64,000 nucleotides of DNA, from the sequence record MT366760.1. One strand, given 5' to 3'. The stretch's first letter is position 1; each line of letters begins with the position of its first letter. Of this stretch, positions 1-64,000 are shown piece after piece. The notes under the pieces are model-generated. The model saw only the letters and a program-made list of their open reading frames with translations, was not told where the DNA came from and ran no database searches. The position numbers were made by a program, and so were the translations under genes.

Positions 1-3000
1 TTCATCTTGAGTTTCTTCAACATCTTCTTCATCAACGTCGAATGGGTCGATGGATACAACACCTAGTTCAAGTATTTCAGCTAAGCGCTCTTTGACTGGA
101 CGTGTATCAGATGATTCAATGATGAAAGTAGCTAGCTTGGATACGGATACCTTACCACCGATGTCTAGTTCAACGTTCACACGGTGTTTAGAACCTGACG
201 TTACGATACCGTCACCGTATTCTGTATGAACTCGCATACCTTTCATGTCCAAGTTTTCAACTTCTAAACCTGCATCCGACAAGTAGTCATTTAGCGGGAT
301 GATGCCGAGCTCTTGGGTATATGGTAGTTGCATGTTGTCGATGTAAGGAACATCCATTAGAGCTGAACCTGGAAGCATACCCGCACTCGGTACTGGAACT
401 GGTTCAGTCGGACCTTTATATGCAGTAGCCCAGTTAGCGTAGTCTTGCTTACGAGCACGCGCCACATCTTGGTACGCTTCTAAGTATTCCCAAAGTGACC
501 CAGGTTCGTCAGCGGAACCAAACTCGTTATCTTCTAAGATGCTGTTAAGCGTCATCGAAACAAGTTCTAGGTTAGGAATATCAGCGTAGAGCGGGTTGTT
601 CTCTTCATTGAAACGGGTAGTGTCTAGGAGCTTACTAATTAAGCGACCACATTTAGTAACGTCGATAGTACCATCACAAATTAACCAGTCGAAGAATATG
701 TTGGTACGCTTCTCGAATAGTTGTTTAGGGTCTGGACGGTTCAAACGTGATGCAGCCTGTTCCAAGTCACCAGGGTTCCAAATGTTTTCAATACGAATCA
801 GGCGGTTAACGAACTGGAAGTTGTGACCAGTGTTAAGCGACATTTCTGTACCGATTAAGTAACGGTAGTTGTTGTCTCTTTCGAAACGCTTAGTAGCTTT
901 CACGCCGTCTGCTGCGTAGTACAGCATGGTCTTTTCTTTGATTTCCGGTGGTAGTGCGTTGTAGATTGATTCAGCCGACTTAATGTAGGACGTGAATATC
1001 AGTACTTTACCGCTCTGAGCACCGTGTTCATTACCGGATAAGTCAGTGTAACCAGATTCGTGGTTGCGAAGAATCTCGATAACCTTCTTAGCTTTAGGTG
1101 ATACTAAGTCGTCACCTTGAAGTAACGTTTCACCCAACTCATCTGTATCTGGGGCAGCTAGGAACTTCTCAAGACGTTGCAAGTATGGACGTAGCATCAT
1201 CTCGATAGCAGCGGAGTCTTCTTCGTTACCCGCTTTAAGCTTAGCCATCAACTGAGGGTTGTTCTTGATTTCTTCAATCGCTTTTTCTAATAGCGACTGA
1301 TAAACGTCTCGTTGTGCACGGGATAAATCAAGACGGTGGAACTCTTCCGTTGCGGGTGGTAGTAGTGCTGCCCATTCCTTACGGGAAATACGGATGAAGT
1401 TAGAATGTTCACGAACCTTCTCTGACACTTTAGGTACAGCGTCATCATGCCAACGAACAACCTTACCACGGTCAACTTCGGCAGCGTATTCTTCGATGAA
1501 TGCTTTTTGCGAACCAAAGACCGTTGGGTCAAGTTGTGCGAATTGTCCCGCAGCATCTTGCAACATACCATGAATGAATGTACCTGTTGCAATACGACGT
1601 TTGTCGATGTCTGCTGTTAGACGACCAACGAAAGAACTACGTTTTGAACCAGTGTTCTTAAGTAAGTGCGATTCATCGCCTGATACGTAAATCCAATCGA
1701 ATTGGCGCATAAACTCACAGTTCAGAGACATATCAACAGTAGTGTTACCATAAGCGAAGTTGACAGGTTTGTTACGCATGAAGTCGAACTCTGAAATGAC
1801 TAGAGTGTTGACCGGAGCCTTCTCAATCATTTCGGCTAGCTTCTCTTCACCGTATTGGTTCATCGTCTTAGTGTTAACAACAATGATGTTGACTTTACCT
1901 TGCGTCATGAAGATTGTGTCTTCGACGTAGTTCTTAATCAAGTTGTTTGGACACATCAGAAGTGGTCTACGCTTACCACCAAGTTTTTTATCTTGGAATA
2001 AACGACCCATCTGTCTAAATACGTCCGCTAGGATGATGTGTGTTTTACCACCACCTGCATCAACGTGTAACACACCATTCTCTGGGTCACGGTTTAGCTC
2101 AGCATCTGCACGCACTTGGTGTGGTAGGTATGCGTAACCATCGAACAGGAATGGAATAGGTTGTGGTTTATAGTTGCTATCAATATCAATTGATGCCTGA
2201 TAAGCTGAACGCTCTGATTTGTCTTGCTCTAATACTTCAGCATAACGAGGAGTGTACTTAGCACAAACCGTGATACGCGCAATACCCATCATACCTGCGA
2301 CTACTGAACGTGATTCGAATACATCGTCTAGGTCTTCAAGTACTTTGTCATTGATGAAGTCGAATGCTCTACCAATGCAGCGTAGTGGAACTAGGTTTGA
2401 GTTAGGAGCTAGGTCGCGTAGTTGAAGTAGATCTGAGCTAGTTAGAGTTTCTAGTGCTTCAATGTACTGTTGCGGTGGGTTCTGACCAAGTGCTTCACGT
2501 GCATTGTTAGAGACTCGCTCGATAAACAATTCAAAGTTGCTATTGTCTAGGTAACGACGTAACCACTTAACGCTTTGTTCTTTAGCTTCATCGTTCTCAT
2601 AGAAGTAAAGCATATCGAACTCAGATTCATCAGCAAATTCACCAAGTGATTTACCCGACTTCTGAAGTACTGTTCGCATGTAACCGAACATCTTAACGTT
2701 TACGTCTTCTTCTACTTTAGACTCTAGGATTTTACGAATACCGAATGCGTTTGCCTTACGGTAGTTGGCTAAATCTAGAATAGAAACTTCACCGTCTGTA
2801 TTGGTGTAAGACATCTTGTTAAGTGCCCAATCCAAATACAATAGTTTGTTTGCAGGTTTCTTAGCAAGCTTCTTACGGGGTGCGTCTTCTGTCGGCATTG
2901 GTTCGCCAACTGAACGAGCATTCGTAGCCAAAGTGAAGGGACTACGCATAACCCATTCTTCTTCGTCACCGTCTTGAAGTGCATCCTGCATTAAGCTGTA

Positions 3001-4236
3001 GTATTCTTCGATGTTGTCGAACTGTGGGATAAATACGACGTTACCATCTGGGTTAACAGCTAAGCGTTCTTCATTGATGCGTGGACGTTGAACCATTTCT
3101 TGCGTGATGCGACGAACGTTAGTAAGTGGGTTAACGATTTCGATTTCTTCAGTACCATTCATAGAGTGGTTGAAGATTGCCGTTGCCCATGCGTGAATAT
3201 CAACAGGGTTGATTTCTTTAGCTTTAGTCTGAACTAGGTACTCGGAAATTTCAGCGGGTATTTCAACCTGAACAAAAGCAGCAAAGTTCTGACGGGCGTT
3301 AGTAGCACTGATAATCGACTTATCAAGGAAGTTGTCAACGTATTCCTTCTTGATTTCATCAGAGATATGCGCCATAGCATTAATCTCTTCTACTGAAGTC
3401 GGGATTACGTTTTTACCATCAGGCATCGGGATTTCAACAAAACCGCTATAGTTGTAACCTTCAATGATACGAGCGGGTAATGCAGTAGCAGTGAAGCGGA
3501 TACCCTTGATAAATGACAAATACATATCAATGTCTTCATCATCGTAGTCAGTGAGGATACCGGCAGCGTCTACAAATCTGCTGTTAAGCAGTAGATCTTT
3601 GGAAACGGGTAGTGTGAAGTCGATAGGTTTAGAGAAGTCACCAAGTGCACCACCAGTTAGCTTAGACATCTGTTTGGCAAACGCCATACGCTGTTGCTTA
3701 AGGAGTGGCTCTTGGTCTAGATATGAAATACCCATCAGTCTAGGTCGCGAATTCGCGTAACCTAGCGATTGATACATACCGTCGATACCTTGAAGAATAG
3801 GTAAGTTAACTGAACAAGGAATATCCATGGTGAAACCACGACCTTGTCGGCTAATCATCAAGTTGTTTATCTTAGCACCAAGTTGTTCAAACTGAGTGTC
3901 CCACTTATCTTCGTTAGGAACTAGATTAACAGTATTAGCCTCTCCGAAGTGGTTAGACTTCATGTCCTTAATCAGTTGCTCGTGATTAGTGAAGTTCTTT
4001 TTGTAGTACTCAGCGATTACGTCTGGTGTGTTAGACAAGTTATCGTAGAGAGCTGATTGAGCTGCTACATAAGCTAGGTAAACGATGTCTGCGAAGTTGC
4101 TCGATACGTAATCGTAGAACTCGTCATAACCTTCTGGAGCGTCAATAGCTGAATCCGTAAAGGACGCGGCTGTTGCCAGTTCTCTTTCATCGTCTAGTGT
4201 GGCTTCTACTGCCTCAGCTAGTTTTTTCTTCTTCAT
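1..4236 (-). CDS. SNF2/SWI2-family (SF2) helicase/ATPase with ~690 aa unique N-terminal region; partial, runs off left edge
   Basis: Missing from the ORF track because it is incomplete. ATG at 4236 follows AAGGA. Manual translation of stretches gives PHQVRADAEL..VLHVDAGGGKT (motif I), YVSGDESHLLKN (DExH), GKVLIFT and TGHNFQFVNRLIRIENIWNPGDLEQAASRLNRP (helicase C lobe). The frame is still open at position 1. Confidence 0.85.
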   Translation of the reverse strand, partial: MKKKKLAEAVEATLDDERELATAASFTDSAIDAPEGYDEFYDYVSSNFADIVYLAYVAAQSALYDNLSNTPDVIAEYYKKNFTNHEQLIKDMKSNHFGEANTVNLVPNEDKWDTQFEQLGAKINNLMISRQGRGFTMDIPCSVNLPILQGIDGMYQSLGYANSRPRLMGISYLDQEPLLKQQRMAFAKQMSKLTGGALGDFSKPIDFTLPVSKDLLLNSRFVDAAGILTDYDDEDIDMYLSFIKGIRFTATALPARIIEGYNYSGFVEIPMPDGKNVIPTSVEEINAMAHISDEIKKEYVDNFLDKSIISATNARQNFAAFVQVEIPAEISEYLVQTKAKEINPVDIHAWATAIFNHSMNGTEEIEIVNPLTNVRRITQEMVQRPRINEERLAVNPDGNVVFIPQFDNIEEYYSLMQDALQDGDEEEWVMRSPFTLATNARSVGEPMPTEDAPRKKLAKKPANKLLYLDWALNKMSYTNTDGEVSILDLANYRKANAFGIRKILESKVEEDVNVKMFGYMRTVLQKSGKSLGEFADESEFDMLYFYENDEAKEQSVKWLRRYLDNSNFELFIERVSNNAREALGQNPPQQYIEALETLTSSDLLQLRDLAPNSNLVPLRCIGRAFDFINDKVLEDLDDVFESRSVVAGMMGIARITVCAKYTPRYAEVLEQDKSERSAYQASIDIDSNYKPQPIPFLFDGYAYLPHQVRADAELNRDPENGVLHVDAGGGKTHIILADVFRQMGRLFQDKKLGGKRRPLLMCPNNLIKNYVEDTIFMTQGKVNIIVVNTKTMNQYGEEKLAEMIEKAPVNTLVISEFDFMRNKPVNFAYGNTTVDMSLNCEFMRQFDWIYVSGDESHLLKNTGSKRSSFVGRLTADIDKRRIATGTFIHGMLQDAAGQFAQLDPTVFGSQKAFIEEYAAEVDRGKVVRWHDDAVPKVSEKVREHSNFIRISRKEWAALLPPATEEFHRLDLSRAQRDVYQSLLEKAIEEIKNNPQLMAKLKAGNEEDSAAIEMMLRPYLQRLEKFLAAPDTDELGETLLQGDDLVSPKAKKVIEILRNHESGYTDLSGNEHGAQSGKVLIFTSYIKSAESIYNALPPEIKEKTMLYYAADGVKATKRFERDNNYRYLIGTEMSLNTGHNFQFVNRLIRIENIWNPGDLEQAASRLNRPDPKQLFEKRTNIFFDWLICDGTIDVTKCGRLISKLLDTTRFNEENNPLYADIPNLELVSMTLNSILEDNEFGSADEPGSLWEYLEAYQDVARARKQDYANWATAYKGPTEPVPVPSAGMLPGSALMDVPYIDNMQLPYTQELGIIPLNDYLSDAGLEVENLDMKGMRVHTEYGDGIVTSGSKHRVNVELDIGGKVSVSKLATFIIESSDTRPVKERLAEILELGVVSIDPFDVDEEDVEETQDE

Positions 4237-4245
4237 GCGATGTCC

Positions 4246-4692
4246 TTAATAATCAAATTTGCCGTCGGACTCAAGTACAGTACGCCAGTAACTAAGGGGC
4301 GGTGCTGTATTTGAATCGTCGAAAAACCCTAAGATAGTTTCACAAATTCGTACACGTTCCACTGGACTTCTGACTTCTAAGAAAGCAGGTCCGTACATGG
4401 CGGAAGCAATGTTGCAAGCTTCACGAATTGAACGATTTTGTAAGTTATCTTTGATTATATCACATACTTTATCAATTGACAAATTTTTATCATCAGACTT
4501 CATGTGACGTTTAATTTCACGTAAGTTGTTACGTGCCTTGCGGAGTGCAGCGATTAAGCGACGGTTCATAACCGTACCCATCTCAGCTTCCACGTCAGCA
4601 GTGGCAGACTCAACAATTTCGGGTACATCGGCTTCCATTTCAGCCAGTACCTTGTCTATCTGCATATCTAGGGGGACGCTCTTAATAGCCAT
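4246..4692 (-). CDS. hypothetical protein (148 aa)
   Basis: ORF tightly packed between neighbours; AAGG RBS; CTGTAAA motif 34 nt upstream. Confidence 0.7.
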   Translation of the reverse strand: MAIKSVPLDMQIDKVLAEMEADVPEIVESATADVEAEMGTVMNRRLIAALRKARNNLREIKRHMKSDDKNLSIDKVCDIIKDNLQNRSIREACNIASAMYGPAFLEVRSPVERVRICETILGFFDDSNTAPPLSYWRTVLESDGKFDY

Positions 4693-4725
4693 ATATCGCC
4701 TTTTGTATTAGTTGATACGTGTATA

Positions 4726-4732
4726 TTTACAG
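4726..4732 (-). promoter_or_regulatory. CTGTAAA intergenic motif (candidate phage promoter element)
   Basis: One of ~10 copies in or at the edge of intergenic gaps, mostly oriented toward the downstream gene. Confidence 0.5.
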
Positions 4733-4740
4733 GATTTGCG

Positions 4741-5124
4741 CTATGCTAAACGCTCCTTATTACGCTTCGTTTTGTGCTTTTTTCTAATATGTCCGTGAAG
4801 GTATAAGGAACCATGACATTTAGGATAACACAAAGTTCTCAGGTTTGACTTCTTATCCGTACCGCCTCTAGAGACTGGTTTGATGTGGTCAACTTGTAAG
4901 CACTCTCCTGCTTTAAGTTCAGACTTGTGTCTGCCACACTTCGTACAACAGTAACCATCCCGCTTAAGGATGATTTCGCGTAAGTCACGCCACTCTTTAG
5001 ATTTGGTTGTACCCGCACCACCGTAGGTTGCTCGCTTAATACGAACAACTCCACTTTTATTGCGACGAGGACCACCTGGGTAAAAACGTCTAACTTTGGT
5101 TGGTCTAACTCTCTTCTTAGTCAT
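4741..5124 (-). CDS. HNH endonuclease (McrA-like, Zn-binding)
   Basis: CTKCG...LQVDHIKPVSRGGTDKKSNLRTLCYPKCH is a canonical HNH motif. Confidence 0.85.
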   Translation of the reverse strand: MTKKRVRPTKVRRFYPGGPRRNKSGVVRIKRATYGGAGTTKSKEWRDLREIILKRDGYCCTKCGRHKSELKAGECLQVDHIKPVSRGGTDKKSNLRTLCYPKCHGSLYLHGHIRKKHKTKRNKERLA

Positions 5125-5869
5125 CGAAGAACTTGTCCATCTTTTCCTGTATCTTTATGAAACGTTCTTCAACACCACGACACATCTCTTTAGTTGCGTC
5201 ATCAATTGCACGGATACCTTCGTTTTCACGGTCGGAACGTAAATCACTTTGTAGTGACTTCTTAAGTGCGAACATCTGGTCTATGAATAATTGTCCGAAA
5301 GATTGGAACACTGGTTGAACTACCTTAGTGATAACGGCAGCAGCCATGTTGGACTGAGCATCGTTAGCCTGCATGTCACCAATTAACTCACGTACTTGTG
5401 AGATTAGTGCATTCATAGCATAAAGGTCATTAGCAATACCCTTGTCACGATACTTAGCTTCAGCTTCTGGGATTAAGTCTACTAGAGTCCTAATCATTGA
5501 TACTTGGAACTTAGCGACACCCTTGTCTTTTTCCGCAGCGGACTCAAGCATGTCTTTGATACGCTCGGCATCATCACCGAACAAACTAGCGAGGGACTTT
5601 TTGAATTCCTTTTCGGTCTTCTTGACGTATTTCGGGTCTACTTTAACGTCCTCTTCTACTACAGCTACGGGAAAACCCGAGGATTTTTCGTCCTCAGGTT
5701 CACCGTTGTCGCAGTGCTCACATTCAGGTCGCTTGCGGATAGCTTTGGTGCTGAACCTACGTTTCTTTTCACAATAGATACATAGGCAACCCCATTCGTC
5801 ATCCTCTAATTTCTTAGCAACGCGAAATGAGCCGAGGATAAGACCCTTTTTAATTTTGGTCTTAGCCAT
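5117..5869 (-). CDS. hypothetical protein with N-terminal CxxC..CxxC Zn ribbon and helical C-terminus
   Basis: CIYC and CEHC pairs; overlaps neighbours at start/stop (translational coupling). Confidence 0.7.
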   Translation of the reverse strand: MAKTKIKKGLILGSFRVAKKLEDDEWGCLCIYCEKKRRFSTKAIRKRPECEHCDNGEPEDEKSSGFPVAVVEEDVKVDPKYVKKTEKEFKKSLASLFGDDAERIKDMLESAAEKDKGVAKFQVSMIRTLVDLIPEAEAKYRDKGIANDLYAMNALISQVRELIGDMQANDAQSNMAAAVITKVVQPVFQSFGQLFIDQMFALKKSLQSDLRSDRENEGIRAIDDATKEMCRGVEERFIKIQEKMDKFFDD

Positions 5870-6333
5870 TATTTATTAACCTTCTTCTTATCAAGCTTAT
5901 TGCCGATTTTAAGTTTCTTAACATTATAGTTCTGGATAAACCTGTCAGTTGGCGGGTTCATAGTGTAAGCAGTTAAGTCTGTTGGTTTAACCCATTTAGA
6001 CTTTGAATGCTCAGGGTTGAGTTTAGGGTCAAACTCTTGTGGAACGTCCAACAGGTAATAACGGTTTAGGCGGGAACCATCAGAGAACTCCATGAGCTTA
6101 ACAATCGGACCTCGGATAACCATACCAAGTTCTTCTTTTAGCTCACGGAGTGCGCCTTCGATAAATCTCTCACCTTTGTCAACACCACCGCCAAAGAAAT
6201 TCCAGTTGCCGGAGTTGTTAACGTGTTTTGACCTTTTACCTATTAGTATTCGTCCAGTGTCCAGTGCGCGAATAATCATCCATGCACCCATCTTTTCTTT
6301 ACTCGCCAAAACAGTAAGCCTCTTTATCGTCAT
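5869..6333 (-). CDS. NUDIX hydrolase
   Basis: Nudix box GGGVDKGERFIEGALRELKEELG; C-terminal EHSKSKWV. Confidence 0.9.
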   Translation of the reverse strand: MTIKRLTVLASKEKMGAWMIIRALDTGRILIGKRSKHVNNSGNWNFFGGGVDKGERFIEGALRELKEELGMVIRGPIVKLMEFSDGSRLNRYYLLDVPQEFDPKLNPEHSKSKWVKPTDLTAYTMNPPTDRFIQNYNVKKLKIGNKLDKKKVNK

Positions 6334-6339
6334 TATTCG

Positions 6340-8148
6340 TTACGCCTTTTTCCAGATAGCCGTGATGTCTACCCAGTTTTGTTCAACGCCATCGTCGTCT
6401 GGAGTCTTACGCTCTGTAACTCGTAATTCGCTAGCCACGTGATTACGAGATTGTAGCCAACTGCTTACCCAGTTCTTAGCTACACGTGATGGGGTTGACA
6501 TAAAGGAGAATTTAAGCGCGGGATATTTCTCAGCATCTACTTCACTATAAATGATTTCAGTTGGTAGACCACTTACGTAATCAGTACCGCGAGCCATAGC
6601 GTTCTGGAAGTCGGATGTTTCAAAACGTTGTAGCTCTTTAGTTAGTTTCTTACGTGAAGCTTGCTTGTCTTCCTTAGCGTCTAGTACGTACTCTTTAAAG
6701 TTGAAGTCGTCTGACAGACTTTCCATGAATTCGTAACGACGTTGGTATTGAGTCTTACCCATGATGATAAGTGACCAAGAACGTGCGCCAGTTTTGAATA
6801 CTGCATACGTACCATCGTCACCTGAATGTTTCATGAGGAAGTAAATATCACCACTATCATCAAAGTATTTACCAACTTCTTTGAACTTCTCGCGTTTTAA
6901 TTTCGGGAAATATTCGGAAATTGCTTCAGTTGGGTCAGATGATGCGCTTACACTTGCACCCAATACTGTTTTAGCTAGACCACCGAACTTCTTAGCCCAT
7001 TTCTTATAGATGGACTCTGCTTCGTCTTCGTCACCTAGTGTGATGTTGTCAGCACGTTGGTTTGGTACAGACTTAATAGGTGGCTTAGCTTTACGAAGTT
7101 CTTTAAGGAATGCAGTTAGACCCTTAGCAGACTTAAGGTCTTGCATTTCGTTAGCGATGTACACTGACTTAGTGACTGCTACAGACTTAGAGTTCCTGAT
7201 GAGTTCAGCAGCTTTCTTGTAGTCAACTTCAACGGCAGGTGAACCCTTCATGATGTATTTAACTTTGTCGCCTTCGAAGCAAATCTTTTGCTTACCACGG
7301 TCAAGGCTAACAACACCGTATACACCACCACGTTCATCTGGTGATTTAGTAGCTTTACCCGATTCATTATCAACCGAGAAGCCACCCTTCTTGTTGTCGT
7401 CTACTTTCGGTTCAGGGATTGGATTCATTACGTCTGGTGTTTCAATCCACTTCATAAGGTTTTGTGGTTTGATAGCTTTATCACGGAGCTTTTCACCTTT
7501 ACCCGCTTGGATGAAACCAACTAGGACATTGGTAGAAACCATATCCGTCTTGTCACCTTTGTCTAGTGCAATGGTCATCATCTTAGTTGCTTTGCTATAG
7601 GTCTTAACAGTAGCAGCCATTAGCTTCTTACCGCGACGTACAATAATACGTTTACCCTTAGCAAGCTTAGCAGGGTTACAAACTAATTCACCCTTAAGCA
7701 ATTTAGTCATTTGTTCTTTAGGGAGTTCAGTGACTTTGCCTACTTTGGATTTACCACCGTCTTTCTTACCCTTCTCTTTCATATCACCAACTGGTCGCTT
7801 GCCTTTGCCAATTGCAACTTCAAGCCATTTGTTGATTTCATTTTCAGGGATTGGGCTAACACGTTTACGTTTGATCTTAGCTTTACCAACTAAACCAACT
7901 AGTGAACGGGTTGCCTTATATGACATCTTGATTCCATCATCGAATACGATGAAGACAAGGTTGTCTTTCTTGTTAAGACGTGTTACCGACGCAGGATAAT
8001 ACTCGGGTTCCTTTGTAGTGTTATCATTGATAATAACACGGTCACCCCGTTTTAAATCGTCGATTAGCCCCGCTTCTTCAATGAATGCAGCAATCTCAAT
8101 AGGCTTATCATTGTGTGTAGCAGAGGCAACTGTGACTTGTTTAATCAT
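6340..8148 (-). CDS. Lys-rich protein with repeated Tudor/KOW/SH3-like beta-barrels; putative internal virion protein
   Basis: KRGDRVIINDNTTKEPEYYPASVTRL..VFIVFDDG and KGKRIIVRRGKKLMAATV.. repeats; N-terminal MIKQVTVAS motif. Confidence 0.6.
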   Translation of the reverse strand: MIKQVTVASATHNDKPIEIAAFIEEAGLIDDLKRGDRVIINDNTTKEPEYYPASVTRLNKKDNLVFIVFDDGIKMSYKATRSLVGLVGKAKIKRKRVSPIPENEINKWLEVAIGKGKRPVGDMKEKGKKDGGKSKVGKVTELPKEQMTKLLKGELVCNPAKLAKGKRIIVRRGKKLMAATVKTYSKATKMMTIALDKGDKTDMVSTNVLVGFIQAGKGEKLRDKAIKPQNLMKWIETPDVMNPIPEPKVDDNKKGGFSVDNESGKATKSPDERGGVYGVVSLDRGKQKICFEGDKVKYIMKGSPAVEVDYKKAAELIRNSKSVAVTKSVYIANEMQDLKSAKGLTAFLKELRKAKPPIKSVPNQRADNITLGDEDEAESIYKKWAKKFGGLAKTVLGASVSASSDPTEAISEYFPKLKREKFKEVGKYFDDSGDIYFLMKHSGDDGTYAVFKTGARSWSLIIMGKTQYQRRYEFMESLSDDFNFKEYVLDAKEDKQASRKKLTKELQRFETSDFQNAMARGTDYVSGLPTEIIYSEVDAEKYPALKFSFMSTPSRVAKNWVSSWLQSRNHVASELRVTERKTPDDDGVEQNWVDITAIWKKA

Positions 8149-8261
8149 TTCTATCTCCAGTTACTTCACCAAAGTCTACAGGTTTAGAGGTCTAAAACCC
8201 TATTCCCGTGTTATGTGTTCATATGACTAAATTAGCCAGATTTCTAACTATTGTCCAGATA

Positions 8262-8289
8262 AATAAAGGGACAATGAAGTCCCTTTATT
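8262..8289 (-). terminator. intrinsic terminator
   Basis: 11 bp perfect stem AATAAAGGGAC/GTCCCTTTATT directly after the stop of 8295..8600. Confidence 0.7.
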
Positions 8290-8294
8290 GGTGT

Positions 8295-8600
8295 TTATCG
8301 GCGGTTTTTAACCCTAATAGAGAGCTTCTTACGCTTCATATTAGACTTGCGCTTTTCAGCAGCAGTCTTCTTATCCGTACGAGTAGTACGAGTATCACCA
8401 CGCTTCTTACGAATAGCCGCCTTCTTAGCACGACGTTTAATTTCGTTTTTATTCTTGCGGTAGTACTCTTTACGTTTTTGTTTAAGCTTTTGCTTATTCT
8501 TCTGACGGTAACGCTTAGCAGCTTTCTTGTCAGATTCAGTACGTTTTTTAGTGCGGCGTGTATCAGTCTTAGACTTCAGTTTCCGCTTCTTCATGACCAT
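8295..8600 (-). CDS. small highly basic K/R-rich protein (histone/protamine-like)
   Basis: Roughly half of the residues are K or R; in-operon position after the ligase. Confidence 0.7.
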   Translation of the reverse strand: MVMKKRKLKSKTDTRRTKKRTESDKKAAKRYRQKNKQKLKQKRKEYYRKNKNEIKRRAKKAAIRKKRGDTRTTRTDKKTAAEKRKSNMKRKKLSIRVKNRR

Positions 8601-8611
8601 AAGTTAAAGTC

Positions 8612-10510
8612 CTATATTGTGGGGTTATACTCCTTAGTAAATTCAGTTAACGTGAACTTATCACCAGAGAACCCATCTATTTTCTTATTGGTAGCACCAT
8701 CTTTGTAGACAAGCATAGTCGTCTTACCAGATAGATTACCAACGGTTCCACCTTCTTGCGTAATCCATTCAACTAGTTCAGGGTTACGGAAGCTTGTGAG
8801 TGTTACATGCTGACCACTCATGCAACCATCTTCGTTAACTTCAACTTCTTCTGGTTCTTCTGGCATGTGATATTCAATGCCAGATTTGATAAGCTTTTTC
8901 ATAAACTTCTGGAATGGTTTTAGACCATCGACAAAAGTCTGTGCCGTTTTATTCCAACCACCATTTGCCTTTAAGCGTTCAACCAACTCAGTGTCCTTAG
9001 GTGACAACTCCATTGGGTCGCCCAAACATAGGACAGCGTCTCTGAGTTTAGTGTCACCCATGCCACGACCGAACAGTGCACTCGCTACCATGTAGTCAAC
9101 AATGTCGCCATGCTTGAGTTCCTCAATAGCTCGACGAACGTCCTTAACTTTTGAAGTACCGAAACCGTCAATCTTAATCAAGTTGCTTTCCTTGATTTTA
9201 AGGAACTTAAATATATTGGAGTAACCCTCTTCAACTAACTTGGCTAATGTACCGTGTTTGATACCTTCAACGCCCATAGTAGAAATGAAGTGAGTAAGTT
9301 CCTTAATGATTTGAACGTCAGTCTTAGAGGTTGACACAATATGTACTTCTTCACCATCTTCGTTAGTCGTCCATGTATAATCAAGGTCAGGCATATCCGC
9401 TTTCTTGTTACCTTTAATGACGGACATCACATAGGGTATCACGTCACCAGAACGGATGACTTCAATTGTCGAACCTTTACCTATCTTATTATCAAGGATA
9501 TACTTAGCATTGTGACCAGTAGCATGGTTAACCATGACGCCACTCAACTCAGTTTCTTCTATGATAATTCTAGGGATAAGGTAACCATAACGACTTTGAT
9601 TCCATTCAACCTCTAGCACTTTAACTTGCTTGATTGCATCAGGGTCATGTGCCTTGAAAGCTACTGACCACTCAGGATTACCACTTTTGTTGATTGGGTG
9701 AACTTGGTCTTGGGTTAGAATGATACCATCTAGGGCAAACGCTGACTTCTTACGACGTTTCATCAAGTATTCATATAGAGTGTCTTCGTCTAGCTCCGTG
9801 AACTTCTTGTGTTTAGGTGTGATGAAGCCGCGCTTTTCAAGTTCTTTGAATTGTTTGGATGGTTTCATACGAGGACGTACAATCTCGTAGGCAATTAATG
9901 TAACGTGTTTAGTTAGTGGGTGGATGTCTTTACGCATCGGGTTAGTTAAACCCACGACAGCACCACGAGGGTCGTTATAGTCGTCAGAGAAATGGGAGGT
10001 GTACACTGCGTCTGCTATTTCTAGCTCACCGCGAATTTGCCACCCATCAGGTAATTTACCCATACCACTTATATGGGGTATAAGACGACTAATGTTGTGA
10101 CCCTCAGCACCACTACTACGTTTGTAAGCTGATATCTTTTTACCAGTTCGCTCTAAACCGATTGAGACACCGTCTTCTTTATCAGAGGCTCTCCATGGTC
10201 CTGGGTACTTTTTGGCGTATAGGTCTAGCGCTTTCTGCGTTTTAACCTTATCCATTGAACCCATGTAAAATGGCAGCTCTTCCTTTTCAGCTTTGTCATC
10301 AGATGTACCGACGGCAAGTGCTGATGAATCGGGTTTTCTCTCACGTAGTGCATCTTCGAAAATGTCGTATACGTGGTCGGGTACGAGAGTTTTAGAAGTT
10401 GAGTAATATGCATGTTTGAATTCACGCACGTATTCTTCTAACTTTTTGAGGGAGAGTGAAGCAACAAACTTTTCGGGTTGCTTCAAAATTTTCTTTATAT
10501 CTTTACTCAT
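8612..10510 (-). CDS. ligA: NAD+-dependent DNA ligase
   Basis: KEDG adenylation motif, IRGE, DGII, VAFK, OB fold (WNQSRYGYLIP), HhH repeats, C-terminal BRCT. Start moved to the ATG at 10510 (AAGG RBS). Confidence 0.95.
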   Translation of the reverse strand: MSKDIKKILKQPEKFVASLSLKKLEEYVREFKHAYYSTSKTLVPDHVYDIFEDALRERKPDSSALAVGTSDDKAEKEELPFYMGSMDKVKTQKALDLYAKKYPGPWRASDKEDGVSIGLERTGKKISAYKRSSGAEGHNISRLIPHISGMGKLPDGWQIRGELEIADAVYTSHFSDDYNDPRGAVVGLTNPMRKDIHPLTKHVTLIAYEIVRPRMKPSKQFKELEKRGFITPKHKKFTELDEDTLYEYLMKRRKKSAFALDGIILTQDQVHPINKSGNPEWSVAFKAHDPDAIKQVKVLEVEWNQSRYGYLIPRIIIEETELSGVMVNHATGHNAKYILDNKIGKGSTIEVIRSGDVIPYVMSVIKGNKKADMPDLDYTWTTNEDGEEVHIVSTSKTDVQIIKELTHFISTMGVEGIKHGTLAKLVEEGYSNIFKFLKIKESNLIKIDGFGTSKVKDVRRAIEELKHGDIVDYMVASALFGRGMGDTKLRDAVLCLGDPMELSPKDTELVERLKANGGWNKTAQTFVDGLKPFQKFMKKLIKSGIEYHMPEEPEEVEVNEDGCMSGQHVTLTSFRNPELVEWITQEGGTVGNLSGKTTMLVYKDGATNKKIDGFSGDKFTLTEFTKEYNPTI

Positions 10511-10552
10511 TTTGTTGCCTTGATGGTTAATGGGTATACCCACCAATTTACA

Positions 10553-11230
10553 TTAAGATATTGGATACTTACCGATTCTGTCGTAACGGTTGTCTACCCA
10601 TTCAAAGAACTTATCTAATTTACCTTTAGATTTATTTTTTACGTTCTTTGCAAAACCATTGGCAAGTAGTTGCGTCGCCATGGGTACTGTCTCAATGTAA
10701 TTACCTAGCATGTAAGTGTCAGAAGCCCACTTACCACCCGCAATGCCCATATCAAGGAGCTTAGCTAAGTATTCGCCATTCTGCTTAGTAGTGGTGTAAT
10801 CGTTAGCACTGTCAGAATAGCGCTTTTTCCACTTATCGAACTTAGGGTCTCTTGGGTTTTCACCAAGCAACCTTAATAGCAGTTCACCGTTCTTAAGCAT
10901 GGCGTGAGTTTGTTGTTCTTGGAATAAGACAGCGTGTAAACATTCATGAAGAAGAATGCTCCAACCATATTTATCCTTAAACACTTTGGGAGTTACTTTG
11001 ATTATCCGCTTATTCGTCTTACCAGACCACTCAATTGAGTAAGCAGCAAAACCCCCACCTGGTAATGATTTTACCGCAGTGAAGGGTTTGATGCGTAACC
11101 AACTCTGAATAGGTGGTTTATATTTGGCGGGTACTTTCTTAAGCATAGCTCGTACAGCGTCATCCTTAATAGGGGTACCCTTTTCAGTGACCAATAGGGA
11201 ACGGGCGGCAATGACCTCAATCCGTTTCAT
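10553..11230 (-). CDS. HExxH zinc metallopeptidase (SprT/zincin-like)
   Basis: ILLHECLHAVL motif; N-terminal MKRIEVIAA motif. Confidence 0.65.
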   Translation of the reverse strand: MKRIEVIAARSLLVTEKGTPIKDDAVRAMLKKVPAKYKPPIQSWLRIKPFTAVKSLPGGGFAAYSIEWSGKTNKRIIKVTPKVFKDKYGWSILLHECLHAVLFQEQQTHAMLKNGELLLRLLGENPRDPKFDKWKKRYSDSANDYTTTKQNGEYLAKLLDMGIAGGKWASDTYMLGNYIETVPMATQLLANGFAKNVKNKSKGKLDKFFEWVDNRYDRIGKYPIS

Positions 11231-11309
11231 AGAATATAAACCTATTGGGTATTAACCGATAGTCGGGGTATAGGCTTAGCTGAGAAAGCAGCTAATATCT
11301 CTTTAATCA

Positions 11310-11813
11310 TTATGACCAATCCTTCTTAATAGGTTGTGCTTGTTCACGGTACAACTTAATTTCAGTATCTTTTAGAACTGAGTCAAGTTCTTCACGAACC
11401 TTCTTAGGCACATTAGCTTCACCCATTGAAAGAGTGATGTGTGGTTGATAGTCAGGCCATGTTGGTTTACCACCCGCTTTCTTCCACTTCTTATGAACTT
11501 TCTGAAGTTCTGGTGATTCTAGTTTAAGAACTAATACGTCTTTGTCCTTACCGAACATATCAGTACCCATAACTTTAGAAGGATAAATGTAATCGGGTTT
11601 AGCCAACTTCATTTGTTTATCTTTAGGGATGTTCTCCGTTGAATACATTGCGGTTACATGCAAAGAACGTGGGTCAACTAACTTGAACCCTGATTCATCA
11701 AACTTATTCAGTACACGGTGTACCTTAGTAAGCAACTGAAACATCGAACTAGGATGTATCCGCAATTCAACATAGGTGCCCCCAATCGCGGAGGCAGCTA
11801 CTTCTTTAATCAT
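11310..11813 (-). CDS. acb1: 2H phosphodiesterase, homologue of anti-CBASS nuclease Acb1 (T4 gp57B)
   Basis: Two HxT motifs (LHVTAMYS; DYQPHITLS), VLVLKLES and C-terminal REQAQPIKKDW parallel the T4 57B motifs as recalled (HSTICYS, DYTPHITLS, LVLVLDS, REYKEPLKLDW). Confidence 0.8.
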   Translation of the reverse strand: MIKEVAASAIGGTYVELRIHPSSMFQLLTKVHRVLNKFDESGFKLVDPRSLHVTAMYSTENIPKDKQMKLAKPDYIYPSKVMGTDMFGKDKDVLVLKLESPELQKVHKKWKKAGGKPTWPDYQPHITLSMGEANVPKKVREELDSVLKDTEIKLYREQAQPIKKDWS

Positions 11814-13642
11814 ATGTTACCTTTAAGTCTTTCTATTTCTTTCTTGATACGGTTGGCTTCTATATTAAGTTCAACCTTACGATTCATTTGTACTTCGTTG
11901 GCAATTCGCCTACGAATTATTTCCAATTCAGATGTTAATTCGCGTAGCCTACGTAATTCAGTTGAAACCCCAATATCGTCAGGGTCTTTTAAATGGTCTA
12001 GCAGTGTTCTTGCTGTGGTTTTTTGTACTTGACCGAATTCAGAAGATATCCCAATGAATCGAGCTATATTATGTTCTAGTACTAGAACATTAGCTGAGAC
12101 TGAATTAGGAGGGAACCCATATTTATCTATGAGTAAAGCAGCTTTATTATCCGCGTTAGACCTAGCAGCACTTTCTTTATGATAGATCTCAGTCCAGTGT
12201 CTACCATCATAATTTGGTGCCGCCCATAAAACTACGTAGTAAGGATCTAGCACACGTCTCCCCTCGGTTAACTCTGAAAACTCAGTATCATCAAAATATT
12301 GGTACGGAGTAGCCATCTTACTATTGTTTTCAGCAATTGCATCGAACTTAGGTGACACGGGTTTGTTCTTATCCACTGAGTCAGAGAACTTTTCAAGCAT
12401 ACCAAAAATAGGTGGCTTGATAGGTTTCAATGTGTAGGTCTTTTTGGGTTGTGTTATTTCAGTTCCACCGAGTCCATAAGGGAATGTATAAATACCCACA
12501 AACTTAACCTTGTCATTGTCTACGAATAATGATGCACCCCTATAGGCTAAATTTCTATCCTTAAATGCCATAGCATATTTAAAGGTTGAACCACCCGTGG
12601 GTTCATAAACAACTACAAAATTAGGTTTGGCTATCCTACGACCTGAAGGTTCAATGTAATCTAATTTAACGAATTCTTCAAACTCTTCGGCAGTGTTGGT
12701 CTGTGCAAGTGGAACCTTCAACTTATTTTCCAACTTAGATTGCCACGAATGGAACGTCTTACCGTGCCATCCGTTATCCTCGACGAAGTCAGGTCCGAAT
12801 TGTTCATATTGCCATTGATGCACCATTTCATGCGCTAGAGTACTAATCATAAGCCATGCTGTTTGTAGCTTAATTGAATTTAAACGTATCTTTGTGTCGG
12901 GTGAATTATATACTCCACGAGGCCACGAGAATACACCTAAATTCTTTTTATTTTTAAGTGTTAATATGAACTCAGGTATTTCTTTTAATGTACCTTTGAA
13001 CACCTCTGAATCAATGTAGTAGAAACCTGATCTTACTAGAGCTTGTGACAACACTATTTTCTGAGATTTGTCTCGGAAGAATTCTATGATAGGCTGATCT
13101 GTGATAGTAAGTGATTCATAAGCAACGGCTCTTGAAGTCATTTTCCAGTCACGAACACGCAAAACGTTAGAGTCCCTTTCAAGTAACCCATTATACTTAA
13201 CGTTTACTTCAGTGTATGCGTCAGTTTCTATAACTAAGGAAGAACCCTTGGCGTAAACTACAACACCGTAAGTATATTTGTCGGAGCCCTTATTTTTAAA
13301 AGCAACACGCTCACCTGCGGTTATATCCCTAGTCTTATTAGATGACTTATCATTCTTAGAAGTAGAGAGCCATTTGTCTAAGTTTCTTGGTTTTATCTCT
13401 GATTTACGTTTTTTAGATTTAAGCGCGTGTCCGAGTATCCCGACTTTAGAGGATGTAGCTTTATATTGCCACTTCTCACCGTCATCAAACAAAACGTAAA
13501 CTAGATTATTAGCACGTGATATCTTAGTAACAGAAGCAACGTAGTACTCAGGTTCCTTTGTAGTATTGATGTTTACAACTACACGGTCACCCTTAGAGTA
13601 ATTATCAATAAGGGCACTAACTATGATGTGTTTAAATGACAA
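11810..13642 (-). CDS. two Tudor/SH3-like domains fused to a SprT-like metalloprotease
   Basis: LAHEMVHQWQ..HGKTF SprT motif; N-terminal domain paralogous to 6340..8148. Start moved to the TTG at 13642 (AAGGAG upstream), which removes the overlap with 13701..15050 and gives MSFKHIIVSA. Confidence 0.75.
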   Translation of the reverse strand: MSFKHIIVSALIDNYSKGDRVVVNINTTKEPEYYVASVTKISRANNLVYVLFDDGEKWQYKATSSKVGILGHALKSKKRKSEIKPRNLDKWLSTSKNDKSSNKTRDITAGERVAFKNKGSDKYTYGVVVYAKGSSLVIETDAYTEVNVKYNGLLERDSNVLRVRDWKMTSRAVAYESLTITDQPIIEFFRDKSQKIVLSQALVRSGFYYIDSEVFKGTLKEIPEFILTLKNKKNLGVFSWPRGVYNSPDTKIRLNSIKLQTAWLMISTLAHEMVHQWQYEQFGPDFVEDNGWHGKTFHSWQSKLENKLKVPLAQTNTAEEFEEFVKLDYIEPSGRRIAKPNFVVVYEPTGGSTFKYAMAFKDRNLAYRGASLFVDNDKVKFVGIYTFPYGLGGTEITQPKKTYTLKPIKPPIFGMLEKFSDSVDKNKPVSPKFDAIAENNSKMATPYQYFDDTEFSELTEGRRVLDPYYVVLWAAPNYDGRHWTEIYHKESAARSNADNKAALLIDKYGFPPNSVSANVLVLEHNIARFIGISSEFGQVQKTTARTLLDHLKDPDDIGVSTELRRLRELTSELEIIRRRIANEVQMNRKVELNIEANRIKKEIERLKGNI

Positions 13643-13700
13643 ATTTAGCACTCCTTTGAAGTTAGGAAGAGGGGTGATGGTGTACCACCCCTCGTGTTCA

Positions 13701-15050
13701 CTACTGGCGAACCTTCTTACGAAGCTCCACACGGTCTTTAACAGCACATAATTTACCATAGGCGTCTTGCATTTCTGCATAATCCTCGGTAGTCATGTAT
13801 TCATAACCGGATTCAAGCATCTTAGTAGCGTCCATGATTCGACCCATTAGGGGAACAGAATCATCCTGCATTGCAGTAACAACGCTCGCCATTTGCTCTT
13901 GAACGGATGCCCATTCAGACATAGGACGTTGTTGTTGGTAGCGCATACCATCTGGCATACCCATCCCTGCTGCGCGTGGTGAATTGAATTGACCAACACC
14001 CATTGGGATTTGTAGACCTTTAGTGAAGGACTCGTTGATATCGAATTCGTCGTCACCGTCAGCTTGTTCACCACCTGAAGCGTGATTAAGAATAGAGTTC
14101 TTAAGCGTTGCTTCGAATAGTTGTGCAGCTTGTTGCATCTGTTCCAACGACATAGGATAGCTACTCTGGCGCATTGCTTCCATTAGGTATCCAGTGATAT
14201 CATAGGTCATCTTGTTATCTGAATCTAGGGCTGCTAATGTGTCACCACCACCAGTGTAGTAGCCTTCCGGATTAGCCGCAGGGTAACCGAAGAAGTACGC
14301 ACATGATGGGCAGTAGCCAGTCGAAGGCCAAATTTGTTTCAATTGACAGCGTGGGCATGTCATGTTCAGAGCAACTGAAGACTCTTCTTTTTCCATACCG
14401 TCGTTGGTTTGTGTTGAACCATCATTATCAACTTCTTTGTCTTCTAGTTCTTTGACTTTTTCGTCAACGACCTGCGGAGCATCTTCTTCACCTTCGCCAC
14501 CCATATGCATTGTTTGGTCAGGGCGGTTAGATGGGAAGAAAGGACTGTCATTGTGCTTACCAAAAGGTGTACCGTAGTACTGACATGATGCATCAAGATA
14601 CATGTGCACGTCTTCCTGTTTAACACCATCAGTAGATACATCACCATTCCAACGACCAATGATACCTATACCGCTGTTTGTTGGGGCGAATGTTTCTGTT
14701 TCACCGTTGATGCTAACTGATACCTTCTTACCAACGCGAGTAATTTCACCCGCGTGGAATTGTGGGTTACCCCAAGATGGTCCTTTGTTGACAAGTACTT
14801 TTTCGCCTTTGTTGTAGCGAATGTTACCTGCTTCTTCTTTAACCATCCCGTCTTGACCAGGTTCCTTTTTAGTATTCCATGAGGAATCTAACTCATTATA
14901 GAACTCAATCTTTTGTGATGGTGTTAGTTGATTAGGAGAAGTAACGTTGTACTTCTTCAACATGTTTTCGAAAAGCTCTTGATATGAAGAAGCTACCACG
15001 TTCATGCGACTAGCGACGTTAGCAGCTACCTGTTTAACTCCGTTTCTCAT
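13701..15050 (-). CDS. hypothetical probable head-associated protein (SH3-like domain, CxxC Zn ribbon, acidic linker)
   Basis: YNKGEKVLV..AGEITRVG barrel; CPRC/CPSC; N-terminal VKQVAA/NVVAS motif. Confidence 0.6.
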   Translation of the reverse strand: MRNGVKQVAANVASRMNVVASSYQELFENMLKKYNVTSPNQLTPSQKIEFYNELDSSWNTKKEPGQDGMVKEEAGNIRYNKGEKVLVNKGPSWGNPQFHAGEITRVGKKVSVSINGETETFAPTNSGIGIIGRWNGDVSTDGVKQEDVHMYLDASCQYYGTPFGKHNDSPFFPSNRPDQTMHMGGEGEEDAPQVVDEKVKELEDKEVDNDGSTQTNDGMEKEESSVALNMTCPRCQLKQIWPSTGYCPSCAYFFGYPAANPEGYYTGGGDTLAALDSDNKMTYDITGYLMEAMRQSSYPMSLEQMQQAAQLFEATLKNSILNHASGGEQADGDDEFDINESFTKGLQIPMGVGQFNSPRAAGMGMPDGMRYQQQRPMSEWASVQEQMASVVTAMQDDSVPLMGRIMDATKMLESGYEYMTTEDYAEMQDAYGKLCAVKDRVELRKKVRQ

Positions 15051-15059
15051 GGTAGCTCC

Positions 15060-15884
15060 TTATACTAGGCTTGAGTTCTCTAGTTCAGTTTCTAATTGGA
15101 CATAGAAGTCTGGGTTAGATTGAGCTACAGCAACAAAATAGTCTTTAAGTTGTTGTGGGTCAGACAGGTCATCAAAGTTAGAAGCGATTTCTGCGTTAAC
15201 ATCCATGCCATTCATATTAACTACCTGAACAACTTGTGATGCGTCAACACCTGCTACTACTGTGAATGAGTCAGTTGAGATGATTGAATTTTCAGTAACA
15301 CGGTAACCGTAATCAACCGCCGCTGTTTCTGTATTAACGAAAGCAACGTATTCTGCGGCTTCGATAGAAACCTCACTGCCGATAGGTTCAATAGTTGCTT
15401 CAACGTTAGCTACTTCTTTGTTACGAGTAGAAGCAAGTGAAACCAATTCACTTAAGTCTTCTTGGAACTGACGTGTGATGAATTTAGCACCAGACTCGGA
15501 AGCAGACACCTGCCACATTGAGCTATCAACTTCATCCATCAGGATGTTGCTAGACATCTCACGCATACGGCTTGCTACTTCTTCAGTAAGCGGCATTGAT
15601 TCAACGTTAGGTGCAATGAAACCAGATAGTACTACGCGACCAGTGTATGGTGAGATATCAATTGTACGGAATGAATCACGAACTGGACTAACCTTGTTTC
15701 CGAACACGTTAGCAATCGCAGTGTTAGCTTCTTCGCGTGTTTTTGGTGTACTCGAAAGAGTGACAATAACTTTAGCAAGTGCAGGGTTGACTAGGTGATG
15801 GCTAGTAACCTTCGCGATTGCGCCTTGTTGTGTTTTAGCGTGTACGCGAGTTGCAATGCTCTTCATATTAAGACGATTAGACAT
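15060..15884 (-). CDS. hypothetical probable virion structural protein
   Basis: Codon bias like the capsid genes; GGAG RBS; EVAS/EIAS motifs. Confidence 0.55.
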   Translation of the reverse strand: MSNRLNMKSIATRVHAKTQQGAIAKVTSHHLVNPALAKVIVTLSSTPKTREEANTAIANVFGNKVSPVRDSFRTIDISPYTGRVVLSGFIAPNVESMPLTEEVASRMREMSSNILMDEVDSSMWQVSASESGAKFITRQFQEDLSELVSLASTRNKEVANVEATIEPIGSEVSIEAAEYVAFVNTETAAVDYGYRVTENSIISTDSFTVVAGVDASQVVQVVNMNGMDVNAEIASNFDDLSDPQQLKDYFVAVAQSNPDFYVQLETELENSSLV

Positions 15885-15909
15885 CGTGTGTCTCCTGTGT
15901 GTTTAGCGT

Positions 15910-16626
15910 TTATTCAATATTCATATTAGGGTGCCAGTCTTGACCGGATAGGTTACCACCGCCGCGAATCATTGGGGATAGTGTAGCACCAGTAGCACCT
16001 TGAACTCGACCTTTCCAAGCGGAGCCGTCACCCGACGAAATACCTTTCTTGGCTAGATAAGCTTTGTGATTTTCGATACCCTTCTCGATTTGTTGCTCGA
16101 TGAAAGATGCTTGATTTTCTAGGTATTGAGTTACGTCCACGGTTAACTGAATTGCCGCACCTTGATAATCGAATGAAGTTAGACCTTCTTCTAGGTAACG
16201 GATTCTTAATGCAACTAGTTGGCTATACATCATCCAATAACCATAAATAGCGCCTCGAGCGTTGGTCATGGTGATGTAGGTTGGACGTGCAGCGGAATTG
16301 TACATATCCATGCCTGATTTCAACCAGTTCATGTAGTCAACATCAGAAAACTCTAAGCTATCTAGTCTCAAATGTTTATTGAGTCGGTCAACATACAAAC
16401 GTAGCTCTTGGGCTGCTTGCATGATAACTGGACTCTGTACGTAGACGTTCTTAGACGTGTAATTAGACGTTCCGTCCTCAGTAAATACCACGTTATATGG
16501 AATTAGTGAGGGTTGTAGCAAATCTTCGCTTATAGTCAAAGATACATCGCCTAATGCGTTAGTTTCTAGTGCTTGTTCCTGCACTAGTGTGTTACCTGAG
16601 TATACTTTAGCTGTGATACTAGCCAT
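15910..16626 (-). CDS. probable head-tail adaptor / neck protein
   Basis: ELRLYVDR..FSDVDYMNWL..GMDMYN and SFDYQG..LTVD pattern typical of adaptor proteins; context. Confidence 0.45.
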   Translation of the reverse strand: MASITAKVYSGNTLVQEQALETNALGDVSLTISEDLLQPSLIPYNVVFTEDGTSNYTSKNVYVQSPVIMQAAQELRLYVDRLNKHLRLDSLEFSDVDYMNWLKSGMDMYNSAARPTYITMTNARGAIYGYWMMYSQLVALRIRYLEEGLTSFDYQGAAIQLTVDVTQYLENQASFIEQQIEKGIENHKAYLAKKGISSGDGSAWKGRVQGATGATLSPMIRGGGNLSGQDWHPNMNIE

Positions 16627-16634
16627 GGTATTCC

Positions 16635-18044
16635 TTAATCAAATATAATGCACTTGGCGGTTACAATTGAACCAGGTTTCAATGCGTGACCAGTTGCGGT
16701 ATTACCTGTTGGGTTTTCCAACTTGACCTCAAAGTATCGTGCGTTAGCGGGAACAGCACGAGTAAGAGTAGGGATGGAAATGGTGAATTGGTCTGAAACG
16801 TCGGCTGACGATTGAGAAACTTGGAGTGGTAATGCAGACGATGGGTAATCAACATCGACGAATGCAGTTACGTCTGTTACTGCAATGTCTATTGTGTGGT
16901 CAGATCCAGTATCACCAGTGTTCACGACGACGGATAAAGGACTACCCATTTTAGCGTAGTACTCATTAGCAGTGAAGGAGTAGAAGTAGTCGTCTTCCTT
17001 CACAGTGGCTGAAGCTTCTGCTGTACCACGAGTAGCGTTATCCGAAACAGAATTCACTAGAAGTTTGAATAGTAAGTCACCTTGAGATATTTCATCATTA
17101 GTGATTACTACATGAACCTGAGCTGTTGTTTGACCCGTAGGTATAACAACACTACCAGTAGCAGCAACGTAGTCTGTACCCGCAATTGCAGTTGAGTCTT
17201 GAGTAGCATAGTTGATAACAACCGGACTAAGGACTGCGAAGCTCGCAGTGAACGTGAAGGTTGCTGTTGATGCGTCCTCATTAACAACGATATCCGCAAC
17301 GGTGATGATAGGCAAATCGTTATCTTGAATAGTACATTTGAAACTAGTTGTTGAATGTGATGCACCCTCAACATTAAAGATATCTAAAACGAATGCTCTA
17401 TCAAGTTCACCAAGTGAATTGTCAACAGTAGGTACTGAAACGGTGAACGATGTTGAACCTGCCGGTATGGTTACATGACCTGACTGAGGAACGAAATCAC
17501 CGCTAGTCGTGGTCAACGCACGTGTTGCATAGACAAAGGTAACGTCAGACGTAGAGGCAACTGATAAGTTGAAAACAAAATCAGCGACTTCACCTTCGTT
17601 AATCGTGATATCTGAACTGGACAACACGGGTACGGTATGGGCTAGGTGTGGGAAGTTAACACTAACGACAATAGGTACACCCTGCATTTCTACAAGTGTG
17701 TCATCAACGGCAGCCGTGTCCATATCTGCAACGGTGAAGGTTACCGTGTTAGTATACTTAGTGCTACTGGTCTTAGCGGTGACATTGAACTTGATGAAAT
17801 AGGTTGTGATTGTCTCGATGGGTAAGTTAACTGGAACCATAACCCTAGCTTTAAGAGACATACTGGTTTGACCGGATGGTAAGGCATTTACTACAGGTGG
17901 TTCACAAACACCTTGTGCGTATAGAACACCGGATTCATCCATTAGTTCCCAGAGACAACTTGAGTTAATCAAGTCTTCTTCATTGGCGACAAAAATAGTC
18001 GAATTGAAGATGTGTGTATCACCTATTGATAATTCAGGTGTCAT
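16635..18044 (-). CDS. Calx-beta (Ig-like) repeat virion protein
   Basis: Two clear Calx-beta repeats (ITINEG..VYAT..GDF..SG.VTIPAG.T..V...DN..E.D..F; IVVNED..YATQDSTAIAGTDY..GSVVIPTGQT..ITNDEI) and a third degenerate one. Confidence 0.8.
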   Translation of the reverse strand: MTPELSIGDTHIFNSTIFVANEEDLINSSCLWELMDESGVLYAQGVCEPPVVNALPSGQTSMSLKARVMVPVNLPIETITTYFIKFNVTAKTSSTKYTNTVTFTVADMDTAAVDDTLVEMQGVPIVVSVNFPHLAHTVPVLSSSDITINEGEVADFVFNLSVASTSDVTFVYATRALTTTSGDFVPQSGHVTIPAGSTSFTVSVPTVDNSLGELDRAFVLDIFNVEGASHSTTSFKCTIQDNDLPIITVADIVVNEDASTATFTFTASFAVLSPVVINYATQDSTAIAGTDYVAATGSVVIPTGQTTAQVHVVITNDEISQGDLLFKLLVNSVSDNATRGTAEASATVKEDDYFYSFTANEYYAKMGSPLSVVVNTGDTGSDHTIDIAVTDVTAFVDVDYPSSALPLQVSQSSADVSDQFTISIPTLTRAVPANARYFEVKLENPTGNTATGHALKPGSIVTAKCIIFD

Positions 18045-18474
18045 TTTCGTTATCCTCCCGTTCTACTAACTCTTCAAGATCATTCTCACTTAAGAAGTCT
18101 TTTACGTTTAAAGATTCAACGGGTTTCATCCAAATTGGAACACCGTTACGTTCTCGGTATTGGTAGCTATGCTTACCATCATCATCAGGAATAAACTTAC
18201 CGTGTTTATTCCAGAAGAAGTCAGCGCGTATCTCATCGTTAGAATCAACTACGATAGCATGGGTGACGAATACACTGTTCTTTTCCTTAGAACCCAATAG
18301 GTGTATTGTCTCTGTACCGTCAGCGTATTTGGTCAGATACTTAGCGATAAGTCCGTGGCAGTCTTTGCCGTGCGCGGGTGCCATCGGGTCATTAATACCC
18401 TTAAGCGTATTAACCATGCGCTTCTTCCATGAGTGACCAGTCATAGCTAGAGTGGCAGCGTGTTCTTTTATCAT
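18034..18474 (-). CDS. hypothetical protein (146 aa)
   Basis: Coupled ORF overlapping both neighbours. Confidence 0.65.
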   Translation of the reverse strand: MIKEHAATLAMTGHSWKKRMVNTLKGINDPMAPAHGKDCHGLIAKYLTKYADGTETIHLLGSKEKNSVFVTHAIVVDSNDEIRADFFWNKHGKFIPDDDGKHSYQYRERNGVPIWMKPVESLNVKDFLSENDLEELVEREDNENDT

Positions 18475-19268
18475 AGGAACCCTTCCGACGTTAGCAGTGA
18501 TTTTAAAGTTGTGATTGCGTCATCAACAGAGGAAACTTGACGACCATGTGGGAAAGTTGCAGGAGCACGGAACCCAGGTAATGTGTTAACATAGAATGTA
18601 TCCTTACCAGAGCTGTCCTTAATGTGTGTTGCTACCACACAGTAGTTCTTATACGTGAAACCGGATACGTCTTCAAGACTGCTGAATTCTAAGTATGTTG
18701 TGTAGCGCATACTGGTCTTGTTGTTGGCGTAAACATCAAGTATTTTAGCTTCTGATGTAGTTCGTGCTTTATCGTTAAGAGCAACGTGAGCCATATCGAA
18801 TGTACGTTGAACAAATTCGGAGAAGTCCTGAGTCACATATGATTCGTAGTTGGACTTAAGTAGGGATTTGTATTCGGTCATACGCATTGCGACGTTTGTC
18901 TTGAGTGCCGCAACGTTTGACATGACGGAATCATATAGGTCGTCATCCTTGAATTTGTATTTGACTAGAGACTCAATTGATTCTAGTTGTGACATCAATT
19001 CTTGTAGTGCGGAGAGTCTAGCAAAGTTGTTATCAACTTCACCGATGTCAGGGATGTGTGACCTCCAGTCATAAGTAGGTTGCTCTTCTAGGCTACTTAC
19101 TTCTAGACATTTAGATGCATTTCGCGGGTCAAACGAGTTAGCCAACTCTTCGTCGCTAGCCACCTTATTCAAAATGTTAGATAAGGCAGTGAGTACCTCG
19201 CTTGTATTTCTAAATCGAAATGCATCCAACTTAGAGAACGAAGCTACTTCAATTCGTTTAATACTCAT
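18471..19268 (-). CDS. hypothetical protein
   Basis: Start at 19268 (AAGGA RBS) gives MSIKRIEVAS, the shared N-terminal motif. Confidence 0.7.
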   Translation of the reverse strand: MSIKRIEVASFSKLDAFRFRNTSEVLTALSNILNKVASDEELANSFDPRNASKCLEVSSLEEQPTYDWRSHIPDIGEVDNNFARLSALQELMSQLESIESLVKYKFKDDDLYDSVMSNVAALKTNVAMRMTEYKSLLKSNYESYVTQDFSEFVQRTFDMAHVALNDKARTTSEAKILDVYANNKTSMRYTTYLEFSSLEDVSGFTYKNYCVVATHIKDSSGKDTFYVNTLPGFRAPATFPHGRQVSSVDDAITTLKSLLTSEGFL

Positions 19269-19277
19269 AAGCATTCC

Positions 19278-20342
19278 TTATAGAATGTCGTGTACGTTTT
19301 CTTGTTCATGTACAAGTCTGGTGTTAAGTTCCCAGTTGATTACGGTCTTAGCCGAATCATAGACGGGTGTCATTTCAGTGACTTGCCATATTCTGTTGTA
19401 TTTGTTTTCTTTTACGATACTCCACCGAGGAAGGCTAGGTACATCAGCACCAATGTGCATTTCAGTCTCGCCGTTATCACCAAGTAGATTCTTGGAGAAA
19501 GTTGAGGTTGCGAACTGTGGAAAATCAATGTACGTAACACTATTATTTACAATATAGTTAGCCTCGAAGTGGGTGAACTTACGTGAGGTTGTAATTCGGA
19601 AATTACGAGGAACTCCCGTAGCTAAATCACTAAGGTTAGTTACTGTCACCCAAGAAGTTCCGTCAAACACAAACATCTGATACTCAGCATAAGGTATAGT
19701 GTCGTGATTGTTTCTTAAACGGAACTTAGATATCGTAGCACCAAAAGGTACAACACAAGTAAAGTCAACTGTTGAGGTCTCACCGGATTTAGGAGCGAAA
19801 GCATGTGGAGATACAGTTGAATCCACGGTGAAACCACTACCCATATGCGGTGAAGGTGTGGCTAGCACAAGTCGGTAACCATTAAATAAGTCGTAACCAC
19901 CAACCCAACCGGAGGAATAACACACGGAGCAAGACACAGCACCAAACTCCAAGAAGTCGAAATCCATGTCGTCATCTATCCCATCACCGTCTAAGTCAGA
20001 TTCTACAATGAACCCGTCACTGGTGTTCTCATCACGGTCGAAGTCATCAAAGCTGAACGTTTGACGGTTCGTAACGCCCTGAGTACCTTTGAGTACGGTT
20101 TGGATAGAGTCTTCTGTTAAGTTACCTGATGTATCTAGTAGTTGGGTTTCACCAGAACACGTGCACTCTAAGCCACCAGACTTCCTAATATAAATAGAAG
20201 CGGTTATTTGTCCGGCTTGGAGTGTGTTTAACACCTTTTGCTGTTGTAGTTCGCCATAGAATGGTGTACCCTGAACGGTAGGGTTTACAGCCCTGCGGTT
20301 CATAACATGTAAAGATGTTTTATTCTTCTGAAGTTTAGGCAT
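19278..20342 (-). CDS. probable neck/head-completion protein with Zn-binding motif
   Basis: CTC...CSVCYSSGWVGGY motif; beta-barrel C-terminus (WQVTEM..NWELNTRLV); context. Confidence 0.45.
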   Translation of the reverse strand: MPKLQKNKTSLHVMNRRAVNPTVQGTPFYGELQQQKVLNTLQAGQITASIYIRKSGGLECTCSGETQLLDTSGNLTEDSIQTVLKGTQGVTNRQTFSFDDFDRDENTSDGFIVESDLDGDGIDDDMDFDFLEFGAVSCSVCYSSGWVGGYDLFNGYRLVLATPSPHMGSGFTVDSTVSPHAFAPKSGETSTVDFTCVVPFGATISKFRLRNNHDTIPYAEYQMFVFDGTSWVTVTNLSDLATGVPRNFRITTSRKFTHFEANYIVNNSVTYIDFPQFATSTFSKNLLGDNGETEMHIGADVPSLPRWSIVKENKYNRIWQVTEMTPVYDSAKTVINWELNTRLVHEQENVHDIL

Positions 20343-20368
20343 AAATTACCCCATTTTTAGAGAAAAAA

Positions 20369-20408
20369 CTGTAAATAACTACTATAACCAAATTAGTTTA
20401 GTTTACAG
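20369..20408. promoter_or_regulatory. divergent pair of CTGTAAA motifs (+ at 20369-20375, - at 20402-20408)
   Basis: One copy on each strand, located exactly between divergently transcribed units. Confidence 0.55.
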
Positions 20409-20441
20409 ATATTTACTGAAACGATTAATAAGGCGTTAATA

Positions 20442-20510
20442 ATGGCTGATACAGGTATATATCGGGTATTATCATTCGACCCTGGTAAAATAAATGGACT
20501 ATCACGGTAA
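20442..20510 (+). pseudogene. 22-codon remnant of the original resolvase 5' end (MADTGIYRVLSFDPGKINGLSR*)
   Basis: 14 codons encode exactly GIYRVLSFDPGKIN, as at 21344-21385; AAGG RBS upstream. Confidence 0.85.
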
Positions 20511-21339
20511 GGGAAATATCAAACGCACAACCGAAGGTTACAACATAGAACTTGCTGATAAGGGTAAGACGATGCGTGCTATGGAAGAGTACGTAAATGT
20601 GGACACACCGATATTACATGAGTGCGTTAGGTGTGGTGATAGCCGAGTAACTAAACCCTATTACATATTGACAGCATCTAAAAATGGTTGTAGGTCATGT
20701 AGTAAGTGGGGGAGCATTACAGATTATAATGAAAGGCTACGTAGTGATAAAAGGAAGCTACGTACTTTTGAACAACCTAAGGGTTGTAATGTTAAAATTG
20801 GACATCTTTGTTTAGTGTGTCACCACGTGTGGGAAGCAACACCGAATAGGGTCTTGACGGGTAAGACTGGCTGTCCAGAATGTGCAAAAGCATTACAGCA
20901 GGGTGTGAGGCGGAACTTCAAAGAATACGTATTAGACGGTAGGAGTGTGGTAGTCGAAGGTTATGAACCCCAAGCTATAGACTATCTAATTAACGTTCTA
21001 GGGGTTAAACCTAAACAAATCAGTGTGGCTAGTGAAAAAGTTGTACCCATCATCAAGTATAAGGAGAAGGGAAAGCAACGTCAACATTTCCCCGATATTT
21101 ATATACCTAAGTTGAACAGAATTGTTGAAGTTAAAGGTTCGTATACATTCTGCGGTAATAAGACGTTATTCACTAATATATGTCGTAAACGGAAAGCAGC
21201 TAAGAAATCAGGATATGAGTATTATGTATTCATCATGACCAAGGGTGGTACTAGAATTATGCTGCCTAAAGGTTGGTGGAAAATGAAGTATACTGAAGTA
21301 GCTAACCTTGTAAATAAAGGGGAGTGGGAAAGTGAGTAA
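20494..21339 (+). mobile_element. free-standing homing-type endonuclease (Zn-ribbon repeats + PD-(D/E)xK nuclease)
   Basis: CVRC..GCRSC and CLVC..WEATPNRV..GCPEC repeats; HFPDIYIPKLNRIVEVKG; flanked by the duplicated resolvase 5' end. Confidence 0.8.
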
Positions 21340-22006
21340 TGATGGTATATACCGAGTGCTGTCTTTCGATCCTGGAAAGATAAATTTTGCCTTCAGCTAC
21401 AATGAGCACAAGGTTAAGAATGGTAAGTTAATTACCCGTGTATTAGAAACTGGTATCATGAAGGTTCCCCTCGACAAATTAGGTGACGCTGATTTTTCTA
21501 AGCAATGTTTTAAGTTCTCTCAAGAGTTTGAAGGAATGCTTAAGAGGTTTGAGCGATTGTACGGTCGTGTTAACTTAATTACCCTAGAAAGGTATATGGG
21601 TCGCGGCACAATGGTCGGAACAACTATTGAGGTATGTGGTATCATGATTGGTATTATGACCAACGTTGTTCAGTTCCTTGGGTACTCAGCAGATATACAA
21701 CTCGTAACATCCGCGATATGGAAGAATGCATTCAACCGTATCAATACAAAAGAATACGAAAGCAGTGGTAAGAAGAAAACTGCCCAATGGTTAAACTTGT
21801 CCTATAATTTATGTAGGACATCAGCGCATGAACTTGACGCAACCCTCATAGGTTTATATGGAGCTTACAAATCCTTCGGGATTAAGCCGTACACGACTCA
21901 GGCTTCCGAGTATGAGCGTGACAGGATGTTAGGTATGGTTGAGGACGCATCAATGCTGCCACTTGAAAACAGGAGGCGCAAGCGCACGCATTTCATTGAG
22001 GACTAG
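21332..22006 (+). CDS. RuvC-like Holliday junction resolvase
   Basis: VLSFDPGKINFA, ITLERY, WKNAF, HELDATLIG acidic catalytic pattern. Confidence 0.75.
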   Translation: MSNDGIYRVLSFDPGKINFAFSYNEHKVKNGKLITRVLETGIMKVPLDKLGDADFSKQCFKFSQEFEGMLKRFERLYGRVNLITLERYMGRGTMVGTTIEVCGIMIGIMTNVVQFLGYSADIQLVTSAIWKNAFNRINTKEYESSGKKKTAQWLNLSYNLCRTSAHELDATLIGLYGAYKSFGIKPYTTQASEYERDRMLGMVEDASMLPLENRRRKRTHFIED

Positions 22007-22008
22007 GT

Positions 22009-22452
22009 ATGTGTAAGTTGGTCGAGAATGCTACGCAACTCGATATTGAAAATTCACTACGCGATGGTATAACGCAGAAGCAAGCGCAGTACCGACGTAT
22101 CGAAGGTGAAAAGAAAATTAAGTCTATCCTTGTGTTAGATGATTACATCGAATGGCTAGAATCTAGACCATACAGACGTATTGATGAAAACCTCATAGAT
22201 ACTGTAAATTATCACGTTATGGAAAGTACATTAAACAGGTATCCGTTTGACGGTGGTCACTTTAATGTAAACGTGCATACTTTACTAAGACTACTCAACA
22301 AAAAGAACTTAAAAAGATACTGCAAGTTTAAAGGTATCGAAACAACTTTCAATTCCCTTTTAAATGTGACGGATAAAGAACTGCGAGTAATGCAGTCGTC
22401 ACGTACAATTTTGTTAACCCTCTCAATATTCATGGAGAAGCAACATGGCTAA
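22009..22452 (+). CDS. hypothetical protein
   Basis: Coupled ORF with GAGGA RBS. Confidence 0.65.
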   Translation: MCKLVENATQLDIENSLRDGITQKQAQYRRIEGEKKIKSILVLDDYIEWLESRPYRRIDENLIDTVNYHVMESTLNRYPFDGGHFNVNVHTLLRLLNKKNLKRYCKFKGIETTFNSLLNVTDKELRVMQSSRTILLTLSIFMEKQHG

Positions 22453-23056
22453 GACCCTAATGGTTCAAGATATCACACCTGAAACTCGCAACGTGTTCGT
22501 TACTAACAACACTGAAGGTAGAGAACGAGGACCTATATTTTTCACTGTTCATCAACTAAAGGGCAATGGTGTTGACAACGTGGTTGTACCTAACACTTGG
22601 ATGGCAGTTGACCTAACGTCACAAGTTCACCCACAGCAGCTTCTGGAGTCTAACACATTCCGTCGTCTAGTTAACAGTAACCTAGTTACTATCTTGACTG
22701 ACGAAGAAGCTGACAAAATCAATAGCCGTGAAGGTGCGGAATCAGAAATCCAACGTCTACGTAAAGAAGAGTTCAACATTGAAGCTACGCTAAGCGGAAA
22801 CGGTCTGGGTTCACGTGGTAGTGTTGAAGCTAAGCCAACTGTAGAGCAAACCAACATTGGTCAACCATCAATGAAGGTTGAAGTACTTATGGCTGAAGCA
22901 GAGAAGACTGACGAAGTTTCTCTAATTAACGCACTACGCAACATCAAGTCTGAACTAGTTGAACCAGACTACAAATTCGTACGTAAAGTTGCTAAGGGTC
23001 TAGGTTACAAATCACTTACTCGTTGGTGTAACAACCAACTTAAAAAGATTAAGTAG
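22445..23056 (+). CDS. hypothetical protein (highly expressed codon bias)
   Basis: GGAG RBS; ends before a bidirectional terminator. Confidence 0.7.
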   Translation: MAKTLMVQDITPETRNVFVTNNTEGRERGPIFFTVHQLKGNGVDNVVVPNTWMAVDLTSQVHPQQLLESNTFRRLVNSNLVTILTDEEADKINSREGAESEIQRLRKEEFNIEATLSGNGLGSRGSVEAKPTVEQTNIGQPSMKVEVLMAEAEKTDEVSLINALRNIKSELVEPDYKFVRKVAKGLGYKSLTRWCNNQLKKIK

Positions 23057-23077
23057 TTTACCAAAGTCCGAAGAAAT

Positions 23078-23111
23078 AAAAAGCGCAGCCCGTTTGGGTT
23101 TGCGCTTTTTT
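23078..23111. terminator. bidirectional intrinsic terminator
   Basis: AAAAAGCGCA-GCCCGTTTGGGTT-TGCGCTTTTT between convergent genes. Confidence 0.85.
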
Positions 23112-23116
23112 AGTCT

Positions 23117-23425
23117 CTAAAGTTGGTCGATGGATACCCTACAATTAAACTTTTCTAGTTCACGGGTAACATAACCCGCAATCTTCTTAGGATTACCCTT
23201 TATCGGGTTAACTATCACCCTCTCGCTTTCACTAAGCGGTGAGAACATTTCCCAAGTATGCTTACCATTGTTCGATATGCAGTTAACAATAAGGTGTGTC
23301 GATGTGGTACGTACATGTTCCTCTCTAAATTCCCTATTACCCATTGCATGACCAAAACAATTGTCTGTGGTGACTACTGTGTTCTGACCAAGTCGGGATA
23401 TAGTGACTTGAACTTTACTTCTCAT
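23117..23425 (-). CDS. hypothetical protein (102 aa)
   Basis: ORF with GAGG RBS ending at the terminator. Confidence 0.6.
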   Translation of the reverse strand: MRSKVQVTISRLGQNTVVTTDNCFGHAMGNREFREEHVRTTSTHLIVNCISNNGKHTWEMFSPLSESERVIVNPIKGNPKKIAGYVTRELEKFNCRVSIDQL

Positions 23426-23477
23426 GAGAACCTCGGATAAAACAATACCCCGTTCCTTTCGGTTCGGGGTAAATCTA

Positions 23478-24095
23478 TTAGTCTAAATAGTGGTCTTCTA
23501 CTATTCTACGATAACACATCTTAATGCGCTCGGTTAATACCGTTTGTTGTTGTGGAATGACGAAGGTGTGAGTCATCCCATTAGCAGCAACGCGCTGTAA
23601 CGCACCCAGAACGATGTAGTTGAGTTTGTCGATATACGTAGCATCCATAAACCCACGACCGTCTCTGTCTTCTAGGGGAACCCCTGGCTGCACTACGGTT
23701 ACTTGACCAAAGTAGCGGTCAGTTAGTGCAATACAGTGGTCTGCGTAAGTACTGACAGCGTGAGCCTCAATGTCCGTTAGACTAGTCATTGAGATATCAC
23801 CGTAGACATACATCAGGAAGTCTAGTGGTGTACGGTCAATTAAGAAACCCTTAGCGTCAGGGTTATCAGTTAACCATTTATCAAGTGTGTCTTCATATTC
23901 ACCGATGACACAGTTCTGAATTTCCATGCGTTCTTCTAACGACATTAGAACATTTGTGGAGAACCCGTTGTCTTTGAAAACGCGGCTAACAGAGAACGGG
24001 ATGATTGGTAGACCCGTTTGTTCTGAAACGTTTTGTACTAGTGTGGTTTTGCCAGTGCAATGTGCTCCTGCAAACCCTATACCTTTCTTACCCAT
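23478..24095 (-). CDS. P-loop nucleotide kinase (AAA_28/NadR/dNMP-kinase-like)
   Basis: GFAGAHCTGKTTL Walker A; LIDRTPLDFLMY. Confidence 0.75.
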   Translation of the reverse strand: MGKKGIGFAGAHCTGKTTLVQNVSEQTGLPIIPFSVSRVFKDNGFSTNVLMSLEERMEIQNCVIGEYEDTLDKWLTDNPDAKGFLIDRTPLDFLMYVYGDISMTSLTDIEAHAVSTYADHCIALTDRYFGQVTVVQPGVPLEDRDGRGFMDATYIDKLNYIVLGALQRVAANGMTHTFVIPQQQTVLTERIKMCYRRIVEDHYLD

Positions 24096-24245
24096 TGGAT
24101 TAGTCCTCTTCGTCTATATGGATATTGTGTAGTTTGTTAAGGGTGTGTTGATTACGCATACGTCGGAATCCGTGTTCCTTTTTGTCCCGACGACCCGTAG
24201 CGTGTTTCTTTTTCTTCTTTACATAATGGTTCTTCTTTTTAGACA

Positions 24246-25328
24246 TTACGCTAACACCTCACGTAGCTCAGTTAGGAACACGGCTGATTCTTTGTTACTA
24301 AAGTCAAGGAACTCACTTACTAGTTTGATATAACGAGTCATAGCACCACGACGCTGAAGACGAACGAATAAGTCATCATTTTGTTCTTCAGTGTAGCGAG
24401 TGTTACGAGATAGCCAACGAGTAAATGAACCACTGTATGTCCCTGATAGAAGTTTAATGAACTTCTTCTCCCGACCACGGTACTTTTTCAGTAGCTTGTG
24501 GTAAGTAACACACAAGTCTGATTCAGTATCACCCGTAGTTGTCAGAGAACCATCAATCGAAGTTACTAATGAACAATCAGATGGTCCTGTTGATTCATCA
24601 AACACGTCTAGGCTAACCTTGAGTGAAGTGAATGTACCGTCGTCACCTTTGACTAGAACTGAGTTACGTTGAGAAGTGTATTGGAATATCAAGTTAATAC
24701 CTTGGTTGTGAATAGTGCGCTTAGCAATGTTCAAGGCGTGTAGTTCATTATCCATAGCAGGATATGCTTTCATTAAACCCTGAATACCCAACAAGCGTAG
24801 TTCACTCGCAATGTCTTCAATACGTAGGTGAGAACCAAGTGTAGCGAAACGGAGTTTCTTACCCGCGAACTTAGCGGTGTACGTAAACAACTGACTGTTT
24901 ACCTGAACAAGTAAGTCGTCCATCTCTCGTAGGGTAATCGGCTTTTCCACTTTACTGCATAGCTTCTGTAGTTGTTTCCAACTGCCGTTATCCTTTTTAA
25001 GCATCCATATTAGCTTAGCATCTTCTAGTGTAATCTTGTAAGCTTTCGCCCATTTAATAAGATGTGCACTAGTCTTGAACTCTTGGTGTGCCATAGCCAG
25101 TAAGTACAGCTTTAGGTTCTTCAATAAATAACCACGGTTAGAAAGTTCTGCTTGGAACCCAATGACACGAGCGTCCCTACCGTAAACATCACGCAAAGCT
25201 GATTTGTTCTTTGATGATGAATCAATACGGAGCAGGTGTCTTAATGTACTAAGTAAAACTTTCTTTCTTTGGTGTTTAGTTAGTTCTTTGTCGAAGTGCT
25301 CAGTGAGCAATGTATCTAAGATAGTCAT
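24246..25328 (-). CDS. hypothetical protein, possibly a divergent sigma-factor-like regulator
   Basis: EDIASELRLLGIQGLMKAYP..AKRTIHNQGINLI loosely resembles sigma region 2. Confidence 0.35.
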   Translation of the reverse strand: MTILDTLLTEHFDKELTKHQRKKVLLSTLRHLLRIDSSSKNKSALRDVYGRDARVIGFQAELSNRGYLLKNLKLYLLAMAHQEFKTSAHLIKWAKAYKITLEDAKLIWMLKKDNGSWKQLQKLCSKVEKPITLREMDDLLVQVNSQLFTYTAKFAGKKLRFATLGSHLRIEDIASELRLLGIQGLMKAYPAMDNELHALNIAKRTIHNQGINLIFQYTSQRNSVLVKGDDGTFTSLKVSLDVFDESTGPSDCSLVTSIDGSLTTTGDTESDLCVTYHKLLKKYRGREKKFIKLLSGTYSGSFTRWLSRNTRYTEEQNDDLFVRLQRRGAMTRYIKLVSEFLDFSNKESAVFLTELREVLA

Positions 25329-25338
25329 GAGTCACCTA

Positions 25339-26265
25339 TTAAACTGAAAAGCCTTTTGATGGACGAACTGGTTTGCGGCTCTTACGCACGGCACGTTTAG
25401 TTGCAACGGCACTTACAGGAGCTTTCTCTTTCTTACCTTTCTTGGCTTTCTTAGATGAATCTTCGGCTAGTCGTGGGTCAAGAACTTGAACTGCTCGGCT
25501 ATCAAGCCACTTAGTAGGGACAGTATCAATAGTTGGTACATCAGCGATGTCTGTCTTCTTAGTAGGTTTACCGCGATTAGCTTGTTCCCAAAGCATGTGC
25601 TTCTCTCGCTTAGCTTTAGGTGTGTTAATGCGATCTTCCTTCTTAAGTTTCTTAGCAAGTTTCTTAAACTCAGACTTAGTGAGGAGTGCTTCACGTGGGA
25701 CGGATAGGATGATACCTTTCTTGCCGTTTAGACTATCAATGTTGCCACAGATATGGATGAGTGCATCAGGTTTAGCTGACTCAACACCAATAACGTGTGC
25801 TTTGAAGTAGCAGTCTAGGTAATCAATGTGTGGTGCGGATAGGTTGATGTAAACGGGTTGTCCGAAGTCAAGACTGTGGTTCTTAATCATCGAACTGTTA
25901 TTGATGATAACTGATAGGATGCGTAGTTGCGACTTGTCTAATCCAAGAACCGCACTACCTAATGCACCAAAGATGTCACTGTCAGCTTCTGCTAGCTTGC
26001 GGAAGTTTGGAATGAACCCTGCTTTAGGTGCTGTAGCAAACGCCTGATAACCGTCGTCTTTTAGAGAACGTCCAGTGCTAGGCTTCTTAACATCAAAGTA
26101 TAGTGAGTCTTCGGCTCTTAGTGTCAAGTTAAGTTTGAACTTGCTATCCTGCTCTTGTTGCTCGGCTAGTTGTTGTGCACGGGCGTCAGCTCTCTTGATA
26201 GCTTTTTTAGCTTTGTTCACTTCTTTGAATTGTTTGTTTGCGTTGTTATCAGTATTCTTAGTCAT
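25339..26265 (-). CDS. hypothetical Lys-rich protein
   Basis: Long ORF in operon orientation with GGAG RBS. Confidence 0.7.
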   Translation of the reverse strand: MTKNTDNNANKQFKEVNKAKKAIKRADARAQQLAEQQEQDSKFKLNLTLRAEDSLYFDVKKPSTGRSLKDDGYQAFATAPKAGFIPNFRKLAEADSDIFGALGSAVLGLDKSQLRILSVIINNSSMIKNHSLDFGQPVYINLSAPHIDYLDCYFKAHVIGVESAKPDALIHICGNIDSLNGKKGIILSVPREALLTKSEFKKLAKKLKKEDRINTPKAKREKHMLWEQANRGKPTKKTDIADVPTIDTVPTKWLDSRAVQVLDPRLAEDSSKKAKKGKKEKAPVSAVATKRAVRKSRKPVRPSKGFSV

Positions 26266-26277
26266 CGTCTTCTCCGA

Positions 26278-26772
26278 TTATCTTTTGTAGTATCGTTGAT
26301 GCAACTGTTTGAGGGCTAATCGAATAACCTTGTCTTGGTTACGGATTCCAGTTGCGTTTTTAAGGTCGCTGATTATCTTTCGATATTCACCTGACCATGT
26401 TGTACTGTATTTCGCTGTCTTGTTATCATCGCCCTTAACATGTTGGGCAGCACTTCTAATAACAGATGCTAACAAGTACGACTTTAGAAGTTGCGTCTCG
26501 GTAGTCCATGCAGCGTTGAATGTTTTGAGTTCTGCGTTACCCGCTACCCATTCACCCTTAACACACTTGGCGGATATTGCTGCCTTGTGTATTGCGCTGT
26601 GACAAACTGAGCATATGCGTACTTGAGGACCGTTCTCGCCACCGGAACAACGTGGGATGATATGGTGATCTTCCAACGAGTTCTTAGTGGGACACATCCA
26701 ACAGGTTTCACCAATATTGATGTATCCGTTCTCAAGCTTCAAACCCAGTTTAGTCAGGGGTTCCCAATACAT
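26278..26772 (-). CDS. HNH endonuclease with C-terminal ribbon-helix-helix-like segment
   Basis: CWMC..LEDHHIIPRCSGGENGPQVRICSVCHSAIH. Confidence 0.8.
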   Translation of the reverse strand: MYWEPLTKLGLKLENGYINIGETCWMCPTKNSLEDHHIIPRCSGGENGPQVRICSVCHSAIHKAAISAKCVKGEWVAGNAELKTFNAAWTTETQLLKSYLLASVIRSAAQHVKGDDNKTAKYSTTWSGEYRKIISDLKNATGIRNQDKVIRLALKQLHQRYYKR

Positions 26773-26774
26773 GA

Positions 26775-27008
26775 TTAAGCGACTTCCAGTAACTCACTTA
26801 GTTCCTGAACGTCTTGTTTCGTTGAGGACATCATGTTGTCATTGTCCCAACGTGCGATTGCCTTTCGCAACCAACTAACGTTTCTACCTGAGCGGTCGAT
26901 ACTACATTTGTGCTGTGGTAGATTAACGTGTTGTGCAATAGCTTCAAGAAGTTCATTAATACGCTCAACTTTAGTGAGGTATAGTGGTGTGTTACTTTTA
27001 GACATCAT
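26775..27008 (-). CDS. hypothetical protein
   Basis: AAGGAG RBS before the ATG at 27008. Confidence 0.6.
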   Translation of the reverse strand: MMSKSNTPLYLTKVERINELLEAIAQHVNLPQHKCSIDRSGRNVSWLRKAIARWDNDNMMSSTKQDVQELSELLEVA

Positions 27009-27052
27009 GTGTCTCCTTATCATTTAATGATTGGCTTATGTTACGATTTAAG

Positions 27053-27880
27053 TTACAGTGCAAGACCCCATTCAATGTCGCCACTGAAGTAGATCTTGTC
27101 TTTAAGGTAATCAATGCGTGGTGCTTCCATTACCCAAAAGAATAAGTGTGAAGTACAAGCTGCCTGACGTACTGGCGATTCTTCTACCAATGTCACTTCA
27201 CAGTTGAGTTCTTTAGAGAAAGTCGCTAGTGCTTCCTCAACCGCTTTCATACCGTCCTCACGATACACCGTTGTTTTGATGGCTAACACGAATTGATTGT
27301 TCAGGACAACATAGTCGCTGTTATTGCCGTCACCTAGATAGGCAAAGTCAATCTTCAGTTCGGATAGTGCATTCTCGTTAACTGAAAAGCGGTTGAACGG
27401 TGCGATGATTGGTAGGTTAACTAAAGCAAGTTTCGCTTTCTTCTTAGGCAACGACTTAGTGAACTTAGCAGAATCAGCAATAATGGTTTCGGAAGCCTTA
27501 ATCGCTAAGTCTTCTTCTTTCTGCTTCTTCTTCCCAACCTTAACGTTTTCATCTAACCATGCGTCAACCGACTTTAGAAGTGGTTTGAATCCAGTGTGGA
27601 ATTCTTTGAGCATATCCGACTCGATGAAACCCTCATCGGAGTTGAACTGTTGGATGGAACGTAAATGGTTGTACCCTTGTTTATAGACACCCTTAAGCGG
27701 GGATGAATTAAAGTCGTCAGGGGGGAAACAACCCTTCAGGATTTTCAATGACTCAAGCATGTTGCGAACTAGCTGAGGGTATGACTTAGGTGAAACCGTA
27801 GAAAACTTCTTAATCTTCTTCAGCTTCTTATTCGTATCCTCTAACGCGTCGAGAATCAATTCACGTTGTTTAGGATTCAT
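27053..27880 (-). CDS. hypothetical protein
   Basis: AGGAG RBS before the ATG at 27880. Confidence 0.7.
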   Translation of the reverse strand: MNPKQRELILDALEDTNKKLKKIKKFSTVSPKSYPQLVRNMLESLKILKGCFPPDDFNSSPLKGVYKQGYNHLRSIQQFNSDEGFIESDMLKEFHTGFKPLLKSVDAWLDENVKVGKKKQKEEDLAIKASETIIADSAKFTKSLPKKKAKLALVNLPIIAPFNRFSVNENALSELKIDFAYLGDGNNSDYVVLNNQFVLAIKTTVYREDGMKAVEEALATFSKELNCEVTLVEESPVRQAACTSHLFFWVMEAPRIDYLKDKIYFSGDIEWGLAL

Positions 27881-27987
27881 AATCACTCCTGATCTTCAAG
27901 TTACAATTTTGGTACGCATGTCCATTATACAGGAGTACGACTTCCGTGTCAAACACTTTTTTACCATGTGACATGAGTCACAAAACG

Positions 27988-29535
27988 CTATTCAGCTTCA
28001 CCTGCTGCTTCCATGATCTTATCCAATGAAGTCAGTTGTTTAGCTACCACGCTAGCAGGGTCTTTCTCAAGCTTCTTGATTTCACGGATAACGGCTTTCG
28101 TATCGTTGATGTCAGATTTGAGTTTGTTACCTTCTAGCTTGCGCAATGAATCAACGCGAAGGGTACCAATGAACTTCGCTTCATCCAAACTGATACTAAG
28201 CTTCTTAGATAGGAACTCGTAAGTGTCCTTACGCTTAAGTGCATCGGCAATTAGGTCGATGGATAAACAAGCTAGGTGTTTAAGTTCCAATTCACGAAGT
28301 TTATCTTGAGCTTTACCACGACGGTATTCAAGAACCTTAGCTTCTAGGTCTACACGCCATGCAACCCAGTCTTCGATTAGTGAAGGTATTGTACATGGTT
28401 CGAAACGTGCGCGAACTTCAGGTACACCATCCTCGTCTTCTTCGTCACGGTAGACATAGCGTTCTGTTACGTTACATTTGAAGTGTTGAGTCACACCAAA
28501 CATGTCTGCCATTTCGTCAGCTACTTCAGCAACAGACTTCTTAGCAACGTTGTTCTTTAGCTGAATGGTGTAAGCAACATAGTCAGAACCGGTTTTAACA
28601 TTGATGTCTGAGTCGTCTACAACAGCAGCGACACGTTCGTCGTCTTCAAGCTTAGTGACTACTTTGTTCACGTCTTTCATTGGACAGAACGTGTCGATTG
28701 TTACAGTGCGCTCATCTTCATCGTAAGTGTAATCGGGATAGAAGTAAACGGAACCGTGACCTGTTTTGTAGAAGTCTTTTAATTCTTCTACAACGTCAGC
28801 ATCGTCTAAGTCCTGATAGGCGATTGCACCATTAGTAGTTTTGAACACTAGGTTCTTAACACAGTCATTGACAGTTACACGCTTACCAGTCAACGCTTTC
28901 TTAACTAGCTTAGCGACGCCATCGTATTCATAGGATGGTAGCCAACCAGTTACACCTACCGCGATACCATAACTACCATTAAGGAGGATGTTGGGTACGA
29001 GTGAGGGTAGCACGAAAGGTTCTACGGATGAACCATCGAAGTTAGGTAACATCTCTGTTACTGCCATGTATTCACGGTTACAGAATGTGTTGTAGGCAAA
29101 TGGGGTTATACGTGTCTCAGTGTAACGCATCGCAGCATAACCTTTAGGGTTTTTAATGTTACCCCAGTTACCCTGACCTGCGAAGAAGGAGAACGGCATA
29201 CCTTTAGTTAACTTGACGTGAGTACCGTAGAGCGACGTGTCACCATGCGGGTGATACTTACCCATAGTTTCACCGATAAGTCGAGCAGACTTAATCAGCT
29301 TACCGCCTGGGGTCATGCCAAGTTTATAAGCAGCCCAGAGTAGGCGACGTTCAACTGGCATTAGACCATCACGGTAATCAGCTAGAGCACGGTCACCGAT
29401 TGTTTTCTCTGCATAGATGTCAATGTACTGTTCACGGGTGAAGTCCATCAAGTCTACGTTAATGATGTTCTCTTCTTTGTTTTGTTTCGCACGAGCCGCT
29501 TTGCCCGTTGTGTTCTTTTGTTTTCTAGGAGCCAT
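27988..29535 (-). CDS. gyrA: type IIA topoisomerase subunit A (GyrA/ParC-like, no C-terminal pinwheel)
   Basis: DGLMPVERR, KSARLIG..GKYHPHGD, AAMRYTE catalytic Tyr. Confidence 0.95.
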   Translation of the reverse strand: MAPRKQKNTTGKAARAKQNKEENIINVDLMDFTREQYIDIYAEKTIGDRALADYRDGLMPVERRLLWAAYKLGMTPGGKLIKSARLIGETMGKYHPHGDTSLYGTHVKLTKGMPFSFFAGQGNWGNIKNPKGYAAMRYTETRITPFAYNTFCNREYMAVTEMLPNFDGSSVEPFVLPSLVPNILLNGSYGIAVGVTGWLPSYEYDGVAKLVKKALTGKRVTVNDCVKNLVFKTTNGAIAYQDLDDADVVEELKDFYKTGHGSVYFYPDYTYDEDERTVTIDTFCPMKDVNKVVTKLEDDERVAAVVDDSDINVKTGSDYVAYTIQLKNNVAKKSVAEVADEMADMFGVTQHFKCNVTERYVYRDEEDEDGVPEVRARFEPCTIPSLIEDWVAWRVDLEAKVLEYRRGKAQDKLRELELKHLACLSIDLIADALKRKDTYEFLSKKLSISLDEAKFIGTLRVDSLRKLEGNKLKSDINDTKAVIREIKKLEKDPASVVAKQLTSLDKIMEAAGEAE

Positions 29536-29546
29536 CTTTAGTTACC

Positions 29547-31502
29547 TTAATCCGCTGCAATGCCCAATAGTTTCTTACGGTATTCAGCAGAGCTGCCCAT
29601 AAGTTCGTGTAGTTCGCCAAGCTCACTACGAGACGGTGCATTAATCTTGTAGAGTTTACGTGTCTCAGGGTCGAACGCACATTGACGTAGTGCCAACGCA
29701 GACATTTCACCAAGACCTTTCAAGTAGCTTGGTTTTAATTCAACACCCTTCGGAGCTTGTGCACGTATTTCCTTTACAGTATTTCCGAAGTATAGTGTAC
29801 CTTTATGTTCAGCCATGTACTTAGGCAGGATAGCAATGTACACCATACCACGTGTGAACATTTCTGGTAATAGTTCAGCAATCGTAGTCAGTACAAGCGT
29901 GTTGATGTGCCCACCATCAGGGTCAGCATCGGCAGTCAAGATGAGCTTACCACAACGCAAGTCTTTCATTGGATCTTTAGATGACGGGTTGAAACCAATA
30001 GCCGTAAGGATGTTCAATACTTCTTCCGATTCCCAAACTGCATCGCCTTTACCTTGGTCAATGAGTTTAGCAGCGTTAGCGATTTTACCCTTTAGAGCTA
30101 GTGTCTCTTGATAGCGGTATGGTTTGTTCATACGAGCTGCATCAGCAGTACCACCCGCAGAGTCACCCTCCACTGTGAATATTTCACGTTCGTTAACTGG
30201 ACAGTTCTTAACTTCGGTTAGCTTACCAGGGAGCAATGATTTTTGACCACGCTTAGGTTTGAGCTTAGCAGCAACCTTCTTGTTAAGTGCGAACTTGTTC
30301 TTGATTTCACGTAGCTTAGCTGCACGTTCACAAATCTGTTCAGCAATGTCCTTGTGTTTTCTAAAGTACTTAACTAGATAGTTATAAATTTCGTCGTAAC
30401 ACAGTTCTTCGAAACGAGCGTCGGATAAACGTTCTTTTGTTTGGGATGCAAACTTAGGCGTATCAATCTTAAAGTTGATGACACCGACCAAACCTTCGCG
30501 TAAGTCCATTACGTTGTATTCGTGCTTACCCGCGTATTTCTCAAGGGCTTCGGAAATAGCAATGAACGTTTCTTTTAGATGACTACCACCGTTCGAGTTG
30601 TACAAGGTGTTAGTATAACCTTCCACTTTACACCCATCGGCATCGGAGAATGCCAGTAGCATATCAACGTGCTTGGTGCGAAGCAAGATGTGTTCGTCGA
30701 TAATTGGAGTAGCTTTGTTTTCCTTCAACTTAGCTTGAAGGTATTCGGACATACCGTCCTTGTAGCACAATTCAATCTTGTCGAATTGACCTTTCTTACC
30801 ACCGTGAGTTGGATACTCAAGGATGAATTTAACTTTAGAGTTGAAGTAAGCAGACATCTGAGTCCAGTTACGCAAGTCAGCGAGTGGTAAGTTACTACCT
30901 TTATCAAATTGCTTGAGATCCGGTTTGAACCAAATGATTGTACCCTGTTTAGGAACCTTACTACCCATAGCTTTTTCTAAGTCAGTGATTTCTTTCTTAG
31001 TAGCTACGTGAGTATCGCCCGTCATCTTAGCTTTAGCGTATTGGATTACGTACCACTTCTTATTGCGGAACGTATACACATTGAAGAACTCGGATAGTGC
31101 GTTGGTCGCTTTGATACCTACACCGTGTGTACCACGTGAAGAGTCATAGGCACCCGCATCTTTAAACTTCGCACCACCGTGAATATGTGAGGTTACGATT
31201 TCTAGTGCGGTACGCGGGTCATTCTTAGACGTTTTCTCAACAGGGATACCAGTACCATTGTCAATTACGAAACAGTCGTCTGGGATGAATGCACTACCTT
31301 TGTAGGCTCCCGTTACTTTAATGTGACAAAGGTTGTTACGTCCAACCAATGCTTCATCAACACAGTTATCTGCGGGTTCACGGACGATAGTAAACACACC
31401 ATCAGAAGCGGAACCTCCAACATACATTGATATATTATTCTGAATAATTTCAAGACCAGATAGTGCACGGACGGCACTAGCGTCATAACCTTTTTTAGCC
31501 AT
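29547..31502 (-). CDS. gyrB: type IIA topoisomerase subunit B (GyrB/ParE-like)
   Basis: GHKL motifs (E..DNCVDE, DNGTGIP, GTHGVG), TOPRIM VEGDSAGG, LKGK, DADPDG. Confidence 0.95.
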   Translation of the reverse strand: MAKKGYDASAVRALSGLEIIQNNISMYVGGSASDGVFTIVREPADNCVDEALVGRNNLCHIKVTGAYKGSAFIPDDCFVIDNGTGIPVEKTSKNDPRTALEIVTSHIHGGAKFKDAGAYDSSRGTHGVGIKATNALSEFFNVYTFRNKKWYVIQYAKAKMTGDTHVATKKEITDLEKAMGSKVPKQGTIIWFKPDLKQFDKGSNLPLADLRNWTQMSAYFNSKVKFILEYPTHGGKKGQFDKIELCYKDGMSEYLQAKLKENKATPIIDEHILLRTKHVDMLLAFSDADGCKVEGYTNTLYNSNGGSHLKETFIAISEALEKYAGKHEYNVMDLREGLVGVINFKIDTPKFASQTKERLSDARFEELCYDEIYNYLVKYFRKHKDIAEQICERAAKLREIKNKFALNKKVAAKLKPKRGQKSLLPGKLTEVKNCPVNEREIFTVEGDSAGGTADAARMNKPYRYQETLALKGKIANAAKLIDQGKGDAVWESEEVLNILTAIGFNPSSKDPMKDLRCGKLILTADADPDGGHINTLVLTTIAELLPEMFTRGMVYIAILPKYMAEHKGTLYFGNTVKEIRAQAPKGVELKPSYLKGLGEMSALALRQCAFDPETRKLYKINAPSRSELGELHELMGSSAEYRKKLLGIAAD

Positions 31503-31813
31503 TATTGTGTCCCATTTAATTTTTCGTTAGCCATGTCTCGTATACGCTGTTGTACGAGAGGGTCATATTCGGCTAGTTTAGTATGGATCTTAGCGAGCTT
31601 GTCGCTGTTACTCTCGCGCATTGCATCAGCCAGAGCGTCACTTGCTTTTTCGAAGTCTGTACCCTCAACCACTTGCATGTATTGAGCGGGACATGAATCA
31701 TTACCTTGTTCGTAATGACACTTTTTAAACTTCTTAACACCCAGTTCACCACAGAAGTGTTTGCAGTAGAGACACTTTGGAGAATGAATAACAATTCTAT
31801 CTTTGTCCATCAT
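31502..31813 (-). CDS. small Cys-rich hypothetical protein
   Basis: CLYCKHFC..C..C; GGAG RBS before the ATG at 31813. Confidence 0.6.
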   Translation of the reverse strand: MMDKDRIVIHSPKCLYCKHFCGELGVKKFKKCHYEQGNDSCPAQYMQVVEGTDFEKASDALADAMRESNSDKLAKIHTKLAEYDPLVQQRIRDMANEKLNGTQ

Positions 31814-31839
31814 GTACTCCGATAAAAGGTACAAACGAA

Positions 31840-31871
31840 AAAAGCTGACACAGTTTCCCGCATCAGCTTTT
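31840..31871 (-). terminator. intrinsic terminator
   Basis: AAAAGCTGA/TCAGCTTTT stem with U-tract on the minus strand after 31894..32376. Confidence 0.65.
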
Positions 31872-31893
31872 CTCTATTTAACGAGATCGGGTA

Positions 31894-32376
31894 TTAGTCG
31901 TCCCACTCATCTTTCTTGCCGCCTTTCTTGCCGCCTTTCTTTTCTTTGGCAGGCTTTTTGTCAGCCTTTTTGTCTTTCTTAGCAGCCGCTTTTTTCTTAG
32001 GTGCTGCTTCTTCTTCAACGTCTAGCTCAGTAATTTGTGCTAGTGCTGCAGGTACGTGATGTACTGCGCCGTCTACGTCTGTTGCTACGATGAATTCACC
32101 TTGAACTTCGAACTCTTCGATTTCGATTGAAGTGTATGGAGTCGCTAGTTCTTGAACTGCTACGAAACCTGAGTCAGCATCACCGTTGCCTTCAGTCAAC
32201 ATAAGGATCTGTTGGCTTGGGATGAAACGACGGTCGCGTTTCTGAGTACGTGGACGAGTGTATTCAACCAATGCACCGCCTTCATCGTGCTCAATGATAG
32301 TTAAACCTTTTGGTGCGAAACCATCATCTACTACGTTAGCTACGGTTGACATGTAAACGGTAAGTGTCTTTGACAT
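31894..32376 (-). CDS. hypothetical protein with Lys-rich low-complexity tail
   Basis: GGAG RBS; strong codon bias; KKAAAKKDKK tail. Confidence 0.75.
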   Translation of the reverse strand: MSKTLTVYMSTVANVVDDGFAPKGLTIIEHDEGGALVEYTRPRTQKRDRRFIPSQQILMLTEGNGDADSGFVAVQELATPYTSIEIEEFEVQGEFIVATDVDGAVHHVPAALAQITELDVEEEAAPKKKAAAKKDKKADKKPAKEKKGGKKGGKKDEWDD

Positions 32377-32544
32377 GATATGTCTCCAATTTGTTTTTTA
32401 ATTGAGGGTGTAATCTTTCTGTAGTGGTTGGTCAGTGGGAGCTGATCTTGCTACCCACTTTCCGTTGCACCACTACTTTACATTTTTATTCCAAAAGAAC
32501 TCAAAATTAATTTAAAAGACCTTTTGGAGTACTGATACTACTTA

Positions 32545-32551
32545 TTTACAG
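32545..32551 (-). promoter_or_regulatory. CTGTAAA motif
   Basis: Immediately after the GNAT stop, upstream of the structured leader of 31894..32376. Confidence 0.5.
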
Positions 32552-32553
32552 AT

Positions 32554-33033
32554 TTACTTAGACTTCGATGAACTTTCTTTATAAGTCATCAACCAAGCGT
32601 CACCTTCAGCGTCATACATTGGGCACAAGTGATTCTTAGTAAAGCCAATTGCTTCATAAACACCGATAGCTCTTTCGTTTTTATCGGCGACATAAAGAAC
32701 TGTTAGGGGTGCAAAGGTAATCGCGTATGCAGTAAGTGCGTAACCCAAACCAAGTCCTTCCCAATCTTTATGAATGAATAAGCTTAGTAAGTGAGCACGC
32801 TTCTTCTCTACACGTAGCGTCAACATTGCTACGACTTCACCGAGACCAGTGCGAACCAAGTATAAGTCATCACCCTCTTCAATTGCGTCTTCGAGATAAG
32901 TGATGGAATCGAGTTCGGGGTCTTCACGAAGTGTTCGTAGTTCATGAATATCTTCGCGTGAACGGATAACGTCAACTAAGAAACCATGTTCGTCGTTAGC
33001 GTTACCCAATATTAGAGGAATGGGTTGTTCCAT
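32554..33033 (-). CDS. GNAT acetyltransferase (RimI-like)
   Basis: LFIHKDWEGLGLGYAL (AcCoA motif A), NERAIGVYEAIGF (motif B). Confidence 0.85.
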   Translation of the reverse strand: MEQPIPLILGNANDEHGFLVDVIRSREDIHELRTLREDPELDSITYLEDAIEEGDDLYLVRTGLGEVVAMLTLRVEKKRAHLLSLFIHKDWEGLGLGYALTAYAITFAPLTVLYVADKNERAIGVYEAIGFTKNHLCPMYDAEGDAWLMTYKESSSKSK

Positions 33034-33038
33034 GTGTG

Positions 33039-34187
33039 TTACTCCGCATCTAATAAGAAGGTATGGTCACATTGTTTACCTTCGAAGTTAGTAGCAACTA
33101 GACGTTCATTACCGTTCTCGTCAGTTATTACTTTAGCGTAATCAGGTTGGATAGGCATCTTACCTAAACCACCAATACCATCCAAAATGAATGTAGGCAT
33201 TGCAGGACCTGATATCCAACCGCGCAACTTGTGAATGATTTCAAGAGTGCGATGATAGTTAACTTGAATGTGACTATTACCTGGAGCAGGATCCATAGTG
33301 TATACGTAATAGGGTCTTACACCATGTGACATAAGTTCCATGAATAGTTCTTTCAAGATTACGGGGTCGTCGTTGACACCTTTCCATAGTACGCTTTGGT
33401 TACCAACAGGAATACCGCCACGGGTCAACATTCGAATATGTTTGATGAATAGTGGTGTAATCTCCTTCGGGTGATTTACCTGAATATTAACTAGAGTCAC
33501 ATCGTGCTTGTGCAGGATATCTACTAGCTCTTGGTCAATACGAGTAGGAAGATGTACGGGTAGTCGTGTGCCGATGCGTAGGATCTTTAAGTCTGGACGC
33601 GCTTCACGAATCATACCAAGTATCTTATCCAATTTAGCATTCGGGAACATTAAAGGGTCACCACCGGATAGTAGTACGTCTTCAATGTTCTTGTTTTCAC
33701 GTAACCATTCAACACCGTTACGAATCTGAGTCATATCAATATGAGCATCAGGGTCTAGAACAATACGCTTTCTTGTACAATGACGGCAGAGTGCAGCACA
33801 TATTGTGTTCATAAGGAACAGTACGCGCTGAGGATAACGGTGTGTGATAGAAGTCCCTGGGATTTCCATGTGATGCTCACCTAACTGGTCACCTTCTTCG
33901 TGTGGTGCGATGTGTCGTTCTGCTTCAGTCGGTAGGAACTGTAAGCGGATTGGACAATTAGGGTCATTTTCATCCATCAGTTGAGCAAGGTATGGCGTAA
34001 TTGCCACTTCAGACTCTTGGTAGAATGAATCATCAACACGAGGAACATTATTCATCACTAGCTCTGCGTGTCCGTTTGTTTTAAGTCGGCGGTTATAGAC
34101 CTTTGTCCATGGAGTGTTCTCCACGTCGTAATTCATAAGCTCTTCACGTGTAGCGAAAGGAGCCCCTGTCATTGCAAGTAGTGACAT
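33039..34187 (-). CDS. kamA: lysine 2,3-aminomutase (radical SAM/PLP, KamA/AblA/EpmB family)
   Basis: HRYPQRVL, CAALCRHCTRKR, LLSGGDPL, RIGTR, NQSVLWKGVND, PYYVYTMD, PTFILDGIGGLGK (PLP Lys). Confidence 0.9.
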   Translation of the reverse strand: MSLLAMTGAPFATREELMNYDVENTPWTKVYNRRLKTNGHAELVMNNVPRVDDSFYQESEVAITPYLAQLMDENDPNCPIRLQFLPTEAERHIAPHEEGDQLGEHHMEIPGTSITHRYPQRVLFLMNTICAALCRHCTRKRIVLDPDAHIDMTQIRNGVEWLRENKNIEDVLLSGGDPLMFPNAKLDKILGMIREARPDLKILRIGTRLPVHLPTRIDQELVDILHKHDVTLVNIQVNHPKEITPLFIKHIRMLTRGGIPVGNQSVLWKGVNDDPVILKELFMELMSHGVRPYYVYTMDPAPGNSHIQVNYHRTLEIIHKLRGWISGPAMPTFILDGIGGLGKMPIQPDYAKVITDENGNERLVATNFEGKQCDHTFLLDAE

Positions 34188-34240
34188 TGTTCGTATCCTT
34201 GTTGTGTTAGTGGGGCTGCAATGAGCCCCTTATTATCAAT

Positions 34241-36334
34241 TTACAATAATAGTAGTTTAGGTGCAAACTCGTGATTGTGGTCGAATAGCATACCAATATG
34301 AGGTTCTTCACGGAACGCACCGTACAACACGTTCTGTTGACGTGCTACGTGGATGGCTAGAACGTAAGCATCTTGTGGTGAAGTGTCTGAGTAACCTTGA
34401 CCGATACCGTAACGGGTGTTCGAATCTGCGATTGCGTAGTCAGCACCACAGAATGAAGCAGCATCAATCAAGTCGAAACCACAATCGTCTTCGGAGAAGT
34501 AGTTGAATAGTGATCTTGTTACACAGTAGTCTGCTTCACCACCACCGCAAAGCGGTACGGTATAGATAGACACACCACATGAGAAGCGAGCACGCCATTC
34601 AGGGTCGATGTGTTTCTTAGCTTCTAAGTGTTCGAGTACTACGGGTAATGGACGACCCATCTGACGGGTTAGTGTTGAGTTGTTTGAACAACCCATTCTG
34701 ACCATCCATTCAGTGAAGTAAGGAACGTCATCAACTACCATAAAGCTTGCGTCAATCCAACCGAACAGACCATCTACTTCTTTGTGAAGTGAACGCATCT
34801 TCTCGGCTAGTTCTTCTACGATTGGATAGTTTTGAATCTTGGTATCGTGCAGCGTTGTAGTATCGCCACCTTTACCACCCGTGTCATTGTGCATCAGCTT
34901 ATTAACTTCCCACAAGATACACATTGGTTGTACGTGGTCTTCGTTAATCAGGAAGCTAACGTTGAATTCGTTGTCTCCGCGACCTAGATATTGTTCGATG
35001 AATAGCGCACCACCATTCAAGAGGTTTGGTAATGTTAATTCGAAACCATCTTTATCGAAAATATCAATGAAGTGAGTCTTCAGATATTTAACTGCGATCT
35101 TATCCGTTGGGATACGGTCTTTTTTCGCGTGCCAATCTTCTAGGGACTTGACGACGATTGATGCGGGTACGTTAAAACCAATTGCTTCTGCACATTTGTG
35201 ACCGAATACACGGTTACGTTCCAACGCACGGGCGTCCTGAGTATGGAAGTGAGTCAGGTAGTCGAGTAACGGTGGTACAATTTCTTCGTTGTAGCCCAAC
35301 GTTGAGAAGTATTGACCGCGTTCGTAATCACCTACACGTTCCATCAGCTCGATGAATTCAGGGTCATCAAAGTCTACACAGTTAGGTAGTTCTGATGGTT
35401 CGATGTCGGGGAACAACTCACGTAGTTGGTGCATGTTAACTTGAGGAATGGTAACTAGTTGTACGTCAGCAATACCTTCTGAGGTATTACAATTGTAACG
35501 TGTTGCACTAGTACCACCTGAACCTTCTTCTATTCGAAGGTGGACAATTTTATCGCAGTTGATACCGTCTTCTACCAATAGGCGAGCCTGAGCGATGTAA
35601 TCGTATTGCTTGCGTAGTCGAAGTTTCGGCATGTTCTGGGGTTCACTACGTTCATTAACTTCTGCGTTACCAAGAGGCATCATGAAGTCAACGTATTCAC
35701 GGGAATCTAGACCTTGCCAAATATCAACCCATTCCTGAGTGTCATAAATAGGTCGGGATAGCTTGTAACCCGCAAGTACGAAGTTACTTTGATCTTCGTC
35801 ACTTAAATTAGCAAAGAACAACGTAAACATCCCATCATCTTTTTCAACATGTGCCACATGTGAGATATGTGATGTGAGCATCGGTACAAGTTTGGTCTGC
35901 GCAAATGGAATTGAAGGATACGTTGCTTCATCACGTAGCCCTTGGAGTGTGATAAAGTCAGCAGGTTCCATTGGTCGTAGGTTGTAGAGTGGTGAACCAC
36001 TAGACCAACCAGATATCATTTGCTGCGACTCGTAAATAATAGGGTCACCTGAGTGAACGGTGTAGGGTGCCAGACGTTGTTGGTAGATAGTCGGAAAGTC
36101 TGGGATTGTTGATACCCCACCGAATTGTGCAAAGTGGACTACGCAATCTGATAGCCCATTGTTGTAGATCAAAGTTGTAGGGAACTGAGCTAGGTAGTCC
36201 GATAGCAGTGGGATAAAATAATCACCTCTGACGTAACGACCAGGACTGCTCAAGTAATTCGCTGTTGTCACACGTTTGCCTGTGAAGTCTAATTTCTTCA
36301 CCATGTCAAATAGTGGGTTTAATAATGATTTCAT
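34241..36334 (-). CDS. PurD-like ATP-grasp amide ligase with ~330 aa unknown N-terminal region
   Basis: LERNRVFGH, IAVK, FIEQYLG, EVNKLMHNDTGGKGG, FTEWMVRMG parallel the PurD ATP-grasp motifs. Start moved to 36334 (GAGG RBS). Confidence 0.7.
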   Translation of the reverse strand: MKSLLNPLFDMVKKLDFTGKRVTTANYLSSPGRYVRGDYFIPLLSDYLAQFPTTLIYNNGLSDCVVHFAQFGGVSTIPDFPTIYQQRLAPYTVHSGDPIIYESQQMISGWSSGSPLYNLRPMEPADFITLQGLRDEATYPSIPFAQTKLVPMLTSHISHVAHVEKDDGMFTLFFANLSDEDQSNFVLAGYKLSRPIYDTQEWVDIWQGLDSREYVDFMMPLGNAEVNERSEPQNMPKLRLRKQYDYIAQARLLVEDGINCDKIVHLRIEEGSGGTSATRYNCNTSEGIADVQLVTIPQVNMHQLRELFPDIEPSELPNCVDFDDPEFIELMERVGDYERGQYFSTLGYNEEIVPPLLDYLTHFHTQDARALERNRVFGHKCAEAIGFNVPASIVVKSLEDWHAKKDRIPTDKIAVKYLKTHFIDIFDKDGFELTLPNLLNGGALFIEQYLGRGDNEFNVSFLINEDHVQPMCILWEVNKLMHNDTGGKGGDTTTLHDTKIQNYPIVEELAEKMRSLHKEVDGLFGWIDASFMVVDDVPYFTEWMVRMGCSNNSTLTRQMGRPLPVVLEHLEAKKHIDPEWRARFSCGVSIYTVPLCGGGEADYCVTRSLFNYFSEDDCGFDLIDAASFCGADYAIADSNTRYGIGQGYSDTSPQDAYVLAIHVARQQNVLYGAFREEPHIGMLFDHNHEFAPKLLLL

Positions 36335-36336
36335 AA

Positions 36337-37479
36337 TTATGCCTCGTCGCCTAATACTACGACACTTTCTGGAAGTTCCCAACCGTTTTTCTCTGAGTAG
36401 AGCGGTGGTGTTAAGTAACCTGGGTTTTCACGACACACACAGATTGTCGTGTTCGTGTTATTGTCATTTACAATAAGGCGCTTGTATGTCTCGATACTTT
36501 CACCACCTGACACATTGGTACGGCAAGTTGGGTCAAGATAAAGCACTGGATGTTTTGAGTCTTCAATGTAGTACTTGACCATACTACCTAGCATTAGTGC
36601 GCCTACATTGTGGTGTGACTTATCACGAACATTAGCTTGGAAGAACGCGGTTACTTCTTTGTTTTCCGGATTGAAACGATTGACGAAGGAACCAATGGAA
36701 ATGATTTCATTAGTTTCTTTGTCAGTTACCACACAGAACTGAGTAGTACCCTTAGGCATATTGACGACACATGCCCACGCCCACATGGATTGGAGTAGAG
36801 CGTATTCGAATTCTAAGTAATCGGGGTACGACTTACGTAGTAGTTCGATGGTGCGTTCTTGAAGCGTACGTATATCTAGGAAACCACCACCATTGTATGA
36901 ATGAAGGTTACCGTGGAAGTATTCATCAAAGATATCTACGTGGTATCGGTCTTGGTTAAGTGCTTGACGAACTTTGTAACGGCGCTTCTTAGTCAAGGAT
37001 GCTAGGTACTCGTCGAATGTCTCGTGGTTTAAATTAGCCACGGGACTATTCAACCAAAGTAAGTTCTCTGATTTGTATTCGTGTGCATCAGATAACGTCA
37101 CTGTCTCTGTTGATAGCATGTTGTAGCCGTGAGAACCAAGTACTTCGAGTAGTGCTTTGCATGATTCTTCACAAACCAAGTCAGCTTGTGTGTAAGGTAA
37201 ATATGGATGACATAACACGTGTGATAGTGGTAGTTCCCATTCGGAGTCTTTACGTTCAGTACTGTGGACGAATGGACTAGGATTAAAACCCAAACCCGCT
37301 AAACGTCCCTCAGTAATCATAGTAATAGGAGTGTTAAGGGTAGCACCACAATTGAATTGACGTAGGTACGTGTCAAATGTGGAAATAACTTCACTGTTAA
37401 GTTCTGGAGTAAGTGTTGAGGAATAACCATGAAGTTTACACCAGTTGTATAGGTATTCTGTTATTGATACTGTTTTCAT
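36337..37479 (-). CDS. FemAB-like / Acetyltransf_6 GNAT-fold acyl- or aminoacyl-transferase
   Basis: TFDEYLASLTKKRRYKVRQAL signature; VGALMLGSMVKY. Confidence 0.65.
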   Translation of the reverse strand: MKTVSITEYLYNWCKLHGYSSTLTPELNSEVISTFDTYLRQFNCGATLNTPITMITEGRLAGLGFNPSPFVHSTERKDSEWELPLSHVLCHPYLPYTQADLVCEESCKALLEVLGSHGYNMLSTETVTLSDAHEYKSENLLWLNSPVANLNHETFDEYLASLTKKRRYKVRQALNQDRYHVDIFDEYFHGNLHSYNGGGFLDIRTLQERTIELLRKSYPDYLEFEYALLQSMWAWACVVNMPKGTTQFCVVTDKETNEIISIGSFVNRFNPENKEVTAFFQANVRDKSHHNVGALMLGSMVKYYIEDSKHPVLYLDPTCRTNVSGGESIETYKRLIVNDNNTNTTICVCRENPGYLTPPLYSEKNGWELPESVVVLGDEA

Positions 37480-37487
37480 TTTTAGTC

Positions 37488-38510
37488 CTATAGTGAAGTA
37501 CGGTCTTTGTTGTAACCGTGGTCACAAGCTTCAGGGATTAAGTCAAGTAGTTGTTGTGGGATGTCATTGTTGAATTGAATACCCTTATGGTATTTCTCCT
37601 CTTCACACCACATGCGCTTCCAATCATAGTAACCTACACCAAAGTTGTAGTATTTACAACCAAGTGCCTTAGCCAATAAGTATCCGTGGTAGAGTAGTAC
37701 GTTACCAATGTTGTTACCGACAGTACGGCGCGAGAAGTCCCAGTATAATTCTTCACCATTATCAGTTACGGAAAATACGGCGAGACCTGAACAGTCGCCT
37801 AGGTCAATTTCAGCAGTTATCCAACGGTCGAAATTGAATCCAGTGAAGAAGTTTAGGAAAAGTAATTGATCTTCGGATACTGTGTGATGTTTACCCGTAC
37901 TTTCCCAATACTTAAGGAAGTCTTCTTTGTAGCGTTCACAATCTGCGGCAATTTCATCAGTGTGATGTGGATGAGATACTTCTACACCTGCATTACGTAA
38001 TGTCGTAACGTCTACGGCATTGTACGCCTTGTTGATAATTGGTAATTGTGGGGTTTCAACAAGCTTCTTGAATGGGCGGTAGAAGCGTTTTAGGTTTTTC
38101 TCTTCAACGTTCATACGTAATGTCATCAGACCATGGTCGTGAGTAGACATTCCGAATTCTTCTAGGTTGAAACCTTTTGTCCAAAAGTTAACGTAGTCGT
38201 CAGCGGAGGACGATTCCCCCATGATGATTGTAATGAATTTAGTCTTGTCGTGCTCTATTTCATCACGAACAATCTGAATAGGCATTACGTTGTTATGGGA
38301 ATCACGCAGGAACACGGGTTCCGTACATCGGTAGTATTTAGAACCTTCGATTTCTTCGGCAGTTAGATAATAAAGACCACTATAACTAGGAATCTTCATA
38401 CCGCCTAAAGAATCAGTGCCGAGTTTATTAGTGTACCATTGTTGATCTACAACGTGACCGAAAGGTTCTTCAGCAATGTCACCATGTTTATTCATTACTT
38501 TAACTAACAT
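37488..38510 (-). CDS. second FemAB-like / Acetyltransf_6 GNAT-fold transferase
   Basis: IGNVLLYHGYLLAKALGCKYYNFGVGYYDWKRMW C-terminal signature. Confidence 0.6.
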   Translation of the reverse strand: MLVKVMNKHGDIAEEPFGHVVDQQWYTNKLGTDSLGGMKIPSYSGLYYLTAEEIEGSKYYRCTEPVFLRDSHNNVMPIQIVRDEIEHDKTKFITIIMGESSSADDYVNFWTKGFNLEEFGMSTHDHGLMTLRMNVEEKNLKRFYRPFKKLVETPQLPIINKAYNAVDVTTLRNAGVEVSHPHHTDEIAADCERYKEDFLKYWESTGKHHTVSEDQLLFLNFFTGFNFDRWITAEIDLGDCSGLAVFSVTDNGEELYWDFSRRTVGNNIGNVLLYHGYLLAKALGCKYYNFGVGYYDWKRMWCEEEKYHKGIQFNNDIPQQLLDLIPEACDHGYNKDRTSL

Positions 38511-39204
38511 TGTCTAACGCTCCCTGACTGTCCGTGCATTGTGAACAAATACCACAAGGTGGGTAGAACTCACAACTAATACGGTTTGAATAATCTTCAC
38601 CAAATGTACGACCTAGTGCAACTACTTGTTCTTTTGACATGTGCATTAGGGGTGTATCAATGACGAATGGTTTAGAGAACGATTGGAATAACAGTTCGTT
38701 CATCGTCTTAACGAAGTGAGGATTAATATCTGCACCGCGAGTTGCACCATTGGTACGAGTACCTACATCTAACTCAGGGTCATTTAGCTGAATACCAAAC
38801 GTCAGTTTATTACAACCTGCGTAGATTGCTTCGATTGATGCTTGTAGGAGGAATGCAGCATTACGACCTTCCAACCAAAACCAGTCAGGATGCTCAGCTA
38901 GTGAGTCACAATCTTCAGTTAGAGAATCACGGGAGAAACCTTGCTTTGGTTTGTACCCTTCATGGAAGACACCGAAGTCTGAGATATCGTGTCCGTTGCG
39001 TACCATGATTTCAGGATACGCAACTTCTAAGACGCGAGTAGAACAACCCCAGAAGTGTGCATAGTACTCCATGATGCGTTGTTGTTCTTCAAATACAGCT
39101 TGTCCATAGTTAACGAGGATAAGCATTTTAAGTTTGCCAGTGGCATTGATTAGGTGACCCGCGACGATGCTGTCAATCCCACCTGAGAATAATAGTGCGT
39201 TCAT
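38500..39204 (-). CDS. divergent QueC-like PP-loop ATP pyrophosphatase
   Basis: LLFSGGIDS, NYGQ, EGRNAAFL, TPLMHMSKEQVV, C-x5-CGICSQC; lacks the YPDC motif. Confidence 0.8.
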   Translation of the reverse strand: MNALLFSGGIDSIVAGHLINATGKLKMLILVNYGQAVFEEQQRIMEYYAHFWGCSTRVLEVAYPEIMVRNGHDISDFGVFHEGYKPKQGFSRDSLTEDCDSLAEHPDWFWLEGRNAAFLLQASIEAIYAGCNKLTFGIQLNDPELDVGTRTNGATRGADINPHFVKTMNELLFQSFSKPFVIDTPLMHMSKEQVVALGRTFGEDYSNRISCEFYPPCGICSQCTDSQGALDNVS

Positions 39205-39234
39205 TATAGTGCTCCTTTAGTTCACTATATTTAT

Positions 39235-39241
39235 TTTACAG
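39235..39241 (-). promoter_or_regulatory. CTGTAAA motif
   Basis: Directly after the queC terminator, 31 nt before the QueC-like ATG (AAGGAG RBS). Confidence 0.55.
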
Positions 39242-39244
39242 AAT

Positions 39245-39273
39245 AAAAATGGGCAGCAAGAGCCACCCATTTT
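39245..39273 (-). terminator. intrinsic terminator after queC
   Basis: AAAATGGGTGGC-TCTT-GCTGCCCATTTTT on the minus strand. Confidence 0.65.
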
Positions 39274-39283
39274 AAATTAGCGT

Positions 39284-40090
39284 TTAGCAGTCTTCTGGAC
39301 TAACGAATTCACTGTCAGACCCACCTTCAACTACCCACTGGTAGCGAGCACGTGCAGGGTCATCAATACCCGCTTCATCAAAACCACGCTTACGTAACAA
39401 GCAGCTATGACAAGAGCCACAACCTAGAACAACGTTACCGTTTTCACCACGAGTGAAATCTTTGCCGTTGTAACAGGTATGGGTAAAGCTGATAGCTTCC
39501 ATACATTCATCACCTAGCTCTTGTGCAAGTTCGACAGTAGCCTTCTTAGACAAGTGCATTAGTGGGGTTGTGATTTTAATCAAGTGATCTTCACCGAAGT
39601 CTTCTTCAAGGAACAATGCTGCATTAGTAGCTGCCTGTAACTTGTCGATGAAAACTTGGCGGCAATCTGGGTAACCACCGAAATCTTCTTCACAAACACC
39701 GGTAACAATGTGACGCAGACGATGTACGTAAGCACGGTTGCTAGCAATCGTAAGGAATACTAAGTTACGTGATGGAACAAATGTATTTTCCAAACCACCA
39801 GGGAGTGAGTCAGCATCTGCATATTGCTCAACCTTTTCGTTGCGGTTAGTCAGTGGGCTTGTACCCTGTAGGATATCGTGACCCAAAGCGATGATCTCAA
39901 ACGGAACTTGCGCACGGTCTGCAATTTTACGAGCCAATATTGTTTCAGTGATATGGCGTTGACCATAGTTGAAACAGATAGCACGAACGTTCTCACGACC
40001 ATATTCACGAATTGCCCAATGTAGACAAGTCGTTGAGTCTTGTCCGCCTGATAGTACAACGACTGCACCTTCTTTCATTTCATTGCTCAT
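39284..40090 (-). CDS. queC: 7-cyano-7-deazaguanine (preQ0) synthase
   Basis: VVVLSGGQDSTTCL, FNYGQRH, TFVPSRN, GGYPDCR, PLMHLSK, THTCYNG, GCGSCHSCLLRKRGF. Confidence 0.95.
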   Translation of the reverse strand: MSNEMKEGAVVVLSGGQDSTTCLHWAIREYGRENVRAICFNYGQRHITETILARKIADRAQVPFEIIALGHDILQGTSPLTNRNEKVEQYADADSLPGGLENTFVPSRNLVFLTIASNRAYVHRLRHIVTGVCEEDFGGYPDCRQVFIDKLQAATNAALFLEEDFGEDHLIKITTPLMHLSKKATVELAQELGDECMEAISFTHTCYNGKDFTRGENGNVVLGCGSCHSCLLRKRGFDEAGIDDPARARYQWVVEGGSDSEFVSPEDC

Positions 40091-40101
40091 TTTGTATTCC
40101 C

Positions 40102-41109
40102 TTACTGTTCGATGTGGCTTAGGTCGTCTTCTTCGTCTTCTTCATCTTCTTCGCGGATTTCAAGTAACGCGTTACGGAGTGAACAGATTAGAGACGTGCT
40201 GCTTAGATTTAGGTAGTCTGAATAGAACTTAACTTCATTCACGAACTTAACCTGTGGAATGATACCGCCTGCCCATAGGTTGTTATGTGTTAGTTCGTCA
40301 AACGCTGCTTTAATCGCTAGGTTATAGAAGTCACAGTAAACAACAATAGTATCATGTTCATGTTTAGAGAAGTAATCAACAAAGGTCTTTTTCAGACGCC
40401 ATTCGTACGGGATACCCGAATCATAGTGTGGCATAATAGCCCAAAGATCTTGAGGTACGATACCCAGTACGCCAGTCGCATTCGCAATGTAAGTATCTGA
40501 AGAACAACCAGTTGCTTCAAGGCAGTCAATAACTGCTGAGTGCATTGGTGCAGGGTACGGTTTGTCGGGTGCGCATGGAACAAGAACCAAATTACGTTTG
40601 GTTGGTGTATAATCGTCAAGAGTTTCGAAGTAATCCAAAACTTCTTTACGATGGAATGAACCATTGTTAGTAATGATGAACTCTTTACGCTCATGTTGTA
40701 GGTTCTTAGTGAGTTGTGGAAGTTTGGTCTCCCACTGCATATCACTTTTCCATAGTGCGTCCACCAACTCTGGGCGGAATCCACACACAACTTCGATAGA
40801 GGTACGGTCTAGGAATGGATAACGGCAGAACTGAGTTGACTTGTCTACGTTAAGTAAACGAGAAACTTGTTCGTCGTGCTCAAAGTGAACTTGAGGTGTA
40901 CTACAATCCGCACCTAAATAGTTAAGTAGTGGAACCCAAGAAGCGGGTGGTCGAGTAACCGTCCACGGCTCCGAAGACTCTGCTACCACTTTGAAGATAT
41001 CTAGGTATGAACCATAGCGATCTTCGTATCGACCACCCGATGGCATTTGGGATAAGTCGATGTGACGGTCTTCTTTATCAATGACCGTTTCTGAGGAGTT
41101 TACTGTCAT
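40102..41109 (-). CDS. archaeosine synthase ArcS/TgtA2 core (DUF5591)-like protein
   Basis: RKEVLDYF..YTPTKRNLVLVPCAPDKPY..H and GVLGIVPQDL..PHYD match the recalled ArcS core motifs PCSxxKPY and LGLVPREL..HYD. Confidence 0.7.
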   Translation of the reverse strand: MTVNSSETVIDKEDRHIDLSQMPSGGRYEDRYGSYLDIFKVVAESSEPWTVTRPPASWVPLLNYLGADCSTPQVHFEHDEQVSRLLNVDKSTQFCRYPFLDRTSIEVVCGFRPELVDALWKSDMQWETKLPQLTKNLQHERKEFIITNNGSFHRKEVLDYFETLDDYTPTKRNLVLVPCAPDKPYPAPMHSAVIDCLEATGCSSDTYIANATGVLGIVPQDLWAIMPHYDSGIPYEWRLKKTFVDYFSKHEHDTIVVYCDFYNLAIKAAFDELTHNNLWAGGIIPQVKFVNEVKFYSDYLNLSSTSLICSLRNALLEIREEDEEDEEDDLSHIEQ

Positions 41110-41160
41110 AGTAGTGTTTTCCTATAGTGGTATTTTGGTGGGTGGAATTACCCACCGCAA

Positions 41161-42483
41161 TTAGTTTACAGAATAATGTGAGTATGTTTCTTCCCACGCT
41201 AAAAATTTATTTATTCCCCTTAGAAATAGTATTACGGTGATGTCACCGATACCTTTCTTATTCATAAGCCTATTATACATCTGACCACGTGTAAGGGAAG
41301 CGGGTTCATCACCTAGGTCTTTGAATATCTGAGTGAGTTTAGCGGGTGGGATGGTAGCTCCCTCTTGTGTGACGAAAGCACCAGACACAAGTGCACGCTG
41401 TGTTAATGTCAGCCTTCTAACTGAGTTTTGGAGTGCGTTGTAGAGTATACGAATTGTCGTAGTACCAAAGCCGTTTAGCTTAGCTAAGTCTTCTTCGGTG
41501 GCATCCATTAAAGCAAAGATGTCACTATATTTACGTGATATTTCACTAACCTTGGCATCAGAAATGTTACGTATCGAAAGCACGGAGGATAGTGCGTAAT
41601 TTAAATGGGCTTTTTTCCTACCGTCACAGTCTAAGTTATAGCAGAACAGTCGATGGTCATCTTCAAATATGTCACCACGGCACGACGGACACTTCTTAAG
41701 ATTCTCGGTTGCGTGTGGTGAGTGATATACCTTTTCTATTGACGGTGGTAAGTTCTTAGGTTTGTTAACGTTCAGCATGATTGCTGTACCAACACCAACA
41801 CCAAGGTCATGAAGCACCTTGCATGATTGCAGTGGTATGTTGCTGTAGGACGTATGATTAGTCGTCAGCTTTTCTATTTCCAAGGTTGGTCGGATTTCAC
41901 CAGTACGCTGAACCTTATAACGAATGTGGGTTACGACAGTTACTAGATGTGTCTTATCTTTCTTCTTCCAGTACCAATAGAAATTACCATTAGCGACGAC
42001 CACACCCTTGCGTGCTTTGACGTTCACCAATACATCTTTTAGTTTTGAACTGGAAACGGAACAACGCAGGGGTGATAAATGGTCAGCGGGGATGAAGCCA
42101 TCCTTAACTGCTGAAAGTTCATTACTATGCAGGAATATGAAGTCAGTATCTCCAGATTTCAAACCGCGCATAACCTCTTTAGGTTTAGAAGCACTTATCG
42201 GGTTCACTATCTGAGTAGTTAGGATTCCCAACACTTGTCCTTTTGGATGCGCAATGCGGTTGGGGATAAGACCGTTATCAACTATTCTATGGAAGTCTAT
42301 GGCTTTGAGTCTATTGTATTTCTTGTGGTCGTAAGCTATCCAAGCACCAATAGGTGTGTGTGCTTCATACACCACTTTAATAGGTACACCGCTCAACCCA
42401 GGATATACATGATAATGAACCACCTTAGACTTTTCTAATTCGCGTTGGTGGTTCTTATTGAATTTCTTAATTTGAGAGTTCAT
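41161..42483 (-). CDS. catalytically degenerate NAD-ligase paralogue (OB fold, C4 Zn finger, HhH)
   Basis: VQRTGEIRP, CPSC..FCYN.DC, HhH GFGTTT; KxDG region reads PGLSGVP. Start moved to 42483 (GGAGG RBS). Confidence 0.7.
   Translation of the reverse strand: MNSQIKKFNKNHQRELEKSKVVHYHVYPGLSGVPIKVVYEAHTPIGAWIAYDHKKYNRLKAIDFHRIVDNGLIPNRIAHPKGQVLGILTTQIVNPISASKPKEVMRGLKSGDTDFIFLHSNELSAVKDGFIPADHLSPLRCSVSSSKLKDVLVNVKARKGVVVANGNFYWYWKKKDKTHLVTVVTHIRYKVQRTGEIRPTLEIEKLTTNHTSYSNIPLQSCKVLHDLGVGVGTAIMLNVNKPKNLPPSIEKVYHSPHATENLKKCPSCRGDIFEDDHRLFCYNLDCDGRKKAHLNYALSSVLSIRNISDAKVSEISRKYSDIFALMDATEEDLAKLNGFGTTTIRILYNALQNSVRRLTLTQRALVSGAFVTQEGATIPPAKLTQIFKDLGDEPASLTRGQMYNRLMNKKGIGDITVILFLRGINKFLAWEETYSHYSVN
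41165..41171 (-). promoter_or_regulatory. CTGTAAA motif
   Basis: In the last codons of 41161..42483, 56 nt before the ArcS-like ATG. Confidence 0.45.
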
Positions 42484-42922
42484 GGAATACTTCCTCCCAT
42501 GTCCCGACGTTACCACGATGGATAAGTACACCTAGACGGAATTCAAGTGTTGCACGTTCCAAGTCTTGGCGGATTAGTTCTTCTATGTTCATACCATCAG
42601 GTAGTCTACGGTTGACGACTTCAACGTCTAAGTCTTCTTCGACAGCTTTCCACATAAAGTAGGATGCTAGGAAGTTGCGAACCAATGTAGGTCGGGTATG
42701 TGTTGTGAAAGTAGACTTAGGCTTCATTAAGTCTCGGGCTTTACTGAGGTACTGCGGAAGTAGCTTACCGGCTACATGTAATTTGTCACGGTCTGTATTG
42801 ACCAATGCTTCTAGGAAACCGAAGTCTCCTTCATCCGCTAGCTTTTCAACTAACGAGATATCAACTGTTGACTTTACATAGGTGAAAGTTTCCTCAGCAA
42901 GAGCGACTATGGTTTTGTCCAT
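42467..42922 (-). CDS. hypothetical protein
   Basis: AGGA RBS; CTGTAAA at 42974-42980 upstream. Confidence 0.65.
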   Translation of the reverse strand: MDKTIVALAEETFTYVKSTVDISLVEKLADEGDFGFLEALVNTDRDKLHVAGKLLPQYLSKARDLMKPKSTFTTHTRPTLVRNFLASYFMWKAVEEDLDVEVVNRRLPDGMNIEELIRQDLERATLEFRLGVLIHRGNVGTWEEVFHELSN

Positions 42923-43002
42923 ATTTATCGTCCTCTACTAATTATAGTTGTGATAGTTATTTCATACTATTACTTTACAGAGTCTCTACTAGGAGGTTCA
43001 TT

Positions 43003-43587
43003 ATGAATCACTCTAAAGAACATTTACTTGATATCTCGACTAATCGTACGATTAAGGTCATTGCCGCTTTTGATGAAGAGGGTGCGTTGGGCTTTAGACA
43101 TAAACTGCTCTATCGTATACCGGATGACTTGCGTAGATTCAAGGAGCTCACTAATGGGCATTGGTTAATCATGGGTCGCAAGACCTACGAATCGTTAGAA
43201 GAAGGATTCTTAAGAGGACGAAACATTATTGTGGTAACCAGTAAACGTGGTTACTACCTACCACTAGTTACCGACGAGGGTTCATCAGTTCAGCTTGCGG
43301 CTTCATATGAGGATGCCGTTGTTATGTTTGATGAATTAGCTAGTGAAGATCAGATTCTTTGGGTTGCGGGTGGTGAGTCGATTTATCGGCAAGCACTACG
43401 TAGCCCACGTGTCAAGTTAAGTGGCTATGAGATAACTCTCATCTATGAGTCAGCTATTAACTTTGATGCAATGTTCCCAGAAAACAGAGAAGGTGACTTG
43501 AATGATATGGAGCTTTACGAATGTCAGTTTTCTCGACCAATGCAACATGGTGATACGTGGTTCGAATTTGCTAGTTTGACCTTGTAG
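43003..43587 (+). CDS. folA: dihydrofolate reductase
   Basis: IAAFDEEGALG, DDLRRFKELT, IMGRKTYES, GRNIIVVT, VAGGESIY, FDAMFP. Confidence 0.95.
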   Translation: MNHSKEHLLDISTNRTIKVIAAFDEEGALGFRHKLLYRIPDDLRRFKELTNGHWLIMGRKTYESLEEGFLRGRNIIVVTSKRGYYLPLVTDEGSSVQLAASYEDAVVMFDELASEDQILWVAGGESIYRQALRSPRVKLSGYEITLIYESAINFDAMFPENREGDLNDMELYECQFSRPMQHGDTWFEFASLTL

Positions 43588-43595
43588 AGCTATTT

Positions 43596-43628
43596 AAACC
43601 CTGTGTACTTACGTGCATGGGGTTTTTT
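43596..43628 (+). terminator. intrinsic terminator
   Basis: AAACCCTGTGTAC/GTGCATGGGGTTT stem plus T-tract; followed at once by CTGTAAA (43632-43638). Confidence 0.7.
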
Positions 43629-43673
43629 ATTCTGTAAAGTTGGTGTAGTTTACCCATCATTAAAGACAAGAAG

Positions 43674-45170
43674 ATGACTAAGATTAAATTGTCCAAGTAC
43701 CAGAAGGACGTAAAGAAACATGTGAAAAAGCGCATGTTTAAAAAGAAGAAGCTTAGTAACTTGGTTGTTCAAGCGTGTGCGGGTTCTGGTAAGTCATTTA
43801 CTCTTTGGAATGTCGTTGACGACTTAGTAAGGGCTCACCCGTCCAAAACAATCAAGTTCTTAGCGTTCAACACTGAAATTGCTAAAGAAGGTAACGCTAA
43901 ACTAAAAGAACTAGGTTATGACAATGTAGAGGTCATGACTATCCATAGTTTTGGTTTATCATTGATTCGTGAACTATGGAAAGAGCCACCGTCGATTGAC
44001 CAATCTAAGGTTTGGCGTTATTTAACACACAAGAATCTAGGGAAGAATCTAGGTCACTTTGCATTTACTCTAAATAAGATACGTGATTTAGGTATCACGG
44101 AAACCCGACCTAAGAAACTTAAGAAGTTACTTAAGGATGAGTGGTGTGATTTCCTAAACATTGATTCACCAATGGGTTCTTCAGTATTGAAAAACATAGA
44201 TGTACTTTGTGATATGCTGAATGAACTTGATAGGGATTTCAAACACATTGACTTCAATGATATGTGTAGATACCCGATTATCCATGACCTAGTCAAGCGT
44301 GTTAAACATCTAATACCTGACATACTACTGATAGACGAAGTCCAAGATCTCAACGGTTATCAAATTGGTATGGTTAGTAAGATGTTAGAAGCTAAACCAC
44401 ACATGAGGGTTATGGCGGTTGGTGATGATTGGCAGGCTATATACGGATTCAGGGGTGCTATTGATAGTATGAGTAAAGTTAAATCTTTACTTGACGCAGA
44501 AGAATTACCTTTGTCTACAACGTACCGTACTCGAAGTAAAATTGTTGATTGGATTAAACAACATCTGGGTGGTGCCGACCACTTGGAAGCTGAGAGGGAG
44601 GGTGGTGAGGTTTTCGAAGTCAATGGTCTTGAGTCGGATACTTATGCAGTTAAGTTCATGATGCACCATAAGATTGGTATGGTGGTCAGCCCGAAAAACA
44701 AACACCTTATTCGAATTGCTATCACTCTCATTGATAACGAAGTTGACTTCACTATGAGGAAGTCGGGTGTGTTAGAAGAAGTGCGGTTGCTAATTAAAAA
44801 ACAGGATTCTAAAACAATGACTGGTCTTCGTAAAGGTCTAGGTCTGGAGAAAAAGAATGCTCCGAGTGGTATGAAGGGTAGGGAAATCAAAGACTTAGTG
44901 GAAACTACGCTGTTCTTCTTAAACCACTTTTCATTCGCAACGCCCCTTGATGCCTTGAGTAAAATCACTAGTCTTAAGCGTAGGGATAGGGGTAGGGGTA
45001 TCCAACTACACACGGGGCATTCTTCAAAAGGGTTAGAAGCTCCGGTTGTCGCGGTCATTGAGGACTTCTTCAAAATGGAAGGTGGTCAGAAAAAGAATCT
45101 TAAGTATGTATCTTACACTAGGGCTATCGACAAATTAATTGTTATAGAACCTTATTCAGGAGGAAAGTAA
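43674..45170 (+). CDS. UvrD/Rep-like SF1 helicase
   Basis: ACAGSGKS, IDEVQD, VGDDWQAIYGFRGA, TTYR, HSSKGLE, YVSYTRA. Confidence 0.9.
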   Translation: MTKIKLSKYQKDVKKHVKKRMFKKKKLSNLVVQACAGSGKSFTLWNVVDDLVRAHPSKTIKFLAFNTEIAKEGNAKLKELGYDNVEVMTIHSFGLSLIRELWKEPPSIDQSKVWRYLTHKNLGKNLGHFAFTLNKIRDLGITETRPKKLKKLLKDEWCDFLNIDSPMGSSVLKNIDVLCDMLNELDRDFKHIDFNDMCRYPIIHDLVKRVKHLIPDILLIDEVQDLNGYQIGMVSKMLEAKPHMRVMAVGDDWQAIYGFRGAIDSMSKVKSLLDAEELPLSTTYRTRSKIVDWIKQHLGGADHLEAEREGGEVFEVNGLESDTYAVKFMMHHKIGMVVSPKNKHLIRIAITLIDNEVDFTMRKSGVLEEVRLLIKKQDSKTMTGLRKGLGLEKKNAPSGMKGREIKDLVETTLFFLNHFSFATPLDALSKITSLKRRDRGRGIQLHTGHSSKGLEAPVVAVIEDFFKMEGGQKKNLKYVSYTRAIDKLIVIEPYSGGK

Positions 45171-45171
45171 A

Positions 45172-45645
45172 ATGAAATTAACAGCAGAAGAAGCTATGTT
45201 CTTACGAACGCATATAGTTAAACCAGAAGGTAAGACAATGCGTGATGTTGCGTCTGCCATATGTGAAATATCAATTGAACCCGTAAACAGTTATCCATCA
45301 GAATATCGTGATGCAGTCAGTGGATTGCTAGAGAAGTTCAAAAGTAACTTTGAATCACTGAGGGGAGAAACATGTGCGAGTTTTACTGACGTCGAAGACT
45401 ATAAGTTCGATATATTCCAAGGTCGCCACGATGGATCTTCAGCTATCTGTATGTTGGTATGTCAACAATGTACTATTTCACCGAGTGGTTTCACATACAC
45501 ATATGGGATACAATGTGAGCGATATACGAAACCTAAACAGGATCCAATCTTACAGATAAATACTAAAGTGTCTATTCAAAGTCATACACCAGTGATAGAT
45601 ACTTTCCGTTTGCCAAATCTAAGGCAAGAAGTTATGTTTTTCTAG
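45172..45645 (+). CDS. hypothetical protein
   Basis: AGGAGG RBS; coupled to the helicase stop. Confidence 0.65.
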   Translation: MKLTAEEAMFLRTHIVKPEGKTMRDVASAICEISIEPVNSYPSEYRDAVSGLLEKFKSNFESLRGETCASFTDVEDYKFDIFQGRHDGSSAICMLVCQQCTISPSGFTYTYGIQCERYTKPKQDPILQINTKVSIQSHTPVIDTFRLPNLRQEVMFF

Positions 45646-45647
45646 AT

Positions 45648-45675
45648 AAAAGCCATCCTTAGGGGTGGCTTTTTT
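45648..45675 (+). terminator. intrinsic terminator
   Basis: AAAAGCCATCC-TTAG-GGGTGGCTTTTTT. Confidence 0.75.
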
Positions 45676-45730
45676 ATCTCTAACCTAATTTAAATTGCAA
45701 TATTGCACAGAACAAAATGAGGACAGAGAT

Positions 45731-46015
45731 ATGCCAATGATGGATGTTCCACAAATGAACAAGAAGCTTAAGGAGCTTAAGAAGATTGCTAAGAACGCTA
45801 CGGGTGTCCGTAAAGATCCGGCAATTAAGAAAGTTAAGTCGATGGAAGCCAAAATCAAGAAGGCTCGTTCGATGAAAGCTAAAGAAGGAGCGAAGGGTCG
45901 CAAGAAGATGGCTAAAGCAGGTGTCAGTTGCGACCGCAAGCGCGTAGAGGCTGCACTCAAGGGTTGGAAGACTCGCCGCAAACTCCACGGAAAATCAGGT
46001 TGTAAAAATAAGTAA
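45731..46015 (+). CDS. small Lys/Ala-rich basic protein (histone H1-like composition)
   Basis: GAGGA RBS before the ATG at 45731; monocistronic between two terminators. Confidence 0.7.
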   Translation: MPMMDVPQMNKKLKELKKIAKNATGVRKDPAIKKVKSMEAKIKKARSMKAKEGAKGRKKMAKAGVSCDRKRVEAALKGWKTRRKLHGKSGCKNK

Positions 46016-46028
46016 CAGATCACAAATT

Positions 46029-46051
46029 ACCGCCTTTCGGGGCGGTTTTTT
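46029..46051 (+). terminator. intrinsic terminator
   Basis: ACCGCC stem, TTCG loop, GGCGGT, T6. Confidence 0.85.
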
Positions 46052-46765
46052 GTTCTCTAAAATCGGAAAATCAAAAATCGTCTAAATAGAGGTTTAGAGC
46101 GTCTAGACCTCAAAAGTTTGATAGCAAAAAACCCTGATAGTGTTGTGCCCGTATAGGGCAAAAATGCCCTCTCAAAATCGCGTTTACAGGTGTCAAATCG
46201 TCCCACAGATGCCTCTACAGAACACCCCGTTCACCCAATTTTTCGCCAAACACCCCAAAATCATCGAGGCACAATTTTTTAGACATGATATATCACTTAT
46301 CAGTGAATATAACCGAAATGTCTTCTATCTATCTACTGATCTCCACCTCTCTGGTCTGACCTCCGACTAAGTCTGGTCTACCTATAAGCATGGAGTAACC
46401 AAATATCATATATCATTAAACTACCCACTTAGACATAGATATAGATACCATATTTATAAATAGGAGGTGGTCTAGACGATTTAGAGATTTGCACAAAATT
46501 GAGTTTTTTAACGTTTTTTAACGTTTTTTATAACCCCAGATATCATCCCTTATTTCCACACTAATTTGATATAATTCAAATATGCTTGATTATGTAAATA
46601 CGTTATGAAGTTAATGGGGACAGGAGCCGCAACTCTTGGGATAACGATAGTGGATTGATGACCCGCGAACACTGGGTAGTTTTTCATAGCTAGCTATTCA
46701 GCACTCAAATCCCTAACCTGTTAACTTCCATCACCTATTCAACATAATTTATTAGGACTTTAGCT
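46052..46765. other. long non-coding region (candidate origin/packaging or regulatory locus)
   Basis: No credible ORF; A/T tracts, palindromes, tandem repeat. Confidence 0.55.
46503..46530 (+). repeat. 10-bp tandem repeat (GTTTTTTAAC x ~2.8)
   Basis: gttttttaac gttttttaac gtttttta. Confidence 0.85.
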
Positions 46766-48622
46766 ATGAAAAGCAAAAAGACAACCAGTAAGGCTTTTAT
46801 CGAAGCTATTGAAAAGCTCACCAAATACCCAGAACACCCAGTCACACTCCTCCACGATGTTGTAACAGCTTACCTAACAGACTTAGGTGTCCCAGAAAAG
46901 AAACTGGCTTTATGTGAGAAACACATGTGCCACCTCTTCGGTCACCATATCGCAAGTCGCCATGATCTTGCTCGGTCTAAAAAAGGCAGCCACAACATCA
47001 ACCCTTGGATTCCACTACCCTACACTTTGCTCAATAGCGAATTCTATTCTTTGTACAAAGAAAAGTTCAAAGATGGTAAATCTATTTGGCAACACCTTAT
47101 GGAATCCAAAGACAACCCACTCTTTGTAATAGACACCTACTACTACCAATCAACTAAAGCTAAGCGCGGCAAATGCCGTAGATACAAATTGAATGAACAG
47201 TTACTGAATTTGTTTTATACTCTATGTGTCAAAACATTTACTGACCTAGAAAAGAAAGAGCCTAAAATGAATTTTTTATCAGGTGCCTATGGGAGGACGT
47301 TTTGTATTGCAACTGGTATTGACATCGCCTCTGAATTGAAACGCTTGCAATTACACGTAAAATCAAAAGTAGGTGCATCCGGTCATCGCGTACTCTACAA
47401 AGATCGCGGACGTAGTATCCGAACATCCGACTACCTTAAGGATAAGACTCGTGTTCAATTCCCTAGGTTGCAAACACAAGCTATCAATAATGCATGTGCT
47501 TCCTTCCCCATCGACATGGTTGAAATATTTGATTACCTAGACGAAGAGGGTGCCAAACTAGTTGATGGTCGTATGCCAGTAGGTGGTAAGGACTACTGCA
47601 AATTCATGAACAACTTCTGGGCTGTTCAAAGGATGTGTGAATGTAAATACATCGCACAATCCCCTCGACGTGTTGAATTTTATCCTAGCTATGACACACG
47701 AGCAACTTTTGGTAGCCGAACGTTCGGCAATCCTACTCAGAACATTTCAAGTAAGTTGAAACAACGTGCAGCAGGTCCGTACCTGAAATCAGAAGATAAT
47801 CCTTATGGTTGGCATATTATCAACTACGACATCGAAAGTTCTCAGATGTATTTTCTTAGCGTTATATTGAAAGCGTATAACATTGATTGCCCTTGGTTAA
47901 CTGACTTCCTTGCTAATAGTAGTAAGAAAGATCTAGCACGTAGTCTAGGTATAAACGTTAAGACTCTTAAAATTATAATGTACGCACTGGTATTCGGAGC
48001 ACCCCTGAACAAAAATTTCAATATAAAGGTGCTAAAACATAAACGACACATCTTAGTAGATGAAATGTATAGTGGTCTAGTTGACCATGGTTACCTACAA
48101 AGTGATGATTTCGAAATAGAGAATGTCCTAGGTGGGGCTATTATAGAAGCTATCTACTCCTGTGTTGGTTCTAAATCCAAAACTAAAGAAGTCTATGAAA
48201 ATGTTTATACCGAGTTCATTGGTCTTTATGAAGCACTAAATGAATTAGACTCCAGACTATACGAAGATTCCTACAAACCAAAACGAACAAAAGGAACGGG
48301 TCGTCATTGGAAAAATTCAGTTGGCTCCATAATATCTGAAGCAGACCTCCGTGGTGATGCACGTAAGCGAAAAGCATCCTTGCGTGCCCACATACTTCAG
48401 GGTATGGAAGCAGCATGGGTTTACTATATCATTAATAAACTATCTGAATTCTACGAGCACGCAGTTGTCTGTGGCATTGAACATGACGGGTTCATCTCAC
48501 GTCGTGTGGTTACACCAGAATGCATAGAATATGCTAATAACGAAGTGAACAAATTAACTTCTCTAACCAGATTGAAAAATGTGCGGGTAAAAGCAAAATT
48601 AATCGAGAAACCTTTTGCATAA
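46766..48622 (+). CDS. family-A DNA polymerase-fold protein without exonuclease domains, N-terminal HTH-like region
   Basis: SRTFGNPTQNIS, YDIESSQ (motif A), KTLKIIMYALVFG (motif B), ILQGMEAA, EHDG (motif C). Confidence 0.55.
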   Translation: MKSKKTTSKAFIEAIEKLTKYPEHPVTLLHDVVTAYLTDLGVPEKKLALCEKHMCHLFGHHIASRHDLARSKKGSHNINPWIPLPYTLLNSEFYSLYKEKFKDGKSIWQHLMESKDNPLFVIDTYYYQSTKAKRGKCRRYKLNEQLLNLFYTLCVKTFTDLEKKEPKMNFLSGAYGRTFCIATGIDIASELKRLQLHVKSKVGASGHRVLYKDRGRSIRTSDYLKDKTRVQFPRLQTQAINNACASFPIDMVEIFDYLDEEGAKLVDGRMPVGGKDYCKFMNNFWAVQRMCECKYIAQSPRRVEFYPSYDTRATFGSRTFGNPTQNISSKLKQRAAGPYLKSEDNPYGWHIINYDIESSQMYFLSVILKAYNIDCPWLTDFLANSSKKDLARSLGINVKTLKIIMYALVFGAPLNKNFNIKVLKHKRHILVDEMYSGLVDHGYLQSDDFEIENVLGGAIIEAIYSCVGSKSKTKEVYENVYTEFIGLYEALNELDSRLYEDSYKPKRTKGTGRHWKNSVGSIISEADLRGDARKRKASLRAHILQGMEAAWVYYIINKLSEFYEHAVVCGIEHDGFISRRVVTPECIEYANNEVNKLTSLTRLKNVRVKAKLIEKPFA

Positions 48623-48730
48623 TCTGTAAAGTAGTATTGACGACGACACGATTAGGGTACGCTGTTTAATAGACCAGAAGAGTATACGTTCTTTTTCCTT
48701 TCTGGCGTATGTCTATTATCCGTTGTACTC

Positions 48731-48771
48731 GCCAACCTATTGCATCCTTGCGATTGCGGCAATAGGTTGGC
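48731..48771 (+). promoter_or_regulatory. 13 bp perfect hairpin in the RNase H leader
   Basis: GCCAACCTATTGC/GCAATAGGTTGGC followed by pyrimidines. Confidence 0.55.
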
Positions 48772-48820
48772 TCTCTTTCTTAATTGTATTTGCGAATATA
48801 ATCAATAAAGAGAATTCCAC

Positions 48821-49471
48821 ATGGCGGGTTTCGGTAAGATAAATCCTGACCAAGGTAAGTACCGAGCAAGGTCAGGTAACTTGAATATATTACCACACCT
48901 CGATAGAAAGCTAGTAACTGAGTCACCACTAAAGACTCCCATCATTTTCTACACTGATGGCTCCTGTCTAGCGGACGATGGTTGTGGTGGGTTTAGTATC
49001 ACCCGATGGATTAAACACCCTAAAACAAAAGATACAATCGAAGTAAGTTCCTCGTGGTCATATTCAACAGACACCACTATATCAATCATGGAACTAGGTG
49101 CAGCACTGATAGCACTTAGACAAGTTGAGGGGACACAAAGACCAATCTACATTTACACCGACAGCCAATATGTTCAGAAGGGCGTCGAAGAATACCTAGC
49201 AGGTTGGGTTCGTAGTGGTCGTAGTTCACGTGGGGAAATAAAGAACCTAGGATTATGGCAGGAAATGGTAGACCTAATTAATAGGCACCATGTCGAATTC
49301 AGATGGGTTAAAGGTCACTCCGGTATAAAAGAAAACGACCGTGCTGATTTTTTGGCGGGTAATGGTCGTGCACTAGCTCTTAAGGAATCGGGGCTAGCGC
49401 ACAAAGTAAATGAAGACTACAGAATGATAGAAAATGAAGATGTACCTGGATTCATCTATCATAACTTATAA
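48821..49471 (+). CDS. rnhA: ribonuclease HI
   Basis: FYTDGSC, MELGAAL, IYTDSQYV, KNLGLW, WVKGHSG..ENDRADFLA. Confidence 0.95.
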   Translation: MAGFGKINPDQGKYRARSGNLNILPHLDRKLVTESPLKTPIIFYTDGSCLADDGCGGFSITRWIKHPKTKDTIEVSSSWSYSTDTTISIMELGAALIALRQVEGTQRPIYIYTDSQYVQKGVEEYLAGWVRSGRSSRGEIKNLGLWQEMVDLINRHHVEFRWVKGHSGIKENDRADFLAGNGRALALKESGLAHKVNEDYRMIENEDVPGFIYHNL

Positions 49472-49495
49472 ATAATAGGGGACTTTAGTAGTCCC

Positions 49496-49560
49496 TATTG
49501 GGAAGGGCACTCACCTCAGGTGTTACTGAGTTCAAAAGCGACCGAGTGTCTTTCCCAATA
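49496..49560 (+). ncRNA. candidate structured RNA: 17 bp stem with an inner hairpin, ending 1 nt before the tRNA-like gene
   Basis: TATTGGGAAGGGCACTC/GAGTGTCTTTCCCAATA (2 G-U pairs); CTCAG/CTGAG. Confidence 0.45.
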
Positions 49561-49561
49561 T

Positions 49562-49646
49562 GGTGTGGTAGTTCAACTGGATAGAACAGCAGGGTGCACC
49601 GTTAACAGACTGCCAGTTATTGGTTCAAAGCCAATCCACACCACCA
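49562..49646 (+). tRNA. tRNA-like gene (85 nt) with an 8-nt-expanded anticodon loop; identity uncertain
   Basis: Acceptor GGTGTGG/CCACACC + A + CCA; D arm GTTC/GAAC; T arm ATTGG-TTCAAAG-CCAAT; anticodon stem GCAG/CTGC. Confidence 0.8.
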
Positions 49647-49648
49647 TA

Positions 49649-49924
49649 TGCGACCTGCAACAGATTAAGTCGCAGACCGTTCCACTCAATATCTGTTGCA
49701 TTAAATCCAACGTACGCCAATACGTTGGTCAGGTCATGCCTCTGATGTCCTGGTAGTTATGTGGCTTACAGAAAACTCGTCCTATCGTCTAAAACTTAAG
49801 ACAGGGTTGGTGGCACGCCTCCCTAAACCCCGTGCCGTCATGAGAACCAACCTGAATATGGGTGCTTACCCGAATTCCCATCGGGGCGTGCGTCAACCGC
49901 AAATACAAGACTGTAAGTTTGGGG
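49649..49924 (+). ncRNA. candidate pseudoknotted structured RNA
   Basis: Multiple 6-10 bp stems, including an H-type pseudoknot at 49649-49700. Confidence 0.4.
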
Positions 49925-50056
49925 TACTACGAAAAACAGATGCATAGATACTGTGCATACCTTTACGCTGACAACGGTATGATTACTGTACCTTTACTAG
50001 ATAACTTTAAATATTATGTGGTGAATGAGAACGGCACCACGTTTGCTAAACTTTAA
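49862..50056 (+). CDS. possible small hypothetical protein (64 aa)
   Basis: Protein-like composition, ends just before the terminator; weak RBS and overlaps the predicted RNA stems. Confidence 0.35.
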   Translation: MLTRIPIGACVNRKYKTVSLGYYEKQMHRYCAYLYADNGMITVPLLDNFKYYVVNENGTTFAKL

Positions 50057-50062
50057 AGAAAT

Positions 50063-50095
50063 AAAAAGCGCAAACCCAAACGGGCTGCGCTTTTT
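50063..50095. terminator. bidirectional intrinsic terminator
   Basis: AAAAAGCGCA-AACCCAAACGGGC-TGCGCTTTTT. Confidence 0.85.
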
Positions 50096-50277
50096 AGTCC
50101 CTAATTACAGTGTTCCAAATATTCGTGCGAACTCCTGCATATTAACACCTGCTTGCTTCAGCTCTTCATCAAGCCGTGTAGCATTCGCTTGCTCAATACT
50201 TCTTCTCTCATCCGAAGCAGTTGCCGCTCTCTTTAATTTTCTACGGGCAATAGCAGCCGTATTAACTGTTCTTATAC

Positions 50278-50703
50278 TCACTTCTTAAGATCCTTCTTAA
50301 TTTCACGCCATAAACCCCTTAGATGTTTACACATACCTGCATACTCAACATGACGTTGTGTCCCGCTACCTTTTATATCTACATCTGAATAGTCATGTTC
50401 ACGGTAAGCTAATCCATTATCCTGAAGAAATGGTGCGAAGGTAAACTTGTGGTCACAGCAATCACAGTAAACCTCGAACTGGCTTTTATCAATGCGGACA
50501 CCCTTCTTAGTATCTACACAATTTTTACCATAAGCTTCCTTAGTTCGCTTGAACTTAATCTGTGCTTCGTATACTGCACCACCTGAACCCTCGAAGTCAG
50601 TTGAAAACAATACTGACTTCCTACTAACTGACATTTCCCATTCTTCTACGTCAGCACATCCGCGAACACCCTCAGTGTTTCTAAACAACTTGTTAATCTT
50701 CAT
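50278..50703 (-). CDS. SWIM-type Zn-finger protein
   Basis: VYCDC..F...MCKHL. Confidence 0.55.
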   Translation of the reverse strand: MKINKLFRNTEGVRGCADVEEWEMSVSRKSVLFSTDFEGSGGAVYEAQIKFKRTKEAYGKNCVDTKKGVRIDKSQFEVYCDCCDHKFTFAPFLQDNGLAYREHDYSDVDIKGSGTQRHVEYAGMCKHLRGLWREIKKDLKK

Positions 50704-51017
50704 AACTTAGCCCTATTTGGCTTTATCCATATATACATCATGATTATACCAGAATATCCCCCGAATTTCAATAAAAACCTCAATAAACCACTGATTCTTA
50801 CCAATTTTCTAAACTTTTTCATAAATTCCAACGGGTTACACCACTGGATAAATATGTAACAGAATCAATAACTTAGCAAATATACGCCAATATCCCCGCC
50901 CAAAACACCTAATATCCACAAAGATGCCCCAAAACTAGCGATATACAGCCTGCACACGCCCAATACTATATGGCGCGGGGATTTACCCCAAAGATAAACC
51001 CTAATAGGAGCTTTGCC

Positions 51018-52484
51018 ATGAAGCGTAAGATTAGTGTAATCGCTTCACACGCATCGAGCCTCGATGACGTGGTTCGCGTAGAACTTGCAAAATTCGGTTG
51101 TGATGACTGTGGTCACGAAACAGTGACTGTGGCAGGAACTAGCCCATTTTGTATTCATTGTTCTAGCGAGAACACCCACGAAGTCGAAGTAGTTGAGTCA
51201 AATCTGTATGACACACCGGAAGAAGAACTTTCATCAGTTACTTGTCCGCACTGTCAAACAGCTAACATCCTACCGGATGTTGAGTTGGCTTCACTAGAAG
51301 GCAAGATGGGTTGTGTGACTTGCGGTACTGAGTTATCATTATTCGTTGCAGAAACTGTTGCTGAGTCTGAAGAAGAAACTAAAGACGACGAAATGGAATC
51401 TAAAGACGAAATGGATGATGACAAGTCCGAAGAAGAATCAACGGCAGGCGAAGAGTCTGACGATGATAAGTCGGACGATGAAAAACCTGAAGACAACGAA
51501 ATGTCCGAAGACGAACCAGACGAAGACTCTGAAGAAGAAGCAAGCGTTGAAACTGAAGAAGCTGCTACTGAAGAAGAAACTGCGGGTGGTTACGGTAAAG
51601 ACATGGATGAAAGTGAAATGGAAGAAGACGAAGATGAAGACGAAGTTGCTTCATTGGAAGCTGAATTCAGTGAAGAGGCTTCAACTGAAATTCCAGAAGT
51701 AACTGAAGCTAAGATTCTAGACATCGTTATGGCAAGCATCGAAGATGATGCAACTGCTAGCGTGGACTTTGTTCCTCACGGTGACATGATTCTAGCACTT
51801 GTCGATAAGGTTCATGTTGCAACTCTAACTAAAACTGAAGAAACTGCTAACGCTGATATCTTCGGTAGTGACGAGTACATGCAAGCCCTAGCTTCTACTT
51901 TTGAGTCCGCAGGACTAGAAGGTGTTATCGAGCAGTACAACTTCGTACAATCTTCTATCAATGTTAGCGGAGAAGCACTGGCTAAATACGGCGAAGAACG
52001 CGCTAAGCTAGAAGTTGAAGCTAATGTTGAACAGGTACTAGCTGACTTTAAAGCTGACCTACGACAATCAGTTGAAATCGCTGCAAGCGGTTTAACTCGT
52101 AACTTCTTCGTTGACCACGCTCACGTAGTCAAGGAACGTTTGGTTAAAGACTTAACAGCGGCAGGTGTACGTAATGCACAAGTCCTAGTAGACACTGCTT
52201 ATGCTGAAACTGAAGACCAACACAACTCAACGATCTTCGCAATCGCAAGCGACCTAGTTGGTCGTTCACGTGATTCACGTAATGATCTATCGGATGCCGT
52301 TGCTCGTGTTCGTGCACCAATTGCTGAATCTGAAGATACTGCAAGCACAGTAGAACAACAACTTGAAACTCCGTTGGTAATCCAACAACCTCAAGTAGCT
52401 ACAGCATCACTCGTAACTAAAGGTGAAAAGACTACTAGCCGTGTTCGCGCACTTGCTAGTAAATCTCGTTTCACTTCTCGCTAA
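51018..52484 (+). CDS. probable prohead scaffold/core protein with N-terminal Zn ribbons and an acidic linker
   Basis: Four CxxC pairs; D/E-rich tract; coiled C-terminus; two genes upstream of the MCP. Start moved to 51018 (AGGAG RBS). Confidence 0.6.
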   Translation: MKRKISVIASHASSLDDVVRVELAKFGCDDCGHETVTVAGTSPFCIHCSSENTHEVEVVESNLYDTPEEELSSVTCPHCQTANILPDVELASLEGKMGCVTCGTELSLFVAETVAESEEETKDDEMESKDEMDDDKSEEESTAGEESDDDKSDDEKPEDNEMSEDEPDEDSEEEASVETEEAATEEETAGGYGKDMDESEMEEDEDEDEVASLEAEFSEEASTEIPEVTEAKILDIVMASIEDDATASVDFVPHGDMILALVDKVHVATLTKTEETANADIFGSDEYMQALASTFESAGLEGVIEQYNFVQSSINVSGEALAKYGEERAKLEVEANVEQVLADFKADLRQSVEIAASGLTRNFFVDHAHVVKERLVKDLTAAGVRNAQVLVDTAYAETEDQHNSTIFAIASDLVGRSRDSRNDLSDAVARVRAPIAESEDTASTVEQQLETPLVIQQPQVATASLVTKGEKTTSRVRALASKSRFTSR

Positions 52485-52552
52485 GGTTAAACCTTTTGCC
52501 ATTGATAACTCCGGTTATCCCGAATTTATAATCCATCTTAAGGATAGACATT

Positions 52553-53263
52553 ATGTTAAATTTCGACCGTTTACATTTCCGTACAAGTGATAATATGAAG
52601 GTCGCTCCTGGAGCGGTTATTGCGGCAGAGGGTCAAGCTCTAGTCGCAGAATACGTTGGTGGTGAACTTCATGTTAAACCATCTACTGGCGCTGCTACCG
52701 AACGCTTCGTTGGTCTTGCTATCGCGGAAACAATGACTCAAGCTTACCTACCTTTCGTAGAAGAGCACGCTGTTTCTAACTCAGCTTCAGCAACAGACAC
52801 TGTTACTCTAAGCAAAACTCCGGTTGCGGGTTCCTTACTAGTTCAAACTGTGGCAGCAGACGGAGCAGTAGCTACTCTCACAGCGGGTACACCTGGGGGT
52901 AGTGCAGCAACAACTTATAGCATCTCGGGTGCCACTGTTACGTTCTGGGCACCAACACTAGATGGTAAGTCACTACGTGTAACTGCTCGTTACGCACCTA
53001 CTGTTCTTCAGCTACGCGAGCTTCAAGGTGACCAAGCTCCAGGTTCAACTGCTTCTGCTACACTAAACGTAGTTGGTGCACTAGAACAAGGTGACTTCGA
53101 AACTTCAGAATTCGATACTACTCAAGTTTGGGATGCTAACGCAGACGTTAAACTTGGTGCGAATGGTCGCTTCACTCAAACAGGTTCAGGTAAAGTAGTT
53201 GACTGCCTAGTCACTCGCGTACCATCTGTTGATAACCCATTCCTAGGTCTAAAACTAAAGTAA
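52553..53263 (+). CDS. probable capsid decoration/stabilising protein
   Basis: Beta-rich (FVGLA, VKLGANGRFT); immediately upstream of the MCP. Confidence 0.55.
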   Translation: MLNFDRLHFRTSDNMKVAPGAVIAAEGQALVAEYVGGELHVKPSTGAATERFVGLAIAETMTQAYLPFVEEHAVSNSASATDTVTLSKTPVAGSLLVQTVAADGAVATLTAGTPGGSAATTYSISGATVTFWAPTLDGKSLRVTARYAPTVLQLRELQGDQAPGSTASATLNVVGALEQGDFETSEFDTTQVWDANADVKLGANGRFTQTGSGKVVDCLVTRVPSVDNPFLGLKLK

Positions 53264-53326
53264 TAGGCTAAGATCCTAGCTTATTTCGCTTAACCGATTT
53301 TTCCTCTTACTTAAGGAACTTTTCAC

Positions 53327-54418
53327 ATGAAAAAATTACAATTAGCAGGTCTTAATGCTAACCGTCCTACTCTAGTATCAGACCTAACACTAGCAGGTTC
53401 TAACAGCCGACTAGTCGGTCAGAATGGTGAATTCAACGTTTCGAACAACGCTGAACTTCTACAGGTTGTTGCGCAAGTAATGAGCCTAGCACAGGGCGGT
53501 CAAAAGATCGTAACTGAAGCACAAGCAGTTGAAGCAGAATCAGCAGCTAAGACTCACAAAGAAATGATTATGGCAGCTTTCGAATCGAAAGATGAACTAA
53601 TCGCACTTGGTGAAGTTATCGCTGAAGACGTACAAATCACACAGAACCGTGATGGTTTCATGCGTCGCTTCCTAGCTAAGCAAGAACTTGAGCAAGGTCA
53701 AATCCCACAAATCCGCATCAACCAGAAAAACGTTGCGGGTGTGATTGCTACTTCAGCTACTCAGACTCAAACTCAACTTCTACGTGACAACACTCAATAC
53801 CCTAACGAGTTCTATGTAACAGCTCGTCCGTTTATTGAGCAGAAAGACATCAGCCGTAGCACGACTGACATCCTAGAAGAAAAATACATCGACACTCTTG
53901 AAGCTGTAATGGTTCAAGAAGACCGCATTTGGAAACAAATGGCAGATGAAACTCTAGGTCTTTCTAACGAGTTCACTAACATCGTCGGTACAATGAATAC
54001 AGCGGCACTTGCTGCTCTAATCAACAAGGTAACTCGTTGGGGTCTACCTGCTAAATACTGGCTAATCGCTAACGACATCTGGACTGACGTAATCGCAGAT
54101 GCTTCGTTCCGTGACCAGTTCAACGCAACATCATACGCTGAAGAACTAGTTCAGACTGGTACTATCGGTAACATCTTCGGTCTAGAAGTTGTATCAGATC
54201 AGTTCCGCCATGAAGCTCACAAAGTTCTAGACGCAGGTGAAATGTACGTACTATCTAGCCCAGAAATGCATGGTCAATACACTGACCGTGATGGTCTAGA
54301 TGTTCGTCCAATCGACGACACTCATGAAAACGTTCCAGGACGTGGTTGGGTGATGACAGAGCAAATGTCTATGGCTATCGTGAACAGCCGTACTGTTGCG
54401 AAGGCTAAACGTCAATAA
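53327..54418 (+). CDS. major capsid protein (HK97 fold)
   Basis: Extreme codon bias, strong terminator downstream, E-loop/P-domain-like pattern (MRRFL..QELEQGQIPQI; IGNIFGLEVVSD), position in the head module. Confidence 0.8.
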   Translation: MKKLQLAGLNANRPTLVSDLTLAGSNSRLVGQNGEFNVSNNAELLQVVAQVMSLAQGGQKIVTEAQAVEAESAAKTHKEMIMAAFESKDELIALGEVIAEDVQITQNRDGFMRRFLAKQELEQGQIPQIRINQKNVAGVIATSATQTQTQLLRDNTQYPNEFYVTARPFIEQKDISRSTTDILEEKYIDTLEAVMVQEDRIWKQMADETLGLSNEFTNIVGTMNTAALAALINKVTRWGLPAKYWLIANDIWTDVIADASFRDQFNATSYAEELVQTGTIGNIFGLEVVSDQFRHEAHKVLDAGEMYVLSSPEMHGQYTDRDGLDVRPIDDTHENVPGRGWVMTEQMSMAIVNSRTVAKAKRQ

Positions 54419-54445
54419 GATCTGACAATTAGACTTTAATGACCT

Positions 54446-54475
54446 AAATGGGTGGCGAGACTGCCACCCATTTTT
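54446..54475 (+). terminator. intrinsic terminator after the MCP
   Basis: AAATGGGTGGC/GCCACCCATTT plus T-tract. Confidence 0.85.
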
Positions 54476-54492
54476 GTATGAGGACAAAACTT

Positions 54493-54735
54493 ATGTTGGA
54501 GAAGCATAATAAATCCCTTGATTTTGTTTTGTCAGCTCTCGTTAAAGTAAGTGATGGTAATTTAGAGGGTGCACTAGCGAACTTAGTTTCCGCTAGTAAA
54601 ACATCTGATTTCAATGAAGCTATTAAAGCTATGGATGCTCGTCAACAAGAGTTATTCGATAAAGATAATTCTGATGATGATACCACAGATGACGGAATGG
54701 AAGCACCCGATTATAAAAGTAAGAAAGAATTGTAG
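54493..54735 (+). CDS. small hypothetical protein
   Basis: GAGGA RBS before the ATG at 54493. Confidence 0.55.
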   Translation: MLEKHNKSLDFVLSALVKVSDGNLEGALANLVSASKTSDFNEAIKAMDARQQELFDKDNSDDDTTDDGMEAPDYKSKKEL

Positions 54736-54744
54736 GTACCCCCT

Positions 54745-55392
54745 ATGAGTAAACGTATTGATGAATTAACATTCTATGGTATCTGCCGTATGCTTGAACG
54801 TGTTTTCAAAGTACCAGAAGACACCATCAAGATTCGTACCCGTGACGACGCTTATGACGTTTTCGTTCAGAAGCATGACAAAAAACCTAACTACCCCTTC
54901 GCTTACTTGACGTTTACAAGTGGCGAGACTAACACTCGGGAAACTCGTGCAGACGTACCCGCACGCGAAGGTATTAAATCACGTATGGTAAACGTAGGTA
55001 CTACGGACACTGGTGTAATGTCCACTGGTTACCAGATAGGTGTTGTTCCCTATACGTTTAATCTTACTTTTAACTACGTCACACAAGATTACCTTGACGT
55101 ACTGACTTTTAATGCGCGAGCTGCATTCGCACGTACAAAGTCTAAATTAGACTTCGACCTTAACTTCAAAGATGGGCGGTACCCGATAAAAGTAGAACCT
55201 GAACAAACCGTCAGCATTCCTCTCAAATCAAAACTTGGGTTGGACGCAGGCGCGTATGAACTAGAATTGGGTTTGGTAATTAGTGGGTTCGTCTCATCAC
55301 CTGAGGGTGAAGACGACTTTGAAGTTCCACTAATCCGTGAAGTCAATCTTGAAGTTAGAGTAGAAGACAGACCTACTACGACGGAGACTTAA
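54745..55392 (+). CDS. probable tail terminator/completion protein
   Basis: YPFAYL and VPYTFNLTFNYVT beta pattern; precedes the sheath. Confidence 0.5.
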   Translation: MSKRIDELTFYGICRMLERVFKVPEDTIKIRTRDDAYDVFVQKHDKKPNYPFAYLTFTSGETNTRETRADVPAREGIKSRMVNVGTTDTGVMSTGYQIGVVPYTFNLTFNYVTQDYLDVLTFNARAAFARTKSKLDFDLNFKDGRYPIKVEPEQTVSIPLKSKLGLDAGAYELELGLVISGFVSSPEGEDDFEVPLIREVNLEVRVEDRPTTTET

Positions 55393-55394
55393 TC

Positions 55395-55622
55395 ATGTCT
55401 AAGACAAAGAAAGAGGTGGCGGCTGAAGCACAAGTGTCAGTCCAACCTCAAGTTGCTCAAATACGGTTGTGTTCCCTACATAATCGTATGAACTACGCAC
55501 AACCAGTTTCCTACAATGGCGATACACTCTTCGTTCCACCAAACGGTAGCGTTGATAAGGTCGTTGTAGAGCACCTCCCTGCCGAACTACCTCGTGGTAT
55601 TGTTCGTTCAGAAATTTACTAA
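55395..55622 (+). CDS. small hypothetical protein preceding the sheath
   Basis: GGAG RBS; tight packing. Confidence 0.6.
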   Translation: MSKTKKEVAAEAQVSVQPQVAQIRLCSLHNRMNYAQPVSYNGDTLFVPPNGSVDKVVVEHLPAELPRGIVRSEIY

Positions 55623-55643
55623 TACACGGTTGGAGATTAATAC

Positions 55644-58145
55644 ATGACTGCACCTAGAGTCACCATCCAAGAACGTGATTTATCAACCACCGTCCCATCG
55701 TTCCCAGGGGTTTATGGTTACATAAACTTACCTGGCGCGGTTCGAGGTCCGATTGATGACGCCACGTTAGTAACCTCCGAAGCTGAACTACTCCAGAAAT
55801 TTGCGGTTAACGACCGTATTGGTGTAGGATACGATTTAGCGTATTACTCAGCGGTAAATTACTTGCAGAAATCTAACAAGTTGTGGGTTACACGTACTGT
55901 CAACGGAGCCCTTTACGGTGGTATCATCGTTCCTAAGAATTCATCTACGGATTCAATCCGTGCTGTAACAGCAGGTTTCAGTGATCCTCAAACGTGGACG
56001 TTTACAACTGACGACTTATTCCTAATCTATGGTACTAACCCTGGGGCGTGGAATAACAGTATCTCGATTAAGATTAGTCAGAACACTGTTGAAGATCAAG
56101 CTAACTACCCCTTCGACATTCAGGTATATCATCTGAATGTTCTGGTGGAGACATTCACTGTATCCCGTAACAAAGATGCTAAGAATGGTTATGGTCAAAA
56201 TATGTATATCCAAGATGTGGTAGAGGGTTCCTCATACATTCGCGTATTGGATAATACAACCATTCCACTAGCAGAACGTCCTAAGTCAACTACACCTACA
56301 ACGCTGACATTCGCTGACATCTTCATTAGTCAGGCTTATCAATCAGCTAAAGCTGCCGTTGCTAAACAGCAATCCTTCTCAATCACTCAAGGTAACACTA
56401 AGGGTGTTGACGAAGTATACACAGTAGCAGGTGTTGACGTTACTATTCCTTCAACTGCTACTACGCCACAGACAGTTGCAACTACTATTGCTGCCGCTAA
56501 CTTTAGTTCAGTTACAGAGATTGATTCGGTTACGGCTATTGGTAACGTGATTACAATTACGTCTACTACAGCCGCAGGTGATTGGGCACTACCTGCGCTA
56601 CCAATCCCAGAAACAATTCAAACTTCTAACTACACTATCGAACAGGTATCAACTGTAACCGATAAGAAGATTATCAGCTTTACTGTTACTGCTGCTAATA
56701 CCTCAGGTGTTGTAGAAAACTTCGACTTAGCAGGTGTAACAACTGCGGTTGCTGCTTCTGCTACACTACCTGCTACGGTGGCTACTGCTATTGCTACAGC
56801 CAACTACTCAGGTGTATCAACAATCGAGAGTGTTGTGGCTTCTGGTGCTAAAGTAACAATTACGTTTACCCTAGCAGCAGGTGATGCTGCCAACCCCGCC
56901 AAAACAATACCGAGTACTATCCGTGCATCCGCTATCGGTGTATCTCGTGACTTTGCTGCTGAGGTTGCCGCTGTTCCACAGATCCAAAGCTTACGTGTTA
57001 CTGCTGCCAACTCATCTGGTCTACCAGAGACTATTTCCGTAGCGGGTGTTAATACTGTAGTATCGGAAACTGACGATACAGTTGGTGAGGTAGCTATCGC
57101 AGTAGCTGCAACCAACTACTCCTCAGTAACTACTATCGACTCCGTCAATGCTGTAGGTGATACGGTTACTTTCACTATGACTCAGACTGCTGCAAATGCT
57201 GCATTGCTCGTGGTTAGTGATGGTTCTCAACCCTACGGTATCTTCATTGAAAATGGTGATGATGGTGCCCCTGTAACTGATTCAGATTGTGTACTACAGC
57301 TTGATAAACTTGACGGTCGTCAGTGTACCTTGCTGTTGGATGGTGGTCGAACCACACCTGCTTATCAGAAAGCGCTTATCGCACTTGCTGAAAATCGTCA
57401 GGATTGTGTTGCTATATTGTCTACCCCATACTCTGCTGAAGTTTCATCGAACTTCATCAATGAGATCATCGACTACCGCGATACTCAGCTTAATGCTAAC
57501 AGCTCTTATGCTGCACTGTACACACCGCACGTTAAGATTCTGGATAAGTACAACGACCGTCAGATCTTTGTTGCACCAGATGGTTTCGTTGGTGCCGTTG
57601 TCAGCCAGACTGCGTCACAATACGAGCTATGGTATCCACCTGCGGGTTTCCGTCGCGGTATTCTAACAACCGCTTTGGACACTGCACGTCGCTTCTCAGA
57701 TGGTCACATGGATGCACTTTATGATAAAGGCATCAACCCTATTTGGTTCGCCAAGGGTCGTGGTATCGTTATTTGGGGTCAGAAAACTCTACTTAACCGC
57801 CCATCAACTCTTAACCGTTTAGGTCCTCGTTTCCTACTAATCGTAGTAGAACCCGCTATTAAGACTTCACTTGAAGACTACGTCTTCGAATTGAATACAG
57901 CGGCTACTCGACTAGAAGTCAAAACCTTGATTGACTCCTTCATGGAAAGCATCAAGGGTCGTAACGGTGTTTATGACTTCTACACGGTATGTGATGACTC
58001 TAACAACACCGCCAACGACATCGAGAATAACCGTATGAATGTATGGCTATTCCTGAAGCCAACACAATCAGCCGAATTTATCAAGTTCGTTCCTGTTGTT
58101 ACGCGCTTTGGTGTGGACTTCTCACAAGCCTTCGGTCAAGTATAA
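55644..58145 (+). CDS. contractile tail sheath protein with a three-repeat insertion
   Basis: APRVTIQERDLS, PGAWNNSI, AALYTPH, WYPPAG..RG, LYDKGINPI, IWGQKT, NRMNVWLFLKP. Confidence 0.92.
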   Translation: MTAPRVTIQERDLSTTVPSFPGVYGYINLPGAVRGPIDDATLVTSEAELLQKFAVNDRIGVGYDLAYYSAVNYLQKSNKLWVTRTVNGALYGGIIVPKNSSTDSIRAVTAGFSDPQTWTFTTDDLFLIYGTNPGAWNNSISIKISQNTVEDQANYPFDIQVYHLNVLVETFTVSRNKDAKNGYGQNMYIQDVVEGSSYIRVLDNTTIPLAERPKSTTPTTLTFADIFISQAYQSAKAAVAKQQSFSITQGNTKGVDEVYTVAGVDVTIPSTATTPQTVATTIAAANFSSVTEIDSVTAIGNVITITSTTAAGDWALPALPIPETIQTSNYTIEQVSTVTDKKIISFTVTAANTSGVVENFDLAGVTTAVAASATLPATVATAIATANYSGVSTIESVVASGAKVTITFTLAAGDAANPAKTIPSTIRASAIGVSRDFAAEVAAVPQIQSLRVTAANSSGLPETISVAGVNTVVSETDDTVGEVAIAVAATNYSSVTTIDSVNAVGDTVTFTMTQTAANAALLVVSDGSQPYGIFIENGDDGAPVTDSDCVLQLDKLDGRQCTLLLDGGRTTPAYQKALIALAENRQDCVAILSTPYSAEVSSNFINEIIDYRDTQLNANSSYAALYTPHVKILDKYNDRQIFVAPDGFVGAVVSQTASQYELWYPPAGFRRGILTTALDTARRFSDGHMDALYDKGINPIWFAKGRGIVIWGQKTLLNRPSTLNRLGPRFLLIVVEPAIKTSLEDYVFELNTAATRLEVKTLIDSFMESIKGRNGVYDFYTVCDDSNNTANDIENNRMNVWLFLKPTQSAEFIKFVPVVTRFGVDFSQAFGQV

Positions 58146-58157
58146 GGGGATTAGAAC

Positions 58158-58682
58158 ATGGCAGGTATTACACATGACAATGTCCGTGGTGTGGGTGACT
58201 ACGCTACTCTTGTCAAATGGAACTTCAAAGTTCTTAAAGCTCCGGCAGGAGTTACTACCCCACCTAACATCAACTTCCGCGTACTATCAACAGACGTCCC
58301 TAAAACGGACGCAGGTCAAACAACTGACATCTGGGTTCGTGGTCACCGTGTTCGCCAACCTGGTATCTACAAATCAATGGATACCTTCACAGTTACTCTA
58401 GCAGAAACTGTGGATAACGCAATCTCTACATGGATTCGCAATTGGCGTGAACAATGTTGGGCGACTAAGACTGGTATCCAAGCACTAAAATCTGACACTG
58501 AAGCAATCATTCAGATTGAACGTTTGAACCGTCAGAACACAGCTATTTGGCAATACACTTGCCACGGCGTGTTCCTAGAAGACTACGACCCAACAGGTGG
58601 TCCTTTGGATGGTGAAAACTCGGACATCTTACGTCCGACTATGACATTATCAATGGATTACTTCGAAGATAGCGCAGTCTAA
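58158..58682 (+). CDS. tail tube protein
   Basis: Follows the sheath; 174 aa; FTVTLAETVD..W.., PTMTLSMDYF. Confidence 0.8.
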   Translation: MAGITHDNVRGVGDYATLVKWNFKVLKAPAGVTTPPNINFRVLSTDVPKTDAGQTTDIWVRGHRVRQPGIYKSMDTFTVTLAETVDNAISTWIRNWREQCWATKTGIQALKSDTEAIIQIERLNRQNTAIWQYTCHGVFLEDYDPTGGPLDGENSDILRPTMTLSMDYFEDSAV

Positions 58683-58689
58683 AGTTGAG

Positions 58690-58725
58690 AAAAGCCCCTT
58701 TAGCTTCGGTTATTGGGGCTTTTTT
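58690..58725 (+). terminator. intrinsic terminator
   Basis: AAAAGCCCC/GGGGCTTTT plus T-tract. Confidence 0.8.
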
Positions 58726-58792
58726 ATCTTTATCAAAACGTAAAATTAAACTAATTCAATGGTAGCTTAATAAACAAAATACAGGGGCTCCT

Positions 58793-59320
58793 ATGGCTAA
58801 CGATAACTGTTTCCTTGAATCAATTGACCAATTAAGGTTGGTTGAATGGAATACTGACCACCTCTGGGATATCAGGTTACCTAACATTGATGCAAATAAG
58901 TTAGGTGAGTTACCCTCTTACTTTCAGAACTGGCTTCCAGTAATAGATATTGAAGAAAATCTAGCTACGATGAACACACAGAAGTTCGACTTGTACAATT
59001 CGAATACTTCTATACCCATCGGAACTGGTGAATTTGATATGACCCTCATCTTCGCTGACGACCATGAGAATAAGCTGTTAACTTACTTTAAGAACTGGAT
59101 AAACCGCGACATACTTGGAAGCAATAACCAAGGTAGGGTAACGCCCGTCTTTGATGCTGCACGCCAGATATGGGTACGCAAGTTAACCAGACAAAAAATA
59201 AATGTAGAAACTAGACGATACTGGGTGATACCCGAAGGGAGCGTAGACTTCTCAGGTAAATCACAATCCGAACTATCACAGTATCAGGTAAAACTAGTTG
59301 TAGTTGGAATCCCCGAATAA
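58793..59320 (+). CDS. tail-tube-like protein (tube initiator/baseplate)
   Basis: MTLIFADD..LLTYFKNW tube-fold pattern. Confidence 0.55.
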   Translation: MANDNCFLESIDQLRLVEWNTDHLWDIRLPNIDANKLGELPSYFQNWLPVIDIEENLATMNTQKFDLYNSNTSIPIGTGEFDMTLIFADDHENKLLTYFKNWINRDILGSNNQGRVTPVFDAARQIWVRKLTRQKINVETRRYWVIPEGSVDFSGKSQSELSQYQVKLVVVGIPE

Positions 59321-59332
59321 GGATTAACCATT

Positions 59333-60253
59333 ATGTTTTTAAGAAAAGATGAACCCTCAAAAGAAAATACCGAAAAGTTCACTGTTGATCTACCTAGTGA
59401 ACCAACAGACGAAATCGTAGAAACACCCAAAGCTGAGAACAAAGAAAATCCTAAGAAAGGTACATGGGTAGAAATAAATGGTCTACCCTCACGTAACTTA
59501 GCGTACCCAGAAGGGTCAATCGTTCGCTACCGTCCCTACAATTTCGACGAAATTGAAGATATCTCAGACTCCGAATTGAGTTTCGAAGACCACTACGAAA
59601 TGGTATTGAACGGGATTGAAACCGTAGGTTTTGATAAACGCGATTTAACCTTAGGTGATTTTCTATTCATCATGTTAAACCGCAAGATAACAACACTCGG
59701 CACAGATGAATTCGTCGTACACTTCTCTTATAATGGTGAAGCACACAAGCACATCATGAGAGTATTCGATGTGAAGTATGATGACATTGAAGCCCCTGAA
59801 CTACCTATCATTATTACAACGGGTGATGGTACGGAAGTTGAATTCATGCCGATAACCGTAGGTCAATACTTAGACTACATGGCGGATAAAGATAAACTTT
59901 CTAAAACTAAAGAAAGCAGAGCGCTGCTAGCTTGTGGTGTAACAAACTTAGATTTCTGGGATGCTTATAAACTCATTACAGAATCAATGGGTATGGATGC
60001 TAAGTACTTTGCTACTGTGGACAGACTACTTTACCACTCTATTCAGGACTTCCGCCTACCAGTAAAAGAATACGTTGATAATCCCAAGTATTCCGAAGAC
60101 CTAACTGATGAACAAAAAGAATTTATTCCTAAACAACTTGAGCAAATTAAGGAGTGGGTTAACATAGAGGTTAATGATGACTCTATGTTGCTCATGCCCT
60201 TTCGTCGCGAGGGAAGTGCTACAGGAGATGGTATTAGATTTGGCAAAGGCTAA
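59333..60253 (+). CDS. tail assembly chaperone / baseplate hub assembly protein (T4 gp26-like)
   Basis: LPSRNLAY, YRPY, LTLGDFLFIML.RKI; directly upstream of the tape measure. Confidence 0.55.
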   Translation: MFLRKDEPSKENTEKFTVDLPSEPTDEIVETPKAENKENPKKGTWVEINGLPSRNLAYPEGSIVRYRPYNFDEIEDISDSELSFEDHYEMVLNGIETVGFDKRDLTLGDFLFIMLNRKITTLGTDEFVVHFSYNGEAHKHIMRVFDVKYDDIEAPELPIIITTGDGTEVEFMPITVGQYLDYMADKDKLSKTKESRALLACGVTNLDFWDAYKLITESMGMDAKYFATVDRLLYHSIQDFRLPVKEYVDNPKYSEDLTDEQKEFIPKQLEQIKEWVNIEVNDDSMLLMPFRREGSATGDGIRFGKG

Positions 60254-60407
60254 TATCGGTGACATAACTGTGATACGTACTCTGTGTTTTAAGAAATGTA
60301 GAGAACTACAACAACGTATTATTGCACACGCCCAAAAAGACTTAGAAGAATCTAATCAGATGCTTCAAGCTCTATTTAAGTTGTTAGGTAAAATACCGAG
60401 AAGCTAA
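60228..60407 (+). CDS. small +1-frame ORF after the chaperone (separate gene or frameshift extension)
   Basis: Overlaps the 3' end of the chaperone; ends 13 nt before the tape measure ATG. Confidence 0.55.
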   Translation: MVLDLAKANIGDITVIRTLCFKKCRELQQRIIAHAQKDLEESNQMLQALFKLLGKIPRS

Positions 60408-60420
60408 GGGGTAATCAATA

Positions 60421-62721
60421 ATGGCATTCCGACCACAAGACGACCCTAGTATCATGGAGGATACTAAGGGTAAAGCTGTTGGTTCCTTTGCGTCTAGACT
60501 TGGCGCACGGGCGAAAGCAGCTAAGGACTTTGAGCCTATACGTAACTTGAATACATTAGGTGACAAAATAGCTAGCTCTCTGCCTACTGTATTACAAGGC
60601 TCAAAGTTACACGACCAATTAACCACCGTTCTTAGTTCCATCGACGTATCTAGCGCATTACTAGATACTGACAAAACCCTGAAAGATTTGCAAAAACGCA
60701 TGGACATGGCTGTAAAGAAAAATGATGTAGCCTTGCAGCAAAAAATACAGGAACAAATGGACGCGGTAGAACGCATATCTAATTTCCGTGACGGTGAAAA
60801 CAGAGAACTACTGGACAAAGTTCTTAACCGTGAGAAGTTGGATAAAGACCAAGCTTCAGAACTATTGGATACAGTTAAAGCTGTAACAGCCGACATAACT
60901 CAGGTATCCGATATCCGTTCAGTAAGTTCTTTGGACATGCTACGTCAATCTTCAAATGTGGTTGGTGACTCACGACTATCCTCGTCACACCGACGCCAAG
61001 TAGCTGATGACATGTATAGCTCTTTGCAGCAACAGGACTCACTGAAGCAAACACAAGAGCTAATGGACATTGGTAACATTCTGAAGTCTAGCGCAAAACT
61101 AACGGAAGATCAATTCCAACGTATCACGGGTGCACTGCAATCCTTAGAAGATACTGAGAAGTCAAAGCAAAAAGTTAACGAAAAAGTTCGTGAAACTCAG
61201 ATGCTTCTTAAGACAGCTAAGACAACAGAATCAAAAGACTACGCCATTCAGGAATTAAATAAAACACTTGAAAACTTCCCTGAATACATTGGTCAAGTAC
61301 AAGAGCTTCAACAATCTTATTCCGACGACGGTAAGATGAATGCTCACACCATGCGTAAAGTTACCAAGATTCTGGATAAACTTAACGCTGATACCACTGA
61401 AACAAAAACACTCTACACTCTTAATGAACTTAATGAAAAGTTCGATGCATCTATACTTAACAATGAAGAACTGAGTGAAGCCCTATCCAAGAACTCATTA
61501 AGTGAAAAGTTCATGGAGAACCCCGAGCTTATCTCTACTGGTCAAGGGTTAGCTAGTGGTGCCATATCTATGGTTCTACAATCTATGGGACTCGGTAACT
61601 TAGACGCAATGCTAGGTCTGAGTGACATGATAACTTCTGGTGCGGGTTCACTGCTATCAGTCGGTAGTGGTGCAATGCTTGGTAAGATGGCGGGTAAGGG
61701 TGGCATGTTGGGTTCAGCCGCTAAGATGCTCGGTCACTCCGATGATGACTCAGCTATGTCCTATAGGGAAGGCTACCGTGATGCAAACCAAGACACTCGT
61801 CGTACTCGTGACAAAAGAATGAGTCGCACTGGTCGTCGTGGTAAGGGTAAATTGGGTAGACTTGCTAGTAAGGTTGGTGGTAAATTAGGTTTTATAACCG
61901 CAGGTATGGATGGTGCTGCTGCCCTAGCTGATACTGCTGACCCACTTAGTTCACTACCCCTAAGCACAGGTGGCTCAGCTCCTATGACCACCGCTGCTAA
62001 AGGTTCATCCAAACTAGGTAAGCTTGGTAAGATGGCGGGTAAGCTAGGTGGTAAAGCACTTAAAGTACTCGGACCTTTGGGTATGCTCGCCTCAGTTGGT
62101 ATGGATGCTTTTTCTGGATGGGACGACGCTTCAGCTATCTCCGGTAAAGAACAAAAGGACTTATCATTCGGTGACAAAGCTCAAAGTTCATTAGCCTCCA
62201 TTGCTTCCGGTCTTACTTTCGGTATGGTAGACCCCGAAACCATGTTTAAAGGGATGGACTTCTTTACCAACAATTCTATGTTTGGAACAGAAGACAAACC
62301 CGCTACCATGAAGGAAGCAAACTTAGAAACTTCTAATGTGGTAATCAAAGCTGACTCACTAGAACCCATCGAACCCATCGCTGCTGTTGACCAAGGAATG
62401 ATGACTCAATCAATGAGGACACCTAAAGCTAAAGCAACGATGACTTCGATAGAAACTCCTAGTACAGCTCCACCGATGTCCGCCAATCAAATTGAAACTG
62501 AATCTAGGTCAGTACAACGACAGGCTAGCATGGCAGCAACTACCGCTCAGGTTACCGCTTCACAACAAGCGGGTAAAGAAGCAGCCCAAGCAACGAAAGA
62601 AACACCACCTGTTATCATGCAGGGTGGTAAGAAAGACGATGGTGGCGCAGGACTGGTACGTGCTAAACCACAAGTTGACGACATTTCAATTGCGGTTATG
62701 AATTCCGCCAATTATACATAG
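60421..62721 (+). CDS. tape measure-like protein
   Basis: Long helical N-terminus, Gly/Ala-rich hydrophobic segments (GKLGGKALKVLGPLGMLASVG), position. Confidence 0.7.
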   Translation: MAFRPQDDPSIMEDTKGKAVGSFASRLGARAKAAKDFEPIRNLNTLGDKIASSLPTVLQGSKLHDQLTTVLSSIDVSSALLDTDKTLKDLQKRMDMAVKKNDVALQQKIQEQMDAVERISNFRDGENRELLDKVLNREKLDKDQASELLDTVKAVTADITQVSDIRSVSSLDMLRQSSNVVGDSRLSSSHRRQVADDMYSSLQQQDSLKQTQELMDIGNILKSSAKLTEDQFQRITGALQSLEDTEKSKQKVNEKVRETQMLLKTAKTTESKDYAIQELNKTLENFPEYIGQVQELQQSYSDDGKMNAHTMRKVTKILDKLNADTTETKTLYTLNELNEKFDASILNNEELSEALSKNSLSEKFMENPELISTGQGLASGAISMVLQSMGLGNLDAMLGLSDMITSGAGSLLSVGSGAMLGKMAGKGGMLGSAAKMLGHSDDDSAMSYREGYRDANQDTRRTRDKRMSRTGRRGKGKLGRLASKVGGKLGFITAGMDGAAALADTADPLSSLPLSTGGSAPMTTAAKGSSKLGKLGKMAGKLGGKALKVLGPLGMLASVGMDAFSGWDDASAISGKEQKDLSFGDKAQSSLASIASGLTFGMVDPETMFKGMDFFTNNSMFGTEDKPATMKEANLETSNVVIKADSLEPIEPIAAVDQGMMTQSMRTPKAKATMTSIETPSTAPPMSANQIETESRSVQRQASMAATTAQVTASQQAGKEAAQATKETPPVIMQGGKKDDGGAGLVRAKPQVDDISIAVMNSANYT

Positions 62722-62730
62722 GGTAACATT

Positions 62731-63366
62731 ATGGCTGCATTCGACTTAGAATCCTTAAAGGAAGATCCCAACAAACAGGTGATACTAACAAACGGTAGTC
62801 TAACCGTAACCGGATATCTCGAACAGGATTTTGAGGTAGGGGGATCTGCTGTGTACGACAATCCTTTCGAACAATTTTTGGATGATAAATCAGCTAAGCT
62901 CCAACAGGCTGCTGCTATTGGTAATCAGTTTGGTATGACAGACATGAGTTCGTTTCAACTTAAATCTAGGTTGAACACAATATCATTGTGGACGGGTTCA
63001 GAAAGACCAACATTTAATATACCTTTCACACTTGTACGTAAGAGAGCAACTGACCAACCAGTAACAGCCGTTACAAGTCAGCTAACATCCTATCTATATC
63101 CAATAGCCGAAAGCGGATTAGAAGGTTTACTTTCCGCCCCAGGTGGTTACGCTACTGCCGAAGGTGGTAGTGCAACTGGTACGTGGACACTGAAGATTGG
63201 GCGTTGGTTCCGAGCAACAGGGTTAATACTACTTAACGCTAGTTTCACCCATAGCAAAGCTGTCACTACAGATGACTCCCCTCTTTACGCAACGGGAACT
63301 GTTTCAATGCAACCCTACCGTATGATTAGTGCATCTGAATTCCGTAACTACTTCCTAATCAAATAA
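62731..63366 (+). CDS. baseplate tube-like protein
   Basis: LWTGSERPTFNIPF, TLKIGRWF, ATGTVSMQPY. Confidence 0.55.
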   Translation: MAAFDLESLKEDPNKQVILTNGSLTVTGYLEQDFEVGGSAVYDNPFEQFLDDKSAKLQQAAAIGNQFGMTDMSSFQLKSRLNTISLWTGSERPTFNIPFTLVRKRATDQPVTAVTSQLTSYLYPIAESGLEGLLSAPGGYATAEGGSATGTWTLKIGRWFRATGLILLNASFTHSKAVTTDDSPLYATGTVSMQPYRMISASEFRNYFLIK

Positions 63367-63378
63367 AGGGGTTATACT

Positions 63379-63762
63379 ATGGCTTTTGTAATCAATGCTT
63401 CACTTAAAACTGAAGAACGATATGCCTTTGAAAAGTTCATGGAGAAAATAACTTCATCGGATAACTCACAGACGTATGACCCTTTTACATCACTGTTTCT
63501 AGCTAGACTACTTAAACTAGAACCTAACGGTGAAAGGTACGTAGGCGCTGTAGCTGAACAACGACCAGACCTATTATCCTACGAGATTTATAGGGACAAC
63601 CAATATTGGTCATTGCTACTCTACTACAACAACATATCAGACTTCAGGACACTGACAAGTGAATTACGGATAAGACATTTCGCCCTGAACGATTTAGAAA
63701 ATTTGTACTTCCGACTTCAAGCACTTAAGAAGAGTGATGTACCTCAATCAGTAAGGTTGTAA
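63379..63762 (+). CDS. baseplate wedge gp53/LysM-like protein
   Basis: RPDLLSYEIY..QYWSLLLYYNNI. Confidence 0.7.
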   Translation: MAFVINASLKTEERYAFEKFMEKITSSDNSQTYDPFTSLFLARLLKLEPNGERYVGAVAEQRPDLLSYEIYRDNQYWSLLLYYNNISDFRTLTSELRIRHFALNDLENLYFRLQALKKSDVPQSVRL

Positions 63763-63763
63763 C

Positions 63764-64000
63764 ATGATAGGAACTGAAGGTCAATGGTTGATGACTTTCT
63801 CAATTGGTGAAACACTAACTGATTTCATTAAAGGTGAAGACTTAACAGAATTCACACTGATTGAGAACGCGGGTGGTGGTCTACCAACATACGAATTAGT
63901 ATTTCAAACAAGTAACCCACTAGTTTTAGGTTACTTGAATGAGGGGCAAATAATCACAGTGTCCTATGGTAAGAATGCTAATGACTTGGTAGACTCATCA
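63764..64000 (+). CDS. probable baseplate hub protein, partial
   Basis: ATG at 63764 after AAGG; open to the window end (MIGTEGQWLMTFSIG..IENAGGGLPTYEL); position after the gp53-like gene. Confidence 0.55.
   Translation, partial: MIGTEGQWLMTFSIGETLTDFIKGEDLTEFTLIENAGGGLPTYELVFQTSNPLVLGYLNEGQIITVSYGKNANDLVDSS

Follow-up and report, generated by a model that had tools for sequence, protein, structure and literature searches.

The 64,000-nucleotide stretch of sequence record MT366760.1 analyzed here (the window) belongs to the 208-kb genome of Vibrio phage vB_VcorM_GR7B (GR7B). Its open reading frame at 46766–48622 is 100% identical to GR7B_00126 of this phage, a gene of the Transposon-Virus polymerase (TV-Pol) family whose product was deposited as a "hypothetical protein". 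As stated in a preliminary description of the sequence, the gene is located between a non-coding tract of about 750 bp and RNase H (Table 1). Neither the protein nor its family profile matched any entry in Pfam, NCBIfam, PADLOC or the PDB sequences, and the sole match in a search of PHROGs was to a family of unknown function. The counterpart in the sister phage GR11A is syntenic and 68% identical; comparison of the two genes yielded a pN of 0.22 and a (saturated) pS of 0.81, and purifying selection acts on the gene. A search of sequencing runs found the sequence only in DNA runs of the source study and in no RNA runs.

Table 1. Features of the GR7B_00126 locus, with positions in the window; residue numbers (res) refer to the GR7B_00126 protein.
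Feature	Position	Strand	Evidence and remarks
UvrD/Rep-type helicase, opens rightward replication block	43674..45170	+	PF00580 3.1e-23, phrog_1967; synteny anchor
750-bp non-coding tract	46016..46765		Sequence; terminator scan; AT profile; gap survey
TV-Pol family gene GR7B_00126, minimal family-A-fold polymerase	46766..48622	+	618 aa; ORF, AF2, Foldseek, VIA, family profile
N-terminal domain, res 1-160: three helices and winged-helix-like unit, net basic	46766..47245	+	Family conservation, models, charge
GR7B/GR11A-specific insert, res 161-200	47246..47365	+	Missing from other family members; pLDDT 33-48
Thumb, two antiparallel helices, res 251-266 and 275-292	47465..47665	+	DSSP of model; within PolA thumb/palm-aligned region
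Beta-hairpin and G-S-R...P-T-Q-N-I, res 314-332 (Klenow TGR668...LQ677NIP)	47705..47761	+	Column statistics, locus comparison, hhalign
Motif A, I-N-Y-D355-I-E-S-S-Q360, res 352-360	47819..47845	+	Strand 352-356 then helix; column statistics
Motif B/O-helix, V-K-T-L-K402-I-I-M-Y406-A-L-V-F410-G411-A, res 398-412	47957..48001	+	hhalign, column statistics
L-Q545-G-M-E548-A-A, res 541-551 (Klenow Q849-G-T-A-A-D)	48386..48418	+	Q545 in 85/89, E548 100%; hhalign
Motif C, I-E-H573-D574-G575-F, res 571-576	48476..48493	+	hhalign vs Klenow (H881-D882) and T7 RNAP; column statistics
C-terminal signature L-I-E-K615-P-F	48599..48619	+	K615 in 88/89; also in Peetri_00163
RNase HI	48821..49471	+	PF00075, 1.9e-30; phage backbone gene, not family-wide partner

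An AlphaFold2 (AF2) model of GR7B_00126 (pLDDT 78, pTM 0.81) matches family-A DNA polymerases (PolAs) across residues ~195–618 in both Foldseek and VIA. All 82 Foldseek matches in the PDB with E ≤ 1e-3 are PolAs, which bears out the polymerase fold surmised in the preliminary description. VIA returned Z-scores of 18.1 for the Klenow fragment (306 residues, rmsd 3.9), 17.9 for Pol theta, 15.1 for Pol nu and 14.3 for T7 DNA polymerase (DNAP), compared with 11.2 for T7 RNA polymerase (RNAP) and a range of 9.5–11.2 for the T7, mitochondrial and N4 RNAPs; virophage V13-type replication proteins were also among the structural neighbors. The family profile was aligned by hhalign with Klenow collinearly over 218 columns, bringing the TGR/LQN motif, motif B, the Q-G motif and motif C into register. 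Profile scores decreased from 32.9 for Pol I to 25.5 for T7 DNAP and 20.6 for T7 RNAP, with which motif C alone was aligned. The hhalign probability was 11–17% versus single PolA sequences and 11% versus GR7B's own PolA. The Pfam domain DNA_pol_A (PF00476) had no match in GR7B_00126 or in any of 89 relatives, whereas the canonical PolA of GR7B scores 1.7e-42. Neither a 3'-5' nor a 5'-3' exonuclease domain was detected, in agreement with the preliminary description: the Pfam search was blank, the PolA fold matches start at residue ~195, the N-terminus is helical and winged-helix-like, and no exonuclease-domain remnant was found in the model.

The N-terminal domain displays the topology H1-b1-H2-H3-b2-wing-b3 in two AF2 models, one of the full protein and one of the domain alone; the latter is of moderate quality (pLDDT 64), and its fold matches are non-significant. 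The top Foldseek rows were weak matches to MarR, PadR and ORC (E ≥ 0.27), VIA yielded Z-scores of at most 4.8, and the ESM-Atlas neighbors were HTH_20, HTH_27, TFIIE and PadR with TM values of 0.35–0.45. For the segment GKCRRYKL, which had been described as winged-helix-like, the strand CRRYKL (residues 137–142) is conserved family-wide within the predicted topology; the fold matches, though consistent, are weak. The domain is probably a winged-helix DNA-binding module. The insert that follows it is 75% identical between GR7B and GR11A despite its low model confidence.

Column statistics were obtained from an 89-member family alignment with GR7B as its first row, and Klenow numbering was checked on the real E. 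coli polA. N353, D355, K402, E548, D574 and G575 are 100% conserved in this alignment, and Q325, K332, Q360, G411, N517, Q545, H573 and K615 are conserved at 90% or more. The five PolA-like motifs noticed in the preliminary description are real and go well beyond chance; they occupy invariant or near-invariant columns and are collinear with Klenow. In the β-hairpin, 87 of the 89 relatives have an Arg at a position where GR7B and GR11A have Gly, with R318 located two residues further along that strand. In motif A, Q360 (84 of 89) occupies the position of the Klenow steric gate E710; because hhalign paired "SQ" with "SQ" in this motif, the equivalence of D355 with D705 rests on the strand and helix geometry of the model. 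Motif B was aligned to K758/F762/Y766/G767 of Klenow and to K-T-F-I-Y-G-F-L-Y-G-A of T7 DNAP, which its pattern K-x-x-x-Y-x-x-x-F-G-A resembles; G411 is present in 84 of 89 members. At the Arg position of the O-helix RxxxK motif, GR7B has Val398, and only 6 of the 89 relatives have Arg. Since the alignment shows this Arg to be missing from the founding member Ma-LMM01 too, as it is from most relatives, RxxxK is non-discriminating for TV-Pols. An Asp in the fingers, found in 54 of 89 relatives, is Lys399 in GR7B. In motif C, H573 is present in 81 of 89 members, and GR7B_00126 has Gly where Klenow has E883. D355 in motif A is predicted to be the catalytic Asp and D574 in motif C the second one. 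The catalytic core looks DNAP-like rather than RNAP-like. Sugar selectivity cannot be read from the sequence, because Gln replaces the steric-gate Glu and motif C reads H-D-G instead of H-D-E.

GR7B_00126 belongs to the TV-Pol family, which has been known computationally since the work of Iyer, Abhiman and Aravind in 2008. We found 207 relatives at E ≤ 1e-3, none of which has a Pfam domain. A profile of 89 relatives matches Ma-LMM01 ORF30 with an E value of 1.9e-36; this ORF adjoins two transposases, and from the description given in the 2008 paper we infer that it is the TV-Pol member reported there (PMC2579912). The same study predicted the function of TV-Pols to be that of a "primase-polymerase" and likened them to the Pol I/T7 RNAP superfamily in its ancestral state (PMC2579912). 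In a comparison of about 40 loci found with a 17-row subset of the family alignment, TV-Pol relatives adjoin integrases, and some lie directly downstream of Rha/AntA and KilA-C proteins. These neighborhoods agree with the published description (PMC2579912) and thus support the family membership. The relatives typically reside in integrase- or transposase-bearing elements and in defense or insertion hot-spots, and in small integrative elements (loci L006 and L031) TV-Pol is the sole replication-type enzyme. GR7B_00126 itself has neither integrase nor transposase nor KilA-C genes at its flanks. The GR7B and GR11A proteins stand apart on a long, isolated branch that is unrelated to the copies in Erwinia phages, and they carry lineage-specific inserts of 9 aa and ~35 aa. 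A recurrent small partner (MP- or SSB-like) beside TV-Pol was not found at the roughly 40 loci, the neighbors having no Pfam or PHROG assignment. A family-wide tie to 7-deazaguanine (QueC) DNA modification was rejected, QueC being confined to four phages of ~200–266 kb. None of the core TV-Pol enzymes is known to have been assayed biochemically.

GR7B encodes a canonical PolA, a DnaB helicase and a DnaG/Toprim-type primase, and such a full replisome set is also present in four of the five other viral TV-Pol carriers; at loci L020 and L022, the TV-Pol gene is the first in a DnaB-PolA-Toprim module. GR7B_00126 is accessory to a complete replication machinery, and since the phage has its own Toprim primase, it is not required as a primase. 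A functional link to the downstream RNase H, at which the preliminary description had hinted, was weakened by the locus comparison. TV-Pol and RNase H are paired solely in GR7B and GR11A among the loci compared, and in Pseudomonas phage Peetri the arrangement from helicase to RNase H is kept with no TV-Pol in between, so that the adjacency reflects inherited backbone synteny. Peetri does encode a very divergent TV-Pol-like protein (Peetri_00163) 5 kb further on, which weakens the idea that the non-coding tract and the gene represent a simple insertion.

No other ORF-free gap in the 208-kb genome is as large as the tract upstream of GR7B_00126 (742 bp, compared with 553 and 499 bp). Within the tract are the preceding gene's terminator (46029–46055), an AT-rich block (46416–46615) and, at 46503–46532, three T6 tracts with 10-bp phasing. 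The main divergent strand switch lies 3 kb away. Comparison with the GR11A tract by blastn gave no significant similarity, and the apparent 67% identity in a MAFFT alignment is not significant. A search of the tract for a hidden gene or RNA yielded no conserved ORF and no Rfam match. Iterons beyond chance were not found, the repeats being short two-copy matches, and the GC skew has no inflection at the tract. A long upstream leader as a family trait was rejected, as gaps of at least 400 bp make up 5% of the gaps upstream of family members and 7% of other gaps.

Our preferred reading, which we hold with about as much confidence as doubt, is that GR7B_00126 is a catalytically competent accessory DNA polymerase of the TV-Pol type, template-dependent and non-proofreading, whose preferred task would be that of a primase-polymerase; its task is most likely to start or extend DNA at special sites. 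The protein would combine an exonuclease-free core of thumb, palm and fingers with a preceding basic, probably winged-helix, N-terminal domain. By motif correspondence, D355 and D574 would hold two metal ions, K402, Y406 and G411 of the O-helix would bind the incoming nucleotide, presumably a dNTP, with R318, Q325 and Q545 keeping the primer-template in place. Working beside the PolA, DnaB and Toprim primase of GR7B, the enzyme might use its N-terminal domain to grip a particular DNA site or structure; its core would meanwhile begin a DNA chain and lengthen it a little before the replicative PolA took over. CCPol-MP, a dNTP-using primase, offers a precedent for priming; to our knowledge, de novo priming with dNTPs has been demonstrated biochemically for no other enzyme of the PolA fold. 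Against this reading speak the conventional primase of GR7B, the closer relationship of CCPol to canonical PolAs and its need for an OB-fold partner, a counterpart of which does not recur at the TV-Pol loci, the displaced hairpin Arg, the missing O-helix Arg, the substitutions at the steric gate and in motif C, and the statistical weakness of the winged-helix assignment.

The preliminary description had offered two possibilities, an origin-binding enzyme that synthesizes primers or a non-canonical single-subunit polymerase. The latter is apt insofar as the protein has a minimal, exonuclease-less PolA fold with a conserved active site, although a T7-type RNAP is the less likely form of it; the origin-primase idea is unproven. 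In its most specific form, GR7B_00126 would be a site-specific initiator, the winged helix docking the core on the AT-rich, T-tract-bent tract for a de novo start of DNA or RNA. We judge this unlikely. If true, it would make the protein an origin-dedicated primase-polymerase distinct from the DnaG and AEP types, with the Toprim primase serving the lagging strand only.

GR7B_00126 could alternatively be an accessory DNAP that only extends primers, acting in repair, gap filling, lesion bypass, end joining or recombination-dependent replication, with neither priming nor a tie to an origin. Its best structural matches include the exonuclease-less Pol theta and Pol nu (Z 17.9 and 15.1), it has no proofreading domain, GR7B already has a Toprim primase, and for other divergent second PolAs of phages a function in repair has been suggested in a 2024 preprint (10.1101/2024.04.26.591309). 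We nevertheless consider this reading somewhat unlikely: the small integrative elements L006 and L031, with TV-Pol as their only replication-type enzyme, argue for self-sufficient initiation and not for repair, and the conserved N-terminal DNA-binding-like domain is atypical of repair PolAs. The typical residence of the relatives in mobile elements and hot-spots, the isolated branch of GR7B and GR11A apart from the Erwinia phage copies, and the absence of TV-Pol between helicase and RNase H in the distantly related Peetri would all suit former mobile-element cargo, that is, a polymerase, possibly together with the upstream tract, that serves its own maintenance or spread, or that has been loosely co-opted, and is not part of the replisome. 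This origin has in our view a small probability, given that mobile-element genes do not flank GR7B_00126, that synteny and purifying selection are maintained between GR7B and GR11A at only 68% protein identity, and that the divergent TV-Pol-like protein nearby in Peetri hints at a long residence in this phage group.

A single-subunit RNAP would either transcribe a set of genes or produce, at the tract, an R-loop or RNA primer for processing by RNase H. The fold is shared with the T7, mitochondrial and N4 RNAPs (Z 9.5–11.2), the third carboxylate is missing from motif C (H-D-G, compared with H-D-S in T7 RNAP), Q360 replaces the steric-gate Glu, and RNase HI lies downstream. However, DNAPs match better in both structure and profile, motif B is of the DNAP kind, with Tyr at the F762 position and Phe or Met at the position of RNAP Tyr639, the neighboring RNase H is explained by backbone synteny, and tiny integrative elements would have no use for an RNAP; a T7-type RNAP signal was not seen in Pfam either, though the control was equally silent. 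An RNAP is therefore quite improbable. Lastly, the displaced hairpin Arg, the missing O-helix Arg and the lineage-specific inserts might indicate a catalytically inactive polymerase-fold protein with a DNA-binding or scaffolding role. Both metal Asp residues, the O-helix Lys, Tyr and Gly, the Q-G motif and the His-Asp pair are, however, retained and invariant in the family, and the hairpin still has an Arg (R318), which makes an inactive protein extremely unlikely.

With the TV-Pols of Iyer et al., GR7B_00126 has in common a two-helix thumb (predicted by the model), an RRM palm with two Asp residues, the fingers Lys, an extra N-terminal globular domain, the absence of a fused or linked nuclease, and a normal replisome alongside. 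Its hairpin bears an Arg, but at a position shifted by two residues relative to other TV-Pols, from which it also differs in its inserts and the lack of mobile-element neighbors; its N-terminal domain looks winged-helix-like and not purely helical. Because the family is missing from the Pfam, NCBIfam and PHROG annotations, such genes are deposited as "hypothetical". The present analysis provides a name for them and a diagnostic set of motifs for annotation: G-R...G-G-x-Q-S; N-Y-D-L-K-S-S-Q; W-K-x-C-L-Y-A-L-x-M-G-A; L-Q-G-x-E-A; N-E-H-D-G; and E-K-P-F.

The canonical PolAs Klenow, T7 gp5 and Pol theta share with GR7B_00126 the fold and the order and chemistry of the motifs. In GR7B_00126, however, the N-terminal part of the O-helix is shorter, R754 is absent, and Gln and Gly replace E710 and E883. 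Single-subunit RNAPs share the superfamily fold, a fused N-terminal nucleic-acid-binding domain and the missing third carboxylate of motif C, but GR7B_00126 has neither the RNAP motif A (D-G-S-x-S-G-x-Q-H) nor an equivalent of Tyr639, and with 618 aa it is smaller than the RNAPs (883–1100 aa). Divergent second PolAs of phages, divPolA1 and divPolA2, have been described in "Jumping DNA polymerases in bacteriophages" (10.1101/2024.04.26.591309). Identity with either was rejected, as searches of the divPolA1 and divPolA2 phages with the family profile came up empty and hhalign gave a probability of 1.4% versus the divPolA2 representative.

CCPol-MP of staphylococcal SCCmec combines an exonuclease-truncated PolA with dNTP-using primase activity (Bebel et al. 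2020, PMC7581432; Rice 2023, PMC10061031). CCPol was counted among the TV-Pols by Iyer et al. (PMC2579912) and has been placed in the CHEAP cluster, close to canonical PolAs (PMC10201439). It is a mobile-element enzyme that keeps three exonuclease helices and equivalents of E710 and F762 and needs the adjacent OB-fold protein MP. GR7B_00126, in contrast, has no DNA_pol_A match, has Gln and Tyr at the E710 and F762 sites and a winged-helix-like N-terminal domain, and belongs to a family without a recurrent small partner. Both are exonuclease-less PolA folds that accompany a main replicase rather than replace it. As a cultivable lytic phage with a tractable Vibrio host that keeps its TV-Pol gene under selection in the replication block, GR7B thus offers a practical system for asking what role an additional Pol I-fold enzyme without proofreading plays beside a full replisome, and whether this fold can start chains alone.

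GR7B_00126, annotated as a hypothetical protein, matches Vibrio phage vB_VcorM_GR7B (MT366760.1; 207,758 bp; host Vibrio coralliilyticus) with 100% identity in tblastn; subtracting 62,000 from the coordinates of that record gives those of the window. Only one protein is closely related to it, GR11A_00066 from the sister phage GR11A (68% identity). The protein has no match in Pfam, NCBIfam, PADLOC, or the PDB sequences, and its only PHROGs match, phrog_30690, carries no functional annotation. An exhaustive profile search retrieved 207 relatives at E ≤ 1e-3, mostly of 450–600 aa; none of the 89 aligned members contains a Pfam domain. In this alignment, N353, D355, K402, E548, D574, and G575 are invariant, and the near-invariant columns include Q325, K332, Q360, G411, N517, Q545, H573, and K615. 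These are exactly the PolA-like motifs pointed out in the preliminary description.

An AlphaFold2 model built from the family alignment was confident (pLDDT 78, pTM 0.81). All 82 Foldseek matches in the PDB at E ≤ 1e-3 are family-A DNA polymerases, and the structure aligner VIA superimposes residues ~195–618 on Klenow with a Z-score of 18.1 (306 residues, rmsd 3.9), followed by Pol theta (17.9), apicoplast Pol (15.3), Pol nu (15.1), T7 DNAP (14.3), the mitochondrial and T7 RNAPs (11.2), and N4 vRNAP (9.5). The PolA-type fold proposed earlier is thus borne out, as is the absence of an exonuclease domain, the first ~195 residues being modeled as helices and a small beta unit. When aligned by hhalign to the Klenow polymerase domain, with residue numbers checked against the real E. 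coli polA, the family profile is collinear over 218 columns (probability 17%, P 1.4e-3, weak values for a single-sequence template). The alignment pairs the family G-R with TGR668, Q325 with Q677, K402/Y406/F410/G411 with K758/F762/Y766/G767, Q545 with Q849, and H573-D574 with H881-D882. In motif A, it sets the family 'SQ' against the 'SQ' of Klenow D-Y-S-Q; the predicted equivalence of D355 and D705 rests instead on the strand-then-helix geometry in the model.

The 'GKCRRYKL' strand, from which a winged-helix-like N-terminus had been suggested, is conserved family-wide as C/S-R-E/R-Y/F-K/R-V/L and is preceded by the pattern 'W-x-P-x-P...E-F-G-R...L-x-x-x-G-L-I-E-V'. The N-terminal domain is net basic and is ordered H1-b1-H2-H3-b2-wing-b3 in two AF2 models. 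Its named neighbors, taken from the ESM Atlas model, are HTH_20, HTH_27, TFIIE-alpha, PadR, and ORC/CDC6 (TM 0.35–0.45). A winged helix is plausible, although the best Foldseek rows for the isolated domain (MarR/PadR/ORC) are all non-significant (E ≥ 0.27), with a maximum VIA Z of 4.8.

Neighbors of the protein in ESM Atlas/BFVD comprise unnamed clusters from phages and bacteria, canonical PolAs, and virophage/PLV proteins that join a similar domain to a D5-type helicase. This architecture defines the Transposon-Virus polymerase (TV-Pol) family described by Iyer et al. (PMC2579912). In Microcystis phage Ma-LMM01, a profile of 89 members with the GR7B protein as its first row matches a single ORF, ORF30 (E 1.9e-36), which adjoins two transposase genes. 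Phage-type integrases flank relatives in at least six loci, and in at least six cyanobacterial loci a gene for a Rha/AntA + KilA-C protein lies directly upstream; a KilA-C type neighbor has been reported for the Brucella TV-Pol (PMC2579912). We consider this assignment of fold and family highly probable and, judging from sequence, regard GR7B_00126 as a genuine, intact, and selected TV-Pol polymerase, a newly recognized member of a known family without experimental characterization. An identity as divPolA1/divPolA2 (2024 preprint, 10.1101/2024.04.26.591309) was rejected, the TV-Pol family being distinct.

In a 108-row tree, GR7B and GR11A stand alone on a long stem, whereas the Erwinia jumbo-phage copies cluster with Klebsiella and Gilliamella sequences; the TV-Pols of the jumbo phages therefore do not descend from a single phage ancestor. 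Enterobacterial relatives of the Erwinia-phage TV-Pol, in Klebsiella spallanzanii and Gilliamella apicola, occupy defense/insertion hot-spots and adjoin genes for the type IV restriction enzyme GmrSD, for a regulator of the HTH-ImmA/IrrE type, and for an ABC-3C conflict system (CTD6, MC2). The split TV-Pol frame in a provirus contig is a frameshifted or decaying copy.

GR7B_00126 lies in a block for replication and nucleotide metabolism, with a QueC/deazaguanine cluster and a ligase in leftward orientation, followed in rightward orientation by genes for DHFR and a UvrD/Rep-type helicase, then two small ORFs, the ORF-free tract, GR7B_00126, RNase HI, and a tRNA-like gene. A family-wide tie to deazaguanine modification was rejected. 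The ORF preceding the tract has no family match and no recognized counterpart in the other loci compared. Of the placement between tract and RNase H, the position is real; a functional partnership is not upheld. Among the loci compared, only GR7B and GR11A have RNase H next to TV-Pol, and in Pseudomonas phage Peetri, a distant relative, this backbone recurs (QueC cluster, then helicase to RNase H) with no TV-Pol between helicase and RNase H, so RNase H belongs to the backbone and is not a partner. Peetri_00163, 5 kb downstream of this RNase H on the same strand, has no Pfam match; following an N-terminal extension of ~450 aa, its C-terminal part is a highly divergent core of TV-Pol type (hhalign probability 75%; N-A-x-G, L-C-G-M-E-Q-A, E-H-D-G, C-terminal R-K-D-F) and may represent an even more divergent branch in ~200-kb phages.

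The tract is truly non-coding and is the largest ORF-free gap in the genome, with the main strand switch 3 kb away; it contains a 200-bp block at 66–80% AT and three phased T6 tracts. Several results speak against the origin setting once envisaged for it: it shows no significant similarity to the 1086-bp tract of GR11A, no iterons above chance, and no GC-skew inflection, and the family as a whole does not share long upstream gaps. A replication origin here is possible but unsupported.

Coordinates of features in the window and in compared loci (L002, GR11A; L017, 190-kb provirus contig; L020, IMG/VR phage; L025, locus of a long family member; L030, vB_PpuM-Peetri)
Feature	Position	Strand	Remarks
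GR7B_00125, last ORF 5' of tract	window 45695-46015		~100 aa, very Lys-rich, K-rich internal repeats; annotated start later
ORF-free tract	window 46016-46765		750 bp
GR7B_00126	window 46766-48622	+	618 aa
Insert, residues 161-200	window 47246-47365		~35 residues; pLDDT 33-48 in AlphaFold model
'E-K-P-F' signature	window 48599-48619		contains K615
Second-largest ORF-poor stretch	window 49472-50277		surrounds tRNA call
tRNA call (ARAGORN)	window 49562-49646		no definite identity, odd anticodon loop
tRNA-Cys, syntenic spot in GR11A	L002:11223-11306		annotated
Split TV-Pol frame	L017:7932-9431		two adjacent ORFs, 246 + 250 aa
Canonical PolA, apparent intein	L020:12747-15794		Intein_splicing 1.6e-5; equivalent in L022
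Long family member	L025:6711-9524		938 aa; N-terminal extension ~430 aa, Pro/Arg/Glu-rich, low complexity, no Pfam match
Peetri_00163	L030:432-3461 = PP496444.1 143928-146960	-	1010 aa, 'hypothetical'

Elsewhere in its genome, GR7B has genes for a canonical PolA (E 1.7e-42), a helicase of DnaB type, and a Toprim primase, the last also found in four of five other viral TV-Pol carriers, so its TV-Pol is an addition to a complete replisome; no AEP primase was found in the genome. In two IMG/VR phages, the TV-Pol gene heads the module TV-Pol-96aa-314aa-181aa-DnaB-PolA-155aa-Toprim, whose PolA bears its apparent intein between the exonuclease and polymerase domains. For GR7B_00126 itself, an accessory primase-polymerase acting on DNA is our leading reading, held with evenly balanced confidence. 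A repair-type polymerase capable of extension only seems rather unlikely, and mere mobile-element cargo, for all the transposases and integrases beside relatives, is doubtful. An RNA polymerase is improbable: Pol I ranks above T7 DNAP and T7 DNAP above T7 RNAP, by structure and by profile alike, which, together with a motif B of T7-DNAP type, favors a predicted DNA polymerase. An inactive protein is very improbable, since both metal-binding Asp, the O-helix Lys/Tyr/Gly, the Q-G motif, and His-Asp are all kept; moreover, a pN of 0.22 against a saturated pS of 0.81 between GR7B and GR11A indicates purifying selection.

Several features of GR7B_00126 are peculiar to GR7B and GR11A: a hairpin Arg shifted by two residues (G-S-R), a nine-residue insert ahead of motif A, and the insert at residues 161–200, which is poorly modeled yet 75% identical between the two, equal to the catalytic palm. 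This last insert is a candidate for docking a partner of phage or host origin.

Compared with Klenow, the steric-gate position E710 is Gln in 84/89 relatives, E883 is Gly in all 89, and an Arg at the R754 position is missing from GR7B_00126 and most relatives, as it is from Ma-LMM01. K615, a Lys in 88/89, lies three residues before the end of the conserved core, and in many members the protein stops there. This 'E-K-P-F' end is reminiscent of the C-terminal 'foot' of T7 RNAP, which extends to the active site. The coexistence of TV-Pols with a complete replisome was remarked by Iyer et al. (PMC2579912). CCPol, the one 'TV-Pol' with biochemistry (PMC7581432), has exonuclease domain remnants and was placed beside canonical CHEAP PolAs by Czernecki et al. 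(PMC10201439); it is only distantly comparable to the family of GR7B_00126.

What the first reader, a model, noticed from the sequence alone, without database searches (positions are those of the whole stretch)
49562..49646. tRNA with perfect acceptor, D and T arms but a 15-nt anticodon loop
SEEN: encoded CCA and intact arms, while the anticodon arm reads GCAGG-GTGCACCGTTAACAG-ACTGC, 8 nt longer than canonical. It contains CCGTTAA (Asn-like loop), but the A73 discriminator does not fit Asn, and it includes two palindromes (GGTGCACC, GTTAAC). KNOWN: GUN-anticodon tRNAs are queuosine targets, anticodon nucleases are common abortive-infection effectors, and tRNA-like folds serve as RNase P processing signals. 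INFERENCE: a decoy or nuclease-resistant tRNA, an aminoacyl donor for the Fem-like transferases, or a processing tag for the flanking RNAs.
Basis: partly seen in the sequence, partly recalled or inferred. Interest (0 to 1): 0.66.

Follow-up and report, generated by a model that had tools for sequence, protein, structure and literature searches.

The report
Phage tRNA-like RNA, oversized anticodon arm
Two related marine Vibrio phages each carry one tRNA-shaped gene whose anticodon loop is 15 letters instead of 7 and is almost identical in both, so it is a real, selected RNA that cannot read codons normally; its job is unknown.

Summary
Window 49562-49646 (+) of Vibrio phage vB_VcorM_GR7B encodes an 85-nt cloverleaf with normal acceptor, D and T arms, A73 and CCA. 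Its anticodon arm has 4 Watson-Crick pairs, a G.A pair and a 15-nt loop.

It is not a private mutation or an assembly error. The only known relative, phage GR11A, has the same gene at the same place after RNase HI.
- The two copies differ at 22 of 85 positions.
- Twelve differences form six compensatory pairs, at least one in each of the four stems. No stem pair is broken.
- The 23-nt anticodon-arm core differs at one position (Fisher p=0.005).

It is the only tRNA-type gene in either genome. No further homologue turned up in nine related jumbo phages, IMG/VR, metagenomes or 185,579 prokaryote genomes.

No tRNA-splicing endonuclease, RtcB or Rnl2-type RNA ligase was detected in either phage, so the 8-nt "intron" reading lacks machinery.

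Both phages encode Fem/MprF-like double-GNAT proteins in their 7-deazaguanine DNA-modification cluster. Enzymes of this fold take amino acids from charged tRNA.

I read it as a selected, non-decoding tRNA mimic (about 0.8). My favoured role is a dedicated amino-acid carrier (about 0.3). A decoy or a processing signal remains open. Expression and charging are untested.

Other notes of this scan cover neighbouring features of this window and a related Xanthomonas phage. None that I saw describes this RNA on other DNA.

The parts
49562..49646 (+). tRNA-like gene, 85 nt: the whole cloverleaf including A73 and CCA
   Evidence: ARAGORN. Sequence. Homologue in GR11A at L002 2244-2328, 75% identical without gaps. 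My covariance model R1 scores both copies at 111 bits.
49562..49568 (+). Acceptor stem, 5' strand. It pairs with 49636-49642.
   Evidence: Seven pairs in both phages. Pair 3-70 changes U-A to C-G.
49571..49587 (+). D arm (GTTC / GAAC) with a 9-nt loop that carries A14 and G18 G19
   Evidence: Two of its four pairs are compensatory between the phages.
49589..49613 (+). Anticodon arm: 4 Watson-Crick pairs (GCAG / CTGC), a G.A pair, and the 15-nt loop GTGCACCGTTAACAG
   Evidence: Sequence. The outermost pair changes G-C to U-A in GR11A.
49590..49612 (+). Near-invariant 23-nt core of the anticodon arm, CAGGGTGCACCGTTAAC(A/G)GACTG
   Evidence: 1 difference in 23 positions here against 21 in 62 elsewhere; Fisher p=0.005. 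The one change (A to G) keeps a possible U-A / U.G pair inside the loop.
49619..49635 (+). T arm (ATTGG / CCAAT) with loop TTCAAAG
   Evidence: Two of its five pairs are compensatory. T54, T55, C56 and A58 are kept.
49643..49646 (+). Discriminator A73 and encoded CCA
   Evidence: Sequence. GR11A has A73 followed by CC-C-A.
49500..49556 (+). Long hairpin (13-pair stem) that ends 5 nt before the tRNA-like gene
   Evidence: Fold of 49472-50000, z = -4.78. It is not alignable with GR11A.
49761..49925 (+). Second conserved structured RNA in the same non-coding stretch
   Evidence: blastn against GR11A L002 3151-3317: 65% identity, E 1e-10. 12 of 28 predicted pairs are compensatory. No Rfam family matches it.
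50061..50099 (.). Two-way terminator-like hairpin that closes the non-coding stretch
   Evidence: AAAAAGCGCA...TGCGCTTTTT, seen in the terminator parts of weak Rfam alignments. The terminator scan reports only the inner part of it, on the - strand.
37488..38510 (-). Fem/MprF-like double-GNAT protein (340 aa) in the 7-deazaguanine cluster; a candidate user of a charged tRNA
   Evidence: AlphaFold2 model, pLDDT 79.5, pTM 0.79. Foldseek top hits are FemX (1xf8, E 3.9e-7) and aminoacyl-phosphatidylglycerol synthases / MprF. A metagenomic homologue is fused to QueC.
36337..37479 (-). Second Fem-like candidate (380 aa)
   Evidence: ESM Atlas: structure hits to Acetyltransf_6 / FemAB clusters at TM 0.54-0.62, and feature hits to Mig-14 / Acetyltransf_6 / LPG_synthase_C clusters. 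No Pfam hit.

Best explanation
This is a real gene for a tRNA-derived RNA that selection maintains and that does not decode codons in the normal way.

What is shown:
- The cloverleaf body and its tertiary-contact nucleotides are preserved by compensatory evolution.
- The enlarged anticodon arm is held almost invariant.
- It is the only tRNA-type gene in both phage genomes.

What is inferred:
- It is read through from the PolA-like / RNase HI genes on the + strand.
- Host RNase P cuts the 5' end, and host 3' trimming and the CCA enzyme finish the 3' end.
- It folds into an L shape.
- The invariant arm is the surface that a specific partner recognises. The arm is either a 15-nt loop, or an 8-layer stem (4 Watson-Crick pairs, G.A, G.G, U-A/U.G, G-C) capped by the 9-nt loop CACCGUUAA. 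The oversize keeps it out of ordinary ribosomal decoding.

My favoured specific role is a dedicated amino-acid carrier. A host synthetase would charge it, and its amino acid would be used by the phage's own Fem/MprF-like double-GNAT enzymes in the 7-deazaguanine DNA-modification cluster. Staphylococci keep special tRNA-Gly species for FemXAB in a similar way (my own knowledge), and phage Mu Mom takes glycine from Gly-tRNA to modify DNA (PMC13219725).

Probabilities: the general claim (a selected, non-decoding tRNA mimic) about 0.8; the carrier role about 0.3.
For: Conservation of the RNA:
- All 20 cloverleaf pairs hold in both phages. Six are compensatory, none is changed on one side only, and slid controls give 0-1.
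- The arm core has 1 difference in 23 positions against 21 in 62 elsewhere, p=0.005. The flanking non-coding DNA is unalignable.
- A73 and the two C's after it are conserved.

Place in the genome:
- It is the sole tRNA-type gene. GR7B has no RF00005 hit and GR11A has only this one.

Candidate partner enzymes:
- Two Fem/MprF-like folds lie in the deazaguanine cluster of the window. One has a GR11A orthologue and a QueC-fused metagenomic homologue.
- The same protein family occurs in Xanthomonas phage PhiXhv-12. That phage carries exactly one tRNA, tRNA-Asn(GUU), and an operon with an L/F-transferase.
- tRNA-dependent DNA modification has an experimental precedent (PMC13219725).
Against: - There are no expression data.
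- No synthetase identity set fits. There is no G3:U70 and no long variable arm. A73 disagrees with Asn (G73) and Cys (U73). The GUU, GCA and AAC triplets sit in a loop of the wrong size. These identity rules are from my own knowledge.
- As far as I know, FemX-type enzymes read mainly the acceptor end. The invariant anticodon arm would then be needed only for charging or for exclusion from the ribosome.
- The gene lies 11 kb from the transferases and on the other strand.
- Metagenomic contigs with the same enzyme cluster show no tRNA nearby, though they are short.
- Only two sequences are known.
Confidence: 0.3

Rival explanations
1. Decoy or inhibitor of a host tRNA-targeting factor, such as an anticodon nuclease or another tRNA-modifying toxin. 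The L-shaped body recruits the enzyme. The abnormal loop, which carries the anticodon-like triplets GCA and GUU, binds it without being productively cut, or soaks it up.
For: - The loop is invariant between two phages isolated on the same host strain, RE98. That fits mimicry of an invariant host target.
- It is the sole tRNA-type gene, so it is not there for codon supply.
- Phage tRNAs that counter anticodon nucleases are known (my own knowledge).
Against: - Known anticodon nucleases read a normal 7-nt loop, which a 15-nt loop mimics poorly.
- The GUU is preceded by C rather than U33.
- No host nuclease has been identified, and no host genome was available here.
Confidence: 0.2
2. Processing punctuation. 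The tRNA shape serves only as an RNase P / RNase Z cutting signal that releases the neighbouring structured RNAs, or stabilises the 3' end of the replication-gene transcript.
For: - It sits in a non-coding, highly structured tail of about 620 nt (z = -4.78). The tail lies between RNase HI and a two-way terminator-like hairpin.
- A hairpin ends 5 nt upstream.
- A second conserved RNA lies downstream.
Against: - A cutting signal needs only the acceptor and T arms, so it does not explain an almost invariant 23-nt anticodon-arm core.
- The immediately flanking hairpins are not conserved.
- The distance to the second RNA is about 115 nt in GR7B and about 820 nt in GR11A.
Confidence: 0.15
3. RNA-RNA pairing device. 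The self-complementary GGUGCACC in the loop makes kissing-loop dimers, or the loop pairs with another RNA. The tRNA body would then serve as a stable scaffold.
For: - ViennaRNA cofolding gives -17.9 kcal/mol for the loop duplex, against -0.5 to -2.3 kcal/mol for folds within one loop.
- An 8-nt and a 6-nt palindrome lie side by side in a 15-nt loop.
- GUGCAC is also the self-complementary hexamer of one HIV-1 dimerisation loop (my own knowledge).
- A similar GG(G)UGC...ACCCG followed by the palindrome GAAUUC sits in a conserved part of the second RNA.
Against: - The palindromes were noticed after the fact.
- With an invariant loop and two sequences, covariation cannot be tested.
- The only near-complementary site in the genome (one mismatch, inside CDS GR7B_00154) is not matched in GR11A and is probably chance.
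Confidence: 0.1
4. A true decoding tRNA. Either the 8 nt GTGCACCG are removed, or bulged out, to leave the loop UUAAC(A/G)G, which gives Val with anticodon AAC, U33 and a purine at 37. Or one of the other triplets is read despite the large loop.
For:
- The single variable loop position would then be purine 37, A or G.
- A73 fits Val (my own knowledge).
Against: - The insert sits at position 31/32, not at 37/38. There is no bulge-helix-bulge motif, and 8 nt is far too short for a group I intron.
- Neither phage has a detectable splicing endonuclease, RtcB or Rnl2-type RNA ligase.
- A34 tRNA-Val is not a bacterial type (my own knowledge).
- The insert itself is invariant, which an intron would not need.
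Confidence: 0.08
5. A decaying tRNA pseudogene with no function.
For: - There is no Rfam tRNA hit for the GR7B copy, and the gene is not annotated in the GR7B record.
Against: - Six compensatory pairs and no broken pair. The loop is more conserved than the rest, and the position is syntenic in a phage whose neighbouring proteins are only 40-55% identical.
Confidence: 0.03

Closest known systems
Ordinary phage-encoded tRNAs (Rfam RF00005)
   Same: A 7-pair acceptor stem, D and T arms with the usual conserved nucleotides (U8, A14, G18 G19, T54 T55 C56, A58), a 5-nt variable region and a discriminator followed by CC(A). The GR11A copy scores 56 bits.
   Different: The anticodon loop has 15 nt (17 unpaired) instead of 7, and no anticodon can be assigned. 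It is the only such gene in the genome. The GR7B copy does not reach any Rfam threshold.
Non-proteinogenic tRNA-Gly of staphylococci, used by FemXAB (my own knowledge)
   Same: A tRNA kept for non-ribosomal amino-acid transfer and held away from translation. Fem-type enzymes are encoded in the same genome.
   Different: Those tRNAs keep a normal 7-nt anticodon loop and escape translation through changes in the T arm. Neither charging nor use of this RNA has been shown.
Mom of phage Mu: tRNA-dependent DNA hypermodification (PMC13219725)
   Same: A phage GNAT-superfamily enzyme takes an amino acid from a charged tRNA to decorate DNA. GR7B has Fem-like GNATs inside a DNA-base modification cluster.
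   Different: Mom uses host Gly-tRNA-Gly, with no dedicated phage tRNA. The GR7B enzymes are double-GNATs and are not shown to act on DNA.
tRNA-like modules in other RNAs: YrlA / bacterial Y RNA, the tmRNA tRNA-like domain, T4 stable RNAs C and D, plant-virus tRNA-like structures
   Same: A tRNA shape reused for something other than decoding.
   Different: YrlA and tmRNA lack a free-standing complete cloverleaf. The Rfam YrlA hit is noise: 16.6 bits against a cut-off of 69, and it covers the upstream hairpin plus half of the gene.
Frameshift-suppressor and quadruplet-decoding tRNAs
   Same: An enlarged anticodon loop in an otherwise normal tRNA.
   Different: They have 8 or 9 nt, that is 1-2 extra, not 8 extra. 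A 9-nt loop arises here only if the extended-stem fold is right.
Intron-containing tRNAs (archaeal/eukaryal bulge-helix-bulge type, bacterial group I type)
   Same: Extra nucleotides inside the anticodon loop. ARAGORN can model an 8-nt 'intron'.
   Different: The position is wrong (31/32), there is no bulge-helix-bulge, the insert is too short for group I, no splicing enzymes were detected, and the insert sequence itself is conserved.

Membership tests
Canonical elongator tRNA (RF00005) | Cloverleaf with a 7-pair acceptor stem, D arm and T arm, and the conserved tertiary-contact nucleotides | tested here: met
   All pairs are present in both phages. U8, A14, G18 G19, T54 T55 C56, A58 and G46 are present.
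Canonical elongator tRNA (RF00005) | A 7-nt anticodon loop with U33 and purine 37 around a readable anticodon | tested here: not met
   The loop is 15 nt in both phages. ARAGORN gives '???' for GR7B and a forced, mismatched 'Cys' fold for GR11A.
Canonical elongator tRNA (RF00005) | Score at or above Rfam's gathering threshold (29 bits) | tested here: inconclusive
   GR11A scores 56 bits. GR7B has no hit even at E up to 10.
Canonical elongator tRNA (RF00005) | A coherent synthetase identity set (discriminator plus anticodon or acceptor marks) | tested here: not met
   A73 goes with the triplets GUU, GCA and AAC, there is no G3:U70 and no long variable arm. The comparison with E. coli identity rules is from my own knowledge.
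Intron-containing tRNA | Intron at 37/38 with a bulge-helix-bulge, or a self-splicing group I intron, plus splicing enzymes | tested here: not met
   The insert lies at 31/32 and is 8 nt. PF01974, PF01139 and PF09414 are absent from both phage genomes.
YrlA / Y RNA-like (RF02553) | Match to the family model at the gathering score (69 bits) | tested here: not met
   16.6 bits, E 6.7, covering the upstream hairpin and half of the gene.
Dedicated aminoacyl-carrier (non-proteinogenic) tRNA | A Fem/MprF-type aa-tRNA-dependent transferase is encoded by the same genome | tested here: met
   At fold level only. FemX and MprF are the top Foldseek hits for 37488-38510. FemAB / Acetyltransf_6 clusters are the structure hits for 36337-37479. 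The Pfam match is weak (PF13480, E 0.005).
Dedicated aminoacyl-carrier (non-proteinogenic) tRNA | The RNA is aminoacylated in vivo and used by the transferase | not testable with these tools
   This needs acid-gel or charge sequencing and enzyme assays.
Dedicated aminoacyl-carrier (non-proteinogenic) tRNA | The RNA co-occurs with the transferase family across genomes | tested here: inconclusive
   Family A6 is present in GR7B, GR11A and PhiXhv-12 out of 11 related phages. Each of the three has one tRNA-type gene. PhiXhv-12's is a normal tRNA-Asn. Phages without the family also carry tRNAs.
Anticodon-nuclease decoy tRNA | A host tRNA nuclease whose action the RNA blocks | not tested

The most novel reading that the evidence does not exclude
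A phage-encoded amino-acid carrier RNA that is kept off the ribosome. It would be a tRNA whose anticodon arm has been rebuilt so that it can be charged but cannot decode. It would feed the phage's Fem/MprF-like transferases, which decorate a 7-deazaguanine base in phage DNA. That would be the first dedicated viral tRNA for DNA hypermodification.
Probability: 0.25. Interest if true: 0.85.

Novelty: new variant of a known kind. Interest (0 to 1): 0.6.

Why it matters
Phage tRNAs are usually explained by codon supply or by escape from tRNA-cutting defences. Here the sole tRNA-type gene of two jumbo phages cannot decode normally, yet it is under clear selection, with the strongest constraint on the abnormal loop.

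If it carries an amino acid for DNA decoration, it would link three recent themes: tRNA-dependent DNA modification, 7-deazaguanine DNA and specialised non-translational tRNAs. If it is a decoy, it points to an unknown tRNA-directed defence in Vibrio coralliilyticus.

There is also a practical point. The GR11A copy is annotated as tRNA-Cys and the GR7B copy is not annotated at all. Both records are misleading.

Tried and rejected
- **More homologues.**
  - Exact-motif scans of IMG/VR gave nothing.
  - The metagenome scan gave one chance hit with no tRNA shape.
  - The scan of 185,579 prokaryote genomes gave three chance hits.
  - Model R1 found only ordinary 75-78-nt tRNAs, at 59 bits or less, in nine related jumbo phages.
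  - R1 found nothing in six IMG/VR relatives picked by capsid protein, or in contigs that carry the Fem-like gene.
  - RNase HI gave no relatives in IMG/VR.
- **Alternative fold.** In GR7B the lowest-energy fold replaces the D arm by the helix AACUGG / CCAGUU. GR11A cannot form it, so I rejected it.
- **CCG-UUAA-CGG mini-hairpin.** It forms in GR11A, but the middle pair is broken in GR7B.
- **YrlA.** Noise.
- **Queuosine target.** The U before the G is missing.
- **Loop target in the genome.** The exact motif occurs once per genome. The one-mismatch antisense site inside a CDS is not conserved.
- **Restriction-site avoidance.** None. GTGCAC occurs 16 times against 10.7 expected, and GTTAAC 38 times against 19.8.
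- **E. coli tRNA similarity.** None by blastn.
- **Phage CCA-adding enzyme.** None.
- **Second RNA in relatives or IMG/VR.** Its conserved motif was not found.
- **Neighbouring 141-aa gene.** It is a SWIM-like phage protein that also occurs in phages without the RNA, so it is uninformative.

Full report
**Where the window comes from.** The window is 100% identical to Vibrio phage vB_VcorM_GR7B (MT366760.1, 207,758 bp, host V. coralliilyticus RE98). Window position equals record position minus 62,000. The record annotates nothing between RNase HI (window 48821-49471) and a small minus-strand gene (50278-50703).

**The observation.**
- It has a 7-pair acceptor stem, a 4-pair D stem with a 9-nt loop that holds A14 and G18 G19, a 5-nt variable region, a 5-pair T stem with loop TTCAAAG, A73 and CCA.
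- The anticodon arm reads GCAGG-GTGCACCGTTAACAG-ACTGC. The fifth 'pair' is G.A, so there are four Watson-Crick pairs.
- ARAGORN finds this gene and no other in the window, and cannot name an anticodon.
- Rfam's tRNA model finds nothing in the window or in the whole GR7B record.
- In GR7B alone the lowest-energy fold is not the cloverleaf. It scores -25.2 against -20.5 kcal/mol, or -24.3 once the loop is allowed to fold. One sequence therefore could not settle the structure.

**The relative settles it.**
- A protein search with RNase HI and with the downstream gene finds one close relative, phage GR11A (MT366761.1), at 55% and 40% amino-acid identity.
- At the same place after RNase HI, GR11A has a gene annotated tRNA-Cys. 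It aligns with the GR7B gene without a gap.
- The two copies differ at 22 of 85 positions. Twelve of these lie in the four stems and form six compensatory pairs: one in the acceptor stem, two in the D stem, one in the anticodon stem and two in the T stem. No cloverleaf pair is changed on one side only, and all pairs hold in both. When the partner columns are slid by 1-3, only 30-41% of cells pair and 0-1 pairs are compensatory.
- The alternative helix of the GR7B lowest-energy fold cannot form in GR11A.
- The loop is not a private insertion. GR11A has the same 15 nt with one change, A to G.
- The 23-nt core CAGGGTGCACCGTTAAC(A/G)GACTG has 1 difference, against 21 in the other 62 positions (Fisher p=0.005).
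- The DNA on both sides of the gene cannot be aligned at all.
- Selection therefore acts on the cloverleaf and, most strongly, on the oversized arm.

**How the arm may fold.** RNAalifold adds two pairs inside the loop, U34-A46 (U.G in GR11A) and G35-C45. The only loop substitution keeps the first of them. This gives an 8-layer arm (4 Watson-Crick pairs, G.A, G.G, 2 Watson-Crick pairs) with the 9-nt loop CACCGUUAA. It rests on one event and is a suggestion only. The CCG-UUAA-CGG hairpin of GR11A is broken in GR7B. The 8-nt palindrome GGUGCACC could join two molecules (-17.9 kcal/mol). That is a property of the sequence, not evidence of use.

**Can it be a decoder?**
- With introns allowed, ARAGORN reads tRNA-Val(AAC) plus the 8-nt insert GTGCACCG at position 31/32 in both phages. 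Under that reading the variable loop base would be purine 37.
- The position, the length and the lack of a bulge-helix-bulge fit no known tRNA intron.
- Neither genome has a detectable splicing endonuclease, RtcB or Rnl2-type RNA ligase. Neither has a CCA-adding enzyme.
- The insert is itself invariant.
- The default ARAGORN calls, '???' for GR7B and 'Cys' for GR11A, come from forced folds with mismatched stems. The GenBank label tRNA-Cys is therefore not reliable, and A73 does not fit Cys or Asn (my own knowledge of E. coli identity rules).

**Distribution.**
- My covariance model R1 scores the two genes at 111 bits.
- In nine related jumbo phages it finds only ordinary 75-78-nt tRNAs of various types, at 59 bits or less. 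These phages are P. putida phage Aura, BCSR5, PhiXhv-12, RSL1, BcepSauron, Motura, PaBG, Lu11 and RHEph12.
- Motif scans of IMG/VR, metagenomes and prokaryote genomes give nothing or chance hits.
- Capsid-based relatives in IMG/VR have none.
- The family has two known members. In both genomes it is the only tRNA-type gene.

**Surroundings.**
- The gene lies in a non-coding, strongly structured stretch of about 620 nt (z = -4.78). It is on the same strand as the PolA-like and RNase HI genes.
- No sigma-70-like promoter is predicted on the + strand, and a two-way terminator-like hairpin lies at about 50061-50099. Read-through transcription is my inference.
- A second island, 49761-49925, is conserved with GR11A (65% identity, E 1e-10). 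It has 12 compensatory pairs of 28 and no Rfam match.
- That island is about 115 nt from the tRNA-like gene in GR7B and about 820 nt away in GR11A. The two elements are co-conserved but not tightly joined.

**The Fem-like lead.**
- Earlier notes of this scan describe a 7-deazaguanine cluster at 32554-41109.
- Pfam and PDB sequence searches leave two of its genes open. There is only a weak Acetyltransf_6 hit.
- For 37488-38510 I collected 13 relatives with HMMER, one of them fused to QueC, and built a model (pLDDT 79.5, pTM 0.79).
- That model's best PDB matches are FemX and the aminoacyl-phosphatidylglycerol synthase domain of MprF (E 4e-7 to 1e-4). Acyl-CoA-using N-myristoyltransferases rank lower. 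TM-scores are only about 0.4, so this is fold-level evidence.
- For 36337-37479 the ESM Atlas gives FemAB / Acetyltransf_6 structure neighbours at TM 0.54-0.62.
- The first family is also in GR11A, in metagenomic ArcS-core / QueC / QueC clusters and in Xanthomonas phage PhiXhv-12.
- PhiXhv-12 has an L/F-transferase operon and exactly one tRNA, a normal tRNA-Asn(GUU). That is a single anecdote.
- tRNA-dependent DNA modification is now an established chemistry for phage Mu Mom (PMC13219725).

**Verdict.**
- Shown: a conserved, structured, tRNA-derived RNA gene with an abnormal and nearly invariant anticodon arm, which is the sole such gene in two phages.
- Inferred: it is processed like a tRNA, it does not decode, and its arm is a recognition surface.
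- Favoured role: a dedicated amino-acid carrier for the Fem-like enzymes (about 0.3).
- Other roles: decoy (0.2), processing signal (0.15), pairing or dimerising scaffold (0.1), true decoder (0.08), relic (0.03).
- About 0.14 is left for something not listed.

**Limits.** Only two sequences are known. No host genome was available.

Noticed in passing
window 49761-49925 (+); L002 3151-3317: A second conserved structured RNA of about 165 nt with at least five covarying helices (12 of 28 predicted pairs compensatory) and no Rfam match. Its conserved block TCCTATCGNCTAAAACTTAAG occurs once in GR7B and once in GR11A. It is absent from nine related phages and from IMG/VR.
   Followed up: partly
window 49594-49607 and 49858-49884: The tRNA-like loop (GGGUGCACC + GUUAAC) and a conserved part of the second RNA (GG(G)UGC..ACCCG + GAAUUC) share a similar motif: a G/C-clamped UGC element followed by a 6-nt palindrome. 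This may be a common binding site or a coincidence.
   Followed up: no
window 37488-38510 (-) and 36337-37479 (-): Two genes without Pfam hits in the 7-deazaguanine cluster have Fem/MprF-like double-GNAT folds. A metagenomic homologue of the first is fused to QueC. The order ArcS-core, QueC, QueC, Fem-like recurs on metagenomic contigs (L041-L043).
   Followed up: partly
L002 2244-2327 (GR11A record 69743-69826): GenBank annotates this gene as tRNA-Cys. The call rests on a forced ARAGORN fold with a mismatched anticodon stem, and the discriminator is A73, so the label is unreliable. The GR7B copy is not annotated at all.
   Followed up: yes
L038 151-226 (-) and L040 (PhiXhv-12 record 115739-124996): Xanthomonas phage PhiXhv-12 has a single tRNA, tRNA-Asn(GTT), just downstream of its capsid gene. 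It also has an operon with an L/F-transferase, a relative of the GR7B Fem-like protein, and sugar enzymes.
   Followed up: partly
L021 1361-1432 (-) (Ralstonia phage RSL1): An odd 72-nt tRNA with a 6-nt anticodon loop ('tRNA-??? (ac)') lies between tRNA-Gly and tRNA-Pro. It is unrelated to the GR7B RNA.
   Followed up: no
GR7B record 139300-139313 (-), outside the window; L036: A one-mismatch copy of the loop motif (GGTGTACCGTTAAC) lies on the minus strand inside CDS GR7B_00154. Its mRNA could pair with the loop over 13 of 14 nt. About 0.07 such hits are expected by chance over both strands. No equivalent site exists in GR11A.
   Followed up: partly
window 49500-49556 (+): A 13-pair hairpin with an inner 5-pair hairpin ends 5 nt before the tRNA-like gene. 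It is not conserved in sequence in GR11A.
   Followed up: partly
L002 1900-3500 (GR11A): GR11A has about 1.6 kb with no long annotated gene between RNase HI and a glutaredoxin gene. This is more than twice the length of the GR7B gap. Only the tRNA-like gene and the second RNA are shared.
   Followed up: no
whole window: GTTAAC occurs 38 times against 19.8 expected from base composition, so the loop palindromes are not avoided restriction sites.
   Followed up: yes
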